This document shows, piece by piece, positions 1 through 64,000 of a stretch of DNA of 64,000 bases; positions within the stretch are counted from its first letter, which is position 1; each line of letters starts with the position of its first letter. The DNA comes from Flaccisagitta enflata. Taxonomy: Eukaryota. The position numbers and the translations under genes are program-made. Below the pieces are notes generated by a model, which saw nothing but the letters and a program-made list of their open reading frames with translations, ran no database searches and was not told the origin of the DNA. Location: contig OZ231126.1 in assembly GCA_965153355.1 (NCBI GenBank), positions 28,086,001-28,150,000 on the forward strand, given 5' to 3'.

Positions 1-147
1 GCTAGAGAGCGTATCCACGTGTGACAACCCCTAGCAACCGCTAAACGAGCGACATTCTTACAGAACATACTGTGGGAAAATTGTAGCAAATTTGATTGTA
101 GGCAATGTTGATTGTTGATTGTAGGCAATGTTGCCTCATAAAATTTC

Positions 148-185
148 TCAAAATATTGATACTTTATAAAGTATCAATATTTTGA
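148..185. repeat. Perfect 38-bp loopless palindrome
   Basis: tcaaaatattgatacttta|taaagtatcaatattttga; the two 19-nt halves are exact reverse complements. Confidence 0.9.
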
Positions 186-2922
186 AATAAGTTTCCATAG
201 CAAGCAACTATCATGGGCAATAAAGCATCATTTTATAAGGTTATGTTCCAAATATCAATCCTCTGGTTAAATTTGTTAATCTACAATGCTTGCCCCCGTT
301 ATCTCAAGTCAATACGAGATCTACTGTACAGACCTGGGGTTGGTCTAGAATAAAAGATTTTTTGAAAATCTTTAAAAATGACTCAGCTAAAAATAGTTAA
401 GATAATTTTTTTTATCTGTTTTATAAACAAATAAAGAGGTGCGTCTTTTTTTTATCCACGTTGTAAATGACTAGGTCATGCGACCGCTGTTTTTTTTTCT
501 TGTTTTTTTTTTGCGATCTGTTGCATTTATCAAAAATAAGGATAAGACAGAACGCTGTGTCAAGATCGCACTAGCACTTTTTTTCCCAAAAAAAGTTTGT
601 ATTTTCTCAATTTTATCATGTAGACCAATAATGACTGAAAATGAAAAAAGAAGGAATGAAATAAACCAAAACAAAACCATACTCAGGCAGTTTTGAACCA
701 TGGCATCTTATCTTTTCTTTTTGATAATCGTTTCTTTGAGGAAAAGAAACTTTTTTTTTTGCCATATTAAAAAAAACGTGTTACAGAGATTGAAAATTCG
801 ATCAACACAATAGAACCGCCATGACTTGTTTAAAGGCGATTGTTCCACCCTATGAAATGTCTTAGTACGTTTGGGAAACGAACAATAAAACCAAATAAAA
901 CTTATTATTAAATGGGCCATAACTTTTTTTAGTTTTTTTCTATGGAGATTCCTGTTGTTCATATTGCCTATTTAGGACGTAAGCCCACTTAAACTGGGTC
1001 TTACTAGTATTGCAGCAGAAAAATTTCAAAGGCATTTTTTTTTCAATGAGGAATCTAATAACAAGAAAGACTAATTGTAACAATTTAATATCCAAGACGC
1101 TGTAACAAAAAAAAAGTGGTTTACCTTTTTTTTTGGGAGTGAGAATTTCTTTCTGTCCTTTATAACTGAGTTTATAAAGACGTAGCATGATGGGTTTAAC
1201 ATAATGTATAAATTTGGTATAACGGGTTCAAGTACGGATAAATGAATCTACAAAAGTATTAATAAAACCAGAGGCTGATGGAGTTTATCTTGACTGTTTT
1301 ACTTGATGAATTATTAGATATACAATAAGTGCTATTATCAGCAAAACTTCTTGAGGGCGACATGCAAATACAGATTTCTTTTTGTCCAAGGATGAGAGGG
1401 CTGGAACGTGATCTGAAAAATTCGAAGCTCTCCTTCATATTGGTAATGGATTTGCAGAATTTTCTATTTCATTTTTTTAACTTTAATTATTAGCGGTGTA
1501 AATATTCCATCGGTCATATAAATACTCGTATGTAGAAGCTGGATAGTTGGCAAAGCTATTGGAATAAGTATAATGATCAACATTTCACTTGAGCAAAAGT
1601 TCTGGAGATGGAATAGACTACTTATCTAGAAAATGCAATTTTGTTTTATCTCATCAGTCACACTCGTCAGTTTCAACCCTGTTTAAAGAACTTCGTAAAA
1701 ATTCCTAAGCTCTACATTTGAGTTCCAATAATTGATTTAAAAAATCAACATTTTTCAGGGATTTAGAAGGGTTTTAAGAACAAAATGATGGGATTGAACC
1801 TTAAGACGGGTTTAAAAAGATAAATAAATAGTGACATGAATACATAATCGACATGTCAATATCATTTCACACAATCACAACAGTTAGCATGTTGGTCAAA
1901 ATGTCCCAAAAACATGTTGCAAAAGTACCGTATAAAAGTATAAGTTATAAAACTTGGGAGAATCATACTGATGTGGCCGGTTTAGATGATAACAGAGCAA
2001 GAATAACAAGTATTTATGTTTGCATTGGTGTGGATGTAACAGGATTTCCCCGTGCCGTACTACCAGTAAAGCGTTTGTGACTAGTTCCGTATAGGATTAC
2101 GTTCATGGTTGGCTACATAACAACGAGACAATAGTTCAAACCCAAAAAATGAAGACCACGCCATTTCATACTGAAACTACCAAAAAAAAACAAAAAAAAA
2201 AAATTCAATAAACTAAAAACAATTGGGTGAGAATCACAGATTTTAGGGGTTACAAAATTTCAAAAGACTTACTCTGAGATCTAAAAACAGCAAGGTATCA
2301 ATTTGGGTGTCACTATTTAGTTTCCTTCAGACATCAATGCATCCATACTACTACTCTAATTCGTATAACACAACAACTGGTATAAAAAACCGTTTTCTCG
2401 TCTCATTTTGTCACTGGAATTTCAAAACATGATCCAAAAGGAGGGCACATATTTCACAACTCTTGTAGGGTTTCTCGTTGTACCAAAACTAATGATATCC
2501 AACGCAACAGCAAAAATATCATAAATGGTAAAATGAACTCCTTATTACAATTTATGCTCAGCCCATAAGGGAGAAACATTGATAACCCTCAAGGCATACC
2601 TAAAATTAATATTGCTAATGGAGTTACACAATTGAAACCAAACCTCTACTTTGTTTAAACAGCTTAAACGGAACAAAATCTAAAATTGATGATAATTATC
2701 ATGGTTTGTAACATGTCAATAAGCACGCGTTGTTTGCCATCAATTTTGGCACATAGTGAATGAATACCTATGAAAACAATTTTGGCGATTGGAAAAACAG
2801 GGCAAGTTTAGGACTAATGGGACTATAAATGGAAATGAATGCGAGGTCAACCCCGTCTTGATAGTGATAAAAAAAAATCCCATAGCCGCATTGAGTAATC
2901 TTACCCCTTCCCCCCTAAGTTC

Positions 2923-3101
2923 GCAGAGAAATCTGCACTGGCTTATCGAATAGAGCTACTGACCCCAGATTTGCCTCATTAGAAAAAGTTGTCACACGTC
3001 TTCCAAATAAGTTCAATCTGGGGTCTGTAGTTCAAGTCGTTTAGAAACAGTGCCCCTACGGAGTTGATCCAGTATTTAAAGACAAAGCAGATTTCTCTGC
3101 T
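2923..3101. mobile_element. Small palindromic MITE-like element
   Basis: Outer IR gcagagaaatctgc / gcagatttctctgc and inner IR gaccccagatt / aatctggggtc. Confidence 0.5.
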
Positions 3102-3446
3102 CACCCTGTTAGCTAATGCATAAAGAATGGAAGCATAATCTGATTGTCTTCTTTTTTTTTCACTTCATCTGAACTGAATGTAGCCTTTGAACATGGTGAC
3201 TACAAGCAGCGTAATTGGTAATTGCCAGGGGCTGTTTTGGAAAATGTTTATGATGGAAGCAATCTTGGATTTGGCGATCGATGAAGAGGACAATGACGAA
3301 AATGACGGAGACTTGGAATGACGTAAGAAGTTCGTGGATGGAATGTGGCCTAATGCTGGACACACAAAAAAAAATGGGGAAATTGCTTCATTAAAAGACA
3401 TCTACTAAAAGACATCTAGTAAAAGACATCTAGTAAAAGAAATCTA

Positions 3447-4732
3447 CCATCTTGCTCAAAAATATCGTGTCACCTTTATGCCCAATTTGTGACCAAACAA
3501 CTGTAAAAAACACATTGAAATCAGTGACCATTAGAAAGAGCAAGAAAAAATCTTCAAAATGCTACCAAGCAGAGCTCAGTAGCTCGATTATTTCAGATTT
3601 TAGAGCTAAACAGGTCGCCCAAGGGCAATATGTGGTCAGCGATACCCGTTGCCCTGCTTTGAGTGATTGTGAATTGGAGGGAGGGGGAAGCAGGGCAGCG
3701 GCCCCGAAGAGGACGAAGTCCTGTAGAACACAGGGGGACTTTCGTTCGTCCTGCCTGAGAAAGAGGATGAGATGCTATAGAGGGCTGACCAAAGGCCTTC
3801 AAGAGCCTAAACTGAGGTCTAAGAAGGTTGATATAAGGCCTAAGAATGCCAATTGGAAGCTTGAGAGGGCTGACTTGAGGCTTGGGAGAGCTGGATCAAA
3901 GCTTAAAATCAGACTGATTTGAAGCCTGAGAGCAATAAATTGAGGGTTAGATTGCTGATTTGAAGCCTGAGAGGCCTACTTTGAGGCCTGAGAGGCCAGG
4001 TTTGAGGCCTGAGAATTTAGATTTGAGGTCTGAGAGGCCTAATTAGAGGCTTGAGAGGCCAGATTTGAGGCCTGAGAGGTTGAATTTGAGGCTTGAGAGG
4101 CAAAATTTGAGGCCTGAGAGGCGAGATTTGAGGCCTGAGAGGCCAGATTTGAGGCCTGAGAGGCCAGATTTGAGGCCTGAGGGGCCTGAGGGGGGGGGAC
4201 GCACGGACAAACGAACAGACGGACGGACGGACGAACGAAAGTCCCCCTGTGTTCTACAGGACTTCGTCCCCTTCGGGGCCGCTGCCCAAAAAGTAAAAAC
4301 GTTCATGTCTATAAAGAGCAAAAAATATGCAAAAAATGAGGAGAAGAACATTTACCTGTTCATTTTTACTTTTTCTATGCTTATCATTGTAAAATCATAT
4401 AAAAATTGGTGACCAATGTATAGAGCTTTGAAAGATATGTCAAATGCCGCCAAGCAGATTTTTCTAGTACAAACTATTTGAATTTTATTTCAAAATGAAT
4501 ATACATGGGTAAGAAAGTGATGAAAAAAAAACTGCTGGAAAGTTTGAAGAACCGGTTCTACAAAATTGTATATAAATCCTTCATCTATAGCTTCCCAATT
4601 GAATACAAATGGTATATGGTACCATAAGAGCTTATAGTAAATATTTTTGCAGAAATATATATCTTTTTATCAGAAATAACAACAATAAACAATAATCTTG
4701 TTTTACTGAGACGATATTTTTGAGCAAGATGG
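3447..4732. mobile_element. Tc1/mariner-type MITE with TA target duplication, inserted in a 14-bp tandem repeat
   Basis: TIRs ccatcttgctcaaaaatatcgt / acgatatttttgagcaagatgg are flanked by TA on both sides. The aaaagacatctagt repeat to the left resumes to the right. Confidence 0.85.
3609..4292 (-). mobile_element. HINE/DINE-1-like element, family A, nested in the MITE
   Basis: Sub-terminal IRs gggcagcggcccc / ggggccgctgccc, GTCY microsatellite, internal 21-bp array (tttgaggcctgagaggccaga), ends in T/A runs, no TSD. Confidence 0.8.
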
Positions 4733-5627
4733 TACTAAAAGACATCTTGTAAAAGGGCTTGCGTTGGTTGGTTGGTCCATAACGCAAACAGTCCATCAGG
4801 CGCTCATGTTGCCCTACTTAACCTTGTTTGTGAAGCGCTTTCATCACGAGGAAAGGTCAGTCTGGTTTGTTCCAAAAGGTAAAAAAAGTTCTCTTTCAGC
4901 CTTTATCAATCTCAATCCTAGCCTCATGCGAGCCTAACCGTGACCCAACTTTCCCTGAAATTGGTTTTTAAGCGGAACAAACAATACAAACATTTGTTCT
5001 CGTTATATTCTCCAGACGGATAAACGGATCTATGGATGGGTGACGGATGCAATGTAATAAGGTTCATGGGACATTTGGATCACATAGCTTTTGTTTGAAA
5101 ATGCTTTTCATCCCGCTTCTCCGAATTAGAGTGGCTAATTTCCGTATTGACTAATGTGAATTATCAGAATATCCTTACCTGTGGTTGGTGCGGCATTACA
5201 TAAGTCACCTTTGCAGAAACAAATATGGCCGCCTTGTTTTATGTTGGAGCGGCAAACCTCATCTGGAATGTGCAAGGTGATGTCCATGTCATCTTTGCAT
5301 GTTCGCGTAACGATGTGACTGCCTGTGAGACGAAAATTGAGTAGTAAATACTGATAAATATAGACATAGAAATTGACGAAATAGTCTTAAGGACTTGAGG
5401 TTGTCTAACTTTAAATAATAAGGTCGAAAAAGCCGGGCCTTAAGGCCTGTTTCCGAATTGATGGTTCAACAAAAGACAAAGCTATGACCAATGTGTGCGC
5501 TTCGCTGATGGAGAATATGTAAATGAACGTTTAGAATGAATCAATTAATGATTAGATAAATGAACGACTGCATTTAAATCAATCTGGGCAGGCATGAGAG
5601 GTGGCAGGCATGAAGATCGAAGAAATA

Positions 5628-6484
5628 CAGTGGGAACCCGATTTAACGACCTTGAAGGGACTGGGGAATTTTGGTCGTTAAATCCGAGTGTTGTTAAATC
5701 GAATATACAGTTTTAGATATTCTTAATGAAGATAGTTTTGAAGTATGCTTTCATATATTTGTACATGAATCCACTTTAGTTTTTGAGCAACTGGTCAAAA
5801 CATACAAAAGTACATGTTTCTGTAAAGTATATGCTTCCACTCATATACTCACCAGTCCATGCATATTAGAAAATATCATATGTAATGAATCTTTTATCAA
5901 ATTATTTCATGTAAAATCGATTAGAAACCTCTTAGTCCATGATTTTGCATCACTTTGTAAAATGTCTTTACTTTTATTTTCATGATGAAGAGTTACAGCG
6001 CAAGTTTGCAAAAAAAAAAAATTCCCTAGATTTAACACTTTCACTATGGGAATCATTATCAAAGGCCAAGAGAAAAAAAGAGAGGAAAGACAAAATGAGG
6101 TCTTTATATTTTAGTCTTTCAGCTCTTGTTTGAAATATTTGAGTGTTTATTTCTAACTCTTTTTTTTTTTTTACAGATTTTTATGAATTTTTTTTCGAAT
6201 TTTTTACGAATATATTTGAGCAAATTAAGACCAATTGGTAATGAATGAAAATTTTTAGCAAAAGAAAATTGTCAATTAAGAAGTTGATGTCACTAAATCA
6301 GGTTAAGGTCATCCATGGGACTTAAAAATAGCGACTTTAAATCAGGTTTGGATGTTAAATCAGGTGTTGTTAAATCGAGTAAAATTAACATTACAAAAGC
6401 CTGTAAAAATTTGGGACCAAAGAAACATAGCTGCTAAATCCGAAATGTCGTTAAATCAGGTGACGAAAATGCGGTAGTCCACTG
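5628..6484. mobile_element. pogo/Tigger-like MITE
   Basis: TA-cagtgg ... ccactg-TA termini and repeated sub-terminal gatttaacgac / gtcgttaaatc motifs. Confidence 0.75.
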
Positions 6485-6607
6485 TATGTCGAAATCGACA
6501 ATTTTGCGCAGTTTTAAAAAACGGACTAAACCAACCGACCGACCAACCAACCCACGGACGGGCAGACAAGACCTCTTTTAGATGTGCGAGGTCGCACATG
6601 ATAACTA

Positions 6608-6793
6608 CAGTCGAACCCCGCAATAACGGTGAAAGCGATGGAAAAAGCGATGAAAAAAGTTTTACTGTTATAGGCGGATTTCCACTAAAGATATTTTAAA
6701 GAAATAACATATTAACATGATGGGACTAAGATCTCATACCTGTTGTAGGTGGATTTCTATTATTCTACGACCCGTTACGGAAGGGTATAACTT
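6608..6793. mobile_element. Short degenerate pogo-like MITE
   Basis: TA-cagtcgaaccccgcaataacgg start; decayed complementary end ccgttacggaagggtataactt. Confidence 0.5.
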
Positions 6794-7494
6794 TAACTAA
6801 AAGACCCCCTCCTATGTATCTGTAATTGTCACAACATTTAACATTGGCAAAATATACCCGCACATTGAAATGATATTGGTTGAGGTCACTAACCTTTTGG
6901 AGATATTTTACTGTACTTGACGCAATAAGTCCCTTTACAAGTCTTTTGAGGAATGATAGGATCGGTTTTGTTGAAGGGATCGTCGCACCCCAAATATGTC
7001 AATGAGTCACACTTGTAGCATTGCAACGTATCTGCATAAAGTAGAATTGAGTAGTTATTTTATTGGAAATAAAGAAAGAATGTCAAAAAAAAAAAAAAAA
7101 AAAAAAAGAATACAAAAAAAAAAGTAAAGTCAAATGGGTGAATTGCACTATGTCAGATTTGGCTCAATTTACGCAGGGGTTGATCGTAGTGTACCTTATA
7201 TTGTCTACGTTAAACGATGTAAGTCTACTTTTTTCTCTGGAGTCAACCGTTTATGAGTTTCACATGACCCATCTTTTTAGCGCTCGACGTTTCGCGGTAA
7301 ACTAAAAAAGAATTCGCTGTTTTTGAGGTTGTTCTTAGACTGGAAATCTTCTTCAACTTTTTTTGAAAGGGGAAAGAAGACTCGTCATCTCAATTAAAAT
7401 CTTAGCCCGGAAAGAGATCGATTGGCCCTTCTTTTGTTGAGATGTCTTATTGTGTACTATAACAGTCCTGACATAAGAAACCAGATACAAACCA

Positions 7495-7722
7495 AACAAG
7501 GCCGGATACACGGCTACCGAAGTTGCGTGCGGGTGGGCAGGGGCCATATTTGAGGCCACTCCATCATTTGGGCAGGAGCAGTAAGGCCATAGACCCCGAA
7601 GACCCAAAAAAAGTAAAGTGTGATGGACGGACTGACGGACGGACGGACCGACAGACGGACGGACCGACGGACGGACGGTCCGACAAAGCGGGTTGTAGAG
7701 TCGCATAGCACGCGACTAAAAA
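7495..7722 (-). mobile_element. HINE/DINE-1-like element, family B
   Basis: One end is the hairpin agtcgc..gcgact plus A-run, then a GTCY block; the other end is aacaaggccggatacacggc (stem-loop gccgtgtatccggc). The family recurs many times in the window. Confidence 0.8.
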
Positions 7723-8379
7723 TTAATTGATGGCGAGTGGTCAGGGGGCAGGAGTGCGGGTGGGCAAAGGCTGTGATGCACAGAAATCACAATTTTGACT
7801 AATTTTGCGTTATATAAATTTCACATTTCCGACCCATTTTCTCCTTTCGTTCGATTGTAGTTTTTTTTTTTCATTTTTTATTTGGTTCTTTTTTTTTTTT
7901 TTTTTTTATTTGCTTATCTTTTTGTTAGATTTTCTGTTAGTTTCTTTTCTTCGTTCGATCATTTATTTCTTGGTTGGAACATCAGTTTTTTTGTTCGTTT
8001 TTCCTTTGTTCAAACCTTCTTTTCTTTGTTCAAACCTTCTTTTCTTTGTTTGGTCCTTCTTTTCTTAGTTTGATTCTTCTTTTCTATGCTTAATCGTTCC
8101 TTCTTCGTTCGATTGGTCTTTTTCTTGCTCGATCATCTTTTTCTTTGCTTGATAGCTCTTTCCTTTTTTGATTGTTCAATCGCCGTTATTTGTTTGTTTG
8201 TTCAATAGCGTTTTTTGTTCGTTCAATTGCGTTCGTTTGTTTGTTCATTTAATCTTGTTTGTTTGTACATTCGTTCCTTTTTTTGTCGTTCGTTTGTTTA
8301 TTTGTTTGTTCTTTTTTTCGTTTGTTCATTTGTTTGTTTGTTCGTTTGTTTGTTTGTTCGTTCATTCATACGATTGATC

Positions 8380-8803
8380 GATCGATCGATCCCTACAATT
8401 TACAATCGCCTTGGGTACAAATTAAGCGCAGCTTGAGGCTGGGATATGAACCTTGAGGCTTAGATTTAGGTCTCACGGCTGGGATTTGAGCCTAAAGGAT
8501 TAGATTTGGGCCTCAAGGCTGGGATTTGGGTCTCCACGCTAGAATTTGGGCCTTGAGGCTAGGATTTGGGCCTTTCGGATAGAATTTGGGCCACAAGACT
8601 GGGATTTGGGTTTTGGGACAAGAATTTGGGCCTCAAAGCTGGGGGGGGGTACGGACGGACGGAGGAGAAAATTCCTTATATGTGTGAAAGCATAGGTCAT
8701 CGAATCCTTTAGGGCCGCTGCCCAAAAAGGGGACCAATCAACCGACCAACCCACCGTCGGACAAACAAAGCAGGGTATAGAGTCGCGTAGCTTGCGACTA
8801 AAA
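8380..8803 (-). mobile_element. Composite HINE (family A inserted in family B)
   Basis: A 21-bp array and agggccgctgcccaaaaa are joined directly to ggggacc-GTCY-agtcgcgtagcttgcgact. Confidence 0.7.
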
Positions 8804-8899
8804 AGAAAGAAAAAGAATTTTAAAAAAAGATTAAAATGAAACTTATGTAAATGCTCGTGAATGTGTTTGAGTGTCCTTTTTTCTCGTATGTGCGTGTTT

Positions 8900-8925
8900 A
8901 CGTGCGTGCGCGCGCGCGCGCGTGC

Positions 8926-8972
<47 letters not shown>
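8900..8972. repeat. Alternating purine-pyrimidine tract, (CG)n core followed by (TG)n
   Basis: gtgcgtgcgcgcgcgcgcgcgtgcgcgtgtgtg... Confidence 0.9.
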
Positions 8973-8973
<1 letters not shown>

Positions 8974-9041
8974 CACACACTATGTGCGATGAGATACGCA
9001 TCATTAGTGCCACATAACTTATGGTTGTTATCGCTGTGTTA

Positions 9042-9201
9042 TGTCCGTCCGTCAGTTTGTTGGTCCCCTTTTGGGCAGCGGCCCCGAAGGGGCCGATGAC
9101 CTATGCTTTCACACATATGGAAAACTTTCTCCTTCTCCTTCTTCTCCTTCTTCTTCTCCGTCCCCCCCCCCCCGCCTGGATTGCCGTGTATCCGGCCTTG
9201 T
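9042..9201 (+). mobile_element. Internally deleted composite HINE (A 5' part, B 3' end)
   Basis: GTCY-ggtcccctttt-gggcagcggcccc ... gccgtgtatccggccttgtt. Confidence 0.7.
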
Positions 9202-9310
9202 TTATCATAACTCTTTGTGATTGTTTTTTTTTATACATTTGAGTGATGGTTTCCGGTTTGTTTGATATGTCACACTATATACTTTTGCAAAAGAAATGTT
9301 TTTTTTTTTT

Positions 9311-9387
<77 letters not shown>

Positions 9388-9498
9388 CAGTGTAAGTGTA
9401 CTTTTTTCTTTTTCGTCGCGAACAAGCAACTCTATAGAAAAAAAATCATTTCTTTTTTATCATTCTTAAGTTTCTTTTATTTTTTCTCTTGCCTATTT

Positions 9499-9530
<32 letters not shown>

Positions 9531-9845
9531 TTTTTTATTCCCTTCTTTTTCTTCCATGTTTTTCCGACAAGCTTCATGCATTTCCGAGGAGCGGCGCTCC
9601 TCGATCCTTCAAAACGCCGGAGGGTAACCCCGCCATACTTGTTTCTCTCTTTTTTACTATCCGTAAATAAAAAAACAAAAAGTTATGGACCGAGGGACTG
9701 ACTGATGGACCGACTGACAGACAAAGGCATACAAGCTCCCGGCAGATATTTAGTCGCGTGCATGCAACTCTAGAACCCGCTTTGTTAGTCCCTCTGTCCA
9801 TCGGTTGGTCAGACCCCATTTTATTTTTTTGGCCACATCGAGTTA

Positions 9846-10451
9846 CTATCTTTGCCAAAGAAATCTTTACTCATGTTTTAACTAATATCTCTAGTTATAC
9901 TGGCCTGATCTTTAAAAAAATTGGTGACCAAATTATAGCCCTACAAATTTGCAAGCAATCTACACAAACCGCATGTCTTTAACTCAATTTGTTCAAAAGT
10001 TATTTGATTTTGAATGAAATAGTTCAATCTTGCTGTTTCCATTTCTACAAATCTTCAAATGATATCATTTCACTATTTATTAAATAATTTCTAAAAGCAT
10101 TGAGATAGACAGATGCGGTTTGCGTAGACCCCCAAATATGAAGGGCCCCCAAATTTGAAGGGCTTCAATTATGTCACCAATTTTTCAATGATTTGAAGAG
10201 TCTCTTTGGAGCTTTAAGTCTAAATGTAATGAAGATGAGGTATCACGAAAATGGCGAGTATGGTCGGTAAGGCTATCACCCCAAATATCTCGAAAAGCTC
10301 TACAAATTGCTTCCCTATCAAATGACGGCCGTGATCCAGTCAAAAGGGGCTCACATTTAACATTGATGGCTTTAAAATCGATTTATATTCATTTTTTACA
10401 CCAATGAATGAACTTATTATAAAAGAGTAAAGATTTTTTTGGCGAAGATAG
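9846..10451 (+). mobile_element. Internally deleted Tc1-family transposon with transposase C-terminal remnant
   Basis: TIRs ctatctttgccaaagaaatctttactc / gagtaaagattttttggcgaagatag with TA flanks. About 10274-10366 translates as HPKYLEKLYKLLPYQMTAVIQSKGAHI, matching the Tc1 C-terminal pattern L..SMP.R..AVI..KG.HTKY. Confidence 0.8.
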
Positions 10452-10469
10452 TATTTCTCGTTGTGGTCT

Positions 10470-11880
10470 ATAACATAGCCTTGAAAATTCCTTTGGTGTA
10501 GTGAGTCGTTCGTCGTTTGTCGTCGTTTGTGTCAACCCTCGAAAACTTGAGAACCAGTACTCAGATGTTGATGAAACTTGGTCAGTGTTATTTTTAGGGC
10601 GTTACTAACTTGTGTACCAACTTTCAACAACATTCATAAATATCTAATACCCTTTTCCTATTATTTTTGTAGTAATGTTAATTCCTGGACTGCTTTTCAA
10701 TTTTTTGTTGAATGTTTATTTTGATTTTGGTAATTGTATGAGTTTTCTAGGATGAATTGTTGCACATGTCACATAGGGGAAGGGTAGTAAAGGTTCACCA
10801 ATGTTGTTCAAACTTGTTGTGAACGTCCATTGTATCAATTAAAGCTCCCCTGTAAGATTTCAGTAAAATCTGAGTATTGGTTACGAAGATATAAGGCTAT
10901 TTATGATTTATCAGGTCTAGTAACATTATTTCCTGGACTTAAAAAAATTTCTTTTTTTTTCTTTTGAAAAAAAAAGAATTTTTTTGAATTTTTTTTTTTT
11001 TGAATTTTTTTTTTTTTTGAAAAATCTTGTGGTTATCTTCTTTTATTGTTATACTTTTCGGTATGCTATCATGGACTTCAAGGTGTGCAATCATGGACTT
11101 CAAGGTGTGCCATCATGGACTTTATTCGTATGCCATCATGGACTTGGAGTTATGCCATTATGGTCTGATCTATTAGCTGGGTCTGCTTGAGTAGCCGGGT
11201 CTGCTTGAGTAGCCGGGTCTGCTTGAGTAGCCGGGTCTGCTTGTGTAGCCGGGTCTGATGGAGTAGCTGGATCTGGTTGAGTAGCCAGGTCTGGTTGAGT
11301 AGCCGGGTCTGGTTGAGTAGCCGGGTCTGGTCGAGTAGCTGAATCTCGTCGAGGAGCTGGGTCTGGTTTAGTAGCCGGGTCTGGTTGAGTAGCCAGGTCT
11401 GGTCGAGTAGCCTAGTCTGGTCGAGTAGCCAGGTCTGGTCGAGTAGCCGGGTCTGGTCGAGTAGCCGGGTCTGGTCAAGTAGCCGGGTCTGGTCAAGTAG
11501 CCGGGTCTGGTCGAGTAGCCGGGTCTGGTCGAGTAGCCGGGTCTGGTCGAGTAGCCGGGTCTGGTCGAGTAGCCGGGTCTGGTCGAGTAGCCCGGTCTGG
11601 TCGAGTAGCTGGGTCTGGTCGAGTAGCCCGGTCTGGTCGAGTAGCCGGGTCTGGTTGAGTAGCCGGGTCTGGTTGAGTAGCCGGGTCTGGTCAAGAAGCC
11701 GGGTCTGGTCAAGAAGCCGGGTCTGGTCAAGTAGCCGGGTCTTGTTGAGTAGCTGGGTCTGGTTGAGTAGCCAGGTCTGATTGAGCAGCCGGGTCTGATT
11801 AAGTAGCTGGGTCTGATCAAATAGTTGGGTTTATTTTCAATTAAGTAACTAAGATTTGGCCTTTAGTTTTTCAGCTTTTT
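10470..11880 (+). mobile_element. Probable HINE-like element carrying tandem arrays
   Basis: Starts with a gtcgtt microsatellite and a ttgatgaaacttggt core motif; contains ~21-bp (catcatggactt) and 18-bp arrays. Ends are uncertain. Confidence 0.4.
11170..11830. repeat. 18-bp minisatellite (gagtagccgggtctggtc), roughly 36 copies
   Basis: Directly visible; homogeneous in the centre and diverged at the edges. Confidence 0.95.
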
Positions 11881-13122
11881 TATGATTTTTTTTCTTTGAC
11901 CTCACTGCTCCTGCTTAAATGGTCTAGTGACCTCAAATATGGGCCCTGCCCACCCGCACGCGACATTGGTAGCCGTGTATCCGGCCTTGTTTTACTCATT
12001 TTTACTACGATTTCTTTTGATTTCTTTTGTCCCCTATTTTCTCCTCTCCGCCTAGTTGATAACAAGTTGGTTTTGATAAATTTTGGGTCGTACCATCACG
12101 AGCGTGAACGCGCGAAATGTCTTCAAAGAAAAAAAAAGTCACTGAGTTAGGATAGAAAATCACCATCAATAGTTTTCAACTACCTCTTATGAGACAATCT
12201 ACCAGTGTACCCTTCGCTCACTTTATCATCACTTATTTTTTATGAAAGGAACCGAGGTTTAAAGAGTCGTGATACATTTGAAATATATCTGAAATCTAGG
12301 ACTGAACCCTCAACTCAAATCGGAGAAGAAAATAGGAGGAAGTTTGCGATTTTTAAATGAGACAAAAATGCTTAAGCAACACAGTGGCAAACGTCGGCAA
12401 AAAAGTCCATGGAAAATAAAAAGGAACTTATGGGGGAAGACTGTCGGTGGAAGAATGTTCGGCGGGTCGCCCCGGGTACACCCCTAAAGAAGTCGATAAA
12501 TTTTCAAAAACACAACTTGATGCCACCGTCAATTAGAAAATTCTTACGGACATCTTCAATACATTCCCAGCACTGATATACATCGTCTGATGTAGGTTAT
12601 GCTTTTGGCGAAACCGCATGTATACGGATTTACACTACCCCTAGAATTTGGAAAAATTCATGGGGTCAATTTTTTAAGAGAAATCGCTGACATGGTTCAT
12701 ATTTTGTTTTGTACAATGATAATAGGCAATATAACATGTCATTACAGGAAAATATTTTTTTACCGAGTTCAGCCTTGTCAACCCTGTCATTCAAAAGCCA
12801 AATCTGACATAGTGAATTGCTAATATCAGTGTAAAAAAAAGTGGGAGCAGTGGTTCTACCCAAATTTTTAGATTAAACCAAGCAAGTTTTTAGATTTAAC
12901 AATATTGACGGCGCAAGGCCGGACTAGGCGCCGCATCAGATAAAATGTTGAGTCTTTTCGAGCTTCATGTTAAAACTTTTGCACAAGTTAAAAGTTCCAT
13001 CGATAAACGGATTTGCGACTTTTGTCGTTGTCGGAAGAGGAACCAATTTTGACTCCAAATCAAGATGGAAGCACTTCAATCCACGTCTATGTTTGAGGGT
13101 TAAAAAAGAATATCGCTATGAA

Positions 13123-13207
<85 letters not shown>

Positions 13208-13349
13208 GCTATAGATAATCAGTGTGTGTGCGTCTGTGTGTGTACCAGTGTATGTATGACTGTGTGTGGCTATGAATAATAAGTGTGAGCGCGTTTGTGT
13301 GTGTCAAAAGAGGAACCATTAGAAAATAGTCACCTCGATGGGAACCATC

Positions 13350-13604
13350 TCAAATGCCGCCAGGTTCTTCAATACTGGAGGGACCAAAAATACCCCCAGG
13401 TTCTTCAATGCTGGAAGGGTCAATGATACCTCCAGGTTCTTCAATACTGGAGGGGTCAACAATACCCCCAGGTTCCTCGATACTAGAGGGATCTATAATA
13501 CCCCCAAGCTCTTCAATGCTCGTTGGTTCGTTTATATCGCGTCGAACCAAAAAAGCCCGAGAAAGGCAAATAATTGCCAGGATAACAATCAACGTTTTAG
13601 TCAT
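13350..13604 (-). CDS. Small secreted acidic repeat protein or peptide precursor (84 aa)
   Basis: MTKTLIVILAIICLSRA signal peptide, FLVRR dibasic site, five 12-aa repeats (IIDPSSIEEPGG). Inter-repeat differences fall mainly at third codon positions in this frame. AAAA-ATG context and upstream TATA box. Confidence 0.85.
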   Translation of the reverse strand: MTKTLIVILAIICLSRAFLVRRDINEPTSIEELGGIIDPSSIEEPGGIVDPSSIEEPGGIIDPSSIEEPGGIFGPSSIEEPGGI

Positions 13605-13627
13605 TTTTCTAAATCTGTCAAAAATGC

Positions 13628-13660
13628 CTGAATGTTGAACGATTTGGCTCGGGTTTTATA
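13628..13660 (-). promoter_or_regulatory. Core promoter of the secreted-peptide gene (TATA plus Inr-like)
   Basis: TATAAAA at 13660-13654 (-) and TCAG Inr-like motif about 30 nt downstream (13631-13628), about 25 nt before the ATG. Confidence 0.65.
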
Positions 13661-14276
13661 CCAGGTAAAATCTATAAAGGACCTTGTTGTTCGATTTTAT
13701 ACGTACTATTTGATTGACAACTTTATCGACTAATCGCCAATTTCCACTTTGGTAATACAAATGTTATTTGTATTATTAGCAGCAGTATGATAATGGCTCC
13801 TTTCTTTTTGCTGTCTAAGTCTATAATTTGGAAATTTAACACTTACACCGGTTTAATGATTATTGTCCCAAAATTGCTAAAGCATCGCTGTTTGGAAGAT
13901 TTTCTGAGAGGGGGGGGGGAAGAACAATAAAACACAAGGGAGATCTGTTCTTCCATAACTAAATTCATCCATACGTCAACCTCTGGCTTTACAAGACCTG
14001 GGTACTACTGTATTTATGACTGCTGCTCAAAAGTGATGCTTCGAGCAATGTTTGGACAATGAAAATTGAATGAGCGTTAATATGAAATTTGATATGAAAT
14101 TTGACATGAAATTTATATGAAATTTATATGAAATTTCAGCCCGAATGCTTAAACTTAAATATTCAGTTTTTTGGCAGGGTAGCAAACCTTTGTCTTCATC
14201 ATGAGTTCATCGATGTTGAATTACCTTCATCACAGTCCTGGCTCAGGCACAGGGGGCACAGAAGCACTGTAAACAA

Positions 14277-14371
<95 letters not shown>

Positions 14372-15134
14372 TGAGAATAGAGCGAGTGATTAATATCTAC
14401 AAATCATTAAGTACCGTATTTCCTGTAATTAGCGCCCGGGCGCTGTTGGAATTGCAAACCAACACTGTTTTTTCCAACCTGCAATTATCGCCCCTTATTC
14501 ACTTGTATGTAAATACAATTTTGTAAAAATCTAATGTTGTTGACACATATCTTATGATTAAGTGCCGTAAAACACTGAAATAGAGAAAATCTTGCAACAT
14601 CGCTCAATATTCTCCCGTAATTTTGGCATAAAACCTGCGAATCTTACACAGCCAGTGGACAAAACAATACATGTATATACAGATTCGGACGGATTTGTAA
14701 ATGCTATATGTCACTTTCCATGGGACCCTCCCCTACAGCCCAAATGGATCATCATCAAGACTTGAAATTTGGCATGGACACTCATGTTAGGCCAAATTGT
14801 GAGGCCACCGAGGTGATTTTTGATAAGTGGCTCCAAAGTCGCGATATGGGGCAGGGATGGGGGTACTCCTAGGGGGCAAATATGTCAAAACATTTTTTTA
14901 TATTTTTTAATTTTTTCGACTTTGTTGCTTAGTGTATTTAGCACCAGAACTAAGCATTATTTTAGTATTTACTTTGTTTGACTGCAATATTTTGCTGTGG
15001 CAAACCTGATACGTCATATTTCGAATTTTCTCATTTTTCCGGGTTTTTGACAAACTTTGAAGCTTGCATTTTAGGGGGCGCACAGGACAGCTAGTCCAGA
15101 GCCGATCAGCTACCTCCTAAAACTACATTAGCTA

Positions 15135-15297
15135 TTTTTAGTCGCGGACACGCAACTCTACACCTTGCTGTGTCGGTCGGTCGGTCCGTCGGTCCGTCCG
15201 TCAGTCCGTCCGTCACATTTCTGAATTCCAAGTGGTTTTTGCGGTACTGCTCCTGCCCAACCGTCCACGACTGGATTGCCGTGTATCCGGCCTTGTT
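15135..15297 (+). mobile_element. HINE family B copy
   Basis: tttttagtcgcggacacgcaact-GTCY ... gccgtgtatccggccttgtt. Confidence 0.8.
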
Positions 15298-15855
15298 CTT
15301 CTGAAAATACCATTCAGAGGTTTTGAGTTGCGTGCTAGAAATTGTTCCATCGTATTCATAGCAACCGGCTGCGCAGGGAAAGAAAAGTAAAAAATTGCAT
15401 TAAGCTGTCAACATGGTTCATTTTGGATTGACCAAAGGTTAATTTTGCCCCTTCCCCTGCCCCAGAACCAAATTTGAAGTTGCGCCAGTATGTAGGAGGT
15501 AGGTATGTGAAATATCTATCATTGGCTTTGATCAAAATTACTGATAATTTGGAAAAAAGTCGAAGAATACCTTCGGCTTTTTGAGACCTACAGCGGAATT
15601 GGATTAACTTTTTTCTCATGAGGAGTTTGAGGAAGTTGGTCTGCTTTTCGGGCCGAATGCCACTACGCATGAAATTGATAGCTAAGAAAGAGCTAATTCT
15701 CCTCTTTCAGATGACGCCAAGCAGAAATCTGTGTGATCAATAATTTTGGAGCTATGATTTTTTAAATCTTTCTTATTTTTTCGCATTTTTCCCTTTTTCC
15801 CCAAAGATCAATAGTTTTTATTGATCCTAATTTTGGGCCCTATGTAACATGAAAA

Positions 15856-15979
15856 AGTCTCTCTCTCTTCTGTCTTCTCTCTCTTTCTCTTTGTCTCTCT
15901 CTTCTCTCTTTCTCTTTGTCTCTTGTCTCTCTGTCTCTCTGTCTCTCTCTGTCTCCTGTCTCTCTCTCTCTGTCCTCTG

Positions 15980-16032
<53 letters not shown>

Positions 16033-16040
16033 TTTCTCTC
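15856..16040. repeat. Compound (CT)n/(CTGT)n microsatellite
   Basis: Directly visible. Other large SSR blocks: (GA)n at 14281, 23750, 24110, 29655, 30075, 38105, 51007; (TTTC)n at 28655, 44220, 44815; (GAAA)n at 60150; (CATT)n at 28190; (GT)n at 9315, 13125, 44456, 45290. Confidence 0.95.
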
Positions 16041-17270
16041 AGCATTTACGACTTTTTTCCTACGGCGATGAGCCGCCTTTATTGGTAAACAAAATGCTGA
16101 ATGCAACAACTAGTTCTTAGCTGTAATGCTTTAAGTTTGTAACATTGGAACCGGGTGTAAGATTAACCACTAATTATTGTATACAACATTTTGTTTATCA
16201 TCAGTAATTGGATCAAAGCCAACCATATGATGTACATACATATACTGTTTCTCCCACTGAATGTACAGTCTTTTATGAAAAAGGGGGCAACGTTCTATTT
16301 AAAAGGGGGCGATAAACGCGGTATCTACTTTTATATATTTTGTTCAAGCACTGATAAATAGTTTTCAGCACAAACCGTCGAAGCAAATATGTAGGAGTAT
16401 GGCAACATATACGACATGACATTACACGTGACATGACATACACGTGACATGACATTACATTTCAAATAGACTCACGTGTCAAAAGTATGGATGTGGTACC
16501 GATAGCGGTCCATGTTTGTCCCAAAGGACCCCTCATTGTCCGAGTTGTAAAAATGATTTATTTTTTTGTTTATTTTTTTTTCTTTATCTTTTAAAATTTT
16601 TTTCCGACGTCTAATTGTTTTTTTCCCCTCGTGGAAGAAATACGTATTTGAAAGACTCAATCAAAAAATTTAATTCAGGCTTTCTCAAGAGTTGCAAGGA
16701 AAAAGGAAGATTTCCAACGGTAATTTTTTATCGATTTTCGTGAGATTGATTGTAAAGAGAAGTTCTTCAGTGTCAACGTCACGACGCGTTTAAAGAGTTA
16801 TTTCGACGATGGTTCAGAGCTAGATCCGTCTTCATTTACAGATGCTGACTAATCACTAGCAATTTTCACTTTTTTTTGCAAATCAGTCTAAAAACAGCGC
16901 GACGGAATTAGCATGTACAGATGGCGTTATGGTTGGCTTTTTGCTTTTCTTTAGTTTTGGTTATTTTCTTAGAATTGTTGTTATGGTATATCTTGTTGCT
17001 GTTGCATGTTGTTTTGGTTGCTAATGATATTTGTCGTTCGACTGGAAATGCTCTTTATGAGGCGAGGCAATGAGTACCGAATGGAAGACGTTTGTGTTGC
17101 GATTAAACCGCTCCCCTGAGAATTGAAAAGAAAGAATTTATCAACGCCGAGTAGGTCAACAGGTGGCCCGGGTGGATTGTCCAGTGTTTCCTTGACGGAC
17201 CAACATACCAACCGACCGACCGACGGACAGACACGACCGGATATGGACGTGCGTTGGCGCACATGATCTA

Positions 17271-18035
17271 CCCTGTCTTCAGAAGCAACTGTAACCAGCA
17301 AAAGTTCTATTGTATCAAAATTATTCACACCACAAATTTCGGATTTGCTCTGTCTAATAGCATATTACTGACGGTTTTTTCATGCAAAATTTCAGCACTC
17401 TAGGTCGAGTAGTTTAGCTTCTACATCATTTTGAAGTAAAGAACCCTTTTTTGGTTAATAGTTTTTCATTTTAGACATTGATGGGGGTCTTTCACTTTAA
17501 ACTCATATAACTTCCAAATGCTTTGAGCTAGAACTCTGGGATTGGTCTCAGATTGAAGATTTTTCGAAGGAGATTATATAAGGTTCAAGAAAAAAACATT
17601 TCACGCTGCTTCTATAACGATTTTTCATGTTTTTTCCATGATTTTTCTTGTTCAAACAACTTTTCTTGTTGAAAATTCATCTTTTTCCAGCTTGAGATCT
17701 TATGATTATACACAAATAGACAGAGAAAAGATTTATCAATGATAAGACCATAAAATGGGATCAACTTAATTACTTCAAATCAATTTCTACTCAATTCTGA
17801 TAAGATTTAAAAGGCTAAACTCTTTTATTTTTCATAAATATTGCAATTTTACATGTAAATTTTGGTGATTTTCAAAACTATGTAAAAGCTGAACTACTTG
17901 ACTTGGAGTGCTGAAATTTTGCATGAGAAAACCGTCAGTAATATGCTATAAGATGGAGAAAATCCGAAATGTGTGATGTGGATAGTTTTCACACAATACA
18001 TCTTTTGCTGGTTACAGTTGTTTCTGAAGACAGGG
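17271..18035. mobile_element. MITE with long (~155 bp) imperfect TIRs and TA duplication
   Basis: TA-ccctgtcttcagaagcaactgtaaccagcaaaag ... cttttgctggttacagttgtttctgaagacaggg-TA; arms 17271-17425 and 17880-18035 are complementary. Confidence 0.9.
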
Positions 18036-18699
18036 TACTAATTATGATCTTAGTGAACGACATAAGACAGCGTCTCCCCGAAGGCAACATTTGTGTTTCA
18101 AAGAGAGTCAAAATGGAAATTATGAATGAATAGAAATGGAAAAACAAGTGAATGATAGTGATTCAGATGGCTCAGACATAATGTTTAAAAGAAAAATTTG
18201 CATTCATTTAGCAAGAAAAATCAAGTTTAGCCAACGTTACTAACAAATGTTTATTGAAAATTTCTACTTTTTTCACTTTTGGTCACTGACAGGGGGCTGG
18301 TCTAAATTCTAAATTTGCATAGAAAAAGAAAAAATGAAAAAACAAAGAACATAGTTCTCTTCCCAAATCGATTACAGAGAGAACTATGTTTTTTAAAATG
18401 CAAAATTTCCCTGTGTATGGCTTTCTTAGAATTTAGACCACAGAAAATGAAAAAAAGTGTAAGCAGAAATTTGCTGAAAACCATCATTTTCCTACTTGTT
18501 TCCATATGAATTGCATAGTTAAAATTACTTTTTTTGTCAGAATATGATAATAAGGTATATACCAAGTCACTGTGTCATATGTACACCCTAAGCGAAATCC
18601 CAAAAGTGACCAACGACCCAATTTTTCGCCATAAGCCCATTGGAACTAAGCCATAGAAGCCAAAAATAGTTATAGAGCACATTCGGTTCAGATAGATGC

Positions 18700-20960
18700 A
18701 TGTAATGCCGTAAAATGCCGTAAAATACCGTAAAAATGGCATTTTTGCCAGTTTTTCCGGTCTAAAACCGTTGCTTTTGTCATTTCAAGGTCAAACAATG
18801 ACGTTCTGTCACTAAGACACATTCATGCATATATGCAGGCCAACCCGTCATCATTCAGCATATTTTTATGCCGTAAACTGCCGTTAAAACGGCATTTTTT
18901 ACCGTTTTTGGGCAGCGGCCCCGGAGCTGAGGGGTCGATGACCTATGGTTCCACACAGGGCAATTTTTCCGATCTAATGTCAGTGTCCCCCCCCCAAGCC
19001 CCAAATCAGGCCTCTCAGACCTCATAGCAGGCCTCTCAGACCTCAAACCAGGCCTCTCAGACCCCAAATCAGGCCTCTCAGACCCCAAATCAGGCTTTTC
19101 AGACCCCAAATCAGGTCTCTTAGACCTCAAAGCAGGCCTCTAAGACCTTAAATCTGGCCTATTAGACCCCAAATCAGGCATCTCAGACCTCAAATCTGGC
19201 CTCTGAGACCCCAAACCAGGCCTCTCGGATTCAAAATCAGGCCTCTCGGATTCAAAATCAGGCCTCCCAGACCTCAAATCAGGCCTCTCAAACTACAAAT
19301 CAAGCATCTGGGATCCCAAATCAGGCCTCTCAGACCCCAAATCAGGCCTCTCACACCTCTTTTCAGGCTTCTTAAGCCTTAACTCAGGCCTCCCAGACCT
19401 CTTATCAGGCCTCTCACCCCCAGATCAGACCTTATAGACCCCAGATCAGGCATCTTGGATTCAAAATCAGGTCTCTCGGATTCAAAATCAGGACTCCCAG
19501 ACCCCAAATCAGGCCTCTCAAACTACAAATCAAGCATCTGGGATCCCACATCAGGCCTCTCAGACCCCAAATCAGGCCTCTCAGACCACATATTGGGCCT
19601 CTGAGGTCCCAACTCAGGCCTTCGGACCTCTTATCAGGCCTCTCAGACCCCAAATCCGGCCTTTCAAACTACAAATCAGGCATCTGGGATCCCAAATCAG
19701 GCCTCTCAGACCCCAAATCAGGCCTCTCAGACCTCTTTTCAGGCTTCTTAAGCCTTAACTCAGGCCTCCCAGACCTCTTATCAGGCCTCTCACACCCCAG
19801 ATCAGACCTTATGGACCCCAGATCAGACCTCTCAGACCCAAGATCATGCCTCCCAAAACAAAATTGCCCTGTGTGGAATCATAGGTCATCGACCCCTCCG
19901 GGGCCGCTGCCCCATTACTCCAACGCTACAATACTAAATGATATCAATGGGGCATCGGGAAGCGCTGACCATAATGACGCTTGAGCGGCCTGTTAGGGGT
20001 TTTCTTGCTGTTGTAGATGGACAACTACTCAAAAATTGCCAGAAAATGTGTATTTAGACCCGGGACACACATACTACATAGTTTAAAAACATTGAGTTGG
20101 GTGTGAGTCTCATTTCATTGCCGTAAATGTTCGTAAAATGCCGTAAAAAGCCTTTACATTGGCATTTTTGACTGTTTTTTGATTACCAAACCGCTGCTTC
20201 TGTAAGAAAATGGTCAAACAATGACAATTAGGCACTGAGACACAATCATGCACAAATTCAAGTCAACACGTTTTCATTCAGCATATTCTTATGCCGTAAA
20301 CTGCCATCAAAATGGCATTTTTGAAGATTTTTGGAGGGTTTTCTTCCTGTTGTAGATGGACAACTACTCGAAAATTGCCAGAAAATGTGTATATGGACCC
20401 TGGACACACATTCTACAGAGTTTCAAAACATTGAGTTGAGTTTGAGTCTCATTTCATTGCCGTAAATGTTCGTAATATGCCGTAAAAAGCTTTTAAATTG
20501 GCATTTTTGACTGTTTTTTGACTACCAAACCGCTGCTACTGTCAGAAAATGGTCAAACAATGTTAATCTGGCACTGAGACACCATCATGCACAAATTCAA
20601 GTCAATCTGTCATCATTCAGCCGTAAACTGCCGGCAAAATGGCATTTTTGACCATTTTTGAGGGGTTTTCTTCCTGTTGTAGATGGACAACTACTCAAAA
20701 ATTGCCAGAAAATGTGTATTTGGACCCGGGACACACATACTACGGAGTTTCAAAACATTGAGTTGGGTTTGAGTCTCATTTCATTGCCGTAAATGTTCGT
20801 AAAATGCCGTAAAAAGCTTTTATATTGGCATTTTTACTGTTTTTTGACTACCAAACCGCTGCTTCTGTCAGAAAATGGTCAAACAATGATAATATGACAC
20901 TCAGACACCATCATGCACAAATTCAAGTCAATCCGTCATCATTCAGAATCATTTTTCGCC
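18700..20960. repeat. ~330-340-bp tandem repeat (about 3.5 units); first unit split by a HINE
   Basis: gggttttcttcctgttgtagatggacaactactc recurs at ~19997, 20337 and 20663; the unit's second half also precedes 18905. Confidence 0.9.
18905..19994 (+). mobile_element. HINE family A with expanded 21-bp array
   Basis: tttttgggcagcggcccc ... (cagaccccaaatcaggcctct)n ... ggggccgctgccc ... cggcctgtt, inserted in a T-run of the satellite unit. Confidence 0.85.
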
Positions 20961-20989
20961 GTAAAATTTCGTCAATATGGCAAATTAGA

Positions 20990-21960
20990 TCAGTTATTGG
21001 CCTGTTATGGCCCCAGTATGAGTGTTTGATGGTCCAAATGAGTATGTTTTTCCTAGTTCTGAATGGTTTGAGTGAGATTGGTAAAAAAATTCCAAATAAC
21101 GATGAACAATTTGAAGAAAAGGCCGATTTTCGCCATTTAAGGCCAATTTTTGCCTGTTTTTGGCCTGTTATGGCCCCAGTATGAATGATGAAGGGTCCAA
21201 ATGAGTATATATCTCTTAGTTTAGTGTAGAATGAATAAGACTGGCAAAAACAATGAGCAGATTGGAGAAAATGCTGATTTTGGCCATTTTAGGCCATTTT
21301 TGGCCTGTTTTTGGCCTATTATAGCCCCGGTAAAAGTTTTTAAGGTCCTAGTGAGTATACTATTCCTAGTTCTAAGTGGAATGAGTGAGATTGGCAAAAA
21401 AATTCTGAATAACAACGATCAGTATGAAGAAAATGCTGATTTTGACCATTTCAGGCCGTTTTTGGCCTGTTTTTGGCCTGTAATGGTCCCGATGTAAATT
21501 TATAAAGGTCTTAATGGGTATATTTTTCCTAGTTTTAAGTGGAATGAGTGAGATTGGCAAAAAAAATCTGAATAACAACGATCAGTATGAAGAAAATGCT
21601 GATTTTGGCCGTTTTAGGCCATTTTTGGCCTGTTTTTGGCCTGTAATGGCCCTGATGTAAGTTTTTAAAGGTCCTAATGGGTATATTTTTCCTAGTTTTA
21701 AGTGGAATGAGTGAGATTGGCAAAAAAAATCTGAATAACAACAATCAATATGAAGAAAATGCTGATTTTGGCCGTTTTAGGCCATTTTGAGCCTGTTTTT
21801 GGCCTATAATGGCCCCAATATAAGTTGATAAAGGTCCTAATGGGTATATTTTTCCTAGTTTTAAGTGGAATGAGTGAGATTGGCAAAAAAAATCTGAATA
21901 GCAACGATCAATATGAAGAAAATGCTGATTTTGGCCATTTTATGCCATTTTTTGCCAAAA
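20990..21960. repeat. 163-bp satellite, about 6 units
   Basis: gagtgagattggcaaaaaaa recurs with a 163-bp period; the paralogous ORFs at 21372, 21535 and 21698 have the same spacing. Confidence 0.95.
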
Positions 21961-23263
21961 ATGGCTCAAAATGGCCGAAAATTGACTCCACATCTAGAAA
22001 AATGTGCAAATTGATTGTTTTTGATGTAAATGAGTCTCTTTGATTTGGTCTGAACCCTGAAATTTCAGATTTTCAAATTTTGACCAATTTTGCCATTTTT
22101 TCATCAAATATTAGGCCACTTTTAGGCACTTAGAACACGTCCCACTCACATTTAAACATAAGCAAATAATTTCACAGGTCAAAATCCACCTGTTTGCAAC
22201 TTTTCAGCTTAATTTAAAAAATTTTGACCATTTTTCAAATTTCTTGTCGGTAGGGTAGTTGGGCCGGTCTGCAAATTGACTGCAAAATTTGGATCCAAGA
22301 CATCAAACATAATGCAAAGACATAGTCTCGTGCCAAAAATTGACATCCTTAGTCAATTTTGTTAAGAGATAATTTGATTTGTTTTTTACCAAAAATGACA
22401 TTTTTCGTATGTTGCTAGAAATGGTCAAATATGGCTGAAGAACCGCCAGGAACCAGACAAATCAACACTGGTCCCTGATTGTACACTAATAGGGGTATCA
22501 AATTCTGCAAAAAAAATTCTGGGACTTTCTGGGGCTATAAGATTTTCATAAATAGTTATTTTACATTTTGAGACAAAAAAACCCTAAAATTTGAATTTTT
22601 TCAATTTTTGCCCCAAAATTCAAAACCTATATCCATTTTTTTTTCCTCACATCGATAAAGGTGCTCAAGAGCTAACCAGAAAAAAAATCCGCATGTCAAA
22701 AACACAATTTTTAGAGCCACAGTGACTATTTTTTCATCCGTATCTCTCAACAAAAAACAGTCCATTTTTCCCTCAAAAAATTCATCGATTTTCGACTTTG
22801 AGAAGGTTGTGACGTCACTGTAGCGCCAAAAAATGTCCAAAAATATTGGTTTGGTCTTAGTTTATGTTTTTCCTCGCCCTCTAAATCAATGTTGATGCAT
22901 ATTTCTCAAAATCAATTTTTAACCCCCCAAAGTTGGCCCTGTGTTCACTTTTCGTAGAGATACGGCACAGTGCAAGTGTCTTTAGAGACAATTTGTCTAC
23001 TAAAAGCGTTCCAGCTCAATCATTGTTGTGATAATGATGCAAAAAGTCTGGTGAAACACTTAATTTTCCTTCGAAAATTCGCCGTCATAAGAACATGCTA
23101 TGGTGAGCTAAACAAACGAACTAACAGACGAAAGATCAAGACAACGAAAACATTCAAAGCATTAAGCACAAAGAAACAGGATACCGGGGTTACTCAGGCT
23201 GTTCAGGGACTCGAAGTGCTTCCCCGCTTCCCCGCTTCCCGGCCCCGTTATCTATCTTATGCC

Positions 23264-23481
23264 TTTTTAGTTGCGGACACGCAACTCTATAAGAGGCTTT
23301 ATCCGTCCGTCCGTTGGTCCTTCCATTGGTCCGTCCATTGGTAATGATTGAGTCGGAAAGTGGAAAAGCAAGCGTTTTGGATACTTTGTGGGAGCGGTTG
23401 GGATTGAGGTTTAGATGGGGGTTGGACGCCCCTGCCCACCCGTCCGCAACGATTTTGTGACCCGGCCCCGCGTCACTTGTT
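23264..23481 (+). mobile_element. HINE family B variant
   Basis: tttttagttgcggacacgcaact-GTCY ... ccgcaac ... cgcgtcacttgtt. Related copies at 33887-34123 (-), 40126-40443 (tandem pair), 41725-41891, 43110-43320 and 54060-54258. Confidence 0.8.
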
Positions 23482-23747
23482 TCTCCTTACCTTCTATTGT
23501 TGGAAAGCTCTGGATAATAAGAGAGGCGATATCGAACTGAGGATGATGATTCCTTTATTCCTTTTCTTTCCTTCCTTTTCAGTTTTTCCTTTTCATTTTT
23601 TTTTCTTTTTTTTTCTTTTTTTTGAGGGAGGGAAGATCAGGAGGGAGGAAATTAGAAAGCAAGGAAAGCCGAAGCGCCGCGTAATGGAGAAAGGACAAAG
23701 CGCTTAAACCAAGCAAATCAACAAAACAACACTTAAAAAGAAGAGAC

Positions 23748-23859
<112 letters not shown>

Positions 23860-24114
23860 AAGACAGTTACAAAGAAATAAGAGAGAAATAAGCGAGAGAT
23901 AGACGCAATAAATATTCAAAAGAGCGGATGGTGGACCACGAGGCTGGTGAATTCACAAAGTGCGCTTAGTGACTACAACAACAACGGGAAGGGATGAAGC
24001 TAACCGAAGCAAGGGAGATTACAGAACACTCAAAGAACGAGGGAGGAAAGATAACTTTCTTTATGAACAGGATTGGATGATGAGAGAAAGGAGATGTGAG
24101 AGAAAGATGTAGAT

Positions 24115-24203
<89 letters not shown>

Positions 24204-25509
24204 AAGCCTTGAGGAAGATGAAAGAGAGGATAAAGAAGATTGGAAAGGATGATAGTCAACTGAAAGAGAAAGAGAGAAAGATACAATGAGATTGAGGAAG
24301 GAGAAGGGAGGTTATAAGGAGAACATTCAAGGTGGAAGGTGTAGCGTACTGTATATTATTAGATGGCGATAGCTAGGAACAGGAGACACGTAGGAAGAGA
24401 CGGTGGTGGAGATGCGTTGCTAGTGTAGCGTAAGGGCACACACGAGTTAACATACACGAGATTGATTGATACAAGAAATAGGCGCAATGGAGTCGACAAC
24501 AAATAAAAGGGAGTACATTTACGTTGTTAATTCAAATTTATTCAATGTATCGAAATTATCGATTGATGCGGCGACCTTATCAACATTATTAATCCGTTCG
24601 TAGCTTCAAAGCCGTGTACAAACGGACTTTTTTGTTTGACCATTTGTTTATCATTTCATTTTCATCGTCATTACTTAAATTTCATTAATTGCACAATCGT
24701 TGTCATCAAAATTTTTTCTTTTGGCCCCAAACTAGCGTAGAATGGCCGAAATTGACTGAAACTTAAGCTGGTTGTGTCTTTGGGCAGAATGAAATCTCTG
24801 CATTTATTGTCTCTTTTTTTACCGTTCACTCCGAAGATTGATGCTCAGTGATAAATGATGATCATATATTGATTTCTTGAAAACATTGTCTCCGATCAAT
24901 ATCAAATTAACTAATAGAGATGCACTGTAAGTATTGAGTTACTGATAATAATTCAAGTGTGTGTTCACGGTTGCTCCGATGGGGGAAAACTATGGACTGA
25001 ATAAACGGATCAATTGTTGGTTTGTTCATTTGTTGAATTGCTCGTTTGTTTGTCAGTTTATTATTGTTAGTAAAGTAGGATCAGTCGGATACTGGTTTGG
25101 GCAATTGACGTCGCTATAGATCGTTTCCAAATCGATTGTTTGTTTTTTATTCGTTTTCGTTCTTTTCTTACGTTTCCGATTCTGATTGGGAAGTTAGTTT
25201 TTTTTTTTTTTTCAAATTCTTCTCGTAAATACTTTTATTGGATTTCGCCAGGAAGACTTTTGCCGTGAATGAGAAAATAAGTTTGGTCGTAAATTAAATT
25301 GAATTAAATGAGATCATTCCCTCGTTTACCACGAAAGGTTTCGGTTTCTTTTCTTATTTTGTTGAAAATAGGGTAATTTTTTTCTATGTTAATACAATTT
25401 TTTCTTCACTAGATATCATTCGCAAAATCTGAAATAAAAAGGAGCGGAGAGGGTAAAAAAAATCATGAAAAGACTTTTAGCGTAGTGCTTCAACCTACAT
25501 CTATATCTA

Positions 25510-26412
25510 TGACTGTTTATTTCCCTTGTTACTCTAATAATGGCAATTCGTCCATCCGTCTGTAGTCATTTTCATTACTGCTTTCCAAATCTTCTGTGAG
25601 TATACAATGCATATGAATATTGTCCGGTGGTTGCCATAAGCTCTCCATTCTATTCTCTACACACGCACGTTGAATACAACGTGAAAATTACGGAAAAGGT
25701 ATAGCACCCCCTCTTGCAGCTCATGTCCCCATAGCCACACGGTTGTATATGGCATCATTCAATAGGTTATCCCGATACAATTTACGCCACCGAGGCGAAT
25801 TTTGAATTTCGCCTCCGTTCGAGAGATATTCACTCCAAAAAGCAGATTTTTTGACCATCAAGGGGGTGTCCGCCGCCAATGTTTGGGGTAGAATTTCTCA
25901 AGAACGGAGGCGAAATTAAAAAATCGCCTCGGTGGCGTAAATTGTACTGTGACAAGCTACAGAATGATACCTCATATGATCCTGTGGAAGTTTTGTCATA
26001 AGCTGTAGGTTAGGGTGCTAACCTTTTTTACGGTTTTTCTAATCTTCACGTTGTATTACGCGACGAAATGTAAGGGTATGGTTTCTTGGAAGTGACAGTG
26101 AGGGGTTCACAAGGCCCTCTTCCATTTATGGCAATTCCAGTGTTGTGAGAGAAATTGTTCCACGTAACATGGCACTAAATTCTAATTGTGAACCCCTCAC
26201 TGTCACTTCCAAGAAACCATACACTTAGAGAATAGAATCGAGGTCAAGCTTATGGCAACCGCTGGACAATACTCATGTGCATTGTATACTCACAGAAGAT
26301 TTAGAAAGCAAGCCCTATAGTCACGTCCGACAAGAAAGGAGCAGTAATGAAAATGACTACAGACGGATGGACGAATTGCCATTATTAGAGTAACAAGGGA
26401 AAAAAACAGTCA
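25510..26412. mobile_element. Fold-back MITE with a second palindromic MITE (25660-26070) inserted in its left arm
   Basis: Outer arms tgactgttt...ctattctcta / tagagaatag...aaacagtca. The left arm resumes after a TA-flanked insert as agggtatggtttcttggaagtgacagtgaggggttcacaa, which pairs with 26186-26227. Confidence 0.85.
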
Positions 26413-27848
26413 TAATCTAATGTCACTCACGGTCCAAATAAGTTTCAATCCGGGTTGGCATGGCCATGACCCAGTAATTCACCCAGCTGCCCGAGACGTA
26501 CCTGAAAAAGTTGACGTGCATAGTAGTAGAAGGGTACAAGAGGTTGGAATAGGGAAAAAAGTTGAATGGAAGTAATGGGCTTATGAAGGAATAATTGGGT
26601 TGCGAGTTTTTCTCAGCGACTGTTTGCCATCCAAATTTGCAGAGGGCGTTTAACGCGTTTATGACGTTTTTATTTCGTTTGTTTGCTTTTTTTTTCTCTC
26701 GTTATAATTTACGTATCGCTGATGTTTACCTTCCGAATGAAAAAACAGACGGCGATTTGGTTTGATGTTGTTTTTGTTGTTGTTTTTGTTGCAGCCTTTT
26801 CATTCAGTTTGTTCTCCGTTTTGTTTCCACGGTTGTCAATGAATAAAAAGTTGATAATCGTTTCTTCTTCCACATTCGCAAAGTCGCCTTTTAAACACTA
26901 AAAGAAACTAGATTTTTTCCTGAATGACGCTGATAAGAACGTTTTGCGGAGATTTCCCTCTTTTTTAATTTACTTTTTTATGCTTTTTATTTTTCTTTTA
27001 CATGTTTTTTTTTTAGCTTTTTTCTAATACGTTTTCATAAAAAAAAACACTTTTATAACTTGTAGATTGTCCACGGTGAGGTAAGATAGAAACAGAAGAG
27101 AGAGAAATATCTTTTATTTGTTTGTTCTTTTTGTCGCGGTTTAGATTCAGAGACCTCGATTCCTTCATTTATTCCTTCTAAGCCCGTTAAGATCCAGGTA
27201 GTAGTTATACAAGTAGTATTGTAAAAAAGCAGTAAAAACCTGTCAAGCGAAGAGAGAAAAAAAACATCTGTTAGGCGTGAATAGATTTAAAAGAGGAGGT
27301 TTTAGGAAAAAGGGACAAATACATATCACCTCTTTTCCTTCCAGTGATCAGAATCAAGACTTTAGAGCGCCTTTCCCTATTTATAATAGCTTAATCTTTA
27401 TCTCTACCAAAATTCTATCTTTTTACGTGCACCCAAGTCTTTAAGAGGTCATGTCTGTCCCACCCTGATTTTATTCTTTTTATATTTGGAATTACAATGA
27501 TCTACGATCGATTCTGGCCTTTTCTCCAAAATTTTCGTTTATGACCTCATGAACGGGCATATCGCTCATTTCTTCATTGAGTTTTTAGGGCTGGATTGAT
27601 TTTTAAGCTGCTACGTCATTCTTTTCTATAGCGCAGCCAGTCCTTTCTCTGGTGGTGATTGAATATGTTACGTCAGTCCTTTTGTCACTTATTCGCAAAC
27701 AGAGAAGTGTCTATTGGTTGATCGGTCAGTCGGTTGGTCCTTTACGAAAACGTTTGACTATCCACACAGAACACCTATTGGCCTACATGGCCTTGACCTT
27801 GTTTGAGGGCGTTTTTCTCATCCTTAACCACCGATTTCAATTGGCGTA

Positions 27849-28041
27849 TTTTTAGTCGCGTGCACGCGACTCTACAACCCGCTGTCTGTCGGTCGGTCGG
27901 TCTGTCGGTCCGCGTTAGCTTTTTTGGCGTTATGGGCGGTTTTTGCGTTACTGCTCCTGCCAAAATGCTTGGGTAAGCCTTCTTCATCACTGCCCCTGCC
28001 CATCCGCATGCGACTTTGGTAGCCGTGTATACGGCCTTGTT
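27849..28041 (+). mobile_element. HINE family B copy
   Basis: ttttagtcgcgtgcacgcgact-GTCY ... gccgtgtatacggccttgtt. Confidence 0.8.
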
Positions 28042-28656
28042 AGATACATCCTTGCTCCTCGATGAGACATGTCCGTTTGTTGGTTGGTTGGTCGGTAAGT
28101 CACACAAACATCCAACTCCCAAAATCTGAGGTTCTGTCAACAGAAAAGCAGTCAACCTTTCAGTTCTTTCGTACATTTGACCATTCTTTCATTCATTCAT
28201 TCATTCATTCATTCATTCATTCATTCATTCATTCATTCATTCATTCATTCATTCATTCATTTATTCATTCATTTATTTATTCGTTCGTTCATTCATTCAT
28301 TTGTTCATTTATCAGTTCATTCACTCAATCACTCATTAGTTTGTTCATTCATAGAATCGTTTATTCATAAGAAACGTTCATAAAATGAAAAAAAAAAGTT
28401 ACAAAGAAAAAAGATTTATTTTTCCGTTTTAAATTCGATTCTCTCAAATCTCGATAAGTAGATGCTGTAACATGGGATTTTTCATAAACGAAAATTCCGC
28501 TTCCAAACGAAAAATCGATTGTAATTCGCACTCGATTCAGGGTGGTCCATTGGTTGGTTGAACGGCTAGTCACGCATTCTCAAGACATTTGTTGGCCTTG
28601 TTTCTTTCATTTCTTGTTTGTTTACTTGTTTGTTTGTTTGTTTCTTTTTATCTTTT

Positions 28657-28772
<116 letters not shown>

Positions 28773-28808
28773 TTCCCTCTTTCTGTCTTTCTTCCATTCT
28801 TCCTTTTT

Positions 28809-28884
<76 letters not shown>

Positions 28885-29653
28885 GCTTTTTTTCGTTTTT
28901 TCTTTTTTTTATGTATCATTCTTTTTTTCTTTTCATTTTCTTTTTCCTTTCTGTTTTCTTCCTTTATTTTGTTCTATCTCTCAAGTTTGTTTGTCCAAGT
29001 GAGGCGCGCATTTTTCTTTTTATTTAGCAAAATCAGTGAAACATGCATGCATGTTGGAATGAGAGAGCATCGTTGGCGAAATGGAGGATGTGTTGATAAC
29101 GCGAAGTGATGCAATTGTAGCGTCTATCATAAAATTCCAAGACATTGCTGATGGATTGTGCTGATGTCAAGAGCTGATCACGCTTCTTTTGCAGAAATCA
29201 AGCGAGTGCAAAAATGCTGACGCGTTGATGTGAATTAAGAACGATTCTCAGAGTAGATAAGAAAGCTGCAACGGGTAGCGACAATCCAGACCTACGAGAA
29301 AACTATCACTTCGTGTGTTATATTGGTTCCGTTTTCGAAACACTTCTATTATGCAACGAGATTTTTTTTTCGTGGTAGGATTGGGGAGGAAAGAAAACAT
29401 CACCTTTGTCGTCGTCGTAAACGTCATCTTCATGGTCGTTATTGTTATTGTCGTCAACGCCATCATCGTCGTCATCGTCGTTCGCTTCGTCATCGTCGTT
29501 GTCATCGTCGTTCGCTTCGTCCTCGTCGTTGTCATCGTCGTTGTCATCGTCGTCGTTCGTCATGTTTGTCGGTGGGAAAAGCATGGAAGATGGGATGAAG
29601 CGTGGTGGCACCAGTTATGGAAACCGGGCAAAGCAAGCCCAGAACGCGAAATG

Positions 29654-29751
<98 letters not shown>

Positions 29752-30071
29752 TAACGGTGTATGGTGAAAGAGCGTGAACGCGCGCGCTCGTAGTCCATGG
29801 CAACGACGATGAAGGGGAAGGGGAGGAGGAGGAGGAGGAGGAAGAGGAAGAGCAAGAAATGAACGCAGAGGGAGAGAGAGCGACAGAACCATGAGAAAAA
29901 GAAGAAAAGGGAAGAAGTCAGGTGTTGAATAGACTGGTGTGTAAATATGAGGAACGTCCTCGACATTGTGTGTGTGTGTATGAGAGAGAGAAGGGGAGGC
30001 CCAACAGAGTTCAACGTTAAGAAACATGGTCGCATATCTCTACAGCCAATGGGGTAGTGAAAGCAAGCGAA

Positions 30072-30161
<90 letters not shown>

Positions 30162-30530
30162 GGAAGAAATAGGAGATCTTGCATAGGGTGAGAACAGCGA
30201 AATGGGTCGAAAGTACTGGACGCGGATTTAGTTCTCGACGTTCACGAGTGTGAAGCGACCAAATTTTTTGAGACGTTTTTTGGGACGTTATTCTATCTTG
30301 AAATTGTGTATTTTGGAGAGGATGCAAATAATATCAAAAGATGCTGTAAATAATATTAAAATTGTTCTGTACCAGAGGAGAATAAAAAAAAATATAGACC
30401 TAACCAGATGTATCAAAAGTAGATTGTAGATCCATGTACTGAAATATTATTGTTTTTCCCGCATGCAAATTGCTAAAAGTATGTCAGTGCTACTGTTTTA
30501 GTTACAAAACCTCTTCTTCACACCAATCTG

Positions 30531-30841
30531 CAGTCAGTGGACAAAACACTATAGGTATATATATCATACCGTTGGCTTTGATTCAAAATACTACTCACAA
30601 ACAAAATACTGTATGCAACAACCAGTTACTCAAATTACAGCCGGCTGTAACAAACAAAATGTTGTACGCAACAACTGGTTGTAAGAGTTACAGCCGGCTG
30701 TAATGCTCCAATTTTGTAATATTACAGCCGGGTGTAATTTTAACAGCTACTTGTTGCATACAACATTCTGTTTATTATCAGTATGTTGTTTCAAAGTCAA
30801 CCGTATGATATATATACCTATAGTGTTATGTCCACTGACTG
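30531..30841. mobile_element. Palindromic MITE with three internal ttacagccggctgtaa palindromes
   Basis: cagtcagtggacaaaacactataggtatatatatcatac / gtatgatatatatacctatagtgttatgtccactgactg. A related left end occurs at ~14648. Confidence 0.85.
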
Positions 30842-31049
30842 TCTGCTGACCTATATTAAGGAGGCTTAAAACAGTTTTAAACAACTTTTGTGTAGACAAC
30901 CTTTACTGCACTCTTATGTTAAAGAAGCTTAAAACCGTTTTTGTGTGGACGACCTCTGCCGCACACCCATATTAAGGAGGCTTAAAGCCGCTCATGTGTG
31001 GAGTTTGTTCTTCATTCCGGAACAAACGACGAACGCGGACAATCGTGCA

Positions 31050-31975
31050 CTCGATGGCGCGCCGATGTACTGGGAAAGATTCATGGCAGACGATCGGCGG
31101 CGGCGAAGGTGGAAGAAGGCGTGGTGGAAGTGGAGGAGGAGAAAGAGGAGGGCGTAGTGGAGGTGGAGGAGGAGAAAGAGGAGGGCGTAGTGGAAGTGGA
31201 GGAGGAGAAAGAGGAGGGCGTAGTGGAAGTGGAGGAGGAGAAATAGGAACCGAGAAGAAGGAAAATAGCGCAAGGATGTGGGTTGATGGGAAGATGCGGC
31301 ATCGGTGTACTTGAATGGACATGTGGCAGACGAGTGGCGGCGGTGATGGTAGAGGGCGTGGTGGAAGTGGAGGAGGAGAGAGAGGAGCAGAGAAGAAGGG
31401 GAAAAGCGTAAGGGGTTGATGGAAAGATGCGGCGCTGATGTACTGGGAAAGATTCATGACGGACGAGCGGCGGCGGCGAAGGTAGACGAAGGCGTGGTGG
31501 AAGTGGAGGAGGAGAAATAGGAACCGAGAAGAAGGAAAATAGCGCAAGGATGTGGGTTGATGGGAAGATGCGGCATTGGTGTACTAGAATAGACTTGTGG
31601 CAGACGAGTGGTGGCGGTGATGGTAGAGGGCGTGTGGAAGTGGAGGAGGAGAAAGAGGAGCAGAGAAGAAGGAGAATAGCGTGAGGATGAGGGTGGATGG
31701 GAAGATACGGCAATCGATGTGCTAGGAAAAATTCACGGCAGATGAGCGGCGGCGAGGAAGGTAGAAGAAGGCGAGGTGGAAGTGGAGGAGGAGAAAGAGG
31801 GGCAGAGAGGAAGGAGAATAGGGTAAGGATGGGGGTAATTGGGAAGATGCGGCATCGATGTACTGGGAAAGATTCATAGCATGGTGGGAAGATTCGGCGT
31901 CGATGAACTGGGAAAGATCCATCATAAAGCGGCGGCGGCGAAAGTAGAGGAGGGCGTAGTGGGGATGGATGAGTA
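31050..31975. repeat. Purine-rich ~140-bp degenerate tandem repeat with A/B dimer structure
   Basis: Units start near 31065, 31303, 31437, 31578, 31716 and 31858; units 1 and 3 and units 2 and 4 are most alike; unit 1 has a 30-bp sub-expansion. Confidence 0.8.
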
Positions 31976-32889
31976 GGAGAACAAGGCCAAGTAGGCCAAA
32001 AAGGTCAAATAAATGCCTTACCCGACCAACCGACCGACGGACACTGCCAGTTATAGAGGTGCTTTGGCGCACCTAAAAAGGTGGTAAGAATTAAGAAGGA
32101 CAAGTAAGGATGGAGAAGAGACGGAATGGAACAGGGAAAATTGGGATAGGGGAGGTTGATGTGATAATGGAGACTGCATCGACTGTAACTTTGGCCAGAG
32201 AAAGGCTAAGCAACGGCGAGGGGTATGGGGGCGGAACTGAGAGAGCGGAAGAGAAGTAGGGTAGAGGCATTGAGGAGTGGAGTTAAAGGGCACCGGTTGC
32301 GGCAAGAGAGGAGGCGCGGCGTAGACAGAATAGAGGAAGGGAAATTGGAGCAGATGCGATGGTTCTACCGAGGCTGCAATTATCTACTAAAGGGGGTGTT
32401 GGTTGGTTCGTTGGTTGGTTGGTTGGTTGGTTGTTCGTGTTGGTGCAGCGGTTGGAACATGTCGGTGTTTCTGGGACGAATGTGGCCAAGGAGGCTGCAG
32501 AGATGTAAGTGTGGTGGTGACAGTGGAGGTAATACCTACATAGAAAGTGGCATATTGTGGCATTGTGAGATGGGGAAGCAGTGACAGGGTACTGCAGAGG
32601 ATAAGCGGGAGATGTTACAGTGGCAAAAAGATGGAGGAAGTGGTGAAAGTGACGGATGCTAGTAGTTGAGTGGAAGGAGATAGCAGTGCCAAAGCGGGAG
32701 GAGGAAGTAGAGACAGTGTAGCGGAGGATGCAGAGGGAAAGCGGGATGTCGTAGCGGTGGCAATCGAGAAGGGGGCAGTGGTGAAAAGGGAGGCTGTTGG
32801 AAAGGATGGTGCAAAGAGAGAAAAAAAGAGGCACGTGAAACTTGTTTCTGGCGACAGAAACTAAGTGAATGAAAAATGAGAGCGCGACG

Positions 32890-33490
32890 AACCACCGCCT
32901 CTTCTAGAGTTGCCTCTTCTTGAGCCGCCACCGCTGCCTCTTCTTGAGCCACCTCTCCTCCTGCCACCATCGCTTTCTTCGCTCCTGCCGCTACCGCCGC
33001 CTCTTCTCTTGCCGTCTCTTCTCCCACAGCTTCTATTGCCTCTCCTCTTGTCGCCACCGCCGCCTCCTATTGAGCCGCCACTTTTGACGCCACCGCCTCT
33101 CTTCTCTTGCCAACACCGCGCCGCTGCCTCTTCTTGTGCCGCCTCTTTTCGTACCACCATCGCTTAATCTTCTCCTGCCGCTACCATTGCCTCTTCTCTT
33201 GCTGCCTCTTCTCCCGCAGCTCCCATTGCCTCCCATCTTGCCGCCGCCGCCGCCTACTTCTGCGGCCACCACCCCCTTATCTCCTGCCGCCATCCCTTTC
33301 TATTATTCTGCCGCTACCACCGTCTCTTCTCTACACGACACTCCTGCCATGCCTTCTTGAGCCGCCACGTCTGCCGCCACCGCCGCCTCTTCTCTGGCTG
33401 GCCGCTGCAACTTCTCCCACAGCAACCGCTGCCTCTTCTCTCACCACCACCACCACCTCTTCAACAGCCAACGCCGCTGCCACGACCAAC
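32890..33490. repeat. Degenerate ~21-bp repeat (gccgccaccgctgcctcttct)
   Basis: Recurrent gcctcttct / gccgccacc motifs; reads EEAAVAA on the minus strand but with stops and frameshifts. Confidence 0.7.
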
Positions 33491-35170
33491 CGCGACATTT
33501 CGAAACTAAATGCCGCAGGGACAAAACGGGAAAGAGAAAACAACCGCAGCGGCAGAATGGCTGCTAGAAGCATGAGATTTCCGTTATTGGCAATTTCCTT
33601 AATAAGCAGGGCAGGTTGAGATACGAGTGCCCGAATGACGGAAAAGATAACATTGTAAACTAAAGAGTTTCTTTTTTTTCTTCTCTATTTTGTGCAAACA
33701 TGAACCAGATCACATGCCAATTTTCAGATCTTTAAGTCAAATCCAGTCTAAGAAATACAAAAGAAATCAATTTTATCCCACTTTTTATCTCAGTGATTGA
33801 ATTTATTCTTCTGATGCAAATCATGCAATGTGATGCAATGGCGAGTGCATCAACTTAGATGGTAATGTTCAAAGCACCAAGAATAGAAACAAGTAACGCG
33901 GGGACACAAAATCGTTGCGGACGGGTGGACAGGAGCGTTTAACCCCCATCCACACCCCAACCCCCCCCCCACACACACACACACACACACACACTCGAGC
34001 ATACAAAATTTACTATCTAAAACGCTCGTTTTTCCACTTTTTGACTCGATCATTAGGGCGGACCAACGGACGGACGGACGGACGGGCAAAGCCTCTTATA
34101 GAGTTGCGTTTCCGCGCCTAAAAAGGAAATAGGAAAAAGAATGAGATGCCCCCTGAACGAATCGAGGTCAAGGGTCATTGAAGCAGAGGCCCTCTTGACA
34201 CAAGCAAAGGACTTTTTGAACCACAAAAGAAAAAAAAACACGCAGAAAAGTCAGAAATAGAAAGAACCAATTTTCGAAAAGGGATATAAAGGGAATGTCT
34301 CTTATCTATCTCTCGCAGCGATTCGACACGCTAAAACAAGGGCCAGAAGGGCCTAGACTAGAGTGGGAGGCCAGAAGCTGGTACAGTCGGTTTGAAAATA
34401 GGAAAGGCAACCAACAAGCCATCCAAGGTTCGCACATGGCCAGCGGTGCTCGATGCCCTGCTTGGAGTGATCAAAAAAAGAAAGGGAGTGAGAGCAGGGT
34501 AGCAGTGCCAAGGGCGAGGACAAAGGGGTGAATCTCCGGACATCCTGGGAGGGCTAATTTGAAGCCTTGGAGGGCTGATCTGAGGTCTGGGTGGCAATCT
34601 TGAAGCTATGAGGGCTGATTTGCAGCCTAACGTTGATGGAATGGTTGATATTGAAATTTTACATCAAAAAAGTGAGAGAAAACATAAGCTCCATTTGATC
34701 ATTTCATTGCATAATAATCATCAAGAGTATTACTTTTTCAGATAAGGAGGATGGCACGATTTTCCTCTCCTCCAACAGTCACTTGCTGTCTTTCTGTAAT
34801 TGTTTAGTTATGTATTTCATTTTTTGTTACTAATTTTGTTCAAAAATGGACAGCCAGGCAGACCCTAATGTTTATGGGCGCGCGAGCATGCCCGAAAAAA
34901 TGCCATTTTCGGTAAAAGCGTTGGTCGCTTTCGCGATTCGACCTTCGAAGTGTCTGTTGAGATTTCGCTGAAACGTCAAAGTTGTTGGCGTGACCAATAA
35001 ATTTCATCGCGTTGAAACGTCCAAGCTTGTGACGTGACCCATCAATTCCGGACATGGGAGACGCCATTCTGCGAGTTGCGCCATGTATCAAATGCCGTAG
35101 AGATGTCCCTTCTGAGACCTGGCTAAGGAATCAAGCCCGTCCTTGTTGAATCGGGTGAAGACGCAGACGG

Positions 35171-35201
<31 letters not shown>

Positions 35202-36067
35202 CAATATAAATGTAAGTATTGTTTTTTGCATCAACAAGTTTTTTGTACACCATTCTCCCTGCCATGATGACATCACTGCCCCTGCCAACGTTCATCTGAC
35301 AGGACTGACAGGCGTTGTTGTCTTGTTTTGTTTTCTTTTTGGTTCAACAAAGACTTTATCAAAAAAGATACGCCAAAGGTAGCATAAAATCGTTCCCGGA
35401 TAACTTTTTTTTTCAAAAATCGAATGCGGGATGACTGTTACCGCGATTTAGTAGATAACACGATTTGGAACCGAATCTTAGCAGGTGACCGCGTTGAAAA
35501 GTTATCTAGGGCATGGTTGAAAGGTCAGTTAAATCAGGGTTAATTTCGGGAGTGACTTTATTCGGAGGCAAGAATCATATTGGAATTTCCATCATGGATT
35601 TTTTGGGGGAGGTCGTCTGCTAGTAATAATCACTACAATTCTGCTTGTAGCAGTCACTTTAATTGTGCTTGTGACAATCGCTACATTTCGTTACAAAACT
35701 GTTGAAATAAAAAAAACTGCCTTCCGGGGAATTCCGTCCTTCCAGAAATCCCTCCTGCCTTACCTCCGCCCCCCCCCTCTTTACCCCCGCTACGATGAAA
35801 TGTATCGACTTTACTATCGACTTCCGATTCAGTATAACAAGGTAATGAAAAGAGGTATTAAAGGCGATGATAGTAAAAGGAATTATCGGACGTTGATCGG
35901 GTTTCATCTTATCGCTTTCATTCAGGATCCCGAAATCGGATTTGTCACAGTTCATCGGATTTTGTGGGAGTGCGAAGGGAATCAATGACGAAGGCGAAAA
36001 ATGTCACTAAATTCAAATCAAGAATTAGTTTTATCGTCATTCCGGTTTGACACTCCATCTCTAACTC

Positions 36068-36119
<52 letters not shown>

Positions 36120-36258
36120 CTCTGTCTGTCTGTCTGTCTGTGTGTCTCTCTTTCTGTCTATCTGTCTGTCTATCTGTCTGTCTCATCTTCTCTGTCTGTC
36201 TCTCTGTCTGTCTGTTCTCTGTCTCTCTCTCTCTCTCTCTGCTTCTGTCTCTATTTTT

Positions 36259-36297
<39 letters not shown>

Positions 36298-36305
36298 TCT
36301 GTCTA

Positions 36306-36348
<43 letters not shown>

Positions 36349-36349
36349 G

Positions 36350-36419
<70 letters not shown>

Positions 36420-36966
36420 TTAATATACCCCTCGGTCATCATCAATTCCATCTCCACCACTAATACTATCTTCTTCGCCTTTTCCCCCCTCCTCAACCTG
36501 TTTTTCCGTTCTTTCTGCCGACCTCCACCTTTCCTTACTCGCCTTCCTTCACTTTCTTTCTTTCTTTTGACATCTTTTTTAATGAGATGAGCATTATCTT
36601 ATAAGATGTCTTATCCCCTGATTTGTGGCGTCTACGTTACTGCACAGTCTCCACACTGTACCAAATGCCTGGTAGAGTGAATTAGATATTCGTGCTGCTT
36701 GCAACTGAAAAAAAAAGCTACTTAAGGAAGCCAGAAATAGTTTCATCTCCAACGTTAGAAAAAAATTATAGCCCAAGTTTTTTTTTCTTTTACTTTCTAC
36801 GCCGGGTTTCTTTGCTCAGTCCACGCCCTACATCATCATCCCTTTTAGCCAGGATGTCTACATATCAGAAAAGCTGTTAAAAAATCCAAGCATTTTTCAA
36901 ACCTCTCCAGTCTATATTTCCACCCAATGTTTCTAAGCCACTATGGAATTTCAAAATAAAAGTTAC

Positions 36967-37328
36967 ATACATCCAAATTGGGGGGGTCGGTAACAACGAA
37001 CTTTGGAAATGCCAATCGGACATATGGCCAAAGTGTGCACAATAACAATATATAAACACATGTGAAAGGAAAAAGGGGTAACACCATATCATTTACAGTC
37101 GTGCCACCCCCCTTATTTACATTGTAATGAATAGGGAGAAGGAAGAGGAGGAGGAAGCTCCTATACTTTACAATGGGAAAGGTAGGGTTGGCACGACTGT
37201 AAATGATGAAGTCTCAAGAACTTTTCCTTTTAGTTATTAGGTTGATTTGTGATTGCGCACGGTCTGGTGATATGTCCGATTGGCATTTCCAAAGTAGGTT
37301 GATATCGACCCCCCCAATCCAAATGTAT
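36967..37328. mobile_element. Palindromic MITE
   Basis: ctttggaaatgccaatcggacatat / atatgtccgattggcatttccaaag and inner atcatttacagtcgtgcca / tggcacgactgtaaatgat. Confidence 0.8.
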
Positions 37329-38100
37329 CCTTTGCTGTGCATCGCATCTAATACAGAAGAATTTGAATGTCGCACTATGGAAGAGCTGCGTCGCAGAAAT
37401 GTCGACTCAACTACTTTAGATGCGTCTGTCGGTATATCACGCTTTCGTGAAAACCGCGAAAAACATTCACATTCATCACCATTCTTTATTTCTTTATGAA
37501 GATGTGCCTTCTCGAGTTCTTTCATTCATTCATTCATTTATTCATTCATTCATTCATTCATTCATTCAACCCGTATGGTTGGCCTACTTGGCCTTGTTCC
37601 TCCCCACAGCGGGGCCACGCGTTTTGTCCTTTCCAAGCTTCCTTTAGAATTCTCTCACGTGAGACTCAGGAGGACGCCTGCACTCATCTTTTTTTTGTCT
37701 CTGATCTCACCAAGGAAAATTGCGCAGCTAAAATGAAAGACTGGAATAGAAAAGATAAGAAGAAGCGGAGTGGAAGGACAGGAAACGATAACAAGCATTC
37801 ATCTGATGCAGGCAGGAAAAACATTGGGTTCGGTTTGACTGTCTTAAGGTTCACCCAATGAATTCTTTTCCATGAAGCTTTGCATAATTTTTCGACTAGC
37901 CACAACACAACAAATTTAAACGGCCCGAGATTATGAGTGGCGAGGTAGAGAGAGAAATAGGAGAAGAAATAAAACACAAACAAACAAACATAAAACAAAC
38001 AGAGAAAGAAGAAAAAGCTTTAGGCAAGAATCTATTGCTACTCTGCTAGTTAGTATTTGTTTATGTCCCTGGAGGACCGACCGACCGAGATTCTGTACCC

Positions 38101-40685
<2,585 letters not shown>

Positions 40686-41510
40686 CTGAATCTTTTCGTT
40701 TTACGACCAATATTTTAGATTTTACGGCAGTTTGAAATTTTGGAAATTTTAGGAAATTTTAGGAATTTTGCAATGTTTGGAAGGTCATAACTTCAATAGT
40801 ATTTTTAGGAAAGAGGTGATCTTGGTATCAGTAATCTACCAGGTTTAACCCAGAGAATCTAATGGAGCAAAAATTTCTGAAAAAGTTGATATGATATTTT
40901 TGCTCATGTAATATTTTGGCAATTTAGTACCTAGTCGATGAAATTTGGTAAAAAAATATTTGGAAAAAATTCTTTAATGTTTTTTGATTCATATCCAAAA
41001 GAAAAAAAATGGCCCTTTTTCTCCAAGATACTGAAAAAAGGGTCAAAGTCGAGTCCTTTAAATCCTGGCTCCTGATTAGTCAGCGGTTGGACTAAACAGC
41101 CAATCAGGAGCCAGGATTCAAAGGAGTCAACTTTGACCCATTCTTTCAGTATCTTTAAGAAAAAGGGCCATTTTTTTTTCTTTTGGATATGAATCAAAAA
41201 ACCTTGAAGAATCAGCTTCTTCCAAATATTTTTTACTAAATTTCATCGTACTAGGTACCTAGGGGTACCAAAAATGGGCCCCGCATAGGCAAAAAAACTA
41301 TCATATCAACTTTTTTCAAAAAATTTTTTTGCTCCATTAGATTCTCTGGGTTAAACCTAGTAGATTGATACCAAGATCACCTCTTTCCTAAAAATACTAT
41401 TGGAGTTATGACCTTTCAAACATTGCAAAATTCCCAAAATTTCCTAGAATTTCCAAAATTTCAAACGGCCGTAAAATCTAAAATATTGGTCGTAAAACAA
41501 AAAGATTCAG
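40686..41510. mobile_element. ~825-bp fold-back structure (outer MITE plus inner palindromic MITE 40930-41255)
   Basis: ctgaatctttt...tttacgaccaatattttagattttacggc pairs with 41468-41510. The inner TA-cctag...ctagg-TA element is palindromic to its centre (ggctcctgatt / aatcaggagcc). Confidence 0.9.
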
Positions 41511-41659
41511 GATCTGAAAATAACTTCCCAGGGTGCACCTGTACACCAAAAATAAGCAAAATCTATGATTTGATGGTTTTATGACGGCTGGTTTCTCCTG
41601 AATTGTCTTCCTGCCCAACCATCCAGCTGACCGACTGCCGCACGCTCCTGTTTTCTTTC

Positions 41660-41692
<33 letters not shown>

Positions 41693-43537
41693 TTATTCCT
41701 AGTTTGGTTTTTTCTTCCTCCACTTTTTTTTGTTCCGGACATGCAACTCTACAAGAAGCTTTGTCATTGAAAAGTGCGAAAACATAAATATTTGGTGCTG
41801 CTTTTGTCTGTTAGTGCGTGTGGGTTGGGTAGAGGTGTGGGGGCCCCCGCCTACCCATACCCAATGACATTGTGAGCCCTCGTCACTTGTTATCTTTTCT
41901 CTTTTTTCTTTCCTCCTTTATTTCTTTCAATTCTGGAATTCACATTCCTGCATGTTACAAAAACACACAGACACACACACAGACACACACACAGACACAC
42001 ACACACACACAGAGGCACTCACACACATACACACACAGGCGCTCACACACTCACCGGCGCTCACACGAACTGTCAAGCTTTTCACGTTTACATCTTTTTA
42101 TCTTAAAAATTAATTTGCATACCAAAAGGGTCATAATCTGATAAGAAAGATCTCATTTTTCAGCAGAGAAGTAAAATCCCCCCTTTTGGGCTTCTATGTT
42201 GAGTGATTACTGAGAATCTGAAGATTCTACAACTGTATGTAAGAAGGGCATCATGACTAAGATTTTCATATGTGGTAAGTGACCAATGGCCTACTGAAAT
42301 TAGAAATTTGCATAGAAAAATGAAAAAATGAAAAAATGAAGAACATCCGTCTCAAGCAAAATACTATATCTAAAGACGGATGTTCTTGAAAATACGAATT
42401 TCTTCTAGGTAAAGCCGTAATAAAATTTACGCCAGAAAAAATGCTACTCTCCAAAATCATAATTTTCTTGGTTTTGGAAAAACAAATCGATGGAAACCCC
42501 ACTTCCCATAGGTATATTTTGATAAAATTTGACATGCAGACAGCTGGGTACGTCCACTAACTACAGTGATAATTTCAAGGAGCTGTGTTAACAGGAAGAT
42601 AGATTTTTTGTGAACACAAGTTGTAGACTGAAAATTACCAACTGATAATTATCAACTGGTTGCTGAACAGGGTTTTTTTAATAAGGGCATAAGAAATTAA
42701 TATGAAGGGCTGTAAAGAATGTTATTTGTTTTTCATAGGTAGATAAGTGAATATGTTTTGTGGAATTGATGTCAATCCTAACATTATGGCGGTAACATTC
42801 AATCGAAAAAAAGGTAAAAAAAATTTTCTCAGCTTAGTTTAGATATTTTCATGCATTTCCTCTCTTTTTGCCGTTCTTCCGTGGTCAAACCCTCACTAAG
42901 TGGCTGTTTTTTTTTGGAAAGGGCCCATGTGGGGATAGTGTGGGAGGCAATGGATTTCTCACTTGGTCAAAAATGGTCATTTTCAAGCTCCATAAGGGTG
43001 TCACAGACCCTGAATAAAATGAGATATTTTTCGGTTCTCCATGTCGTACATGTTTCATCGTATGTTCTAATTAGCTGCTCGACATGACACCAGCAATTTT
43101 GGTCGTCTACTTTTAGTTGCGGAAACGCAACTCCACTAGAGTCTTTGTCCGTCTGTCCATCCTTCTGTTATGATCGAATCAATAAGTCTAGAAACACGAA
43201 TTTTGGCTCTTATTGTCTATGATTGCATGTGTGGAAAGGGGGTGTGGAGCTCCTCCGGAGAGGGGTTGTTTGCCCCTGCCCATCCGCCCGCAATGATTTT
43301 GTAACCCCGCACTTATTCCTTTCTCAGGTCTAGGTGGTCGTGATTTCGGTCGCGAAGAGAAAAAGGCACCAAAGATTATCAAGAAAGAAGATTCAAGTGA
43401 TAGGTATTCTATTACAAACTTAGTCTTTACAACTTATTAGAATTACCCAACCACTTCTATTATTTCATAACCACTGCTACAAGCGTAGCGTAGCGTATTC
43501 ACTCCCTCTCTTGCTCTCTCTCTCTCTCAGCTCTCTT

Positions 43538-43603
<66 letters not shown>

Positions 43604-44221
43604 GTAGATGCTGTGTCAGCAGTAATTGCGACTTATAGAAAGAACCCTCTCTGTCGCCATTTTTCTTTGTTCATTAGATTTAAAGCCCATGAAGATTTAC
43701 TGAACAAAAGGGAACAAGTAGCTCGGAGTTACAATGTCGTCGCGGTCGAGAGGGGGGGGGGGGCAGTGGCAGAAATGCGCGCTTCAAACTTTTCGACTAG
43801 ATCATCACGGACCAACGGACGCACCAACAGACGGAGTTATGCCGTTGATTACATGTGCTCAAATTATGTTCTGTAGGACAATCCCTTCAGAGCCACTGGC
43901 ATAGCTGCCCTCTGGGTTCACGTTCGTAGAAGCAGGATGTGGGTGTCGCTGACCACATATATGGCTCATATATATGTCTACTCGACATTGATTCTTGCGC
44001 TGTCTCCGCAATCTCCATCCATGTATCTGGTCCACTATCTTCGTCAGTCAAAATCAACGTCCTTCCTTCTCAAATATAAATGTGGCGATGTCTTGGCCTC
44101 TCTGCGCAGTCATCTTCCTCATTGATAATCTTTTCTTCTTTGCTAATAACTCTCTCTATCTTTAGGTTGGTGAGTTCTTGTCTGTCGGCAACAGTTCTTT
44201 TAACAACATCCAACAACTTTT

Positions 44222-44261
<40 letters not shown>

Positions 44262-44350
44262 TTTCTTTCTTTCTTTTTTTTTCTTTCCTTTCTTTCTTTT
44301 TTCTGTTTTCTTCCTCTCTTTTTCTTTTTCTTTATTTCACTTCTTTCCTC

Positions 44351-44420
<70 letters not shown>

Positions 44421-44451
44421 TTTCTTTTTTTCTTTCTTTCGTTCTTTTTTT

Positions 44452-44564
<113 letters not shown>

Positions 44565-44818
44565 CAGAGAGAGACAGAGAGCAAAGGCGCTCAAGATAAA
44601 GAAAATGGAGTCACATTTGCTGTAAACAGTGTACATGTTTTTCTTACTCGCGTGCCCGCATCTCCTTACTGTATCTGTCGGTCCGCCTCTTCGTCGGTCA
44701 AAATTGACATGTCCTCTCATGGACGTTTTAGCTAGTTTTTACACTACCCAAAACGGCTAGTAATAGCCGTGTCTTCGGCCTCTTTTTTGATCATCTTCCT
44801 GTATGTCTTCTTTTTTCT

Positions 44819-44866
<48 letters not shown>

Positions 44867-44870
44867 TCCT

Positions 44871-44937
<67 letters not shown>

Positions 44938-45064
44938 ATCTTTCTCTCATTCTTTCTTTCTTTCTTTTTTTCCTCCTTTCTTTCTTGCTTTCTTTCTTTC
45001 TTTCTTTCTTTCTTTTTTTCTTTTTTCTTCCTCTCTTTCTTTTTTCTTTCTTTCTTTCTTTCTC

Positions 45065-45104
<40 letters not shown>

Positions 45105-45196
45105 TCCTTCCTTCCTTCCTTCCTTCCTTCCTTCCTTCCTTCCTTCCTTCCTTCCTTCTTTCTTTCTTTCTTAACTTGTTTGTTTGTTTGTTTGTT

Positions 45197-45260
<64 letters not shown>

Positions 45261-45285
45261 TTTTTCTTTCTTTCGTTCTTTTTTT

Positions 45286-45377
<92 letters not shown>

Positions 45378-45473
45378 AAAGAGGGAGAGAGACAGAGAGA
45401 GACAGAGAGACAGAGAGACAGAGAGACAGAGGTGGTCACCACTTACCAGAGACAATAATTTCTCAATTATAAG

Positions 45474-46121
45474 GTTTTGGAAGACACACTCCGAATCGTG
45501 CACGTGGAAACCAACGGCGAAAAAAGAAGAAAAGGTGTTTTCCGCGCCCGAATTTCGTCGTCAACAAAGGACCACGACCAGCCTAACCCAAAGCCAAAGC
45601 CACAGCCACAGCCACAGCCACAGCCACAGCCAAAGCCAAAGCCAAAGCCAAATCTCAAAAAATATGGTAACTATTGGTTGGTTACCTTCGCCGACAAAGC
45701 CGTGACCGCCGGCTTGAAAACTTTCCTCAGCGATCCAGACAACAAACAATCGCTGGGTCATTTCGTTCCATGGGTGATCCAAAAAATGCGGGCTCACGGA
45801 TTGCCCATAACAAATGGCATGTTATTCAAGTCGTTCCCGCATCCAAAAGCGATGAAGGAAGGGCAAAAGAGGATCAAGAAATCGGTCATGCACGCCGTTT
45901 TGAAACTGATGGTTGAAAGAGGACTGATTGAAAAAAGGCCACCAATTATAGGGAAAAAGATGATGAGAGAAACACAGTTGATCCACTGGTGGAGATGCAG
46001 GCAGTTGTTGATACTCGACAGTCTCCGCAGATTAGTGATGGAGAGGATGAAGATGACGATGAATAAGAATGAAGGAAGATGTAATAAGAAGAAGATGAGG
46101 ATGAGGAGAAGAGAGATATGA
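45474..46121 (+). pseudogene. Truncated, frameshifted duplicate of the 58982-59809 exon
   Basis: Near-identical protein up to ...GLIEKRPPI, then one A is missing in gggaaaaagat (~45955) with further indels. The upstream coding exon is absent from this arm. The frameshifts could be sequencing errors. Confidence 0.6.
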
Positions 46122-46294
46122 GAGAGGAAGAGAATAAGAGAAGGAGAAGAAGAGGATGAAGAAGCAATAAGAAGAAGGAAGAAGAAGAAGATGAAGAATA
46201 GCTATTAATAAAGAAGAAGAAGAAGAAGAAGTAGTTATTGAAGAAATAATAAAGGAGAAAGAAAAGGAAAGAAACATTAAGAAGAAAAGAAAGA

Positions 46295-47870
46295 GGAAGG
46301 CCGAAGGAAGGAATGGAAGGAAGGAAGAAACAATGGAAGGTGAGGAAGATTGGAAGGTCGAAGGAAGGAATGGAAGAAAGGAATGAAGAATGGAAGGTGA
46401 GGAAGATTGGAAGGCCGAAGGAAGGAATGGAAGAAAGGAATGAACAATGGAAGGTGAGGAAGATTGGAAGGCCGAAGGAAGGAATGGAAGAAAGGAATGA
46501 ACAATGGAAGGTGAGGAAGATTGGAAGGCTGAAGCAAGGAATGGAAGAAAGAAATGAACAATGAAGGTGAGTGTGAAGATTGGAAGGTCAGAACAGACGA
46601 ATGAAGAAAGGAAACGAAAACAATTTAATAAGAGGAAGATCAGAAGAATGAAGGAATGGAAGAAAGGAATGAACAATGGAAGGTGAGGAAGATTGGAAGG
46701 CCGAAGCAAGGAATGGAAGAAAGGAATGAACAATGGAAGGTGAGGAAGATTGGAAGGCCGAAGGAAGGAATGGAAGAAAGGAATAAAGAATGGAAGGTGA
46801 GGAAGATTAGAAGGTTGAAGAAAGGAATGGAAGAAAGGAATGAAGATTGGAAGGTGAGGAAGATTGGAAGGCCGAAAGAAGGAATGGAAGAAAGGAATAA
46901 AGAATGGAAGGTGAGGAAGATTGGAAGGCCGAAGGAAGGAATGGAAGAAAGGAATGAACAATGGAAGGTGAGGAAGATTGGAAGGCCGAAGGAAGGAACT
47001 AGAAGAAAGCACTGAACAATGAATGATAAGATCAATGGATAATAACGTGGAAATAAATGAACAAGACCGAAGGTGAGAAAGACTGCCATTGGCTAATGAA
47101 ATTAAAGAAAGAAAATAAAGAATGGAATATGAGGAAGATTGAAGGTCAAGGAATGATGAAGAAAGGAACAAAGAATGGAAGGTGATAAAGACTGGATAGC
47201 TGCAAAGAAGGAATGAAGAAAGGAATAGAATGAAGGAGGAAGATTGGGAGGTCAATGGAAGGAATGAAGGAAGGAAGGAAAGAATTAACATGAGGAAGAT
47301 TGAAGGCAGTAATAAAGAATGGAAGAAAGGAAAATGAATTAAATTTGAAGGTGGAGGAAGATTGGAAGGTCATTAACAGCCCAACAGAACAAAGAACGGA
47401 AGCAGAGGAATATTTCATGAATGAAATGAAGAAATGAATGAACAATGGAATAAGAGGAAGATTAGATCAATGAAAGAATTTGAACAGAAGGAAATGAACA
47501 ATGGAAGGAGGATGATTGGACATCAGATAATGGAATGTAATATAATATAAGAATGAAGGTGAGGAAGATCAGGCCAGCGAAGGAACAGGTTAGTTAACAC
47601 ACATGAGGAAGATCGAATACTCACGAATGAATAATATGAGATCGAACAATGGAAGGTGAGAAAGATTTGGAATACTCATTAGAAGGAAACGGAAGAACGG
47701 AGCAAGAACGGGAAGGTGAGGAAGACTGGAAATGTCATAGAAGGAATCAAGAAAATGAACAAAGAACTAATAAGAGGAAGACTGGAAGGTCAATAGGAAG
47801 GAATGGAAGAAAGGAATGAACAATGGAAGATGAGGAAGATTGGAAGGCCGAAGGAATGGAAGAAAGAAAG
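46295..47870 (+). repeat. 57-bp purine-rich minisatellite (left-arm copy, centre highly degenerate)
   Basis: tggaaggtgaggaagattggaaggccgaaggaaggaatggaagaaaggaatgaacaa units. Confidence 0.9.
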
Positions 47871-48373
47871 AATGGAAGGATGAAGGGACTAACTTTGAAG
47901 AAAATGGAAGTAAGGAAGAAAGTCTGGAAGAAAAAAAAGATGGGGAAGAAAAAAAAGAAGAAGAAGAAAAAAAAGAAGAAGAAGAAGAAGAAGAAGAAGA
48001 AGAAGAAGAAGAAGAAGAAGAAGAAGAAGAAGAATAGTTAGAAGAAGAAGAAGAAGAAGGAAAAAGATAAAGAAGAAGAGGAGAAGACAATATAAATATT
48101 TAATGAGAAGATGAAGACAGATAATAAATAGGCGGAGGAAGATTTAAAGATGAAGAGGAGAAGAAGGACAGCTAGTTGAAGAAGAAAGAAAAGGACAAAG
48201 AAAATAAAACAACAAACCTTAGTCATGTAATATGGGTAATAAAGGTTTTAAAGGTAATTAAGGTACTTAAGGTAATAGCGGCAATGAAGATAACTAAGTA
48301 CCCATATTTTCCTATAATTACCCATAGGTGGCTACGTCGACCGGAAAATAGGTCTAATTACAAACAAGTATTC

Positions 48374-48766
48374 GATTATGAAAAACAAGCATAACACCTA
48401 TAAGTCGCGTAAGACTTACAGACAAAGAGTGACTTAGAATGACTTAGAATGACTTTCAATGACTTAGAATGACCTAAAATGACCAAAATTGACTTAAAAT
48501 GACTAAAAAAACAAAAAAAAACAAAAATAACCTAAAATAACTTAAAATGACTTAAAATGACTTAGACTGACTCAAAATGACTTAGAATAACTATAAATGA
48601 CTTAAAATGACTTAAAATGACCTAAGAGTTGACGTTATAGTACAAAAAAGTAAAGTGTGATGGACGGATGGACGGACGGACGGACAGATGGACGGACGGA
48701 CGGACGGACCGACGGACGGACCGACCGACAAAGCGGGTTGTAGAGTCGCGTGCACGCGACTAAAAA
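48374..48766 (-). mobile_element. HINE family B with internal 10-bp (gacttaaaat) array; absent from the right arm
   Basis: aacaag ... agtcgcg ... array ... GTCY ... agtcgcgtgcacgcgactaaaaa. The empty site at ~55625-55640 is a plain T-run. Confidence 0.85.
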
Positions 48767-50433
48767 TGTTTCCATTCTGTGATTAGTTTTTATTTCTGAT
48801 ATCTTCGTGTCTTTGAATATTTGTTATTCTATTAAACGTAATTACTTTGCACGCTAAGTAAGATACATCAATTAAATGCCTTTTGGTTAATTGAATGATT
48901 ACATTTTACTTTTTTCGGTGTTTACACTGTTTACAGTGATTAGCAACGATTATTGACATTTAACCACTCAGTCCATTTTGAAATGAAGCATAGGTAGGGC
49001 TTGAATAAAGTAAGCCCTTATATCTCAACACTTCAGATTTTGCTCTGAAATCAAATTCAACTGCGTGTAAGATAAAATCACCACGGCCAAACGCTAGCTT
49101 CCACAAGCCCGGCATTGGCACCAGTGGATAGATAGTGCGTGAAGTTCTGCTTTGAATGGTAAACGAAAATCGAGAAATCAAAGCACCCCCGATTTTTAAT
49201 ATTGAATCAATTGACATGATGTTTCATACAATTTTCTGTTCATGCGCTCAGAACTAAAGTCCAGGGACAAAAAGGTCAACTTAAGCACAGACAGTTATAT
49301 CTTTTTTAATCCTCAGTATTTCATATGTGTTATGGTCAATCTTTTTTTCATCGATGTCACTCATTAAGTTTGGAAGATATTTCACCTATCTTTCTAGATC
49401 TACTTCCTTACTCGGATGTAGATGCATGTAAAGGTGATTTTTATGGTGCGATTTTTCTTGTCATCGTCGCTGTCTCGCTAGGCTATAGAGACTTACGCAC
49501 ATGCATTAACTTTCACATCAACTTTTTTTCGCTGCGCCAAATAGGGTCGCACTGACTGCAGCATGTAGTCACACCCACTTTAGTTGTAGTAATGGATTGT
49601 CTGCATATCAGCTCATCTGTTTCTTGTTGGTTTTAGCCAGTCTCTCACTCTTTCTCAACGCGTAATGATACATTGGAAAGTTAACTGACTTAAAGAAAAT
49701 GTTGGTGGAGATGAGTTTTAGAAAGAAGTCGTAGAATAAGTGTTACCTTTTTTCCCCAATTTTTAAAAGAAAAAAGTTTCTAAAACATCAAAACGAGTAA
49801 TGCTGAAGACTTATGATTTCCACAGTTTTATTAAGCATCCTCACTTTAGTCAAATTGCTAAAAATCTTTTTCGCGCGAGCTTGTTTACCCCCGCTGATAT
49901 CGCCCCCTTGCATAGGATCTCAATTCAGAGTCGCATCCAGTTCAGTAGCTTTGGATGGCTTTTCTTCTTACAAAGGTTTGCAGCCCCAGATGTATTTGTC
50001 CTCTGCGAAAGAAAAAAATAGAAATTGGGGTTTGTATCGTGTAACATACTACACTAACTATTATGGAAAAGGAAAAAGGTATATAATCCTCGTCTAGGTC
50101 TCAGTTCATACAAAAAGACTGTTCTACTTGATCAACCTGGAGGTTCTGCTTCTTGGCGGTTGAGACGCAAAAAATGTTCTCTTCGGTTGATCATTTCCCC
50201 TTTCTTGACCATCTTGTCGATCTTGTCGATGTCGACGAGCTGCGAGATCTCGGTTGAACGTGTTTCTTTACCCTCTTTGGCTCCTCTCAGAGCTTGGATC
50301 TCAATGAGACGAACAAGTTTTTTTTTCAGTAGCGTGCCCGCGACTTAATAATCTGCTATGCCGGTCGGTCTGTCGGTCAGTCATTGGTAACTCTTTGATT
50401 TTTAGCATCACTGCCTCTGCCCAAATATTCAAT

Positions 50434-50596
50434 AACAAGGCCGGATACACGGCCACTAGTTGCGGACGGGTGGGCAGGAGCGGAAATATGCGTTTTCACA
50501 CATTTCGACTCGTGCTCACCGACGGACCAACGGACCGACCGACCGACGGACGGACGGACAAAGCCTCTTATAGAGTTGCGTGTCCGCAACTAAAAA
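50434..50596 (-). mobile_element. HINE family B copy
   Basis: aacaaggccggatacacggc ... GTCY ... agttgcgtgtccgcaactaaaa. Confidence 0.85.
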
Positions 50597-50600
50597 CATT

Positions 50601-50996
50601 CATCTCTCGCAAAACAGTCTGCTCTGTCAGTTCGTTACGCCTTTTCATAAACTTTGAGGAGAAAAAATGGCTTAGAACAACGCGGCCTGTAATGGCTTTA
50701 TTTTGAGAGCGTCACTTCGGTTTACTCAGCTCTCTGTTGAAGCAAATGGACATGGCGAAAAGCGCGGTCGTAACTCCAAATGATGGAATCGAATATCTAA
50801 TCCGCAGCAGGTACCAACTCTGGTACTCGACTACCTGCAGGCGGTACTGAGACAGTGAGACCAACGATTGGGGACTGAACACCGGGCCGGGGAGTCCATG
50901 ATATCTAATGGTCTGATAAGTCTGACAACGTAAAATATAAACAAGGCTAGCTACGCGACTATCCAAGTCGCATACGGGTAGGCAGGAGCAGTGATT
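50601..50996 (+). repeat. Segment C, ~400-bp direct repeat (partner 55105-55507)
   Basis: Near-identical from catctctcgcaaaacagtctg to gcatacgggtaggcaggagc. Confidence 0.95.
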
Positions 50997-51000
50997 ACAT

Positions 51001-51221
<221 letters not shown>

Positions 51222-51315
51222 AATTGTACACAATTGTATGTTCACGCGCGTTAAATTTAGGCAAGATTAGATCCAAAAGTCACACATATTTCATTTACGT
51301 TTTACATTTAAAATA

Positions 51316-51906
51316 CCATCTTGGCCATAAATATAAGCACAGTAGGTGTATAAGTTGATTTATTGACTAGAAGTGAGTAGCAAACACATCAGACTGCATC
51401 TAATATTTAGTATGACCATGTTGGGCATCCACCACTGCCTGCATTCACTTTGGCATTGACTCGTAGAGAGACTGGAGGTACTCTGGAGTTATGCTGTTTC
51501 AAACCGTTTATGCGATTCATTTCAGCCCTACTTTGCATGTTGTTTTCCCCTGTTTTTGCAGGTTTTTTGTTTGAATCTTTGAATTCTCAACTAGATTAAG
51601 ATCCAAATTGATGTGGGGTAACCCTGGACGAGCTTGACTCGTCAATCTTACAGTATATTTGGCACAGTGTCACAGTGCACCATAATCCATAAACTAAGAA
51701 AAATTTGCCCAACCACACTTGCAAAAGGCAAATGTTTTATTCATTTGGCTCTCATTTCTAAACGAATAAAGATACAGGAACCAGCTTGGTCTCATTTGAT
51801 AGATTTTTCAAAGATGCAAATTTTGTTAAAAAAATCATCCCTCTGCTATTAAAATTGAGCGAGTTATGACACTTTAAAGCTGTGCTTATATTTATGGCCA
51901 AGATGG
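51316..51906. mobile_element. Tc1/mariner-type MITE with TA duplication
   Basis: Perfect TIRs ccatcttggccataaatataagcacag / ctgtgcttatatttatggccaagatgg with TA flanks; absent at the paralogous site ~38291. Confidence 0.92.
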
Positions 51907-52268
51907 TAGTTGTCCCTCTGAAACAGTGTCCCTTGAAACATTGCTTGTTTAGTACATGTGCAGCAGACCATACTTACTAGTTGTCCCTCGGTCGATCCAT
52001 CCGTCGAACGGTTCCTCCGTCGGTCATTCATTTCATTTGTCCGTCCACCATATTCTGCTCTTTGCAGCAGTGCCTCAGCCCGTCCTTCTGATGGTCCTTT
52101 CGTCGGCTATTGTAGATTGTTCCTCTGAGTCTGAATTGCTTGTTTATTCTTTTTTCATTCCTTTCTTTCCTCCTTCCTTCCTTCCTTCCTTCCTTCCTTT
52201 CGTTCTTGCTTTCTTTCTTTCATGTTTTCTTACTTTCTTTCTGACACCTTTATTTCTCTCTCTCTTTT

Positions 52269-52332
<64 letters not shown>

Positions 52333-52354
52333 ACTTTCTTTCTTTTTTTTTCTT

Positions 52355-52425
<71 letters not shown>

Positions 52426-52499
52426 CATTTTTTTCCTGACTCCCTCATGAGTTTGAACACTAACTGCTAAATCCAAATGGTAGCTTTCAGCCTTTTCAT

Positions 52500-52561
<62 letters not shown>

Positions 52562-52562
<1 letters not shown>

Positions 52563-53465
52563 TTACACAAAACAACGCACCGACAAAATACAGCTCCTCT
52601 ACCTACATAAGATGCTAACCAAGCCAGACTATGACTGGCAAAAAGCCACTCTTATGACAACGCTGATGACTCTAAAAGTAGGCTGGTATAAAAAGATTAT
52701 CACCACTTTAGAGGAGTATTCGCTTGATACTGACTTTGAGACCATAAAAAATTACCACCCTAACGAATGGAAGTACAAAGTCACAAAATGCGTCGAAGAA
52801 AAGAACAAAGAAAGGCTCACGCAAGAGCTACACAAAACAGAAGATGGTCAGCAAACCGCAAAAACTAAAACTGCGACAATTGTTGACAAATTACTCGATC
52901 CTCTGTACGTACGAAAACCGGTTCCTGAACTACTCTACCTCAACAAAAATGAAAGTAGAACTCTCATAATGGCACGTTATGGGATGTTAGAGTGCGGCAG
53001 AAATCGTGGTGGAAGCATGAAGAAAATTTGCGAATCATGTAATGTACTTGATGATGAAGAGCACAGACTCAATGTTTGTACAAAATGGTTGAACCATAAA
53101 GACGAGCCTGTAAAAGTACCCTTTGAACAAATTTTTACAAATGATCTAGATTCACTGAAAGAGATTTTACATAGAATCGCCTCCATCTGGGACACGAAAA
53201 ATGGTCGTGGTTCCATGATAGAGAATGACTATCCATTCTAACTAGTCTTCTCTTTCTTCTCGCAATACAATGGAAAATGTATCAATTAGTAAATGCATTA
53301 CATGAGAAAACTTTTCTTTAGCATTGAACAACAAACTTAGAATTTGTCACTGTAATTGTTTCACTGAATATTGATATTTATTGGTAATTTCTGTACTGCT
53401 TCAAATACCCATGTTAAAGGATCATACAGAGTAATTAACTAATCTAACTTAACTAATCTTCTTCT
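52562..53465 (+). mobile_element. 5'-truncated non-LTR retrotransposon (ORF2 C-terminus, 3'UTR, simple-repeat tail)
   Basis: Open frame to 53241 with RTLIMARYGML and a CCHC knuckle CESCNVLDDEEHRLNVC typical of post-RT LINE regions; tail taactaatctaacttaactaatcttcttc. Absent from the paralogous (CT)n site at ~39505. Confidence 0.85.
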
Positions 53466-55104
53466 TCTACTTTTCATTACAAAGTAAGGTACATTTTTCT
53501 CCAGTGAGCAGAGAATAAAACCTTATGGGTAATGAAATGACGATGCCATTTGGCTCCAGAATCCAGGGATACAACCTCCTCTGATCCTCCCTTTCGATTT
53601 TTTGTCCTTTGAATTTGTGAGTTCTTCAGTTTCTGCCAAATTTGGCATGGAAAGGCAAAGTTGATATCTTTTTCAATTTTTTTTATCCTTTCATGATAAG
53701 GAGATCAGCAGATTTTTTTGCAGATAGTTTAGCCACCTCTCCCTAAGTTGCTGGGCTGTTGGTCCGCTCTGTTCATCTTTCCACCATCTGAAGTCTGTGA
53801 ATAATGATCACATATGTCTTTCTGTTTAATTGCTCTAAATATACTCTGTTCATGATTGCCTAGTTACTTCTAGTATATTCATTCTGTCATCTGTTTTGCC
53901 TGTCACTATTTTCTCAAACACCCAAACTCAGGCACTATCACGTTTTCTTGCATTATATGCAATCTAATCAATGCGAAGATTAGGGAAATCAAAGACGAGT
54001 CGCTCTGAGTCTGCATGAGTGGCATTCTTTCAACCAAATTATTCGATGGTTATCAATTTTTTTAGTTGTGGTGTGATAAGTAATTTCTGTAAGAGTTTGT
54101 TCGTCTGTCCGTCTGTCCAACTGTCCATGTGATTGAGTCGAAAATACTAAATAACTATTATGTATGTTGGTGTATGGAGTGGGTTTTTTGGGGTGAGGAT
54201 GGGGTTGATGCCTCTGCAACACCTGTCTGCAATAATATGACTTTCAGTGTCACTTGTTTTTAAAACAAGTAGGTACATGTGCTGTAAACTGTATAGCTAG
54301 ATAAAGCAGTTTGCATGTAAAGCAGAATATCGAAGATGTGATAATCATGTCATGGTATTGTGATATAGACTAGGTTCTTGCATTAGATCAATAACATAGC
54401 ATGATTAGCATCATAATAGAGATATTTTGGCCCTTCATTTCGATTGAAAGACCTGATTTCTGGGATGATTACTGTGTATCAAATGCATTGACTTTATTTA
54501 GGGGAACAAAAATTTAAATAAGAATTAATTTTTAAAATCTTGCGACACAAGTAAAAAGTGCAACAGCATAAGTGTAATTGAGGTCGAGCATCAGTGTAAT
54601 TGCATCTTTTTGGATCAAATTAGAAAACTCTGGTAAGGTCAATATTTGTTGAACTAATTGATGTTGAATAAAATAATTGGCTGTTCTGCCTCATGATTTA
54701 AAAATCATTGAATCCCTGATAAGTCAAACGTTTTGTGCTTAAGGAGCCGGGACATACTTATGATCAGATAGTTAAAGTAGCTCATAGACAGCAGCTAAGA
54801 AATTCCCACATCAAGCAAACTGTTATTTTACTGATAGCGTTTGGAACGGATTTGTTCGGTTGTCAATATGGGGTAAGTTAATCCTCGCGGACAATGATTC
54901 ATAAGAAACGGGATTTCAGACATGGGACAATTTGCTGTTTTTAGTTGCGGACAAAAAAGTCTAAAAAAGGCTTTTTCCGTCCGTCCGTACATCTGTCCGT
55001 CTGCCCGTAGGTCTGCCTGTTAACAGGCGTAAAAATGTGCATTGTCACCCCGCCTCCTGGTCCTGTCTGTTGGAAAGCACGTGTACCTTTTATATGCACA
55101 GTAG

Positions 55105-55507
55105 CATCTCTCGCAAAACAGTCTGTTCTGTCAGTTCGTTACGCCTTTTCATAAAGTTTGAGGAGAAAAGATGGCTTAGAACAACGCGGGCTGTAAAGGC
55201 TTTATTTTGAGAGCGTCACTTCGGTTTACTCAGCTCTCTGTTGAAGCAAAAGGACATGGCGAAAAGCGCGGTCGTAACTCCAAATGATGGAATCGAATAT
55301 CTAATCCGCAGCAGGTACCAACTCTGGTACTCGACTACCTGCAGGCGGTACTGAGACAGTGAGACCAACGATTGGGGACCGAACACCGGGCCGGGGAGTC
55401 TATGATGTCTAATATCTAATGGTCTGATAAGTCTGACAACGTAAAATATAAACAAGGCCGGCTACGCGACTATCCAAGTCGCATACGGGTAGGCAGGAGC
55501 TGTGATT
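55105..55507 (+). repeat. Segment C', second copy of 50601-50996
   Basis: Near-identical sequence with a 7-bp local duplication (atctaat). Confidence 0.95.
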
Positions 55508-55845
55508 AAATGTTTTTATTGAATATTTATTGAATATTTAGCGTGCAAAGTAATAACGTTTAATAGAATAACAAATATTCAAAGACAGGAAGATATCAGA
55601 AATAAAAACTAATCACAGAATGGAAAATTTTTTTTTCATAATACGAATACATTTTTTTTTCATAATACTAATACGAAAACGAATACATTTTTTTTCATAA
55701 TACGAATTCTTCGCATTTACGACTTTTTTCCGGTCGGCGATTAGCCGCCTTCATTGGTAGGAAGATATAGGTACTTACAGCTATCTTCATTACTTTTATT
55801 ACTTTAATTACCTTTAAAACCTTTATTACACTTATTACCACGCGA

Positions 55846-56221
55846 CTAAGGTTTGTTAACCTTGTTTCTTTGTCCTTTTCTTTCTTTTTCTTCTTCATCT
55901 TCTTCTCCCTCTTCATCTTCGTCTTCCTCCGCTTCATCTTCATCTGTCTCTTCATCTTCTCCTTCATCTTCTCCTTCATCTTCTTCTTCTTCCCCATCTT
56001 TTTCTTCTTCTTCTTCTTCTTCTTCTTCTTCTTCTTCTTCTTCTTCTTCTTCTTCTTCTTCTTCTTCTTCTCTTTCTTCTTTCTTTTTTTTCTTCCCCAT
56101 CTTTTTTTTCTTCCAGACTTTCTTCCTTTCTTCCATTTTCTTCAAAGTTAGTCCCTTCATCCTTCCATTCTTTCTTTCTTCCATTCCTTCCTTCGGCCTT
56201 CCAATCTTCCTCATCTTCCAT
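55846..56221 (-). CDS. Possible terminal acidic coding segment of the TcmP-like gene
   Basis: Reads ...EKDGEEEEDEGEDEGEDEETDEDEAEEDEDEEGEEDEEEKERKGQRNKVNKP*, followed by AATAAA at ~55827 and ~55800 (-). The frame across the GAA run is ambiguous and no clear acceptor is visible. Confidence 0.3.
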
Positions 56222-58985
56222 TGTTCATTCCTTTCTTCCATTCCTTCCTTCGGCCTTCCAATCTTCCTCACCTTCCATTCTTTATTCCTTTCTTCCATTC
56301 CTTCCTTCAGCCTTCCAATCTTCCTCACCTTCCATTATTTTAGTCCTTTTTTCCATTCCTTCCTTCGACCTTCTAATCTTCCTCACCTTCCATTCTTTTT
56401 TTCTTTCTTCCATTCCTTCCTTCGGCCTTCCAATCTTCCTCACCTTCCATTCTTCATTCCTTTTTGGGCAGCGGCCCCAAAGGGCCGATGTCCTGTAGGA
56501 CACAGGGGTGAATTTCCTCACGTCTGTCCGTCCGTACGTCCGTCTGTCCGTACATCCCCCCCTGAACCGTCTCAATTCTCAAATTTCCATTGAATAACAT
56601 GGGAAAATGCAAAATGTAAACTTCCCATTGAATAACATGGGAAAATGCAAAATGCAAACTTCCCATTGAATAACATGGGAAAATGACAACTTGCAAACTT
56701 CCCATTGAATAACATGGGAAAATGACAACTTGCAAACTTCCCTTTGAATAACATGGAAAATTTACAAACAATAGAAAAATGCCCATTTTCCATCGAATAA
56801 CATAGAAAATTAACAAAAAATGAAAAAAAAAGCAAAATAGCAATTGGATAACACAGAAAATTGACAAGAAAATGAAATTCCCATTGAACATGGAAAATTG
56901 ACAATAAATTGTAGAAAATACATAGCTGCCATTGAATATCATGGAAAATTGCCTCTAAGGCCTGAAATATGCCTTCTCAGGACGTAAGGAAATGCACCCC
57001 TGTGTCCTACAGGACATCGGCCCTTTGGGGCCGCTGCCCTGCTCTCACTCCACCTCTTTAGTTGATCACTCCAAGCAGGGCATCGGGTACCGCTGACCAT
57101 GTGCAATCCTTGGATGACTTGTTTCCATTCCTTTCTTCAGCCTTCCAACCTTCCTCACCTTCCATTGTTCATTCCTTTCTTCCATTCCTTCCTTCGGCCT
57201 TCCAATCTTCCTCACCTTCCATTCTTTATTCCTTTCTTCCATTCCTTCCTTCGGCCTTCCAATCTTCCTCACCTTCCATTCTTTATTCCTTTCTTCCATT
57301 CCTTCCTTCGGCCTTCCAATCTTCCTCACCTTCCATTGTTCATTCCTTTCTTCCATTTGTCGCTTCGGCCTTCCAATCTTCCTCCCCTTCCATTCTTTAT
57401 TCCTTTCTTCCATTCCTTCCTTCGGCCTTCCAATCTTCCTCACCTTCCATTGTTCATTCCTTTCTTCCCTTCCTTCCTTCGGCCTTCCAATCTTCCTCAC
57501 CTTCCATTGTTCATTCCTTTCTTCCCTTCCTTCCTTCGGCCTTCCAATCTTCCTCCCCTTCCATTCTTTATTCCTTTCTTCCATTCCTTCCTTCGGCCTT
57601 CCAATCTTCCTCACCTTCCATTGTTCATTCCTTTCTTCCATTCTTTCCTTCGGCCTTCCAATCTTCCTCACCTTCCATTGTTCATTCCTTTCTTCCATTC
57701 CTTCCTTCGGCCTTCCAATCTTCCTCACCTTCCATTCTTTATTCCTTTCTTCCATTCCTTCCTTTGGCCTTCCATTCTTCCTCACCTTCCATTGTTCATT
57801 CCTTTCTTCCATTCCTTGCTTCTGCCTTCCAATCTTTCTCACCTTCCATTCTTTATTCCTTTTTTCCATTCCTTCCTTCGGCCTTCCAATCTTCCTCACC
57901 TTCCATTCTTTATTTCTTTCTTCCATTCCTTGCTTTGGCCTTCCAATCTTCCTCACCTTCCATTGTTCATTCCTTTCTTCCATTCCTTCCTTCGGCCTTC
58001 CAATCTTCCTCACCTTCCATTGTTCATTCCTTTCTTCCATTCCTTCCTTCGGCCTTCCAATCTTCCTCACCTTCCATTCTTTATTCCTTTCTTCCATTCC
58101 TTCCTTCGGCCTTCCAATCTTCCTCACCTTCCATTGTTCATTCCTTTCTTCCATTCCTTCCTTCGGCCTTCCAATCTTCCTCACCTTCCATTGTTCATTC
58201 CTTTCTTTCATTCCTTCCTTCGGCCTTCCAATCTTCCTCACCTTCGATTCTTTATTCCTTTCTGCCATTCCTTCTTTCGGCCTTCCAATCTTCCTCACCT
58301 TCCATTGTTCATTCCTTTCTTCCATTCCTTCCTTTGGCCTTCCAATCTTCCTCACCTTCCATTGTTCATTCCTTTCTTCCATTCCTTCCTTCGGCCTTCC
58401 AATCTTTCTCACCTTCCATTCTTTATTCCTTTCTGCCATTCCTTCTTTCGGCCTTCTAATCTTCCTCACCTTCCATTCTTTATTCCTTTCTTCCATTCCT
58501 TGCTTCGGCCTTCCAATCTTCCTCACCTCCATTGTTTATTCCATTCTTCCATTCCTTCCTTCGGCCTTCCAATCTTTCTCACCTTCCATTGTTCATTCCT
58601 TTCTTCCATTCCTTCCTTCGGCCTTCCAATCTTCCTCACCTTCCATTGTTCATTCCTTTCTTCCATTCCTTCCTTCGGCCTTCCAATCTTCCTCACCTTC
58701 CATTGTTCATTCCTTTCTTCCATTCCTTCCTTCAACCTTCCAATCTTCCTCACCTTCCATTGTTCATTCCTTTCTGCCATTCCTTCTTTCGGCCTTCTAA
58801 TCTTCCTCACCTTCCATTGTTCATTCCTTTCTTCCATTCCTTCCTTCGGCCTTCCAATCTTCCTCACCTTCCATTGTTCATTCCTTTCTTCCATTCCTTG
58901 CTTCATCCTTCCAATCTTCCTCACCTTCCATTCTTTATTCCTTTCTTCCATTCCTTCCTTCGGCCTTCCAATCTTCCTCACCTTC
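56170..58985 (-). repeat. 57-bp minisatellite, about 37 units, interrupted by a HINE
   Basis: Homogeneous units; one minus-strand frame reads WKVRKIGRPKEGMEERNEQ (19 aa). Confidence 0.95.
56461..57123 (+). mobile_element. HINE family A with a ~38-bp internal array
   Basis: tttttgggcagcggcccc, GTCY, (cccattgaataacatgggaaaatg...)n, ggggccgctgccc, end ggatgacttgtt; inserted at TT within a 57-bp unit. Confidence 0.88.
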
Positions 58986-59809
58986 ATTCTTTTTTCCATT
59001 CTCTCTTTCTTTCTTCCACACGTTCTGTCTTTCTCTTTCTTTTCTTCTGTCTTTCTTTCCTTTTTTCTTTCTCCTTTTCTTTCTTCTCCTTCTTCTTCTT
59101 CTTCTTCTTCTTCTTCTTCTTCTTCTTCTTCTTCTTCTTCTTCTCCTTCCTCTTCTTCTCCTTCCTCTTCTATCTCCTCTTCTCCTCCTCCTCCTCCATC
59201 TTCTTCTTCTTCCTCTTCCCCTTCTTCTTCTTCATCGTCATCTTCCTCCTCTCCATCACTAATCTGCGGAGACTGTCGAGTATCGGCGCTACTTGCCATC
59301 TCACACCAGTGGATCAACATGTTTCTCTCATCATCTTTTTTCCCCGTAATTGGTGGCCTTTTTTCAATCAGTCCTCTTTCAACCATCAGTTTCAAAACAG
59401 CGTGCATGACCGATTTCTTGATCCTCTTTTGCCCTTCCTTCATCGCTTTTGGACGCGGGAACGACTTGAATAACATGCCATTTGTTATGGGCAATCCGTG
59501 AGCCTGCATTTTTTGGATCACCCATGGGACGAAATGACCCAGCGATTGTTTGTTGTCTGGATCGCTGAGGAAAGTTTTCAAGCCGGCGGTCACGGCTGCG
59601 TCGGCGAAGGTAACCAACCAATAGTTACCATATTTTTTGAGATTTGGCTTTGGCTTTGGCTGTGGCTGTGGTTGTGGCTGTGGCTGTGGCTTTGGGTTTG
59701 GCTGGTCGTGGTCCTTTGTTGAAGACGAAATTCGGGCGCGGAAAACACCTTTTCTTCTTTTTTCGCCGTTGGTTTCCACGTGCACGATTCGGAGTGTGTC
59801 TTCCAAAAC
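58982..59809 (-). CDS. Coding exon of a TcmP-like gene: end of winged helix 1, PQ/PK insert, second winged-helix-like region, acidic tail
   Basis: Phase-0 acceptor tttctcaattatAAG|GTT TTG GAA; reads VLEDTLRIVHVETNGEKRRKGVF...YGNYWLVTFAD...KKSVMHAVLKLMVERGLIEK...; first strong donor AAG|gtgagg at 58981. The 3' boundary is uncertain. Confidence 0.7.
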
Positions 59810-59883
59810 CTTATAATTGAGAAATTATTGTCACTGGTGAGTGGTGACCACCTCTGTCTCTCTGTCTCTCTCTGTCTCTCTCC

Positions 59884-60067
<184 letters not shown>

Positions 60068-60148
60068 AAAAAGAACGAAAGAAAGAAAAAAAAAGGAAGA
60101 AAGAAAGGAAGAAAGAAAGAAACAAACAAACAAACAAACAAGTTAACA

Positions 60149-60292
<144 letters not shown>

Positions 60293-60296
60293 AGGA

Positions 60297-60399
<103 letters not shown>

Positions 60400-60404
60400 G
60401 AAAA

Positions 60405-60479
<75 letters not shown>

Positions 60480-60488
60480 GAAGAAAAA

Positions 60489-60572
<84 letters not shown>

Positions 60573-60852
60573 AAAAAAAAGAAAGAAAGAAAGGAAGAAG
60601 AAAAAAAAAGAAAAACAGGAAGATGATCAAAAAAGAGGCCGAAGACACGGCTATTACTAGCCGTTTTGGGAAGTGTAAAAACTAGCTAAAACGTCCATGA
60701 GAGGACATGTCAATTTTGACCGACGAAGAGGCGGACCGACAGATACAGTAAGGAGATGCGGGCACGCGAGTAAGAAAAACATGTACACTGTTTACAGCAA
60801 ATGTGACTCCATTTTCTTTATCTTGAGCGCCTTTGCTCTCTGTCTCTCTCTA

Positions 60853-60927
<75 letters not shown>

Positions 60928-61005
60928 AGAAAGAAAGAGAAAGAAAGAAAAGAGAGAAGAAGAAAGAAACAAAGAAACAAAGAAAGAAAGAAAGAAAAAG
61001 AAAAA

Positions 61006-61080
<75 letters not shown>

Positions 61081-61167
61081 AGAAGAAAAGAAAAAAAGAA
61101 AAAAGAAAAAAGAAGAAAAAAGGAAAACAAGAAATAAAAAAAGAAAAAAAGAAAGAAAGGAAGAAAA

Positions 61168-61227
<60 letters not shown>

Positions 61228-61229
61228 AT

Positions 61230-61263
<34 letters not shown>

Positions 61264-61279
61264 AAGATAGAAAGAAAGT

Positions 61280-61331
<52 letters not shown>

Positions 61332-61486
61332 AGAAAAAAAAAGACATACAGGAAGATGATCAAAAAGGAGGCCGAAGACACGGCTATTACTAGCCGTTTT
61401 GGGTAGTGTAGAAAGGACAAGTCAATTTTGACCGACGAAGAGGCGGACCGACAGATACAGTGAGGAGACGCGGGCACGCGAGTAAG

Positions 61487-62187
61487 AACAGGTCGCCCAA
61501 GGGCAATATGTGGTCATCGATACCCGTTGCCCTGCTTTGCATGAATGTGAATTTGTGAGGGGAAGCAGGGCAGCGGCCCCGAAGAGGACGAAGTCCTGAA
61601 GAATACAGGGGGAATTTCGTTCGTCCTGCCTGACAACATTGATGAGGTGCTATAGTGCACTGATTGAAGGCCTTAAAGAGTCTGAAGACTTTCCCAAGGC
61701 TTAAATGGCAATCAGGTCTGATTCGAAGCCTGATAGCGCTACTTTGAGGCCTGTGAGGCCTAATTTGAGGTCTGAGAGGGCTAATTTGAGGCCTGAGAGG
61801 GCTAATTTGAGGCTTGAGAGGCCAAGTTCAAGGGCTTACAGGCCAGATGTGAGACCTGACAGGCCAGATTTGGGACCTGAGAGACCCAATTTGAGGTCTG
61901 AGGGGCAGGATTTGTGGCCTGAGGGGAAGGATTTGAGGCCTGAGAGCCTGGATTTGAGGCCTGAGAGGCCGGATTGCAGGCCTGAGAGGCCGGATTTCAG
62001 GCCTGAGAGGCCAGATTTGAGACCTGAGAGGCCAGATTTGAGACCTGAGAGGCTGGATTTCGGGTCTGAGGGGACTGATGGGGATGGGGACGGATGAACG
62101 GACGAACGAACGAACGGACGAACGGATGAACGAAAGTCCCCCTGTGTTCTACAGGACTTCGTCCCCTTCGAGGCCGCTGCCCAAAAA
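61487..62187 (-). mobile_element. HINE family A in the intron, about 20 nt from the donor
   Basis: Same termini and 21-bp array as 3609-4292. The flanks rejoin as catgtt|cttactcgcg, as in the HINE-free duplicates at 44634-44651 and 60766-60783. Confidence 0.88.
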
Positions 62188-62207
62188 CATGACACCATTC
62201 TCTTTAC

Positions 62208-62423
62208 CTTGAGCGCCTTTGCGTGATACACAAAAGGAGTCTCCAGCAGAATCCTCTTCTTCACCTGGCCCAACGGTAACGTGAGGCCGCGCAGAAGCCG
62301 AAAGATGGCGTTGCCTTCGTACTCGTCGTCAGTTTTCCGGATGTAATCGATCTTCGGCCCATTCTTGCGATGAAACGCGGAGAAACAGAGGTCGTCCGGT
62401 AGGTCGGTGACGCACATCATCGC
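62208..62423 (-). CDS. Internal coding exon (72 codons) of a TcmP-like gene
   Basis: Acceptor ttctaccatatacccttAG|GCG and donor CTCAAG|gtaaag, both phase 0. High-complexity peptide AMMCVTDLPDDLCFSAF...RKTDDEYEGNAIFRLLRGLTLPLGQVKKRILLETPFVYHAKALK joins in frame to the 59809 exon. Confidence 0.75.
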
Positions 62424-62739
62424 CTAAGGGTATATGGTAGAAGTCGCAAAAGTAAAGGCACGGTATCTGGATGCTAACGCCAGGCCCAAGGTGAATGACT
62501 AAGCCCGGGATGGTGTCCAGGCTGCTCTCATGGTTAGTGCCGATTAATTTCCGCCAAAAAACAAATAATCGTTAGAGCGCTTTTGGAGAAAAGTTGAGTT
62601 TTTTCCCGCAAAAAAACATTTTTTGTCCAAAAATGGCAAAAATTAAGAAAAAATAATCATTTTTTCCACTCTTTTGTACTCAAGTAGTACCTTGGCTTAA
62701 ACGTTGTAGTCACATAGTGTAGGGGAAAACATACATATG

Positions 62740-63895
62740 GATAACGGGGGGTTTAGGACCCCTAGGGGCCCTCTAAGGGGCCCCCAAAGGCTCAAAAAGG
62801 CCAAAATGGCTCAATAATACTTCTTGTTCTGCCATGATGTACTCCAGTGGTATACCGACCTATCAGTCATTCCCATCCAGAGTGCTGGGAGATGTGCAGA
62901 TGGATAACGGGGGTCAAGGTCCCCTAGGGGCCCTCTAATGGGCCCCCAGGGACTCAAAATAGCCAAAATGGCTCAAAAATGCTTCTTGTTCTGCCCTGTT
63001 GTACCCCAAAGGAGCACCAACCTATCTGTCAGTTCCATCTACAGTGGTGGCAGATGTGCAGATGGATGACGGGGGTTTGAGACCCTTACAGGCCCTCTAG
63101 GGGGCCCCGAGGGGCTCAAAAAGGCCAACATGGCTCAGAAATGCTTCTTGTTCTGCCCTGTTGTACCTAAGTAGTACACCGACCTATCAGTCATTCCCAT
63201 CTAGAGTGGTGGAAGATATGCAAATGGATAACAGGGGTTAAGGACCCCTAGGGGCTCCCTAAAGGGCCCCCAAGGACGCAAAATGGCTTACATGGCTCAA
63301 AAATTCTTCTTGTTCTGCCATGATGTACTCCAGTGGTATACTGACCTATCAGTCATTTCCATCTAGAAAGGCGGGAGATGTGCAGATGGAAAATAGGGGG
63401 TTTGGGACACCTAGGGGCCTCCAAGGGGCCCCCAAGGACTCAAAATGGCCAAAATGGCTCAATGCTTCTTGTTCTGCCATGATGTACTCCAGTGGTATAC
63501 TGACCTATCAGTCATTCCAATCTGGAGTGGTGGGAGATGTGCAGATGGTTGATGGGGGTTAAGGACCCCTAGGGGGCCCTCTAAGGAGCCCCCAGGGACT
63601 TAAAATGGCCAAAATAGTTCAAATATGCTTCTTGCTCTGCCATGATGTACTTCAGTGGTTTACCAACCTATCAGTCATTCACATCTGGAGTGGTGGGAGA
63701 TGTGCATATGGATAACGGGGGTTAAGGACCCCTAGGGGCCCTCTAAGGGACCCCGGGGACTCAAAATGACCAAAACGGCTCAAAAACGCTTCTTGTTCTG
63801 CCATGATGTACTCCAGCGGTTCACCAACCTATCCTTGGAGATGTGCAAATAGATAACCGGGGTTTGAGACCCTTAGGTGCCTCCTCAATAACCCC
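62740..63895. repeat. ~162-bp satellite, about 7 units, probably internal to a non-autonomous element starting near 62545
   Basis: The cttcttgttctgcc motif recurs near 62821, 62983, 63145, 63307, 63466, 63629 and 63790. Confidence 0.92.
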
Positions 63896-63896
63896 C

Positions 63897-64000
63897 AGGG
63901 ACAATATGTGGTCAGCGATATCCGTTGCCCTGCTTTGCATGATTGTGAATTGTAGTGAGCGGATGCAGGGCAGCGGCTCCAAAGGGGATGAAGTCCTGTA
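63897..64000 (-). mobile_element. HINE family A end, running off the window
   Basis: caatatgtggtcagcgatatccgttgccctgcttt ... cagggcagcggc. Confidence 0.75.

What the first reader, a model, noticed from the sequence alone, without database searches (positions are those of the whole stretch)
58982..62544. Hidden spliced gene resembling bacterial three-Cys-motif partner (TcmP) methyltransferase/winged-helix proteins
Seen: two phase-0 exons with canonical splice sites join across a 2.4-kb repeat-filled intron to give ...AMMCVTDLPDDLCFSAF...DDEYEGNAIFRLLRGLTLPLGQVKKRILLETPFVYHAKALK|VLEDTLRIVHVETNGEKRRKGVF...GNYWLVTF. The ORF track shows them only as two unrelated ORFs. Inference from recalled motifs: the order TNH..L...AM...FS, then TP(F/Y)....AL..LE...I......RRKGxF...VTF, matches the C-terminal half of TcmP (TIGR04474-type) proteins and their terminal winged helix. 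Established: bacterial TcmP genes usually neighbour DUF5131/phage Gp37-Gp68 radical-SAM-like genes and are suspected nucleic-acid-modifying enzymes. An intron-containing animal version would be a domesticated prokaryotic modification or conflict enzyme of unknown function. The catalytic N-terminal exons are not in this window.
Basis: partly seen in the sequence, partly recalled or inferred. Interest (0 to 1): 0.85.

Follow-up and report, generated by a model that had tools for sequence, protein, structure and literature searches.

The report
Split gene with TcmP-type winged helix
This is a real two-exon gene for a small protein with two DNA-binding-type winged-helix domains, the first related to the tail domain of a bacterial methyltransferase (TcmP), but it has no enzyme part and none is missing.

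Summary
Two minus-strand exons (62420-62208 and 59809 onward) join through GT/AG sites across a 2,398-base repeat-filled intron. Environmental relatives of 212-237 aa carry both halves contiguously across that junction.

The family matches no Pfam, NCBIfam, PHROG or PADLOC model, TIGR04474 (TcmP) included. I fetched real TcmP genes from bacteria. The family's first winged helix is homologous to the TcmP C-terminal 'GMT-like wHTH' (PF22560): hhalign probability 92.5-94.4%, E 5e-7 to 9e-8. Eight control wHTH families scored at most 16.7, against 45.5.

The TcmP methyltransferase core is absent. Complete relatives start a few residues before the conserved N-terminal motif, and no longer relatives were found. 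Profile similarity covers only the last ~60 TcmP columns. So this is not the C-terminal half of a TcmP enzyme with lost N-terminal exons.

It is a small, basic, non-enzymatic tandem winged-helix protein, probably nucleic-acid binding. The window copy runs past the normal stop into microsatellites. A second, frameshifted exon-2 copy lies at 45474-46042. No RNA evidence was obtained.

The parts
62208..62420 (-). Exon 1 coding part: ATG ATG start, conserved N-terminal peptide (..DLPDDLCFSAF..), then helices 1-2 and the start of helix 3 of winged helix 1. 71 codons, ending ...ALK.
   Evidence: 72% identity to P0031 and 60% to P0002. Alignments A1-A3.
62424..62426 (-). In-frame TAG directly upstream of the codon before the ATG. 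Its AG (62425-62424) could also be a splice acceptor for a short or non-coding 5' exon.
   Evidence: Sequence. P0002 has 5 further residues upstream, and P0031 shows a read-through typical of an acceptor at this point. Inference only.
59810..62207 (-). Phase-0 intron of 2,398 bases, GT...AG, filled with (CA)n, (AAAG)n, a 21-base minisatellite and a dispersed repeat. It cuts the recognition helix of winged helix 1 between ALK and VLED.
   Evidence: Relatives are contiguous across it.
59606..59809 (-). Exon 2, first part: rest of winged helix 1 (helix 3, strand, basic wing GEKRRKGVF, wing insertion, strand ..WLVTF). Together with 62318-62208 this is the GMT-like wHTH homologue.
   Evidence: hhalign A2 vs A4: probability 92.5%, E 4.9e-7. 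Python hhalign 94.4%. AF2 model of P0002.
59645..59704 (-). In-frame (CAGCCA)n microsatellite coding a P/Q/K run inside the wing insertion. It is absent from relatives and 12 bases longer in the second copy.
59291..59605 (-). Exon 2, second part: linker helix and winged helix 2 (MarR-like). Relatives end here (window ...LIHWCEMAS).
58523..59290 (-). Run-on of the open frame past the point where relatives stop. It passes through (GAA)n and a 57-base minisatellite to the first stop. It is either a low-complexity acidic/basic tail or a sign of decay.
45474..46042 (+). Second, inverted copy of exon 2. The alignment shows only about a dozen base substitutions outside the microsatellite. It has three one-base indels near the 3' end, and no exon 1 copy is in the window.
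44220..46922 (.). Arm of an inverted duplication. The partner arm is 58401-61209. The arms cover exon 2, part of the intron and the minisatellite.
   Evidence: blastn self-comparison: 88.6-90.5% identity over 2,176 and 1,070 bases.

Best explanation
The locus is a complete, or nearly complete, two-exon gene on the minus strand. The ATG is at 62420, exon 1 runs to 62208, the intron is 62207-59810, and exon 2 starts at 59809.

It encodes a small basic protein whose conserved part is 247 residues. That part has three sections:
- a conserved but probably disordered N-terminal peptide;
- a first winged-helix domain (wH1), homologous to the GMT-like wHTH (PF22560) that ends bacterial TcmP methyltransferases;
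- a second, MarR-like winged helix (wH2).

There is no methyltransferase domain and no sign that one is missing. The protein belongs to a rare, unnamed family seen otherwise only on short environmental contigs.

Most likely mechanism (inferred, not shown): it binds nucleic acid without catalysing anything. It would use the recognition helix that begins at the conserved T-P and the basic wing (GEKRRKG) of wH1, together with wH2. This is the targeting module of a TcmP-type enzyme, kept without the enzyme.

Shown: gene structure, family membership, domain homology, absence of the TcmP core.
Inferred: nucleic-acid binding, bacterial origin of wH1, and whether this particular copy is expressed.
For: Gene structure. 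Relatives span the junction and begin at the same N-terminus.

Fold: AF2 model of P0002 with alignment A2 has pLDDT 71.4 and pTM 0.70. Residues 1-32 have low confidence. Two H-S-H-H-S-S units occupy 41-130 and 150-231.

wH1 = GMT-like wHTH:
- hhalign probability 94.4%, E 9.2e-8, score 45.5 over 57 columns, against 19 TcmP C-termini. The hhalign tool gave 92.5%, E 4.9e-7.
- wH1 against eight control wHTH families scored 8.9-16.7.
- GMT19 against the same controls scored at most 23.7. 200 column shuffles gave mean 8.9 and maximum 14.1. The reversed profile gave 10.6.
- HMMER gave 26.0 bits to L275, against 2.2 bits for the best of 111 decoys.
- BLASTP of P0018 against L275: 33% identity over 81 residues, E 6e-11.
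- The spliced window product scores 12.8 bits on the GMT19 HMM across the junction. Exon 2 alone scores 6.0 and exon 1 alone -1.3.
- The protein atlas, an independent weak lead, listed PF22560-bearing clusters.

wH2: MarR 62.5%, IclR 41.5%, GntR 34.6%.

Charge: pI 9.83 for the window's conserved part. 8 of the 9 relatives computed have pI 8.3-10.2.

All eight nearly invariant family positions are kept in the window copy.
Against: - No RNA evidence for this locus. The four runs laid covered only a 40-base repeat core, with zero depth on exon 1.
- The open frame does not stop where relatives stop. It runs on through (GAA)n and a minisatellite, so the copy may be decaying.
- Pfam's own PF22560 model gives no hit at E<=10 on either exon or on 8 relatives.
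- Against 11 Pseudomonadota TcmP C-termini alone, hhalign probability is only 20.5%.
- The window's exons taken singly show nothing significant against L275 by BLASTP.
- Only about 6 sequences cover the N-terminal half of wH1, so the family profile is thin.
- Nucleic-acid binding rests on fold and charge alone. Winged helices also mediate protein contacts, as in the cullin and ESCRT-II rows.
- The source organisms of the relatives are unknown.
Confidence: 0.7

Rival explanations
1. These are the last exons of an intron-containing TcmP methyltransferase, and its catalytic N-terminal exons lie beyond position 64000.
For: The wH1 homology to the TcmP C-terminal domain is real. An AG at 62425-62424 could accept an upstream exon. 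P0002 has 5 extra N-terminal residues, and P0031 looks read through from an acceptor.
Against: - TIGR04474 gives no hit at E<=10 on the exons or on 8 relatives. The same model finds TcmP in 26 of 401 bacterial genomes and in 10 of 10 test ORFs.
- The three relatives that run from an N-terminal Met to the family's C-terminal end (P0002, P0006, P0018) are 212-237 aa and sit on contigs of 1.2-3.1 kb.
- None of the real hits in the unrestricted scan exceeds 237 aa. 'Longer' searches found none.
- Family against full-length TcmP aligns only on columns 343-405 of 421.
- TcmP ends after the shared domain, whereas this protein continues into wH2.
- No TcmP core or DUF5131 signal appears in the six frames of the window.
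Confidence: 0.04
2. The window copy is a non-functional relic. It would be a recently duplicated, decaying gene fragment in a repeat-rich region. The family is real, but this locus makes no working protein.
For: - The stop at the family's normal C-terminus is missing, and the frame runs about 250 codons into microsatellite and minisatellite.
- A microsatellite sits in-frame in the wing.
- A partial inverted duplicate has three frameshifting indels and no exon 1.
- No reads fell on exon 1, though the runs may not be from the same organism.
- Substitutions between the two exon-2 copies are about 5 synonymous and 5-6 non-synonymous codons (read). That is too few to show constraint.
Against: 247 conserved codons have no stop or frameshift relative to the relatives. 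The splice sites are canonical, and the ATG has a purine at -3. All eight nearly invariant positions are kept. Copy 1 keeps the ancestral frame at the C-terminus, where copy 2 does not.
Confidence: 0.25
3. The likeness to TcmP is convergence between two ordinary winged helices. The protein would be a lineage-specific eukaryotic tandem-wH protein with no bacterial link.
For: - Pfam's PF22560 model is silent on the family.
- Similarity to the Pseudomonadota forms is weak (20.5%).
- The aligned region is short, 57-61 columns.
- Foldseek and VIA give only generic wH matches.
Against: - The wH1-GMT score of 45.5 stands well above wH1 against 8 controls (at most 16.7), GMT against the controls (at most 23.7), the shuffles (at most 14.1) and wH2 against GMT (22.3).
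- HMMER and BLASTP hits to L275 are significant on their own.
- Shared details include T-P at the start of helix 3, the basic wing, a wing insertion and a terminal V/I-x-F strand.
Confidence: 0.07
4. The gene rides on a mobile element or an integrated virus rather than being a host gene.
For: It has a patchy, rare distribution: about 10 clusters in 1.84 billion representatives. A partial second copy lies within 13 kb, inside an inverted duplication. The neighbourhood is repeat-dense, and no other recognisable gene was found in the ORFs tested.
Against: No transposase, integrase or capsid signal was found in the ORFs tested. There were no relatives in IMG/VR viral contigs and no BFVD structural match. 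The duplication arms contain only part of the gene. The copy number in the genome could not be checked.
Confidence: 0.12

Closest known systems
TcmP, three-Cys-motif partner protein (NCBIfam TIGR04474), bacterial and prophage
   Same: The C-terminal GMT-like winged helix of long-form TcmP is homologous to this protein's first winged helix. Shared features are the T-P at the start of the recognition helix, the basic G-x-K/R-R-K-G-x-F wing, a wing insertion in some forms, and a closing V/I-x-F strand.
   Different: TcmP is 370-470 aa. It has a class-I SAM methyltransferase core: invariant DxFAGxG and DPYG columns, and Foldseek matches to RlmJ, Trm1 and histamine methyltransferase at E about 1e-6 to 1e-7. 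It sits next to a DUF5131 gene (10 of 10).

The window protein has no such core and no DUF5131 neighbour in the window. It has a second winged helix that TcmP lacks, and it has a spliceosomal-type intron.
Pfam PF22560, GMT-like wHTH domain
   Same: Same domain by profile-profile comparison (probability 92.5-94.4%). Same H-S-H-H-S-S topology (TcmP model).
   Different: Pfam's HMM does not reach the family at E<=10. In my bacterial samples the domain occurred in TcmP. Of 11 Pseudomonadota hits, 10 lay directly downstream of the TIGR04474 match in the same frame and 1 was on a split contig. In two other phyla, 10 of 10 tested were TcmP. Here the domain stands in a new architecture.
MarR / IclR / GntR-type bacterial wHTH regulators
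   Different: All scores are below family thresholds (Pfam MarR_2 17.2 bits against a cut-off of 27). There are no MarR dimerisation helices. The likeness is of fold type only.
Eukaryotic tandem winged-helix proteins (RPC34, TFIIIC tauB, ESCRT-II subunits, cullin C-terminus, STK19, MAGE)
   Same: The overall layout of two consecutive winged helices in a protein of about 200-250 aa. They appear as weak full-length Foldseek rows and as VIA rows.
   Different: No Foldseek match at E<=0.001. TM-scores on the model are 0.21-0.27. There is no sequence relation.

Membership tests
TcmP (NCBIfam TIGR04474, tcm_partner) | Match to the 263-position TIGR04474 core model above 53 bits | tested here: not met
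   No hit at E<=10 for either exon or for 8 relatives. Positive controls: the model finds 26 of 401 Pseudomonadota genomes and 10 of 10 ORFs from two other phyla.
TcmP (NCBIfam TIGR04474, tcm_partner) | Class-I SAM methyltransferase core (DxFAGxG and DPYG columns) | tested here: not met
   The core motifs are invariant in 29 TcmP sequences, and the fold is confirmed. Family proteins are 212-237 aa and start just before wH1. A3 against A5 aligns only TcmP columns 343-405 of 421. No core signal appears in the six frames of the window.
TcmP (NCBIfam TIGR04474, tcm_partner) | C-terminal GMT-like winged helix | tested here: met
   hhalign 94.4% and 92.5%. HMMER 26 bits to L275. BLASTP E 6e-11. Controls.
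TcmP (NCBIfam TIGR04474, tcm_partner) | Adjacent DUF5131 (PF07505) partner gene | tested here: not met
   10 of 10 bacterial TcmP loci tested have DUF5131 directly upstream. An HMM built from those finds nothing in the window (best E 0.67 in this small search). The rest of the genome is not held.
Pfam PF22560 GMT-like wHTH | Pfam HMM hit above the gathering score (27 bits) | tested here: not met
   No PF22560 row at E<=10 for 2 exons and 8 relatives. My own HMM of 19 domains gives the spliced product 12.8 bits and P0002 13.9 bits, against 8.2 bits for the best decoy.
Pfam PF22560 GMT-like wHTH | Profile-profile homology to bona fide members, above other wHTH families | tested here: met
   Score 45.5-47.0, against at most 16.7 for eight control families and at most 14.1 for 200 shuffles.
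Pfam PF22560 GMT-like wHTH | Winged-helix topology (H-S-H-H-S-S) | tested here: met
   AF2 model of P0002: H41-52, E56-58, H59-69, H75-84, E88-92, E127-130. The same order appears in the TcmP model at 297-368.
MarR-type wHTH (second domain) | Pfam MarR/MarR_2 hit above the cut-off | tested here: inconclusive
   MarR_2 E 0.0059, 17.2 bits against a cut-off of 27. hhalign to 22 MarR domains gives probability 62.5%.

The most novel reading that the evidence does not exclude
A eukaryotic lineage acquired the nucleic-acid-targeting winged helix of a bacterial or prophage TcmP-DUF5131 modification system. It then lost or never took the methyltransferase, fused the domain to a second winged helix, and gained introns. 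The protein now serves as a non-catalytic binder, for example a reader or regulator that recognises the same kind of nucleic-acid feature the bacterial enzyme targets.

In the domain tree the five family sequences form one clade (100/100) next to an actinomycetotal TcmP (97/86), among bacterial sequences from three phyla. The tree is unrooted, so direction is inferred only from the domain's wide bacterial spread and its rarity here.
Probability: 0.3. Interest if true: 0.65.

Novelty: new variant of a known kind. Interest (0 to 1): 0.48.

Why it matters
TcmP and its DUF5131 partner form an uncharacterised two-gene system of bacteria and prophages. DUF5131 is listed among radical-SAM subgroups (PMC9477430, passage read). 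The target of the system is unknown.

A stand-alone, intron-bearing relative of the TcmP targeting domain offers a small, soluble handle for asking what that domain binds. It is also a possible case of a prokaryotic conflict-system module reused in a eukaryote.

The finding also corrects the more exciting reading: there is no hidden animal TcmP enzyme here.

Practically, the gene is missing from the family libraries searched and carried no name in any source. This report gives it a gene model and a domain assignment.

Tried and rejected
- **Whole-genome search:** no genome is held for this window.
- **Earlier scan notes:** nothing by place, sequence or words.
- **RNA evidence:** the run search returned only small shares (0.10-0.12), probably microsatellite words. 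I laid X24, X7, X8 and X1 on 62140-62720. 1,059 reads of X24 and 4 contigs of X7 covered only 62140-62199, a dispersed repeat core at 90-99% likeness. Depth was zero on exon 1 in all four runs. The runs are not shown to be from the window's organism, so this says nothing about expression.
- **Related loci:** none in JGI metagenome contigs, IMG/VR viral contigs or GTDB genome contigs, after two calls failed for lack of a conserved stretch.
- **Word-index searches for longer relatives:** none. This is weak evidence by the tool's own note.
- **Other libraries:** PHROGs and PADLOC gave nothing meaningful. PDB by sequence gave nothing for the family, for a TcmP or for the GMT domain. Rfam gave no match in the window.
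- **Structure searches:** Foldseek against PDB and BFVD gave no match at E<=0.001 for the family model. The wide VIA search gave generic winged-helix rows on residues 131-237 only.
- **Atlas:** scores of 0.77-0.83 are below its lead threshold.
- **N-terminal peptide against full-length TcmP:** no profile similarity, score 7.9.
- **Window exons singly against L275:** not significant.
- **Other window ORFs for context:** eight tested, no Pfam hit.
- **Literature:** TcmP terms gave two relevant passing mentions among 639 hits, most of them unrelated acronyms, with 15 listed. 'GMT-wHTH/PF22560' gave 0 papers. DUF5131 terms gave 4 papers. I saw no paper on a eukaryotic relative in these searches. 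Supplements are closed and were not seen.
- **Rows dropped before counts:** L274 (genome flagged unpublished), L276 (GntR-like false positive at 27.4 bits) and L291 (broken) were left out of the GMT alignment. In addition, P0031, the relatives known only from exon 2, and short-form TcmPs were left out of the tree.


Full report
**1. The observation**

Reading the sequence gives the following:
- Exon 1 ends ...GCG CTC AAG at 62208, followed by GTAAAG (donor GT at 62207-62206).
- The acceptor is ...ATTATAAG, with AG at 59811-59810.
- Exon 2 opens GTT TTG GAA GAC (VLED) at 59809.
- The join is phase 0, and the intron is 2,398 bases.

Tandem Repeats Finder and a self-BLAST show the intron filled with (CA)n, (AAAG)n, a 21-base minisatellite and copies of a dispersed repeat.

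**2. Is the join real?**

A scan of 1.84 billion representative proteins with exon 2 (186 aa) found 21 hits at E<=0.001. By inspection and by the matched ranges, eight are true relatives: P0001, P0002, P0003, P0005, P0006, P0007, P0015 and P0018. P0004 matches only the query's C-terminal end (161-184), and P0008, P0013 and P0017 are unrelated by sequence. Most of the other rows fall mainly on the P/Q/K run; I did not fetch them. A profile search added P0030 and P0031.

P0002 (237 aa), P0006 (221), P0018 (212), P0030 and P0031 contain exon 1 and exon 2 sequence contiguously, reading ...TPFVYHxRALK|VLED....

Exon 1 alone is 72% identical to P0031 (E 5e-38) and 60% identical to P0002 (E 3e-31).

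Five clusters are known only from the exon-2 part: P0001, P0003, P0005, P0007 and P0015. P0015 has unrelated, pyrimidine-codon-rich residues ending ..FFVQ directly before VLED. That is what a gene caller produces when it reads through an intron on genomic DNA. It suggests, but does not prove, a conserved intron position.

All relatives come from ENA or Logan contigs of 0.5-3.7 kb and carry no names.

**3. The N-terminus**

The frame of exon 1 is closed by TAG at 62426-62424, directly before GCG ATG ATG. P0006 and P0018 begin M-x-x-(D/E)-LCFSAF. P0002 begins 16 residues before that motif.

So exon 1 carries the N-terminus, and the ATG at 62420 is the likely start. A short 5' exon joining at the AG of 62425-62424 cannot be excluded.

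No true relative exceeds 237 aa in the length-unrestricted scan. Two searches restricted to longer proteins found none (weak evidence by the tool's own note).

**4. Family libraries and fold**

Neither the exons nor eight relatives match any Pfam, NCBIfam, PHROG or PADLOC family at useful levels. TIGR04474 gives no row at E<=10. The only hints were MarR_2 (E 0.0059) and F-93_WHD (E 0.074), both on the C-terminal part.

AlphaFold2 on P0002 with the 21-row alignment A2 gave pLDDT 71.4 and pTM 0.70. It shows a low-confidence N-terminus (1-32) and two winged-helix units, the first with a long insertion in its wing.

The conserved part of the window protein has pI 9.83, and most relatives are basic.

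**5. Testing the TcmP idea directly**

The TIGR04474 model might not cover a terminal winged helix, so I fetched real TcmP genes.

Using handles obtained through a 16S pattern, I found:
- TIGR04474 in 26 of 401 Pseudomonadota genomes.
- Long forms (409-436 aa) with Pfam PF22560 'GMT-like wHTH' at the C-terminus: 7 of 8 tested at E<=0.1, and 5 of 8 above the cut-off.
- PF22560 in 11 of 401 of those genomes. Ten hits lay directly downstream of the TIGR04474 match in the same frame, and one was on a separate contig.
- PF22560 in 7 of 401 genomes of the phylum of an Ilumatobacteraceae genome (Actinomycetota). This tally includes one genome flagged unpublished, whose sequence I did not use.
- PF22560 in 15 of 401 genomes of the phylum of a Sediminibacterium genome (Bacteroidota).
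- Ten of ten ORFs tested from these two phyla are TIGR04474 above the cut-off, with PF22560 at the C-terminus.
- Ten of ten upstream neighbours tested are DUF5131.

The 29-sequence TcmP alignment has invariant DxFAGxG and DPYG columns. Reading these as SAM-methyltransferase motifs I and IV is my own knowledge.

The AF2 model of one TcmP (pLDDT 86.5, pTM 0.86) matches SAM-dependent methyltransferases: 312 PDB chains at E<=0.001, with histamine N-methyltransferase, Trm1 and RlmJ on top. The model ends in an H-S-H-H-S-S unit.

**6. The domain comparison**

| Comparison (hhalign) | Probability | Score |
|---|---|---|
| wH1 (P0002 residues 30-132 of A2) vs 11 Pseudomonadota TcmP C-termini | 20.5% | 24.3 |
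| wH1 vs 19 Actinomycetota/Bacteroidota GMT domains (E 9.2e-8, 57 columns) | 94.4% | 45.5 |
| A2 vs A4 with the comparison tool (E 4.9e-7) | 92.5% | 47.0 |
| wH1 vs MarR (22 sequences) | at most 1.3% | 9.4 |
| wH1 vs PadR (3) | at most 1.3% | 10.3 |
| wH1 vs HTH_5 (12) | at most 1.3% | 10.7 |
| wH1 vs IclR (13) | at most 1.3% | 12.1 |
| wH1 vs Rrf2 (13) | at most 1.3% | 8.9 |
| wH1 vs GntR (30) | at most 1.3% | 9.7 |
| wH1 vs HxlR (8) | at most 1.3% | 16.7 |
| wH1 vs FUR (10) | at most 1.3% | 12.8 |
| GMT alignment vs the same eight, best (GntR) | 18% | 23.7 |
| 200 column-shuffled wH1 profiles | - | mean 8.9, SD 1.6, max 14.1 |
| Reversed wH1 profile | - | 10.6 |
| wH2 vs GMT | 11.4% | 22.3 |
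| wH2 vs MarR | 62.5% | 31.2 |

Other methods agree:
- With HMMER, the wH1 profile scores L275 at 26.0 bits, L271 at 12.9 and L277 at 12.4. The best of 111 control segments scores 2.2.
- BLASTP of P0018 against the L275 C-terminus gives 33% identity over 81 residues, E 6e-11. P0030 gives E 2e-8.

The printed alignment shows the shared details: T-P-F/Y at the start of helix 3, a basic wing ending K/R-G-x-F, an insertion after the wing in Bacteroidota forms, and a closing V/I-x-F strand.

For the window itself, the product spliced in a script scores 12.8 bits on my GMT HMM, across residues 52-96 (the junction is at 71/72). Exon 2 alone scores 6.0, exon 1 alone scores -1.3, and the best decoy scores 8.2. 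Singly, the exons show nothing against L275.

**7. Limits of the likeness**

- Family against full-length TcmP aligns only TcmP columns 343-405 of 421 (probability 70%).
- The conserved N-terminal peptide alone scores 7.9.
- HMMs of the TcmP full length and of DUF5131 find nothing in the six frames of the window (best E 0.49 and 0.67 in that small search).
- TcmP ends about 17-37 residues after the PF22560 match (17-32 in 17 of the 19 ORFs kept). The window protein goes on for about 105 conserved residues of wH2.

The protein therefore shares one domain with TcmP and is not a TcmP.

**8. Origin**

A maximum-likelihood tree was built from 35 domain sequences with 116 columns kept. It used 5 family rows including the spliced window product, 19 Actinomycetota/Bacteroidota rows and 11 Pseudomonadota rows. 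The rows left out are listed under Tried and rejected.

The tree puts the family in one clade (100/100) on a long stem (1.76), next to L275 (97/86). The rest of the bacterial diversity lies around it.

The root is arbitrary and the bootstrap had not settled, so direction of transfer is not shown. The domain's presence in three bacterial phyla, always in TcmP, against about ten environmental clusters for this family, makes a bacterial source the simpler reading. This is inference.

No relatives of the family were found in GTDB genomes, IMG/VR or JGI metagenomes by pattern plus tblastn.

**9. State of this copy**

The 247 conserved codons are intact, and all eight nearly invariant family positions are kept.

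Three things argue for caution:
- The frame does not stop where relatives stop (window ...LIHWCEMAS, about 59291). It runs through (GAA)n and a 57-base minisatellite to 58523.
- An in-frame (CAGCCA)n sits in the wing insertion.
- A second exon 2 at 45474-46042 (+) lies in an inverted duplication (58401-61209 against 46922-44220). It differs by about a dozen base substitutions outside the microsatellite and has three one-base indels near its end, as read from the alignment. It has no exon 1 in the window.

The RNA check was uninformative.

**10. Verdict**

The gene structure is confirmed. The TcmP link is real but confined to the terminal winged helix, and the enzyme reading is rejected.

The most likely function is non-catalytic nucleic-acid binding by two winged helices. 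That is inferred from fold, charge and the role such a domain plausibly has at the end of a methyltransferase.

Literature: TcmP appears only as an annotation label in a table of PMC12429752 (passage read) and in PMC12445080 (search listing only). DUF5131 is listed as a radical-SAM subgroup in PMC9477430 (passage read). No paper held 'GMT-wHTH' or 'PF22560'. Supplements were not available.

Noticed in passing
window 44220-46922 and 58401-61209: Inverted duplication of about 2.7-2.8 kb arms, 88.6-90.5% identical by blastn. The two exon-2 copies lie tail to tail about 13 kb apart, and each arm ends in a 57-base minisatellite.
   Followed up: partly
window 57123-58985 (also 46032-47369 and 56174-56465): A 57-base minisatellite (32.7 copies, 93% matches) that stays open in several frames and inflates ORF lengths. 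The gene's open frame runs into it.
   Followed up: partly
window 62737-63833: A 162-base tandem repeat (6.8 copies, 82% matches) directly upstream of the gene's 5' end.
   Followed up: no
window 62101-62187 (also 4206-4292, 3693-3751, 61568-61626, 56461-56544): A dispersed repeat with a conserved core of about 40 bases. The core at 62145-62187 was covered by 1,059 reads of a polyA RNA run (X24, 90-99% alike) and by 4 contigs of a marine RNA run (X7), with unrelated flanks. It looks like a SINE-type core shared across organisms. Part of the same repeat (62190-62222) overlaps the exon 1 donor region and recurs at 60804-60836 and 44581-44613.
   Followed up: partly
window 52471-53241 (+): A 256-aa open frame of normal composition with no Pfam hit at E<=0.01. 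To my eye it resembles the tail of a non-LTR retroelement ORF, but that is recall, not a test.
   Followed up: partly
window 1-64000: No Rfam family at gathering score anywhere in the window. Eight non-repetitive ORFs had no Pfam hit. The window is gene-poor and rich in microsatellites.
   Followed up: yes
bacterial loci L127 (G044), L126 (G382), L122 (G342); also G097: Several bacterial genomes carry two TcmP-type genes. In G044, G382 and G342 they lie side by side, typically a long form with the GMT-like wHTH next to a shorter form without it. In G097 the two hits are about 1.15 Mb apart. Short forms (274-340 aa) lack PF22560 altogether.
   Followed up: no
locus L275 (G598): The TcmP whose C-terminal domain is closest to the eukaryote-type family sits in a 469-aa stop-to-stop frame in which the TIGR04474 match begins at residue 107 (start codon not determined). 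It falls just under Pfam's PF22560 cut-off in hmmscan (25.1 bits, against 28.7 in the genome search).
   Followed up: partly
proteins P0031, P0015, P0007: Environmental relatives diverge from the family consensus at different points: before ITDLP in P0031, before VLED in P0015, and before the basic wing in P0007. This would fit gene calls that read through introns at positions differing between species.
   Followed up: no
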